Positions 1-37,190 of a DNA stretch of 37,190 bases are shown one piece after another. The DNA lies in NCBI GenBank assembly GCA_943704425.1, contig CALSCP010000795.1:1-37190 (forward strand). Reading direction: 5' to 3'. The notes below the pieces were generated by a model. The model was given only the letters and a program-made list of their open reading frames with translations. It ran no database searches and was not told where the DNA came from. The position numbers were made by a program, and so were the translations under genes. Source of the DNA: Ministeria vibrans ATCC 50519 (Eukaryota > Protista > Filasterea). Each line of letters starts with the position of its first letter. Within the stretch, counting starts at the first letter, position 1.

Positions 1-4
1 ACAG

Positions 5-3000
5 CGGCGTGCGTACTCCCTGCCCAGGCGGCCAGTACCAGCCTGACACTGGCAAGACCTCCTGCATTGCAAAAAAAGAAACCCACAAAATAAAGAACGA
101 CCGTTCTAACCGTCTTTCGTCTTTGTCCCCTCGCTTGTTGCGTACAGGAAAGCGGCACCCGAGGATGCGGCTGCGGATCGGCGATGGTCAAGGCTCAGAG
201 CTGCGGCGGAGGCGGCTGTGTCGCGTGGTGCTGGGACAACAAAGCCGTCGGCTCGTGCGTTGGACCCTTGTACCCGAAAATATTCTATCCAAGCTACTGG
301 AGCTGTGGCTCAAACCCCGCGTGTTGTTGCACTGTCGGCACTTGGTCGTCATGGAGCGCTTGCAGCGTCACGTGTGGCTCAGGCACGCAGACTCGCGCGA
401 GGCAAATTACGGCCGCTGGCGACGACTGCCCCTTCGACCTGAGCGAGTCAAAGGCCTGCTCCAGCGGCAACAGTTGCGTCGACTGCGAGGTTGGTGCTTG
501 GTCGAGTTGGTCGACTTGCTCCCTCACATGTGGCAGTGGCTCACAAACTCGCACGCGACCCATCACGCAACAGCCAGGTACGGGTGGCGCCGCATGTCCC
601 AAAACTGACCAGACCCAGGCGTGCAACACGCAAACGTGTCCCGTCGACTGCGTGGTCACCAACTGGAGCTCATGGACGGCGTGTTCACTCCAGTGCGACG
701 GCGGAACACACACTCGCTCGCGCTCCATCACAACGCCTGCCGTAGGCACCGGCACCGCCTGCCCATCTAATCTGGTCGACTCAGGCCCGTGCAACGAACA
801 GGCCTGTTCCATAGACTGTGCCGTGTCCGAATGGTCTGCCTTTGGCAGTTGCTCTGCCACGTGCGGTGGTGGAACATACACGCGGACACGCGTCGTAATC
901 ACACCCGCCTCCGGCGGTGGCAGTGCGTGTCCCACTCTCACCGACACGGACAGCTGCAACACACAAGGATGTCCTATCAACTGTCAACTCAGTGCCTGGA
1001 GCTCGTACGGCGAATGCTCCCTCAACTGTGGCGGTGGCACACAACGTCGGTCGCGTCAAATTGACGTTCAGCCTCAAAATAACGGTCTACCCTGTGGCGT
1101 GCTCTTTGAGGACCAGGCATGCAACACCCAACAGTGTCCTATCGATTGCGAGGTAGGCTCCTTCGGCTCCTGGTCGACCTGCTCCGAACCCTGTGGCACG
1201 GGCACGTCGCAACGCACCCGTCCCATTTTGGTACAGCCATTGTTCAACGGCAGCCCCTGTCCCACCACCGTGCAGAATATTGACTGCAACACGCAACCCT
1301 GTCCAGTTCACTGTCAAGTCTCCGACTGGGGCTCCTACTCAGCCTGCTCGCAGCCTTGCGGTGGTGGCGACTTTACCCGTTCGCGCTCCGTGCTCGTACA
1401 GCCCCTACATGGAGGAGATCCTTGCCCCCCTCTCACCGAGACGACGCCGTGCAACACGGCTCCCTGTGGCCAAGACTGTGTTGTGGGCTCGTGGACTCCG
1501 TTTGGTGCGTGCACTGCCTCGTGCGGCGGTGGCACGCACACTCGCACTCGCCCCATCACCACACCACCCACCAATGGTGGCGTGGTGTGTCCGCCCGTCA
1601 CCGAAGTGGAGTCCTGCAACACAGGACCCTGTCCGCAAGACTGTACCGTCACCGAGTGGGGTTCGTGGACCGCGTGCACCAAGACGTGTGGCACCGGCTC
1701 GCGCGAACGTACCCGTGCCGTGTTGCGTCCTTCCTCCAACGGCGGCGCTACCTGCCCCGCTCTCACCGATTCGGCGAGCTGCAACACGCAAACTTGTCCG
1801 ATCGACTGTACGCTCACGCAGTGGACTCAATGGTCTTCGTGCTCCGCTCCCTGTGCGGGTGGCACGCAAGAGCGCACGCGTACCATTGACACGCCTGCCG
1901 GTCCTGGTGGCCAGGCCTGCTCGTTGGTGCGCAGCGAAATTTCGCAGTGTAACACATTTGTGTGTCCTCGCAACTGCGAGGTGAGCGAATGGAGCCAGTC
2001 GGGTGCTTGCAGCGCGCCGTGTGGTGGTGGTACTTCGGTGCGCGTGCGAAGTGTCTTGCAGTCGCCCGCCTTTGGCGGTACACCCTGTCCCAACACGACC
2101 GAGTCGACGCCATGCAACACACAAGCGTGCTCTGTCGACTGTGTACCGAGCGCCTGGACCGTATGGTCCAGCTGCACCCAAACGTGTGGGGGGGGATTTC
2201 AAGTGCGCAATCGTACCGTGGTCACACCCGAATCACTGGGTGGTCAACCTTGTGGTGCTCTAAGCGAGGTAGACGTGTGTAACACCGCAGCTTGCTCCCA
2301 GCCGTGCACCGTCACCACTTGGTCGTCGTGGACCGAATGTTCCGCACCCTGTGCCGGTGGTACGTACGCACGTCTGCGCTCCATCGACACTCTTCCTGTG
2401 AATGGAGGTGCCGCTTGTCCCGCTCTCTTTGAGGAAGGGCCTTGCAACACACAACCGTGTCCCATTGACTGCCAACTCTCAGCCTGGGGCGACTTCTCGT
2501 CGTGCAGTGCCCCTTGCGATGGTGGCACGCAGTATCGCAACCGCACAGTGGTCGTTTTACCACAATTCTCTGGGACACCATGCGAAGCTCTCTCCGAGAC
2601 GGTTGCCTGCAACACTGCTCCCTGCGTGGTGGACGGTGTCGACTGTGAGGTCAGTAGCTGGTCCGAATTTGGCCTGTGTAGTGCCGTGTGCGACGGAGGC
2701 ACGCGAGTGCGCAACCGTACCGTCACCGTACCCGAGTCGAATGGTGGTCAACCTTGCCCACCCCTGGCCGACGTGGAGGTGTGTGGCACTCAAGGGTGCG
2801 TCGTGGATTGCGTCGTCGACAGTTGGTCGTCGTGGAGTTCGTGCTCTGCGACCTGCGGCAACGGAACGCTGTCGCGTTCGCGTTCAGTACAGGTTCAGCC
2901 GCGAAACGGAGGCGCAGACTGCGGCGTGCTTGCCGAGAGCACCGGTTGTTTCCTCACACCGTGCCCCGTCGACTGTGTCGTCAGTGAATGGTCGATCTAT

Positions 3001-6000
3001 GGTGCTTGCAATGCCTCGTGTGCTGGCGGTGTTGCCGAGCGCACGCGCACCATTGTGGCACAGGCTGTCGGCACCGGCGCTGCGTGTCCGGCGAAACTTA
3101 ACGAATTTACCACGTGCAACACTCAGCCGTGCCCCGTCGACTGTATCCTCGGCGAGTGGTCTGCCTGGGATGTCTGTTCCGAAGCCTGTGGCTCGGGCAG
3201 CCAATCGAGATTTCGTTCGGTGGCGGTGCCGCCGGCACACGGCGGTCTTGCTTGTGGCGCGCAGTCTCAATCACAGGCGTGCAACCAGTTTCCCTGCCCC
3301 ATCGACTGTACGCTTGCCACTTGGTCAAGCTGGGGTACGTGTTCGGTCGCGTGCAATGGCACCGGCGTTCAGATACGCACGCGTCTCGTTGATGTGCCCG
3401 CGCAGTTCAACGGCACATGTGATGCGCCTCTCAGCGAGTCGTTGACCTGCGATAATGGACCCTGCCCGGTTGCGTGTGTCGTCACCGAGTGGACATCCTT
3501 TGGCAGCTGCTCCGTCTCGTGTGGTGGTGGCGGTACTCGCTTTCGCTCGCGTGCCATTGTCGAGCCGCCGCGACACGGCGGCACGGCGTGCCCATCGCAG
3601 CTTACCGAGACTGAGCCGTGCGGCAACACAACGTGTCCTATCGACTGCGAGGTGGGTCAATGGTCGGCGACGGCGCCCTGCAATGCCACGTGTGGCGGCG
3701 GCACGCAGCCTCGCGCACGCCCCATTCGCGTTCAGCCCGACTTTGGGGGCGTTGCATGTCCGCCTGTGGTTGACACGGCCTCGTGTAACACCCAGGTGTG
3801 TGCCAACAACTGCACCGTGACCGAGTGGAGCGCCTTTGGTGAATGTACTGTGGCCTGTGGCGGTCCGGGTACACGGCTGCGGACTCGCACCGTTATCGAG
3901 CCGCAGGTGGGCACGGGCACGGCGTGTCCTGTCCTCCAAGAGGTCGACTCCACTTGTGGGGCAACACCCTGCGCCGTCGACTGTGTCATGAGTCAGTGGA
4001 GTTTTTTTTCGTCGTGCAACGCCTCGTGTGGCGGTGGAGTCCAGTCGCGCACTCGCAACGTCACCGCTGCTGCACAATTTGGCGGCACGTGTGCCGGTGA
4101 GCTTGTGGAAAGTTTGGTGTGCAACGATCAGCCGTGTCCGGTCAACTGTCAGGTGGCGCTGTGGTCACAGTGGAGCTTCTGTTCGACGCCGTGTGGCGAA
4201 GGCTCGCGCACACGATCGCGCAAAGTACTGACGCCGCCACTGGCGGGCGGTCTCGCGTGCCCGAATCTAACGGAAACGAGCAACGTGTGTCCCGAGACTT
4301 TCCCTTGTGTTATCAACTGCGTCGTGAGCAGCTGGGAACCGTGGGGCAACTGTTCGACAAGTTGTGGTGCGGGAACGCAGGGGCGCGTTCGCTTCGAGTT
4401 GGTCACACCCGACGAAGGCGGCGATCCTTGTCCCGATCTGTTTGAGTCGCGCGCGTGTAGCAACGGAGCGTGTCCTGTCGACTGTGCGGTCGACGCGTGG
4501 TCGTCCTGGACGACTTGTAGCTCCAGTTGTGGTACGGGCACTTCCTCGCGGTCTCGCTCGGTGACCACACAGCCGAGCGCTGGCGGAGCGCAGTGCCCGG
4601 TGCTCGTCGAGTCGTTGGGTTGCAACACCCACCCGTGTCCCATTGATTGTTCGCTCAGTGACTTTGGTCCATATGGTGCCTGCAACGATACTTGTGGGGC
4701 GTCGGCATCGCAAACGCGCTCGCGCACTATTTTGCAAGCGCCCTTGTACAACGGGACCGCGTGTGCGCCGCTCGAGGAGACCGTCTCGTGTGACTTGGGA
4801 CCGTGTCAGATTGACTGTGAGGTGACCTCCTGGTCATCGTGGAGTCCCTGTACCAGCTTTTGTGGTGGAGGTATACAGCTGCGTTCGCGCGAAGTGCTGC
4901 GTGGCGCACAGTTTGGAGGGACTGCCTGTCCACCGACTGCGGACATGACGGACACACTTGAGTGCAATACGCAGGCGTGCTACAACGCCTCGCTCGATTG
5001 TGGTGTTCCCTACATGGAGTGGTCGTCGTGTTCGCAGCCGTGCAACGGGTTGCGCACGCGCGAACGTAACGACACCTACGCACTTGCAGACTCGTGCATT
5101 CCCTACTTGGACATTGAATCGTGCAGCACGCCCGCTTGCGGCGGCACCGGCACCCCCAACTCGCAATCGCAAAACTCGAGCGGGATTCCCGTTGCGGCCG
5201 TGGGCGGCGGTGTTGCGGCAGCCCTCCTTTTGTTTCTCCTCATTCTTCTGGTGCTGGCTCGGCGACGACGTCGGCGCAAGGAGGAGATTGTGGATCAGCA
5301 GATGGAGCGTGCGATGAGTACCAACGGCCTTCTCTCCTACAAGATGTCGACCCACTCGCTCAGCGAGGACATGGCGGTGCGACGCGCTCTCATTGCCGAG
5401 GCGTCCGTCGCTGAGGGTTCCGAATACGGCGAATACCAGAATGCGACCTTTGAAGACGACACGTACGTTGGGGCGAGCGGCTCGCGAGCATCGTTTACGA
5501 ACCTTGGCGCACCGCTTGGCAAGCATGGTCGTAGTGGGCGTCTCGTTGCCAATCCGTTTGCTATGAATGATGCCGCCAAGCCGACGACTGCGGAAGCGAC
5601 TGTTGGACCGGCTCTGATTGCCGCTGCGGGTTTGTCCGCGACCCCATCAGCAACCATTACGGAGGAGACCGCGTACGTGTTGCCGGCGGACAGCAAGCGT
5701 GGCGCCGCCGGCTATGCCAACATTGCCTTGGCCGTGCTCGACGACGATTACTTTTATGTGAACCAAAAGGAAGCGCCCGACTACGAGAAGTACTCGAATC
5801 TCACGGGATTACACATGAACGGCGACGTGTACGCGGTGGTCAAGAAGAAGTCGTCGCACAAGGATAGCGTCCTCGATGGAGATTTGTACGTCAACGGCGG
5901 TGCAGCTGGCGGCACAAGTGCCGATGACATGTACGTTTTGCCGCGCGCGCCGGCCGATGCGCCCCCCGAGTTGCCCACATCGCTGCAAGAGCCCGGCGAT

Positions 6001-7681
6001 GACTATGAAGCGTACGCACAGGCAGTGCTTAGCAACGACACGTCTGCATTGTATGCGACCGTGCGTCGACGCAAGCCTGCCGCGCGGGGTGGCATTCCTT
6101 CGAGTCTTGGTGCGGAAACTGTTGCTTCGCGACCGCAAACACTGTCGGCACAGGTTGACGATCTCTACATGTATGTGCGACCGAGTCGTGCCGCCTCGGT
6201 GATTCCCGACGAGTATCAGGTGCCTGGCTCGGACATGACAGCGACCAAGAGCAACTATGCCAACCTTGATGACGACATGTACACGTCAGTGCGAGCGCCC
6301 GTGGGGCTAGTCTCCAAGCTGCGCAGCAAGGAGTACGACCGCCAGTGGTTGGTGGTTCTGGAGATGCTGGGCGAGGGTGAGTTTGGCACGGTGGTACGAG
6401 CGGAGACGAACGACGGCGGTGCGTCGCCCATTTACAATGTGGCCATTAAATCGCTCAAGCCGGGTGCCTCGGAGACGGATGTGACCAACTTCTTGCGCGA
6501 AGCCGAGCTCATGCTTGACTTTAACCATCCCAATGTGCTCAAGTTGGTGGGTGTTGCCATGGAAGACGAGGTAGAGAGGACGTTATTTTTTTTGAACATT
6601 TGTGTGAAAGTGTTTGAGGAAGCGAGAGAAAATAGAAAATAATTATGATGCTAATGCGTTTTTTTTTTCAATGCAGCCCCTGTTGATTATCCTGGAGTTT
6701 TGCTCGAACGGCGACCTGCGGACTTTCTTGCGCTGCTGTGCGACCACAGCGGGTGTCTCCATCGGTGACTCGGAGCAGTTGGACGTGGCGCGCCAGGTTG
6801 CCTGTGGCATGACTTACCTCGCCGAACGCTCCTTTGTCCATCGCGATCTTGCCATGCGCAACTGTCTTGTCGATGAGTTTGGCACTATTAAGGTCAGTTT
6901 GTTCGCCCCTCAACAAAGTTAAAAGTGTTCTCATCTCTCTTTTTCGACTAGATTGCTGATTTTGGTCTGAGTAAGGACCTGAGCGAGAGCAACTACTATC
7001 GCATCAACAAAAACTCAAAGCTGCCGATTCGCTGGATGGCCATTGAGTCTATGGAACGCCGCACATTCACTGTTAAATCGGACGTCTGGTAATTTTTTGT
7101 GTCAAGTGGGATTCGTGTCTGACTGTTTTTTTTTTTTTTTTTTTTATTTTTTTTATTTTTTTTTTTTTTTTTTTTTAATTTTTTTTAATTTTTTTTTTGT
7201 GTGTGTGTGTTTTCTTGTGTTTAATAGGTCGTATGGGGTTCTCTTGTGGGAAGTGTACACGTTTGGTACTGTTCGGCCGTACAAAGGTAACGTGACACAC
7301 GCTCACACACACTTGTGTGTCTCTTCCTCGTTTCACTTCGTTACTTTCCCTCACACTATTGTTTTTTCGTTTTGTTCTTTCTCTCTCTCTCTCTATCACT
7401 TTGTTTCTTTTTTTTTTTTCTCTCTCTCCATTTAAACTTTCAAAACAGGTCTTCAATTGCGCGACCTGTACTTTTGGTTGTTGGAAGGCAACCGTCTCCC
7501 GCGTCCCAAGTCGTGTCCGTCGCACGCCTACGAGTTGATGCTGCTGTGCTGGCAGCCCGACCCCAATGTGCGTCCATCTTTTGCCGACGTGCTCCAGCGC
7601 ATCAACGGCCTTGCGCCCTCGCTCCCTCCGCCTCGCAACATGGTGGCGACTCTCGAGGCTGCCACCTCTTCTCTTGCGTAG
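5..7681 (+). CDS. Receptor tyrosine kinase with ~29 spondin-type thrombospondin type 1 repeats (5' end outside the window)
   Basis: Proposed exons: 5-68, 148-6570, 6677-6892, 6952-7088, 7228-7286, 7449-7681. Exon 5-68 encodes CPGGQYQPDTGKTSC (GCC2/GCC3, ephrin-receptor-like Cys repeat). It is followed by 28 full and 1 degenerate DCxVxxWSxWSxCSxxCGGGxxxRxR repeats, a TM helix (VAAVGGGVAAALLLFLLILLVLA-RRRRRRK, ~5190-5280) and a Tyr-rich linker. Kinase motifs reassemble in frame across GT-AG introns: GEGEFG, VAIK, HRDLAMRN, KIADFGLSK, NYY, KLPIRWMAIE, SDVWSYGVLLWE. Confidence 0.95.
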
Positions 7682-8107
7682 TTCTATTTTATTTTCTCTG
7701 TAATAAACCTTATTTTTAAATCGTTCATTTTAACACAACGTCAACGCGTTTGAGTGTTTTAGTGTTTAGTTGAAAAAACGTGCAAACGACCCACTAAATT
7801 CGCAGTAAATTTATAAATAATTATTATTGTTTTTATGGGGTTGAAAGTTTTAAATAATAATTATTGTTATTATTATTCAGTGCACAAGCTTTAGTAGATC
7901 GTCACTAAATTCCTCTCGAGTCTTGACGGCGAGTCGACGGCTCGACGGCTCTCACTCTTCTCAATTCTCATCGCTGAAAAAGATTGTTTTTAGATAAAAT
8001 AAGATCAATCATTATTAATTATGATTGACTAATGACTATCACTTTTTTTCTCTAGTGCGTGCGATATTGTGCGACTTACACATCCGTTCCTTTGCTATTG
8101 ATCAACG

Positions 8108-11006
<2,899 letters not shown>

Positions 11007-11133
11007 ATATGTGAATAAATCTCGCTTTTCGTTTGTGATTGATAATACTTGATAATACATTGGAATTTGGAAATTTGTCTTCACTCTTTTTGTTTTCTCT
11101 TCAAGTCTACATTCCTCTTTTTTGATTCTCAAC

Positions 11134-11536
11134 ATGAGTTCGAGTAGGCGAGACTACGATCGGTACGATCGATCGGAACACAGCAGTCGCTCGAGCGAGG
11201 CGGGTCGAACTGAGAAAGTCTATCGTCGTGACGACTACGGGGCTCCTGCGGCCGCGTCGTCCTCGTCGTCTCGTGACCGTGACCGTGATCGTGAGAGAGA
11301 CTCCAGCGGCAGTCGCGGGCGCGGTGCCGACGAGCGAACGTGGCACCGTGAACGAGACGACTACGACAGAGATTACGACCGTCGCGACAGAGAGCGCGTA
11401 AGACGCAGTGGTAGTGCTGACCGAGACTCTCGTGAGCACGATCGTGACCGCTACCGTGGCCGACCTGCAGACCGTGAGCGTGAACGCGATAGGCCCAGGT
11501 GAGTTTTTCTTCACTGCGCTTCAAAACAGTTGTCAA

Positions 11537-11588
<52 letters not shown>

Positions 11589-11850
11589 NNNNNNNNNNNN
11601 NNNNNNNNNNNNNNNNNNNNNNNNNNNNNNNNNNNNNNNNNNNNNNNNNNNNNNNNNNNNNNNNNNNNNNNNNNNNNNNNNNNNNNNNNNNNNNNNNNNN
11701 NNNNNNNNNNNNNNNNNNNNNNNNNNNNNNNNNNNNNNNNNNNNNNNNNNNNNNNNNNNNNNNNNNNNNNNNNNNNNNNNNNNNNNNNNNNNNNNNNNNN
11801 NNNNNNNNNNNNNNNNNNNNNNNNNNNNNNNNNNNNNNNNNNNNNNNNNN

Positions 11851-11939
<89 letters not shown>

Positions 11940-12352
11940 TTCTCTCTGTTCAGATCACGCACCCCACCCCCTTCAACGCGACGCTTCAAGGAGGCGCCAC
12001 CCATGGAAGCATCTTCTGCCACAGGAGAACGGCGACGCCATGACGATGGAGAGGAGGAGGAAGGCGAAGAGCTCGATGGGCGAGAGGAGGGCGAAGCAGC
12101 CTCAGCTGACGATATCAATGCAGAAATGGAGGCTATGCAGCGCATGATGGGCTTTGGAGACTTTGCCACGACAAAGGTACGCACATGAAAGAGAACGAAG
12201 GAGAGAGAAAACGCTCATGACGCCCTTTGCTGCAGAATACCAAGGTCGAAGGGAATGTATCGGGCATGGGACAGATTGCAAAGGGCCGAAAATACCGTCA
12301 GTACATGAACAGAAAGGGAGGGTTCAACAGACCCCTCGCCGAAATCAAATGA
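11134..12352 (+). CDS. SNRNP27: U4/U6.U5 tri-snRNP 27 kDa protein
   Basis: Proposed exons: 11134-11498, 11954-12176, 12236-12352. RD/RS-rich N-terminus. The spliced C-terminus [14 protein letters not shown]|[10 protein letters not shown]...[19 protein letters not shown] is the SNRNP27 (DUF1777) signature. Confidence 0.95.
11539..11937. repeat. (CT)n microsatellite with assembly gap (N 11589-11850) in SNRNP27 intron 1
   Basis: Pure CT runs flank the N block on both sides. Confidence 0.95.
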
Positions 12353-12385
12353 GTAAAATACAAGATTATTACAATGCAACAAAAG

Positions 12386-14071
12386 CTATTGCGTGTGGAA
12401 AAGTGCGTCGGCACTGGCAAACCAATGTGAGGCTTCCAGCAGGGCCGGCTGAGCCTCGGCGAGCATTGCCTGCTCGGCTAGCAGCTCAAGCACGGTCATG
12501 TCGTAGTCCCAGCCCAGACAGGCGCACACGAGCGTCGAGATGCGCTCGGCACTCGCGCGAAAACCATCCACATCGACACCATACGCAGCAACGTTGTCTG
12601 CCAGTGCCTGTGAGAGGTTACTTGTGAGTGCGACCACACGCACCAGCTCCTCCTGGTGCACCATTTCCGATTGGCTCTGCCACAGGGCACCCACTGCATC
12701 CACGCGTGCGCGTACACTCTCCAGAGCCTCCACCAGCAACTCCCAACTTGAATTTTGCTCTCCCTCCATCATCATCGTCATGTCGCTTGCCACACCTGTC
12801 GACTCCCGTACCCTCTCCTCTGATTCCTGATTCGGCCGCTTTGTCGAGCCTAATACTTGCACAAGCTCAGACAGCTCTACTTTGGCGCTTCTCAGCAACT
12901 CCTTCATTTGGGATGTATCCTCAGGGTTCGTCCACATTTCCACCAACTGATGCGCGCAGTGACACACTTCAAACGCCATCGTTCGACTCAGGAGACTCTT
13001 TCCATTGCCATACTCGCGCAACGTCGAGCACAATGACTTGGCCACAAGCTGGCTTTCCCGTGGCAAGTATGCACTGTACACCGACAGCCAGTCCTTGTCC
13101 ACCAGCGTCGCAACATCCCGTGCGTCCCACGGCGGCAAAATTTTCATCACAAATTCGAGCGTGTCGCCATATTGTCGCTCCATAGTCGCCAACATAGCAG
13201 CTCCCAGCGAGTCTGCCAGCAAGTACTGTGCGCTATCAATGGCCTCGCGCCACCGAACCTCATCCGAGTCGGCAGTCACTGCAGCCAAGGCAGCCGGACC
13301 TGTCAGCACTTCACCGTCCGTGTCCATTTCTGTTGTTGTCGTTGACGTTGACGCTGTACCTGCCGTCGTTGTTATCGGCGGTGGTGGTCCACGTACACTA
13401 CCCTGCGTTGTCGTATCATCAAGTGTGAGCGGCTCCGACGCAAAAAAACTCATTGAAAAGCGTGCAGTGCTGCTTGCGCGCACCGAATGAACCATCGATT
13501 TGACACGCAAATTTCGATCGTCGCTGAGCAACAGGACAGGCATGTGCTGTCGATGGAAGTAGAGAGCACACCGCAGTATCTTGTCGTCGGCCACGTGGCC
13601 CAAGTACTCGTCGTTGCTGTGGGCGTCGACCGACTCGTCAGGCTGTTGTCCCCTCACACTCAGTGTCTTCGAGGCAAACGCAGCTTCAATGAAACGCACC
13701 GCCTCGCGAGCCGCACTCGCAACTTCGCGCGACTCTGACCCTTTCAACCCGTCCAACTCGTGTATGACCATCCAGGGCACAACAATCTCAATGCGGCGCG
13801 GCTGCCACTGTGCTGCATCGGCGCAAATCCGTTCGAGGACACAAAGTGCACTAATGAACACATTGGTGTCAGGAACAATGCAGCCGCCCGGCGCACCAGA
13901 GACTGCAAAGGTGGTGCGAGTAGCAGCACTGCCACTCCTGCCACTGGCACTGCTCGCTGTAGCCGGGCTAGGGCTACTCCCAGGCTGTGAGCTCAGCCAT
14001 TTCGACTCGCCCGTCTTCGTATTGAACAGGTACGGCAAATTTCGAGTCTTGGACACTCTCTCCACCCACAT
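12386..14071 (-). CDS. SWT1: Swt1-like PIN-domain RNA endonuclease with N-terminal WW-like domain
   Basis: Single 561-aa ORF. WW-like start: WVERVSKTRNLPYLFNTKTGESKW. PIN motifs: IVPDTNVFI, VVPWMVIHELDGLK, ADDKILRCALYF, LLSDDRNLRVKS. Confidence 0.8.
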   Translation of the reverse strand: MWVERVSKTRNLPYLFNTKTGESKWLSSQPGSSPSPATASSASGRSGSAATRTTFAVSGAPGGCIVPDTNVFISALCVLERICADAAQWQPRRIEIVVPWMVIHELDGLKGSESREVASAAREAVRFIEAAFASKTLSVRGQQPDESVDAHSNDEYLGHVADDKILRCALYFHRQHMPVLLLSDDRNLRVKSMVHSVRASSTARFSMSFFASEPLTLDDTTTQGSVRGPPPPITTTAGTASTSTTTTEMDTDGEVLTGPAALAAVTADSDEVRWREAIDSAQYLLADSLGAAMLATMERQYGDTLEFVMKILPPWDARDVATLVDKDWLSVYSAYLPRESQLVAKSLCSTLREYGNGKSLLSRTMAFEVCHCAHQLVEMWTNPEDTSQMKELLRSAKVELSELVQVLGSTKRPNQESEERVRESTGVASDMTMMMEGEQNSSWELLVEALESVRARVDAVGALWQSQSEMVHQEELVRVVALTSNLSQALADNVAAYGVDVDGFRASAERISTLVCACLGWDYDMTVLELLAEQAMLAEAQPALLEASHWFASADALFHTQ

Positions 14072-14348
14072 TCCAAAGTTCTAACGACCGTGTGTCTCAC
14101 TTGATATGGTTGAGGAAATGGAGTTATTGAATATTGATTTTTGAACATTGATTGAAGAAGAAGACAGTTCCAATTTATGATTGAAGAAATAAGCTGATAA
14201 TTATTATTCTTATTTTTTCACACACGATTTTGAAAGAACCAATTAGGTTCTGTGTTTGGTGACAGCTTGTGAGTGAGCTTGACTGGTGAGTGGCGAGTGG
14301 TGACTGACTGACAGCTGACTCTGGTGCTTTGGCAAATTGAGATCTTAA

Positions 14349-14748
14349 ATGCTCTGCCGAACCATCAAGAATACGGCCATTCGCGTGCCGCTGGGTGCGT
14401 TTATCAATGGTCGTATGTGTGTGTCCGACTCGAATGACACGACAGTGCTGATTAACCCTGTGGATCGCTCGGAATTGTGTCGCGTTCCCAACGCATCCGC
14501 TGAAGACGTTGATCTCGCCGTCCAGGGAGCCCGCGATGCTCTTTCGTCGGGCTCTGAATGGTCCAGCATGACCGCACGTGAACGTGGTGCGGTTCTAGCG
14601 CGTCTGGCCGATCTTGTTCACCAGCACTCGCAAGAGTAACGCAAAAGCAGTTCATGCGCTCTTCCAACTCTGACACACTCTCTCTCACTTTGTTTCTTTC
14701 TCCCTCCTCTCTCTCTCTCTATCACTTTGTTTCTCTCTCTCTATCACT

Positions 14749-14847
<99 letters not shown>

Positions 14848-16140
14848 TTTCTTTCTGTAGGCTTGCAACGATCGAATCGCTGAACACCGGCATAACGCTG
14901 GAAGAGACGCTCACTTCACATTTGCCGGCAACGGTCGACACGCTGCGCTACTATGCCGGCTGGGCTGACAAGTTTGCCGGGAGCCTGCCACCCGCCACGA
15001 CTGCCAACTACCTGACCTACGTAGACCACGTTCCGCTGGGCGTATGCGGCGCGATTCTTCCGTGGAACTATCCCCTGTTGTTGGCCTCGTGGAAGATTGG
15101 TCCAGCGCTTGCGACGGGCAACGCAGTCGTGCTCAAGCCGAGCGAATTGACTCCTCTCACTGCGCTGCGTCTTGCCGAGCTCTCGCTGCTCGCTGGTGTG
15201 CCGGCAGGTGTACTCCAAGTGCTTCCGGGCACAGGTGCGGTAGCTGGCAATGCACTGGCCCGCCACATGGATGTCGACAAGATTGCGTTTACGGGAAGCG
15301 AGCCGACGGGACGGCGCATTATGCAGAGCGCAGCCGAGTCTAATCTGAAGAAGGTCTCACTTGAGCTGGGCGGAAAATCACCGCTGATTGTGTGCGACGA
15401 CGTTGACATTGACTTTGCCGCGCGCTGGGTGGACTCGGCGCTTTTCTCCAACGCCGGCCAAAACTGCTGTGCAGCCAGTCGTGTGCTTGTCGACGAGCGC
15501 ATCTACGAGCAGTTTGTGGCACGTTTGGTTGAACTTGTGGGTACACGCAAAATTGGCGATCCTTTTGACGAGAGTGTGCAGCAGGGACCCGTTGTGGACG
15601 CACGGCAGTATGCGAAAGTGTGCCAAATGATGGAAGCGGCGCATAGGGAGGGAGTGCCCTGTGCTCTGGGGGGTGCCACGGAATTGGCACGAGCACAGCG
15701 CGAGCACACGGGCTTCCAGGTGCCGCCAACCATCTTTACGCATGTTCCTGACACTGCTGCTATCGGCCGCGACGAGGTCTTCGGGCCCATTCTCAGCATT
15801 ATGACGCCCTTTTCAAGCTTTGACTCGGCCATTGCGCGCGCCAACACATCGCCCTTTGGCCTGGCTGCCGGTGTGCTCACGCACGATCTCACCCGTGCCC
15901 TTACGGCCGCCCATACCCTCCGCGCCGGCACCGTCTGGGTTAACTCCTATAACATGTCTGATCCCTCCCTGCCTTTTGGCGGTTTCCGCCGCAGTGGCAT
16001 CGGCCGTGACCTCGGTCAAGACGGTACACACTTCCTCCAAAAAAAATGCATGCAATGATTTCTTGCTTGGCCCTCACTCACACTTTGTTTCATTCTTCTC
16101 GCTCTATATATTATTATCACATGTCACATTGTTTGTTTCT

Positions 16141-16223
<83 letters not shown>

Positions 16224-16348
16224 TCTTCTTCTTCTTCTTCTTCTTCTTCTTCTTCTTCTTCTTCTTCTTCTTCTTTTCCTCTTTAGCACTGAACAATTAC
16301 ACTGAGTCTCGTGCAGTTGTGATTAATTTTGGTGCTCACGTTCCTTAA
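14349..16348 (+). CDS. NAD(P)-dependent aldehyde dehydrogenase (ALDH1/2-like)
   Basis: Proposed exons: 14349-14635, 14861-16023, 16287-16348. Motifs: PWNYP, VLKPSELTP, FTGS, LELGGKSP (catalytic Glu), NAGQNCCA (catalytic Cys), EVFGP, PFGGFRRSGIGRDLG. Confidence 0.96.
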
Positions 16349-16398
16349 AAAGCTCTCAATCAACCAGTGAAAGAACAATAATAATTGTACAAAATTAA

Positions 16399-18764
16399 TT
16401 AATAATAACAATCGACTAGGCTCGATTTCGTCGAAGATACTACACGAAAGGAGTGATATAACATCAGCTATGATAAAAAAAAACAATACTAACAATATTA
16501 TAATAATAATATTATTATAATAATAATAAACAAAATATTCGCATGCTTGCGTGTGTGCGTGTGCATGTTGAGCGTACGTTAAGAAACACATACGGATTGT
16601 CCAGAGCCGATTCAAGTCCCTTCTCTTTGAGTCGCTCAACACACTACAGATGTATTCATTGGGTCAGCGTAGGGTCTCTCTGGCACGTGTTTCTTTTCAT
16701 TAAGACCTGATTAAATTCGTGGGATCGCCCACGACGAAACACTTCAACAAGGTGCTGTGCAGCAATGAGCACGACAGCAGCATCGTCGGCGTGGCGCAGG
16801 GCCAAGAAGAAGGGCCAGCCGACGTCGCCAGCCTCGGCGGGGACACGGTGGGCGCGCGTGAGAAGCAGCGCGGAGGCAATGCGCAACAGACACTGGTGCT
16901 CGGCCCACGTGTGCCGACGGGCAAGGGGCGACGCCACGGAGGTCGTGGAGCGAGCGGTGGGCTCGGGAAGAAGCACGGAGAGGAAGTAGCGGACAAGGGT
17001 CCATGAGGTATGCATAGCAAGGGTGTGTGAGACAACGGCACGGCCCGTGACCACCAGCATGGCAAGGTCATCACGATCACCTCGACTGCTGCCGCTCTGC
17101 CGGTGCTGCTGCTCGTCGCCCTCTTCGTCATTGTCATCGTCTTCAAGCTCGACCGAAATTGCCTCGATAATGAGCTGCACAGCCGCATGGATCACAGCGG
17201 GATCTGTCTCCTTGGCGACCACCAGTGGCTTGAGAGCGCTCTTCAGCTTGTGCACATACTCGGCCGAAGCTACCGGTCCGTGTTTCTCAGAGGCAGTCCA
17301 GCAGTGGCGCAGCAGCAGCGTACGCCACAAATGGACGTAGACGAGACGCACGTCTGGCGACGGATCGGTCGCAAGAGCCATCAGCTCAGGGTCGCGAAGG
17401 GCATCGGCACACGCAAGTCTCAGTGTCGGCGCAAGACGCTGGCGTAAGGCAACTTCCCGCTCGCTCAGAGCCACGTGCGACTGGGCCAGCTCGTCGGCAA
17501 GTAATTCAATTTGATACATGAGAGAAATAAACACAGAGATGGCAGGACCCAGCGCAGCCTTGTGACGCTCGTAAGTGCTCTTTTGTCGAGCCCTCAAAGA
17601 CTGGGGCGCCAGCGAGACGCAATAACGTGTGAGGTACTCGCCAAGCGCAGGTACGGGAAGAATGACACAGGCGCGCTGGAGCACCCAGGCAGCGTCGACA
17701 CTGTGCAGCATGACAAGTACACTTGTCAGATGTGCTTCTCCCACGCTCAGCGAAGGGCTTTTGCGTCGCATCTTGTTGAGCAAGAGAATCACAATGAGGC
17801 GCAGCACAGCCCACCGACCCACGCGCGACTGGGTGTCTCGCAGCACCGACAGCAACCCCACTAGACTACCGTCGTTCTCCCACTCTTCCTCGCCCACTTG
17901 CCATGCCCACAGCAAATGTCCCGACTCTTCCGTTGCAACCTCCTTCTTCACATGTGCTGCTTCGTCGCCTTCGTCGCCCTCGTCGGCCGTCATCGTGTCG
18001 TACTCAACCTCATCGGAGGGGAGCAGCAAGTCAAACAGCGCCGCGTCCCAAGCGACACCTGCTTGACGAAAACTTGCAAGTGCGCACTGTAATACAAGCA
18101 CAAGTGGGCGGACGGTGGTAATGTGCGGCTGCGGTGCGCGCGCACCCAGAAGGCGACCCACAAAGTCGTTGTAGTAGTTGGCGCGATTGACACGACGCAA
18201 CGAGCGTGCGGCCGCCAATGCGGCTTCCCACACAAGCGCACAAGTGTCGTGATGGTGTGCTGCCAGCTCAACAACAAGCAGGTGCAGTGTATCTACGAGG
18301 GTTGCCCACCAGTGGCCAAGCTGGTCGGCGGTCCGGGAGGCGCACTGGTTGACAAGAAGCGAGTACACCACAAACACCAGGCGACGCGACTCGACTTGAT
18401 ACAGGGCACTCACAAGCGTGACAAGAGGTGTGCGCGATAGAATTGGATCGTCGAGACACACGACGGCAGCGAGACGAGACGCGAGACGCTTGAGCGCGCC
18501 GTCAGCCTTGTCGACAAACGCCTCGGCGAGAAGCACGTCTATTCCAGGCGGCCTATTGTCACTAGACGACGCTCGGTGTTCACCCATCGCCCCATCATGC
18601 TCCCCCTGGCCCGCGCCGAACAAGGGAAGCGGCAGGCGAGCTCGCTGTCGCGTTGTTGCCGTCTCGACTAGGGTTGCGTTGTCGCGAGCCAACGCACGAA
18701 TGGTCAATTGAAGCTGGGTGTCTACGTTGACGCTGCGCGTGTACTCGCCAGTGTCGATGGCCAT
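16399..18764 (-). CDS. Uncharacterised Leu/Ala-rich alpha-helical (ARM/HEAT-like) protein
   Basis: Long ORF with a likely ATG at 18764. Proposed exons: 18764-16707, 16643-16578, 16467-16399, joined by phase-0 GT-AG introns to give ...HEFNQ|CVERLKEKGLESALDNPYVFLN|LMLYHSF... The fold call rests on composition only. Confidence 0.65.
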
Positions 18765-18894
18765 GGTGCGGCTCGCTAGCGGTGGACAGAGCGTTGATAT
18801 TGTGTGTACAGAGAGCATACGTCGGAAATAAAACTGTGATTCACCAAACAAAAGTTACAAAAATCAAAATTTATTTGTTGATCACCCAACTATT

Positions 18895-20448
18895 ATGCTG
18901 TATCGCGCACAAGTAGTATACGTGCTGGGCATATTGGCGCCTATGCTTCTTGCCAGCGGGCGCGTGTGTGTCGATCCGCCCGTGCCGGTGGCGTTGACTG
19001 CGCCTCTTCCAGCAACCCTCACGGCCGCGTGGAACGAGCTGGCGGCCAATGTGTCGGCCATTGTGCATCAGCATGACACAGCGAGCCTGATGCTGGCAAT
19101 TGTGTCGGATGATCGTATCATTTTTCAACAGGGCTTTGGACGTTTGAATCGAAGCGATCCTGCGAGCCCTGCACCCGACGCAGACACCCTCTACCGCATT
19201 GGGTCCATCACCAAGACCCTGACGGCGCTTCAAGTGCTGAATTTGACGGCAACTGGGCGCGTTGCGCTCGGAGATGCGCTCACCAAGTTTGTGCCCGAGC
19301 TTGCTATTTTCAATCCGTGGCCCACGGGACGGGCTGTCACGCTGGAACAGATCATTTCGCAGACGTCGGGTCTGCCGCGCTCCTCTCCGTGTCCCCTGGG
19401 CAATCCTAACCTGGGCTGTAACATTACGTTTGCAGAGGCCATTGAGCGCCTGAACGAGCAAACCCTCATTTCACAACCAGGCGCCCAGCCGCAGTATTCT
19501 AATGCTGCCTTCTCGCTCCTGGGTCATGCCATGGCCCGTGTCACCGGTGATCCCTGGGCCAAATCTCTACCACGCGATATCCTTGCGCCGCTTGGCATGA
19601 CGACGACATTCACGTCGTTTGACGAGATTCCCGACAGTGCTCGACACAACCTCGCCGTCGGCTACCACCTGCGCTACTTTCCTTCGCCACAAATGGACGA
19701 TGGTTTTGAATCACCGGCCGGCTCGCTCTACTCCACCGCGGCCGACCTGGCGCGCTTTTTATCGTTTCTCTGTCTCTACGATGGACACACAACGCCCCTT
19801 CTCGATGCTTCGTCCCTTCGCTGGTGGCTGCAGCCCAGCGTGTGGAACAACGACGGCCACACCGGCTGGGGACGTCCATGGGAACTCTTTGGTGGCTACG
19901 GACGCCAGCAAGAGTACACCTTCACCACCAAAGACGGCGGCATCAGCGGCTACCTCTCGCGCATTGGCTTGGTGGCGCCTCTCAAGGCGGGCTTTGTGCT
20001 CCTCCAAAGTGACATGTCCGCCTCTTTTAATCCCGTCGACGAACTCGCACGTGACTTTGTTGCGACCCACGTTGCAGCAGCCATTCGCGCCGCCGCCCCA
20101 CCACCTGTTGTCCCACCGAACGTCAACGATTTCCTGGGGCACTACCTACTTGTCGACGAGTACGTCAGTCCCGTCCCGAAGCTCTTCCATGTCCACATCA
20201 GCCCGACCTCGGGCGCCCTCGTCCTCGGCGGCTGGTCCCAACCCGCACCCGTTTTGCGGCCTCTTCTCTCTCGCCCCGACCTTTTCGTCTCCGAAATGAC
20301 CTCACTGCCCGCCAACGCCACCGACTGCACCTACTACCAACAGGGTGCGCCGGGCAGCGTGCGCTTCCTCCGCCACGCCCTAAACGCCTCGGTGTACGCC
20401 CTTGAGCTCCCGGGTCTCTGGTACGGCTCCCTTGCCCACAAGATGTAG
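18895..20448 (+). CDS. Secreted serine beta-lactamase-related protein (class C/R61 peptidase fold, LACTBL1-like)
   Basis: Intronless 517 aa with a hydrophobic signal peptide. SxxK motif in YRIGSITK, SQTSGLPR, YxN motif in YSNAAFSLLG, PAGSLYSTAADLARF, and KDGG at the KTG/HxG position. Confidence 0.88.
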   Translation: MLYRAQVVYVLGILAPMLLASGRVCVDPPVPVALTAPLPATLTAAWNELAANVSAIVHQHDTASLMLAIVSDDRIIFQQGFGRLNRSDPASPAPDADTLYRIGSITKTLTALQVLNLTATGRVALGDALTKFVPELAIFNPWPTGRAVTLEQIISQTSGLPRSSPCPLGNPNLGCNITFAEAIERLNEQTLISQPGAQPQYSNAAFSLLGHAMARVTGDPWAKSLPRDILAPLGMTTTFTSFDEIPDSARHNLAVGYHLRYFPSPQMDDGFESPAGSLYSTAADLARFLSFLCLYDGHTTPLLDASSLRWWLQPSVWNNDGHTGWGRPWELFGGYGRQQEYTFTTKDGGISGYLSRIGLVAPLKAGFVLLQSDMSASFNPVDELARDFVATHVAAAIRAAAPPPVVPPNVNDFLGHYLLVDEYVSPVPKLFHVHISPTSGALVLGGWSQPAPVLRPLLSRPDLFVSEMTSLPANATDCTYYQQGAPGSVRFLRHALNASVYALELPGLWYGSLAHKM

Positions 20449-20553
20449 GAAAACATTCTCCGTCTCGTTGTTAAACAATAATACATTCCTTTTTCATTTC
20501 TGATGGGGTTTGATACACAACAACAAAAGCACACACACACACACACACACACC

Positions 20554-23500
20554 TCACTTGGTCGCATCCTTCTTGTTCTTCTCCTCTTCGACAACCTCTC
20601 CGTCGCGAATGGTCTCGTCCCCCTCGGCCGTCTTCTTATTCTCTTCTGCGTCAAACTCCATCACAATGCGCTCCTTGGCGTTGACCACCTTGGACATGAG
20701 GTAGAAGGATCCGCCCTTCTTAGGGTCATTCGACTCAAACAAGTGTTTGTAGTTCTGTCAAATACACAGTATTGATCAACTCCTTTGGTTTCTGCAGGGC
20801 ACGGTGGCGGCAAGAGACCCCGCATTGCCTCTCCACCCCTTGCATACCTTTAGGACGTTCTCAAGGGGTTCGCCTGGATTGGTATTTAAGATCTGGTGTG
20901 ACTCGCTCAACGTGATGCCAGCCTACGCAAACAGGGCAATGACAACACCATCCGAGGGCGGGACACGCCGCATATGCGCCTGGTATAGGGTGTATGGGGG
21001 CGCACATGCAGGCAGCACACTCGCATAAGTTTGAGTGGAGACGGATGAAAAAAAAAAAAAAAAAAAAAAAAAAACGAAAAAAATTAATTCACTATCCGGA
21101 TTATATTAGATGTAACAAGAAGTGCCATACAAACGATTGCCAGACACGCATATACATATAAATATTATAACATAAAAAGTACAATCTTAATTTCAGTTGA
21201 GTGAGCGAGAATGGAAAACAAGAAAAAGAGAAACAAAATCGACTTTCGACTCATTTCTAGCGTGATCCGACAATGCCAGCAACCCTCCGTGCTCCTTCCC
21301 TCGCAATGTTGCACATGCAAACAACGTCGCAGGCGAAAAACCACTGATGACATATTTATCGCACTTGACAAAGAAGAAACCTTTTCCCATACCCCACGAC
21401 AGATACTCTAAGTATCGGACGCCCTACTTGCGCATGATGTATCATCATTGTAGTACGTGGTGTGATAATATAGAAAACATATTTGAATTATTATGAATTC
21501 AAGTCATCCAGTGCAAAATGAATACGTGTGACAGTTGGTGCTAGACGCAACGAGACGCGTCTGCCTCAGCCTGACATGTGAAATGTGGCAACACAGACGT
21601 GCCAATCACTCTTCGGTAGAGAAAAGCAATGACACAAAGGTGGCAGTTGAGGAGCGACGCAGGGAGAGGACTCAAGCGGGTGCTGGCAGTGGCGGTGCAC
21701 ATCGACAAGTCCCACCAGCAAACAAAACGAATAATGTACCTTCGCCAACAGACACGTCTGACAGGGTCAGGCGCATTGAAAGAACGCTTCCGTCGCTGTG
21801 TAGACCTTCAACACAACGAGATGTTCCAATGACGCGCGCTTCGCCGGTGCGGATGTAGCGCTTCATGAAGAATTCGTGCATTTCCGAGTAGGGCGGCGGC
21901 ATCAGCATAGAGACGTTCTGCCACGGATCAATCTGTTAGTGGGGAGGGCTCCCTTCTGACGCGAGGCACTGAAGCAGACACATACCTTTCCAATGAGCGA
22001 GCTGGGCTCGTAGCCAAACATGGAGCGGACGGTGTAGTTGACGGAAAGGATATTCCCAATCGAATTGGTCATAATCACAACGTTGCCGCGATTTTCGCTC
22101 GCGACCTGCGCTATGCGTTGACCTATGGGTGCCACACCAGCTCGGGTTTGCATAGTCTCGGCCGGCGGCGACGTTGGTGCGGCGGCAAAAGGGCAGGCGA
22201 CCGCGGGGGTTATGGGGTTGGTTGGCATCAAGGTCGCCGCGCTGCCATCGTCGCTGGCGCTTTCCGACATGATCGAACCCGAGTTGGACGACCCGGGCGT
22301 CAGCCGGAGTCGTTTGACGCCCATGGAAGGCCCCGACTCGCTGTCACTCGTTTCCATTTCGGTGTAAAAAAAATAGTGAAATTTTTTGATTGTCAATTGA
22401 GACACAGATCTCTCATCTGAGACATCACTCACACACATAAAAGCCAAATGAGAATTTAAGGGAAATGATGATACTTTCAAACTAGAGAGCGAATCTTCAC
22501 TACCCGATGACAATCTCAATTCTCTGACCGCCCGTAACCAGCAATAACAGCATGCGGTCCCTGTGACGACTGACGACATTGTCGTAAGATGTTAATCGAA
22601 ATGTAAACCAAAAAATAGGAAACTTCAACAGCTCAGCCGATACTACCAGCCCGTTCGCCCAGACAGGGTTGGGTGGCCCTGCAGCATTGTTGTCCAAACT
22701 ATCTACAGCCCCAACAACGAGCGCACCAGCCGCAATCGCTCTTCAATCGCTCCTCATCCATCGACTGATCGCTCTTCGATCGCTCTCCATTTCCAAATCC
22801 CTCTCCTCGCCGATTCTCCTCGAGTCTAACTCCCAAGACAGCTGCGGCAGTTCGTCAAAGCCCTAAGCCTCCACTGGCATACGGTGTATCATTGCGATTG
22901 CCTCACTGCATAGCGATTGTCCTTCTCCTTTTTTCTTTTCTTTTTAGATCTCGGATCTGGCAAATTAAATTGTGACAGGCTGACAGTAGTGAGTGCAGCA
23001 CCACGCAAAAGAGTTGATTCTTCATATACGTTTATTCAGACAGACTATTTTCGACTGTTTGCTCTGTTGACTTGCTGACTGTTTTACACTAATACACTTG
23101 CTCTGTAGCTGATTAAGTGAAGAAGACATTGATGCTGATGAAATAAAATATAATAATTATCATGTGTACCACGGGAGCGCCCCGCAGCCACCTGGACTTG
23201 CCGCCGCCGACCACCGATCCGATTGCCTCAACCACGACTTCGACTTTACACTCCTTGCCGACAGACACCTTCATTGTCAGAGCCCTAAGCCTCCTCTGGG
23301 GGTATGGCGTACCATTGCGATTGCCTCACTGGATAGCGTCGACACAGCCCTATGACCTACCACTGTTCTCCCATGTTACCTCTAGAGTTTCGGTCGAGTT
23401 TGCAAGGCGGTCTGGCTGTGTCTTCGCGTGGTGACTGTATCATTAATAAATGGGTTGTATTCTTCTTCTTCTAATAATTATCATAAATAAAAATACATGC

Positions 23501-24070
23501 AACCTTCATACAACCCATTGTAACTTTTGTAATGATTAATTATATAGAAGAAGAAGTAGAATTAGTCAATCGGGCTTTAGATTGAAGAACACAACCCAAT
23601 TATGAAAAAGAAAACAAACGAGTGCAACTCATTNNNNNNNNNNAAAAAAAAAAAAAAAAAAAAAAAAAAGTCTCGCGACTTTTCGATTGTCTACTTTTTC
23701 TGTCATACCTTCTTGTCCAACGCTGAGAGTTTATCCACGGTGGCATTGGTCGCACCACCAGCAGCACGAGCAGCAGACTCACGGGCAGCCTCTGTGGGAC
23801 GGCGGGGGAGGGAGGGAGAGGGAGGGGACAGCAGCACAGGACAGCACGACGGATGAGCAAAACGACCACGACTGGTCCGGAAGTAGACTTACCGGCAGCC
23901 GTCTTGGCAATCGCCTCTGTCATGGCTTTCCGTGCCGCTTGTGCCCCAGCAATAGCGAGTCGTGTGAGGATTTGCACGACAATTCTTTGAGGCTATCAAA
24001 ACAAGGCAATCAAAAGACGAGGGAGTCAGAACGCCGGCCAGTATGCATGTACCATCGTCCATCTTACCAT
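20554..24070 (-). CDS. PAM16: Mitochondrial import motor J-like subunit Pam16/Tim16/Magmas
   Basis: Proposed exons: ATG-only at 24070-24068 (alternative 24055-24053), 23992-23893, 23791-23709, 20922-20848, 20754-20554. Spliced product: [28 protein letters not shown]...DKK|[14 protein letters not shown]...LK|[30 protein letters not shown]. GGSFYLxSKV is the Pam16 hallmark, and all intron phases are compatible. Confidence 0.92.
21672..22357 (-). CDS. Stand-alone FixL-like heme-PAS domain protein, nested in PAM16 intron 3
   Basis: Proposed exons: 22357-21986 and 21917-21672. The 3' end is uncertain because a further donor near 21740 is possible. The spliced PAS reads [31 protein letters not shown]|[53 protein letters not shown], matching the FixL pattern IGxNVxxLMPxPxxxxHxxYxxRYxxTxxxxIIGxGRxVxGxRxDG. 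Confidence 0.85.
22854..23338. repeat. Two diverged ~62-bp direct repeats (22854-22915, 23276-23338)
   Basis: gtcaaagccctaagcctccactgg-catacggtgtatcattgcgattgcctcactgcatagcg versus gtcagagccctaagcctcctctgggggtatggcgtaccattgcgattgcctcactggatagcg. Confidence 0.85.
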
Positions 24071-24176
24071 TCTGTCAAAGCACACGTAATAATAAAGAAA
24101 ACTGAAACAAAATTGATCGACAGGTTCGACACGAATAAGATCAATATTCAATGTACATATCAAAACGTTTGCTCTG
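24071..24176. promoter_or_regulatory. Probable bidirectional promoter PAM16/TAF7
   Basis: Only ~106 bp of AT-rich sequence separates the divergent start codons. Confidence 0.6.
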
Positions 24177-26031
24177 ATGGACAAGAGCGCCTGGAATTAC
24201 CCCGAGCAGTCTGTAATACTGCGTCTGCCGGAAGAGATTGCAGCAAGCTTGCGAAAGCGACTGCAATCGAAGAAGGAGAGCAAGCAGGATGCGATTCGCG
24301 TGCAAATGCAGACGGAGCGTCTGGGCACCGTCGAGATTGTCCATTCGGGGGTTGTGCTTGACGCAACCCTCGTGGACTTGCCGGCGATCATTGAGGCGCA
24401 GAAGACCAACAACGACAAGACGGTGTTTACCAAGACGGGCGATGTGGCTCAGGTGCGCAACGGAGAGCAGAAAAGAAAGCTAAATGACCCTTTGCAAAAT
24501 GTTCTGAATCTTTGTTCCTATCGTCTTTCCCCCGTCAGATGCTCATCTGTGAGCTTCAGCCAATGGAAGCCGCCCCAGAGGGACTCTCGTCGGAAGAAGA
24601 CGGCCGGAAGCAGCAGGAGGTGGGCAAGTGGCGCCTGTGGTCGCAGCGGGAGGTGGACGCGGAGAAGAACCGCTACGCGTATCCGCACGGACTCACGCCG
24701 CCCCTCCACAACGTGCGCTCGCGACGATGGCGGAAGGTGAGCGGGCTTGTTGCCGACGATCAAGAGGTGCGTGACCGCGTGGCACAGTTGCTTGCGGCCG
24801 ACGAGCACGCCGCGAGCATTGCAACCGAGGTGGTGTACGAAGACGGGGGCGGCGCACAGGACTCAGACTCAGACAACGATGACGACGACGACGACGACGA
24901 CAACGACGATGACGATAACGATGGCGAGCAGGAAGACGGAATAAACGAGCACACCGATGCGAATGGCAATAGTCAGCACACGGCAGCAGCATCAGCAGCA
25001 GCAGCAGCAGCAGCAGCAGCATCAGCAGCATCAGCAGCATCAGCAGCATCAGCAGCATCAGCAGCATCAGCAGCCACGTCGCGAAAAAAGGCCTCTACCA
25101 AGAAAACATCTCGGAGCACGACAACGACCACAACGCCCAAAACCCCCGTAGTGTCTGCCGAGGAGGTTGCAGCAGCAAAAGCTGCTGCGGCTGTGCAACC
25201 CATGGAAATGGAACCACCGGCACTGTCGTTTACGTTCAATTCTCCTCCTATGTCGTTTGATCGACCGCCACCACTCACTCTTCCCACTGCTTCTTCTGAG
25301 CAGCCTACGTCGCCTTTCTTTAGCGGCTCTCTGACCTCTACGGCCATTGCCACTCCCAGTGGCCTCGAAGGCGCTTTTCTGGACTTTAACGAGCTTCTCG
25401 ACGACAACCCCTTGGCAACCGACGCGTCCCTCCACCTTTCCATGACTCCTGCCCTCACCGCTTCCGTTCCATCCGCACCCGCACCCGCACCCGCACCCAC
25501 ACTTACTGTAGCGCCCCCGACCTTCTCCGTCACATTAAAAGCGCCCGCACCTTCGCCCACCACCTCCACCTCCACCACTACCACTACCACAACAACAACA
25601 ACAACAGCTTACCCTCCGCCCCCCCCACACATCACCGCCCCTCCACCTTTCTCTGCCCCTACCACTGCCTCTATCACTACCGCTCCTACCGCTGTTGCTC
25701 CTACCATTGCTGCTCCTACCGCTGTTGCCCTTACCACTGCTGCCCCTACCACTTCCCCTGCCGCAGTTGCCGTTGCTCCTGTGCCAATGGACATTGACCC
25801 CCCTCCCTCCTCAAATTCTTCTCTTCTTCAAGAAATCGCTCAGCTCGAAGCGAAACTCGCCGAAATTGAAGATTTTATGGAAAAGGTCTCTCCCTTCCCA
25901 CTCCTGTCTCCACCCTTTTCTCACACATGCACAATTTTTCTTAGGTTCCAAATCCCATTTTGCGCAAGAGACGAGAACCCGAACGTGAAAAGCTACGCAA
26001 GGAAATCGAAGAGAAGCGCAGCCAGTTGTAA
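24177..26031 (+). CDS. TAF7: TFIID subunit 7
   Basis: Proposed exons: 24177-24452, 24539-25885, 25945-26031. TAFII55_N motifs: EQSVILRLP, LVDLPAIIEAQKT, KTGDVAQ|MLIC, YPHGLTPPLHNVRSRRWRK. These are followed by acidic and low-complexity linkers and a C-terminal coiled coil with NPILRKR. Confidence 0.95.
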
Positions 26032-26179
26032 AAACATATTGTTATAAGGGGGGGGGGAATGAAATCTTAAACCAGGGTGAAGTGAGTGTTTATTGTCTGC
26101 CTTTTTTTGTAATGTAAGAAGAGACAGATTGCCGTTAAATAAGAGGTTCAGGTGAAGAAGGGAGAGGAAATAAGAAATA

Positions 26180-29100
26180 TTAGACAGAGCTCTCGAGAAT
26201 GATCTCAGATAGAATGGGAGGGCGGTCAAGAGCAAGAGTGGTTGGGGCGTCGGAGACGGTGCTGGTGGAGGAGGGAGATGGAAGCGAGAACGATGTGCCG
26301 CCCGAGACGGATGAGTCGACGCTGCGACGAGCGGGAGACGGATGCAGCAGATCAAGCAGTGTCTCGGGAGTGGAGTCGCCGGCGGGACGGCGCGGAGACG
26401 AAGGAAGCGACTGCGAGACGCTGGAGGCCGCAGCAATGAGTGCTGGGCTCAGCGGAGACGTGACGTTTGATGCAACAGCGAGCATCTTGGTAGTATTCGC
26501 CAGTACAGTTGCAGCAACAGCAGCAGCAGCAGCAGAGTCATTGACAGTATCGGCCTTGGCTGTAGCGGCAATGCGAGCCTTGACACTGCGGCGCAGATTG
26601 AGCACTCGTCGGTTCGCAATGCGACGGTGAACAACAGTGCGCACCTCGAGCGCCAAGCTGTCAATGAGTCGCGACACTTGCGATGCGGCACGCAGATTGT
26701 CTCGGTTGACCCGCTCTCCGTGGACCATGGCTGGCTCCTCATCGGCGTTAAATGTAGATTCGCGTGAGAGTGCGCCCGCTGCAAAGCGACGACGTGCACG
26801 AGGCGACATGGCCGGGTTTGCGTCGAGATCGGACACGACACGAGTTGCGCGCGCGACGGCGTCGAGGACGGGTGTGGCAGTGTCGTCGTCACGGTGATGA
26901 ATAGGTGTCATGTCAAAGGAATCTGCGAGTTCGGCAATGTTGTCGTCACCAACCGCACCACTGCTGCCACTCACACCACGCACCGTCATGCGATCGAGGA
27001 TGGGTCGAGTGCTAGGTGCAGAGGCACGCGCGTTGCGCATGCGCTCGCTGATCGACGCCGCGGCGGCCGCGACGGCGACAGGGTCGGGTGCACTGCCAAA
27101 GAGACGTGGCTGACGCGGTTGGTCCAGACGATGCTGCTGAATCTGCTGTTGGGCCGAAGTGGTCGCTGCCTTGTGTGCCGCATACTCGTCTTCAAACACT
27201 TGCGTGAGTGTGAACCCCTGACGGAGAACGCCACTGGGTGGAACACCCGCTCGCGCCTGGCCACTGTACGACCGTCGCATACCGACGGGTGAAGGTGACT
27301 GGCGTGTAATCATGCTGGAGAAACTGCGACGCATGCTCGATGGCGACTGAGCGGTGGTGGAGCCACCGGCAGTGGAGCTGCTGGGCGTGCCAACAAGGGT
27401 ACCACCACTACTGTAGGTGGCCGAGGTGGAGCGCACAATGGGCGGCGAGCCCGGTGGCACGGGCAGCTCGTCGTAGTATTCTTCGCGCGGCGACACAATT
27501 GCCTCAAACGACGTGTAGGAACGTTGAGGCATTTGACCACGCGGGGAGGAGACGGAGCGTACGGCACGTGTTGGCGAACAGCTCAGTGCAGCAGTAGGAC
27601 CGGTGGTGGAGCTCGCAAGCGACGCACGCGGGCTCGAGGGTGGCAGAAGCGTGCAAGAAGTGGCAAGCGAGGGAACAGACATATTGACGCGAAGCGCCGC
27701 TGGCGACGAAGGGCTCGGGGTGACCAGACTGAGATGGCTGTCACCGATGGCGGAGCTGTCCACTGCAAGCGACAACATCGACGATGACGCAACCGACTCG
27801 GGATAGTCAAACTCAAATTGAGTCATTTGACGGATGATGTCGCGCACGTCTTGATCGTGACCTGCTCCGCCGCCAGCGACCGCCCCAATGACCACCTGAA
27901 GGGACACCTGCTCGACAATGGCCTGGATCCACTGGTCGCGATCCAAGGCGCTCTTCGCGCGCACAAATACACGCGTGCCCGGTAAGTCAATCTCAAAGGC
28001 ATACTGGCCCACCAGGAAACTTTCGCTTGTCTCGCCACAGCGCAACACATCGTAGAGACGCACTTCGACGAGAGGCCGGTCACGGCGCGACGGTACCGAC
28101 GTACGCTTGTACACCTCGAGTGAAGTGGGTGTCAGGCGCCACATGCGAGATTTCCATGAACCGCAGGGACCGCCCTCTTCGCGCTCGAGTACTCCAAGCC
28201 GAACGGTGTCTGCCTCAAAAGGTGCCGCCACACTGCTGTTACTCACGTCCGACAGGCAACCATCACCGACGAGCACCGGCGAAGAAACAGTGCCCATGGA
28301 CGGCACCGGCGCTGCTGTTATAGAAGCGGTGGGGACGCCGTTTGTCTTGCCAAGGCCAGACCCCGAGGGCAATTGGGAAGCGTTGGAAGACGAAACCACG
28401 CGAGCAATGGGCTTGCTCGGCCGAACCACCACGTTCGCTAGCTTGCTTGTTGACGATGGACGCGTATTGGCCCGAATGGAGTGTCGCTGACAAGGAGGAC
28501 TCAGCGAGGGGTGCACACCCGACGTCGCTGTCGTGAAGGCACTCACACCCGACGAGTCGTCGCCGGACGATGCAGACGGTCGAGCGACATTGTCCAGCGA
28601 GGTGTTGCGGTGGAAGATGCGATGAATACGACCAAAAATTGGACTGCGTGGTTCGCTGTTGCAACTGCTGCTGTTAGCATGCTGTGAGTGGGCCGAGTCG
28701 TCTACATGCGACGAGTCCTGATTCGACGAGGTCGACTCGTTCGAGGCGCGACGTCGTCTGCGCGATGGACTGCTGATGGCCGAGGCATAAGACGAGTCGG
28801 GCAGGCCCACGGGCGAGCCGTTGCCGCCGCCACTACTGACGACATTGGAACTCTTGGATGAGGAGTTGTTGCGGCGATGACCGCGGAAGAAGAGGCGGTC
28901 GCGAATGCGATTGAGTGGGTTGCGGGTGGTCGACGGGGGTGTTCGCATTGGGGGCAAGGGAGAGACGACGTCCGAGTGAGAGGAGGCGGACGTCAAACGC
29001 GAGCAAGCAGCGGTACGAGCTCTCACCTGAGCCGTCAGAGTGTCGCTGGGGACATTGGTGAAGCTATCTGCGGAGGAGTTTGTCGCGGGGGGCGGTGAGC

Positions 29101-30715
29101 GAGCGAGCAGCGACATCATTGGCCGGTCGGGGGACGAGTTGCTGCGGCCGCGCGATTGAGTCGCGTCGAGATCCGCGGTATCCTCAAGGTGTCGATCAAA
29201 AGAGCGGCGCACCGGGAAAGCGATGGGGTTGCTTGGTGGTGCCTTCATAGCTCCATTGTTGTTCTTGCTGCGTGTCGTGACAGTAGGCACGTCGGGGTCG
29301 CGGTCTTCGTCATCTGAGGGCGGATACATCGAGACGCTATCGCCTAAGTCGTCGTCGTCATCGACGAGCGCGGGACTAATCAAGTCCATGACACGCGCCT
29401 CGTCGTTGTAGGTAGTCGCAACAGCAGCAGCAACAACGACAGTCGTTGTGGTGGTAGTGGTGGCCTCGGAGGGAGTGGCAGTGGCGACAGACGAGGAGGA
29501 GAGAGGCACCGATGCGGCTGAGAGCGCATGCGGCGCCCTGCCATTCTGGTTGACGCGTGTGCCGCTTGACTTGCTCCCAACGAGTGTATCAGGGCCCTCG
29601 CTGGGCGTCTTCTCGACAAGGCTTGAGCGACTGCCACGCAAGAGGGAGGAGAAGAAACTTGGACGAGCGTCGGACGGGGACGACGGGCCGGGCGAGGCGA
29701 CATCGTCACGCTCACCCGAGCGCATGCGACGCAGCGAGCGAAAGCGGCGATTACGCGTAGACGAGGAGGAGCTTGAGGCGAGCGTTTCGTCGTCCGAGTC
29801 GGCGCCACTGTCAACAGCCGCTGTGAGTGTTGGGCTGGCGTTGGTCGAGGACCGGTCGGCGCCTGACGAGTGCTTGCGTCGAAGGGAGCGACGTAACAGA
29901 CTGCGCATACCTGTGCCAAGTCTGGCCGGCGACGAGGGCGACACGCACACGGGCACGTCAGCGTCCGAATCGGCGCTGTCACCAGCATGGGCCGAGCCAC
30001 GCCGGGACGTCAAGTAGCTTGCAGGAGGAAGTGCGCCGGGAGAGCCTGCCACGGGCGAGGCGGAGGGAGACGCTCCGGGTGATAGTTTTGAGGTGGCGGG
30101 GGGTCGTCGGAAGGAGAGGCGAAAAAGATTGTCGGAAGAAAGAGCCCCCTTGCGCAATGCGCTTGCGTTGTTCTCGTCCGCTGAGACACCTGGCGGGCTG
30201 GCCGTGGGCGACGAGGGTGGGGATGCCGTTGACAATACACCCGGGTGAGGGAGGTTCTTGCGAAACTGTTGCAGACGCTGCTTGAATGATTTCGAGCGAT
30301 GCATCCGGTCCGAGGTGATTTTGGAAGACGATACAGCGGGAAGTTCGAGATGCGAGACCGACTTGAGGTCGCTTCGTCTTCTTCGGCTGCGCAACGAGCT
30401 CGTCACCACCGGCTGTACATTGGCCGTGACAACTTCGATAGACGCAGCAGGTGCTACGCTGTCGGCGGAGCGTGAATTGTCGTCTTGTCGTTGTTGGAGT
30501 GTTGGAGAGGAAGTCAAAGAATATTTTGGTGAGGTGTGAGGGGTCGATGCGGACTGATCCGACGGAAGTTGCGGTACGAGAGCCACCACTGCGTCAGACC
30601 ACATCGGCGTGGGTACGTCTACTCGCAAAGGTGCCTCCAGGGTACTCCCCAGAGCATTCGAAGGCGATCTCGGCGAGACGGGCGCAGAACGCGAAGGACG
30701 ACGTGCCAATTTCAT
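26180..30715 (-). CDS. Large Ser/Pro-rich disordered protein with one PH domain
   Basis: Single-exon CDS of ~1511 aa. The ATG at 30715 directly follows an acceptor-like ttttgttcttcaccag, suggesting a 5'UTR intron. PH domain at ~28205-27905: RLGVLEREEGG..SWKSRMWRL...YAFEI...VFVRAKSALDRDQWIQAI. Confidence 0.85.
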   Translation of the reverse strand: MKLARRPSRSAPVSPRSPSNALGSTLEAPLRVDVPTPMWSDAVVALVPQLPSDQSASTPHTSPKYSLTSSPTLQQRQDDNSRSADSVAPAASIEVVTANVQPVVTSSLRSRRRRSDLKSVSHLELPAVSSSKITSDRMHRSKSFKQRLQQFRKNLPHPGVLSTASPPSSPTASPPGVSADENNASALRKGALSSDNLFRLSFRRPPATSKLSPGASPSASPVAGSPGALPPASYLTSRRGSAHAGDSADSDADVPVCVSPSSPARLGTGMRSLLRRSLRRKHSSGADRSSTNASPTLTAAVDSGADSDDETLASSSSSSTRNRRFRSLRRMRSGERDDVASPGPSSPSDARPSFFSSLLRGSRSSLVEKTPSEGPDTLVGSKSSGTRVNQNGRAPHALSAASVPLSSSSVATATPSEATTTTTTTVVVAAAVATTYNDEARVMDLISPALVDDDDDLGDSVSMYPPSDDEDRDPDVPTVTTRSKNNNGAMKAPPSNPIAFPVRRSFDRHLEDTADLDATQSRGRSNSSPDRPMMSLLARSPPPATNSSADSFTNVPSDTLTAQVRARTAACSRLTSASSHSDVVSPLPPMRTPPSTTRNPLNRIRDRLFFRGHRRNNSSSKSSNVVSSGGGNGSPVGLPDSSYASAISSPSRRRRRASNESTSSNQDSSHVDDSAHSQHANSSSCNSEPRSPIFGRIHRIFHRNTSLDNVARPSASSGDDSSGVSAFTTATSGVHPSLSPPCQRHSIRANTRPSSTSKLANVVVRPSKPIARVVSSSNASQLPSGSGLGKTNGVPTASITAAPVPSMGTVSSPVLVGDGCLSDVSNSSVAAPFEADTVRLGVLEREEGGPCGSWKSRMWRLTPTSLEVYKRTSVPSRRDRPLVEVRLYDVLRCGETSESFLVGQYAFEIDLPGTRVFVRAKSALDRDQWIQAIVEQVSLQVVIGAVAGGGAGHDQDVRDIIRQMTQFEFDYPESVASSSMLSLAVDSSAIGDSHLSLVTPSPSSPAALRVNMSVPSLATSCTLLPPSSPRASLASSTTGPTAALSCSPTRAVRSVSSPRGQMPQRSYTSFEAIVSPREEYYDELPVPPGSPPIVRSTSATYSSGGTLVGTPSSSTAGGSTTAQSPSSMRRSFSSMITRQSPSPVGMRRSYSGQARAGVPPSGVLRQGFTLTQVFEDEYAAHKAATTSAQQQIQQHRLDQPRQPRLFGSAPDPVAVAAAAASISERMRNARASAPSTRPILDRMTVRGVSGSSGAVGDDNIAELADSFDMTPIHHRDDDTATPVLDAVARATRVVSDLDANPAMSPRARRRFAAGALSRESTFNADEEPAMVHGERVNRDNLRAASQVSRLIDSLALEVRTVVHRRIANRRVLNLRRSVKARIAATAKADTVNDSAAAAAVAATVLANTTKMLAVASNVTSPLSPALIAAASSVSQSLPSSPRRPAGDSTPETLLDLLHPSPARRSVDSSVSGGTSFSLPSPSSTSTVSDAPTTLALDRPPILSEIILESSV

Positions 30716-31204
30716 CTGGTGAAGAACAAAAAGAGACGAGATGAGTCTAGGGAGGAGGTTTCTCGCTCGCATATGGCAAGTGCCAATCGCAGGTGTAATG
30801 CACGGGGCAACAGCCCGCCGTGAAACGAGGACGCAACGTTCCGTCCAGTTGTGTATGTGAAAAAGGATCCAAAACGGGACAAGCACGACACCTCCCGTAG
30901 ACGCCCATGCGCAGCGCCACGTTTGGTGTCAGCATGCAGTGCAGTCCGACAGACATACTGGGCATGAACGCGAATGTGAACGGATGCGTGTGGGAGCGGT
31001 GTATGTTGGAAAGGGTTTCAGACGTCACAACTTCACACTACATTTTGCGGGAAAGGGAAATGATTGAGTGGAGACGTCTCTGCTTGACGTTTGCAGACGA
31101 CGGGGCGGCATCGCATGCCATCCGTGTGGTCCATGCGCCGTGCAAGGCGTGGTTCGGGCAGGCGAGCAGGCAGAGCGACGTACAGCGCGTTGGCGTGATC
31201 TCTT

Positions 31205-31239
<35 letters not shown>

Positions 31240-32245
31240 CGTTTGAGATGCAACATTCCGGAAGCTCACACCACTCACCGGGACACGCGCGTCTTTCGCC
31301 CGAGTGCGCGCTGATCTACACTCGGTGGTGACTGTGCGCAGGCGCTGGGTGTGCGATACTCACTGCTTCGCCGCGTAACCAGAGGAATGAAAGGAGAAGA
31401 AGAAAAAAAAAAGAGTCCGCCTCCGCTGCGCTCACGCTGCAGTGCTCACGAAAACCAGTCGTAGAGAAGCAAGCAGAGACGAAGGAGAGTCGAATCGACG
31501 CGCGAACGCGAAGGAAGAAAGAGAAGCTTTGATGGGGTAATAAAAGTAGTGTTTAATCAAGATAGGCCGGCGACATTCGTTCGGCCTTGGTTCGGCCTTT
31601 GGGAGGAACTCGCACGATCTAGCCACTCTCGCTGCATCTATGACCCTGCGTTGACTTCTATGCGTTCTTCTAGTGCACCTAAAGACTTGGCTCGACTCCT
31701 GCTTGGACGACTCGAGGGAGAGCGGATGGGCGCTCGTTCATGGCGTGTGCGTGCCTGACGTCACCCAACCCCATTGCGAAAACATAAACGACTGAGTTCT
31801 ATTTCTTCGCCTTGCCCGCATACCCTCCACCAACGCCCACCACGCATCACAATTGGCTCTTTGGCGCAAAGGAAGAGGCGCGGAAGAGCCGGAAGTTAGG
31901 CAATAATTTCCATTGACTGCTTTGGGCTCTGGGCGACTCTGACCCGGTGTTGTACCAACCGCAGTGCTCTCGCTGCGTCGTGGGTGCCGACCGAGAGTCA
32001 TCGAAGACGCAGATGACTGGGTGGAGCCAAAGCCCGTTATTCAACTCAGATTATCGATTATTTTTTGTTCGTCTCAATCAACTTGTTTCCGCTTTTTTTT
32101 TATTGAGTCTTGTGCCTTGGCACTCCTGCTGATGGCCTGATGTTTTGAATCCAATCGAAGGTGGCTCTCACTCAGGCTCTGACCTGTTTGAAGTACGAAA
32201 TACTTTTGACTTTTGACTTTCTTTAATTCACTTTTATTCATCGAA

Positions 32246-35200
32246 ATGGCAACTATAGATGAACCGCAGACACTCGTTAGTTGTGCGCACCCTGCGCACG
32301 TTGTTGGGGCGACGGCGTACGAGCGTGGGGCGTCTCTCGTGACGATTCAGGTATCCCGTTTTTGCCTTTGCCGAAACTTTCCTCGTGTCCTCACTCGCCC
32401 TCTCGCCACTGCGGTCCTCCTGGACTCCTAGGGCCAGGGCGTCCAAATCCACAACGTCCTCGACCGCAAGATCACCAAGGCATGGGCGACGCCCGCGACG
32501 AGCGTGTGGAGCAGCGCCGCCGTCCACGCCAACGGATTCTTCTTTGCCGTGCGCGCCAACAACGTTGTCCACAGGTGGTCCGAGTCGTCGGAGCGTATTG
32601 ATCGAGGCTCGTGCATCCGCCACACCTTCAACGGCGCCCACATCGCCCCGACGCTGGTGCCCTTGCATGGATCCTATGCCGGCATTCTGATCGCCTTTGA
32701 AAACGCCTCGGTCGCCGTCTTTGCCGACGACGCGCCGGACAAGCCTCTGAAACAGTACGCCACTCCCTTGTGGCACGCACCCTGCCCAGCAGCTACTCCC
32801 GCAGCGGCCGCCTCAAAGAGTAAATCGACGCCGAAAAAACAGCGTGCGGCCGCCGCTGCCGCCGCAACCGCAGCCTCCACGCTTGTTGCCTTTACACCCG
32901 CGTCCGCCGACGTGCTCACTCACCTTGGTACGAGTGCGACAGCTGGCGCTGCCTTCGTCGTCGCCACCGACGGCTCAGGTGGGCACACCGTTTCGGTGGT
33001 GGTCGCGCACGAAACGGATCGCACGTCCGCACCCACCACAGCGCACACGTGGACCCTCGCGCCGCCCACCCCCTCTAACACCCCGTCGACCAGCGTGCTC
33101 ACCATCACATCCTGCTCCATCGGCATGGTTTCCCTTCCCTCTCAGTCTTCATCCTCTTCCCTTCTCATTGTCACCCTCTGGTCCGATGCTCATCTCCGCA
33201 CGCACACCCTCGGCCGTTCCTCCCTCGCCCCCATTTCCATCGACAGGTATCAGAAGAAAAAAAAAAAGTATTAGAGAAGGACGCAAAGAGAGGCAGAGAG
33301 ACAGAGAGAAACAAATTGATAGAGAGGAGAAAGATCAAAGTGACAGTGAGACAGAGAACCAATGTGATGATAAAGAGAGAAGAAAGATCAAAGTGATAGA
33401 GAGAGGAGAAAGAAACAAATTGATAGAGAGGAGAAAGATCAAAGTGACAGTGAGACAGAGAAACAATGTGATGATAAAGAGAGGAGAAAGATCAAAGTGA
33501 TAGAGAGAGGAGAAAGAAACAAATTGATAGAGAGGAGAAAGATCAAAGTGACAGTGAGACAGAGAAACAATGTGATGATAAAGAGAGAAGAAAGATCAAA
33601 GTGATAGAGAGAGAGGAGAAAGAAACAAAGTGACAGAGACAGAGAGAAGGGGGAGGCAGAAAGGTTGCTGATTCAGAGTTGATACATCACAGGCACCTAA
33701 GCAACACAGTGCTGGCGCACACGAGTCGCGTCTCCCTCGTCGCCAACAGCCCATGTGCGCTTGTCGCCCACTCTGCGTCTCAGCACACCTCCCACATGGT
33801 CCTCTGGGACATCCGCTATGGTGTCGTTCTCGCCTCTTCCTCGCCCCCCTCCTCCTCGTCGTCTTCCTCGTCGACTGCCTCCCATCTTGTCTCCCTCAGC
33901 CCCTGCAATGCTCTCGCACAGTCTTTTCTGCTCTCGGCGCGCGACTCGGTCACTGTTTGGACCCTCCGTCTTCCGTCCACCCAGTCGGGCTCCCTACTCA
34001 GTGTGCTGGGTCGCATGGAAGTAAGTCATGCGCACTATAGATACTCTTCTTTTATTTTGACACGCCTCTGCCCTTTTTTCAACGCAGGACACACGCGAGG
34101 AACTTGCAGCGACTTCGCGCAACACAGTCGTGCAACCGCCGGTCGTCGCGACGGTCACAGCGCCGACAGATCTGGTGGAGCAGGCAGCATGGCAGACGGC
34201 CGTCGCTGAGGCCGTTGCACTTGAACAGTCCCTCTCGTCGTCTCTCAACGAGTCCCGCTCGCCTGCTGCCTTCCAGGCCGCCTTTGAGCGTCTCTGGAAC
34301 GCCTCCGCACCCGTTGCCCACCGCGCCGCTCTCGCGTCTCCCGCCTTTGTTGCCCGTGTGCTCGACCGTTGTCTCAGCGATGCCGCCTTCCGCCCGTCTG
34401 GCGTACTCGTCGCTGTCGTCGAGGCCGGCCGTGTTCCTGCCCGCGCCATCCCGGCCCTTGTCGACGTGTGTATTGACGACGCCAATCTGCGTCTCCTTGA
34501 AGCCCTCCTGGTCCACGCACACGCCATGCCTGAAGAGCAGCTTGTCCGCTGTCTTCGCTTCGTGTTGGCCGGTGCCGGCGGTAGTGCCCGTGCCTACGTG
34601 GGTGAACGCACAGCCGTTGCGCGCAAAGGCGTTCCCGCCGTTCATGCTCTCGATGACCGCGACTCCCCTCGCGATGCTCTCCTGCACCTGTGCGTCTCGG
34701 CTCCTCGCAACGACGCCTTTCTCGTCGACCAGCTCCGCCTCTTAGACGTCGCGGAGACCACCGACCTACTTGCGTACCTTCTTCGTTGGCTCGACCGCTA
34801 CGAGAACATCTCAGCAGAGCAGCTGCGAAACTCATGTAATTCGCGTATTCCGTCTCAGACCCAAGTAAAAAAAAAAAGACACAGTACAATTACTGTAGCG
34901 TTGTATTCACGTTTCTTCTTCTATTGAACAGGTGTTGGACTGGATTGGGCTTGTGTTGGATGCAAGCCTCACTCGACTGCTTCTGCTTCCCTCGTGTCAC
35001 GAACAGGTATTCACAGCCACCCACTTTCTAATGCGCATCCCTCTCTCTCTTTTTACTTTTTTATTCAATATGTTGCTTTCCCAGTCTCTTTGTTCCTTTC
35101 TCTATCACTTTGTTGCTGTTTCTTTCCTCCTTCTCCTTTCTATCTGATTTTTTTTCATTTCTAATTATCGTGTATGTTTGCCGCAGCTGGCGCAACTCGC

Positions 35201-35342
35201 CGGGTCACTGTCACTGGCGACGGACGCCTGCTCTAGCATGAGTGTGTTGCGTGGCCACTTGGAGCAACTGCTCGAGCGCAAGACGATGCCCACCGCAACC
35301 GATGCGGCTGCTCTTTACACCATTGAAGTGTTGCGCCTTTGA
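32246..35342 (+). CDS. NOL11: Nucleolar protein 11 / Utp8-like (SSU processome UtpA)
   Basis: Proposed exons: 32246-32350, 32432-33246, 33693-34020, 34088-34864, 34932-35006, 35187-35342. N-terminus LVTIQ|GQGVQIHNVLDRKITKAW...AVH and C-terminus IPSQTQ|VLDWIGLVLDASLT...LYTIEVLRL* match the NOL11 terminal motifs as I recall them. Confidence 0.85.
33300..33645. repeat. Purine-rich 104-bp-period tandem repeat in NOL11 intron 2
   Basis: caaattgatagagagg recurs at 33312, 33416 and 33520. Subunits are aaagtgatagagag and its variants. Confidence 0.9.
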
Positions 35343-35628
35343 TTGTACATCCTTTTTCTCGCCAATCTTATGAAATATGACATGACATGAAATTTGACAA
35401 TTGAGGAATACTCGTATCAGCAGTAGAAATGAGAAAATCTAATGCCTTGAAGCAATGTAATAATCATCAGTATAGCAAGAAAATTCTTTTATTCTTATAA
35501 TAATTATTGTGATCATACTTATAATAATTATAATAATAATATAATTATAATAATATTTTTAATAATTATTTTTGTTTTTCTTCTCTTAGTCTCTCTATAA
35601 GCCTCTCTCCTCTCCCATGATTTTGTGT

Positions 35629-37037
35629 CTATGTCTCAGTCTCCCACACCATAAAGTCGTCGCCGTCGGCCGAGTCGTCACCAAAGCCATTGTCGCGCTC
35701 CGGAAGGTTGTCGTAGAGATTGTCGTCTTCGTCCGCGTCGAAGGTAGTGGTCGCGCCTTCAACCTGGAACGTGGTGTTCTGCTTCACGTAGGCCTGGTAC
35801 TCGTTGTCATTCATGGCTGTCTGCTTGCTGAGGAACGCGCTGTAGTCGATGGCATCGTCGTCATCGTCGCCATACAGATTGTCTTCGCCCTCCGTGTCAA
35901 AGTAGTTGCTGCTCGGTCGCGACGCAAGACCCGCCTGACTGATACCCGTCGTCATTTCCATGTCACCCGGTTGGCGACGAGACGAAGCCGCACGCATCTT
36001 CTCAAAGGCGCGTCTTCGACGGTACAACAGACAGCACCAGATGAGCAGAGCAAGGAAAATAAGTCCGGCAGCGGCAGCGCCCGCATATATGAGCAAGTTG
36101 GCTGTGGACCCACTCGAAGACGATCCCGTGATGATTGTCGGTCCGGCAATGTGAGTGTAGCCCTCAGGAAGAAGCACAGCAACGTGTCCTCCTGTCTTGT
36201 CCGACGTACACCTGTTCAACAACAAAAGCAAGAGTGCAGAGCATGTTGAATAAAAAAAATCATTTAATAACTATAACAATAACAATAACAACAACAACAA
36301 CAACAACAATAACAACAATAACAATAATAATAATAATAATAATAATAAAAATTTAATAATTATTATTGGGTGACTTACGTGAAGGTCTTTGAGGCAGCAT
36401 CATAAGTGGTGGTGATCGGCAGCCCCCAGAAGTTGATGTACTGAAAGCACGCAGCCTTGGGAATCTGTGTGTCGTTAAGACCCGGATTGGCGGGCAGAGT
36501 AAAATAGGTGTTGGTACTGACGTCGTTTGAGCCGCCGTTCAGAGCCGCATCGCTGTCCATCGAGAAGATCGACACGGACAGGACGTGAACGGAAGCGAGT
36601 CCCGGATACGAGACGGGCAAAGTCTCGGGTGAGGTTGACTGGAACTGAACCGACACTCGGCCGGTGCACATGGAGCAGCGCTTCTGACAGTCACAAGAGA
36701 GCAGTGTTGAAATTGACTCCTTTTGCATGATGACCCGACGAGTAAGGTCCGAGCCCGACACTGTGATGTTGCCCGTCTCAAAGGAACATGTAGACTCTGT
36801 CGACTTGATGACCGGCACGTCAATGGTGGCGCTCAGCAGATTCACTGTGTCGTTTGCCGATTTGCTGAAAATCGTCGGAAGACCCTCGACCATGACGTGT
36901 TTGGTGACGGCCAACGAGGTGGTGCCCAAGGCAGAGCGCCCAGTGGTGGCGCAAAACGTCATAATCAGCTCGGTAACATCCACAGCGTCCGCAGTTCCCT
37001 CAACCGAGGGCACGTGCACGGATACTCCACGACGGAA
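35629..37037 (-). CDS. 3' part of a single-pass type I membrane protein with a GPS/GAIN-like juxtamembrane motif and an acidic Tyr-rich tail
   Basis: Proposed exons: 37037-36379 and 36211-35629, with upstream exons beyond the window. Sequence: ...PKAACFQY...KTFT|CTSDKTGGHVAVLLP..., then TM LLIYAGAAAAGLIFLALLIWCCLLY-RRRR, then a tail with NYFD, DNLYGD, IDYSAF, NEYQAY and DNLYDNL. Confidence 0.75.
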
Positions 37038-37190
37038 CTATAATGATTAATTAAAAACAATGACAATAAAATTAGTTAATGACTGTACTATAAAAAATTT
37101 AATAATAATAATAATAAATTAATAATATTATAATTATTATTATTTTTAATAATAATAATAATTATTATTATTATTAATTATTTATCTTTT

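Follow-up and report, generated by a model that had tools for sequence, protein, structure and literature searches.

A FixL-type heme-PAS gene that appears nested in a PAM16 intron of Ministeria vibrans has probably been placed there by a false assembly join

The window analyzed here, 37,190 nucleotides of contig CALSCP010000795.1 (C795) from Ministeria vibrans, raises the question of whether a mitochondrial import gene truly harbors a sensor gene within one of its introns. Pam16/Magmas (Tim16) is the J-like subunit of the mitochondrial presequence translocase motor, and its gene is essential in yeast. In the assembly, PAM16 appears to hold, on its own strand and within a single giant intron, a gene for a FixL-type heme-PAS module; a first-pass annotation had proposed this nesting and had rightly named what would refute it, a PAM16 intron of about 190 bp with the PAS block belonging elsewhere in the genome. 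Our analysis favors a different answer: with a probability of roughly two in three (about 0.68), the presence of the PAS block in the PAM16 intron is an assembly artefact resulting from a false join at an A-run.

The outer gene is a real PAM16. Read from the sequence letters, it is encoded in five exons on the minus strand, listed here with the intron in question:

24067-24069, minus strand: exon 1, consisting of the ATG and followed by donor GTAAGA (read directly from the sequence)
23893-23992, minus strand: exon 2, N-terminal hydrophobic helix (hhalign to an eight-orthologue Pam16 profile)
23709-23791, minus strand: exon 3, Ala-rich linker ending in phase 0, donor GTATGA (read from the sequence)
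20923-23708, minus strand: apparent intron 3, 2786 nt as assembled (GT..AG, phase 0)
20848-20922, minus strand: exon 4, start of the J-like domain (hhalign and a weak Pfam Pam16 match)
20554-20754, minus strand: exon 5 with the stop codon (Pfam Pam16, phmmer and the ENA metagenome contig L021)

Exon 5 alone matches Pfam Pam16 (PF03656) over positions 78-121 with 49.2 bits (E 6.9e-13), the curated cut-off being 30.3 bits, and a phmmer search with this exon returned 214 Pam16 relatives, the closest representatives sharing 53-66% identity over it. Exon 4 gives a weak Pfam Pam16 match at positions 54-68. When aligned by hhalign to the profile of eight Pam16 orthologues, exon 2 falls on columns 4-24 (48% identity, with a weak E of 0.014) and exon 4 on columns 53-70 (E 1.2e-4), in the same collinear order as in the orthologues. 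Pfam alone did not match exon 2 and a family search did not match exon 3; the linker encoded by the latter corresponds to a region that is variable among the orthologues. The J-like domain is degenerate and lacks HPD, at which place the orthologues have ND[KPQ]. The genome contains one such locus, and the locus is compact: PAM16 lies 105-108 nt from both neighboring genes, the ATG of TAF7 standing on the opposite strand at 24177, 108 nt from exon 1. As first annotated, the donor of exon 3 (AAG/GTATGA) and the acceptor of exon 4 (GCGTAG/GC) are indeed in phase 0 and separated by 2786 nt in the assembled letters, and the identification of the gene as PAM16 is upheld by Pfam, phmmer and the profile. 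The remaining three introns measure 74, 101 and 93 nt.

The inner gene has a start codon of its own and is itself spliced:

21986-22357, minus strand: exon 1, an 85-residue low-complexity N-terminus and the first third of a PAS domain (translation, weak Pfam)
21918-21985, minus strand: intron 1, 68 nt, GTATGT...CAG, phase 0 (sequence)
21740-21917, minus strand: exon 2, FixL-type heme pocket from the F-alpha helix to the H-beta strand (phmmer against PDB)
21672-21739, minus strand: read-through tail to TGA, probably not coding (GC3 0.27, candidate donor at 21740/21739)
21541-21608, minus strand: weak candidate exon 3 (…LPHFTCQAE…, then stop), in phase 1 after acceptor GAAGAG/

Both the ATG at 22357 and an intron of the gene's own had been proposed at first reading and are borne out; the intron measures 68 nt (21985-21918), splicing restores the frame, and read-through meets a stop at 21902. 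Exon 1 shows weak matches to Pfam PAS_9 and PAS over residues 91-124. Exon 2 was not recognized by a Pfam scan at all, and a phmmer search against PDB confirmed its FixL-type assignment, matching RmFixL 1d06 with an E of 2.1e-11, BjFixL 1xj2 and 1dp6 at about 3e-7, and EcDOS/DosP more weakly. The His of EMHEFF aligns with the His of the F-alpha helix that is the proximal heme ligand in RmFixL and BjFixL, and the Arg residues of MKRY and TSRCV align with BjFixL Arg206 and Arg220. In FixL, these two arginines bind the heme propionate and the ligand.

The coding exons of the PAS gene have GC3 values of 0.72 (exon 1) and 0.63 (exon 2), and the neighboring genes 0.63-0.68; over the 22 codons of the read-through tail the value is 0.27. 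The tail is probably non-coding because a likely donor, G/GTACAT, stands at 21740/21739; a donor of the GTAC type is used by the patatin gene of the same genome. Candidate exon 3 produced no family match. Exon 1 supplies the N-terminal third of the PAS fold, and the last strand (I-beta) is not clearly encoded. This strand and the 3' end of the gene may lie beyond the suspected false join, or the gene may be complete within the block as assembled. An Atlas look-up returned 'PAS' only. The ENA metagenome contig L020 is 99.57% identical to the PAS gene region over window positions 22400-21470, with one substitution in 550 coding nt and three in 381 non-coding nt. Judged by its native GC3, its frame-restoring spliceosomal intron, its FixL match and this environmental contig, the PAS gene is a real and native one, and its product is a putative heme-PAS module of the FixL/DosP kind, presumably serving in gas or redox sensing.

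Both genes being real, the question turns on the DNA that joins them:

21048-21083, plus strand: left bracket of the block, A27-CG-A7, free of N, the suspected false join (sequence)
23634-23669, plus strand: right bracket, an N10 scaffold gap and then A26 (sequence; flanks unique in the genome)
23163-23491, minus strand: 5' part, about 320 nt long, of a truncated dispersed-repeat copy (genome matches)
22854-22915: second, decayed piece of the dispersed repeat

Within these brackets, of which A27 occupies 21048-21074 and N10 23634-23643, lies a 2.55-kb block (21084-23633) made up of the dispersed-repeat fragment, 1.3 kb of AT-rich flank and the spliced heme-PAS gene. The block is single-copy in the assembly, and A-runs on the same strand bracket it at both ends. 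The N10 gap falls in non-coding sequence, with no real reading frame crossing it, and its flanks (...CATT on one side, A26 on the other) share no overlap. The dispersed repeat has about 45 further near-full-length matches in the genome at 86-99% identity, plus shorter fragments; other copies extend further 3', and many of them border on a gap or the end of a contig. Neither the block nor the repeat is accounted for by an Rfam family or a tRNA, and no part of the window appeared human.

The assembler has most likely put two ordinary genes, PAM16 and the heme-PAS gene, together. The block would belong to another locus, likewise bounded by A-runs; the contig coming from PAM16 exons 5-4 would have been carried through the A27 tract into the block, and a contig starting with A26 and holding PAM16 exons 3-1 would have been scaffolded behind it via a minimal N10 gap. 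If the block is removed, intron 3 keeps 39 nt (23670-23708), one T-run and 125 nt (20923-21047), about 190 nt in total. A length of this order is near that of the remaining PAM16 introns (74-101 nt), which favors an artefact, as does the compactness of the locus. The true intron 3 is most likely of about this length, with one long T-run on the strand of the gene. Furthermore, it is a priori unlikely that a gene essential in yeast would carry, in an intron of 2.8 kb, another gene on the same strand that has a 3' end of its own.

The artefact is also favored by the finding that joins of this kind have been made elsewhere in the same assembly. On contig C2128, exon 1 of ZNF622 (residues 3-35 of PDB 6lqm) with its donor GTAAGG runs N-free through A28 into the last exon of a G-gamma gene. 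The continuation of ZNF622, beginning precisely with residue 36, is found on contig C397, 121 nt from where that contig begins; the A28 join is demonstrably false and carries no N. The second case is on contig C1725, where two (CT)n arrays enclose half of a lipase gene (DUF3336 and Patatin 1-58) and the C-terminal exons of USE1 follow directly downstream. The donor of the lipase half (...AYDRTG/GTACTA) is continued in phase by ...TTGTTAG/GTCGT on contig C1405 (RVLNITV, Patatin 126-171), where this next exon stands just after (CT)18. Thus, the (CT)n join beside USE1 is demonstrably an N-free false join, the proof applying to the right-hand join only; Pfam gave no confirmation of USE1 N-terminal exons upstream of the first array. 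The geometry on C1725 is the same as that at PAM16, a misplaced gene piece between two arrays of one repeat. Short N runs in this assembly can, moreover, hide overlaps, since on contig C1483 the same 63 nt stand on either side of an N7 gap (L012 1149-1211 and 1219-1281). It is from these precedents and from the brackets that we infer the join in PAM16 intron 3 to be false.

Two ENA metagenome contigs of the same organism approach the junctions: L020, introduced above, and L021, which is 99.3% identical to window positions 20992-19980 and covers PAM16 exon 5. Both end short of the A-runs and neither crosses a boundary; the proteins they encode form singleton clusters. Neither the TAF7 ORF nor two ORFs next to the left junction gave an exact match when looked up, and JGI metagenome scans with a 25-mer next to the gap and with back-translated PAS exon 2 found none. 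The assembly contains neither a second PAM16 copy nor an allelic contig without the block, and when the next exon of the PAS paralogue was used to search for a 3' portion of the gene located elsewhere, only the paralogue itself matched. No sequence with a short PAM16 intron 3, and no other locus for the block, was found. Uninterrupted, trustworthy sequence running from PAM16 exon 3 through the PAS gene to exon 4 is likewise absent, the path being broken by the N10 gap and the A27 tract and spanned by no bridging contig.

The principal alternative, unlikely though to be taken seriously, is that the assembly is right and that the PAS gene, its flanks and the transposon fragment truly reside, on the PAM16 strand, within a 2.8-kb intron of that gene. 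Such an arrangement could have arisen, for example, through insertion of a DNA segment into a pre-existing intronic A/T tract, PAM16 being spliced across a gene with its own promoter and 3' end. Several features speak for it: the join at 21048-21083 is contiguous and free of N, the donor, acceptor and phase of intron 3 are intact, and the two parts of PAM16 stand on a single scaffold, correctly ordered and oriented around the block. On C2128 and C1725 the false join visibly interrupts a gene; the join at PAM16 does not. The N10 gap lies exactly at the start of a long A-run, where a correct assembly would also break, and the 13-nt direct repeats on both sides of the transposon fragment indicate that this DNA has taken insertions. 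Two A/T runs 2.6 kb apart by chance are not impossible, and runs of 20-23 T are found elsewhere in AT-rich islands of the window. Against this, a long run of the same base at both ends of the block is what misassembly predicts, and real nesting gives no mechanistic ground for it; the intron would exceed the other three roughly 30-fold in length; and the arrangement found no support in any relative or independent contig. Hence, same-strand nesting in a giant PAM16 intron stands as a description of the assembled letters and does not stand as true placement, given the N10 gap, the A27 tract and the false-join precedents: the claim of a nested gene requires a true join at A27, and N-free false joins have been shown at an A-run and at (CT)n in the same assembly. 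It is highly improbable that the block truly adjoins PAM16 and that the PAS gene is non-autonomous, a decaying fragment or a set of alternative exons of PAM16 transcripts, for while PAM16 exon 3 ends and PAS exon 2 starts in phase 0 and the C-terminal PAS strand is not clearly encoded, the exons have native coding GC3 with start codon and intron intact, substitutions relative to the environmental contig are fewer in coding than in non-coding sequence, a chimera of PAM16 exon 3 and PAS exon 2 would be missing the initial third of that domain, and the doubtful join would still have to be true.

As to the wider proposals of the first-pass annotation, we found no support for a transcriptional entanglement of the PAS gene with mitochondrial import, nor for a mitochondrial Pam16-PAS chimera, the join of exon 3 to PAS exon 2 carrying only about half a PAS domain. 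A story linking oxygen sensing to mitochondrial import should not rest on the PAM16 locus before the join has been verified. Were the join real, for which the odds are rather poor, a heterotrophic protist with a compact genome would carry, within a PAM16 intron and in sense orientation, a FixL-type heme-PAS gene that stands alone. To express PAM16, transcription would have to proceed past the 3' end of the guest gene, and the amount of import motor could couple to transcription of a putative O2/NO sensor gene. For this genome more generally, any block that seems nested in an intron and has the same homopolymer or microsatellite at both ends should be regarded as a suspect join, two such cases having been shown to be false.

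Compared with known repeat-bounded misassemblies, the PAM16 locus has the same simple sequence on both sides of the block, one minimal N gap and a host gene that is normal without the block, together with two verified cases in the same assembly. It differs from the cases verified here in that the block contains no visibly truncated gene and its join would be false by inference. The host protein resembles Pam16/Magmas (Tim16) in its N-terminal hydrophobic helix, variable linker, degenerate J-like domain and GGSFYLQSKV-type signature, with NDP replacing the HPD of true J proteins; it departs from its closest representatives in the extent of exon 5 identity given above, and its gene has four introns, one of them inflated to 2.8 kb in the assembly.

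The PAS gene product compares most closely with FixL of Rhizobium meliloti (1d06) and Bradyrhizobium japonicum (1dp6, 1xj2), E. coli DosP/EcDOS being the weaker match. Sixty-four residues of exon 2 align from F-alpha to H-beta, with EMHEFF in place of EHHDGY, Arg at the positions of BjFixL Arg206 and Arg220, and Leu at 236. In contrast to FixL, no histidine-kinase or other output domain was found in the block by reading frames and Pfam, the 85-residue N-terminus is disordered, and a spliceosomal intron lies inside the domain. For these reasons, and because I-beta is unclear and Pfam silent on exon 2, we regard the product as a heme-PAS module and not as a FixL orthologue. The genome holds one PAS paralogue, on contig C1483, which carries a second PAS-like region and what appears, read by eye, to be the start of a Ser/Thr-kinase domain. 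A literature search for eukaryotic FixL homologues returned nothing usable; the FXL proteins of Chlamydomonas, which are eukaryotic FixL-like heme-PAS proteins, share with the present genes the occurrence of such domains in nuclear genes of a eukaryote. Unlike Chlamydomonas, the organism is apparently not an alga, since no chlorophyll a/b-binding protein genes were found in its genome. This apparently non-photosynthetic eukaryote has a pair of FixL-like heme-PAS genes, of which one apparently stands alone and the other has an apparent Ser/Thr-kinase start downstream; both would be additions to a sensor module already known.

PAM16, a member of a family of established function, is present once in the assembly (29.7 Mb, 2860 contigs searched), and its exons were read as follows.

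24069-24067, minus: exon 1, an ATG followed by GTAAGA, from sequence reading
23992-23893, minus: exon 2, aligning to columns 4-24 of an eight-orthologue profile
23791-23709, minus: exon 3, ending in phase 0 at AAG/GTATGA
20922-20848, minus: exon 4, starting after GCGTAG/, with a weak Pfam Pam16 match and aligning to profile columns 53-70
20754-20554, minus: exon 5, Pfam Pam16 E 6.9e-13, model positions 78-121

Exon 5 by itself exceeds the Pfam Pam16 cut-off, and it served as the query with which the eight orthologues of the profile were retrieved. As exons 2 and 4 align in order to this profile, the two halves of PAM16 are collinear parts of one gene. PAM16 sits tightly between its neighbours: its stop lies 105 nt from that of a beta-lactamase-fold gene, and its ATG lies 108 nt from that of TAF7, with which it thus has a divergent promoter in common. 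TAF7 (TAFII55_N; 24177-26044, plus) is itself split between two ORFs that overlap, one covering model positions 2-82 and the other 81-159, indicating an intron or frameshift near 24512-24740. As assembled, PAM16 intron 3 (20923-23708) measures 2786 nt, the remaining introns being 74, 101 and 93 nt. That exons 3 and 4 join in phase 0 across this distance, as the first-pass annotation had claimed, was borne out by direct reading of donor and acceptor.

The independent spliced gene that had been described within this intron likewise stood up to a reading of its exons and intron. It lies, together with part of a dispersed repeat, in a 2.55-kb block at 21084-23633.

22357-21986, minus: PAS gene exon 1, 124 codons from the ATG at 22357, with the PAS start at its 3' end
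between 21986 and 21917, minus: PAS gene intron, 68 nt, GT..AG
from 21917, minus: PAS gene exon 2, matching FixL heme-PAS structures
23163-23491: truncated 5' piece of the dispersed repeat, ~320 nt, with a further piece at 22854-22915

Retention of the intron would lead translation into a stop codon. The read-through tail of exon 2, running to a TGA at 21672, has a GC3 of just 0.27, which suggests that the exon ends at a phase-1 donor, G/GTACAT, at 21740/21739; a GTAC-type donor is in use in a patatin gene of the same genome. The candidate for exon 3, at 21608-21541, is weak, and the last PAS strand is not clearly encoded.

The PAS gene is real and native to this organism, given its native codon bias (GC3 0.72 and 0.63 in its exons vs 0.63-0.68 in four neighbouring genes) and a 931-nt ENA metagenome contig 99.57% identical to window 22400-21470, with one coding and three non-coding substitutions. 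Together with a second such contig, matching 20992-19980, it belongs to ENA ERZ23497388 and ERZ23497041 (samples SAMN09406007 and SAMN09406010; ~1-kb contigs). With 99.3-99.6% identity to the window, they indicate that this organism, or a strain very close to it, is found in nature, with low coverage in those samples. The protein clusters of both contigs are singletons. No chlorophyll a/b-binding protein genes were seen in the genome, and the organism looks like a heterotrophic protist. Elsewhere in the window, an intronless ORF of 2152 aa (184-6639, plus) carries ~28 thrombospondin type 1 repeats, and at its end a Tyr/Ser-Thr kinase domain begins; its product looks like a TSP1-repeat receptor kinase. 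Runs of T20, T21 and T23 and a 262-N gap (7126-7176, 10935-10957, 11589-11850) occupy AT-rich, strongly strand-skewed islands between genes.

The nesting of the PAS gene in a giant PAM16 intron, as had been proposed, fared less well: we put the probability that it is an assembly artefact at about 0.68. On the plus strand the block is bracketed by A27-CG-A7 at 21048-21083, free of N, and by a gap of ten N (23634-23643) followed by A26; its removal would leave an intron of ~190 nt, ordinary for PAM16, made up of 39 nt, a single T-run and 125 nt. In the non-coding DNA here, long homopolymers recur regularly, and they are likely points of breakage or mis-joining. The N10 gap lies in non-coding DNA crossed only by spurious poly-Phe and poly-Lys ORFs, and its flanks, ...CATT and A26, share no overlap and are each unique in the genome. 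Short N runs in this assembly can mark overlapping contig ends rather than missing bases, since an N7 gap on contig C1483 (1212-1218) has a 63-nt duplicate on both sides (1149-1211 and 1219-1281). No independent sequence crosses the N10 gap, the metagenome contigs ending at 22400/21470 and at 20992; exact look-ups of ORFs near the junctions and scans of JGI metagenomes gave no match.

Two false joins elsewhere in the assembly further favour an artefact. On contig C2128 (L023, 76471-79572; ~1960-2110, minus), ZNF622 exon 1, matching human ZNF622 (6lqm) at residues 3-35, is followed by a GTAAGG donor, A28 and then a G-gamma gene's last exon, which encodes a CaaX end. ZNF622 from residue 36 onwards lies on contig C397 (L025, 1-2516), 121 nt from the contig start, so that C2128 is falsely joined at an A-run in N-free sequence. 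On contig C1725 (L032, 90500-97600; 4498-6388), two (CT)n arrays enclose the N-terminal half (DUF3336 E 2e-37, Patatin positions 1-58) of a TGL4-type patatin lipase, directly upstream of the C-terminal exons of USE1. Its last exon there ends ...AYDRTG/GTACTA, and the C-terminal half, resuming in phase with ...TTGTTAG/GTCGTGTG (RVLNITV..., Patatin 126-171, then a DGS motif) is found on contig C1405 (L033, 1-8000; 4364-5232), directly after (CT)18, which a Kelch-type gene precedes. With a simple repeat of one kind at either end, this gene piece stands in the wrong locus, in a geometry identical to that of the PAS block. Pfam gave no confirmation of the USE1 N-terminal exons upstream, and the position of this piece inside an intron is thus putative.

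True nesting is the less probable reading, at perhaps one chance in four. In its favour, the left join (21048-21083) is contiguous sequence, the PAM16 halves stand in correct order and orientation around the block, and the join cuts no gene visibly. A correct assembly, too, would be expected to break right where a long A-run begins, and the window has T-runs of 20-23 nt in AT-rich islands elsewhere. Moreover, the truncated repeat copy implies that this DNA took insertions before. That copy has a 13-nt direct repeat (ATGATAATTATTA) on either side and belongs to a family with ~45 further near-full-length matches in the genome (86-99% identity), without a match to Rfam or tRNA; other copies extend 3', many adjoining N gaps or contig ends. 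Readings besides these two share the small remainder. A chimera joining PAM16 exon 3 to PAS exon 2, also envisaged, would be in frame, but its PAS fold would be incomplete. No mitochondrial link of the PAS protein was found.

At its 3' end, exon 1 of the PAS gene encodes the opening third of the PAS domain (Pfam PAS_9 and PAS, weak matches). Pfam recognised no family in exon 2, which matches solved FixL heme-PAS domains (1d06 E 2.1e-11, BjFixL ~3e-7, DosP/EcDOS weaker). The alignment keeps the proximal-ligand His, Leu236 and two Arg, which we take to be BjFixL 206 and 220. The one paralogue in the genome, 42% identical over exon 2, occupies C1483:1-2461 (L012/L034), with a FixL-like PAS in three exons and then a second PAS-like region; the first bases of the contig are T33, closely followed by an acceptor, and the gene is thus probably headless. 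Further downstream, judged by eye, it resembles the start of a Ser/Thr-kinase domain (MEHCSGGELFDYV...).

Given these matches and the conserved His, Arg and Leu236, 'FixL-type heme-PAS' is a fair description of the module, and the identity first proposed holds at that level. In FixL a kinase domain follows the heme-PAS, whereas none follows in the PAS gene, which is therefore not a FixL orthologue. From its pocket residues only, the protein most likely serves as a heme-based sensor module for gas or redox state, and would act via partners or a further downstream part.
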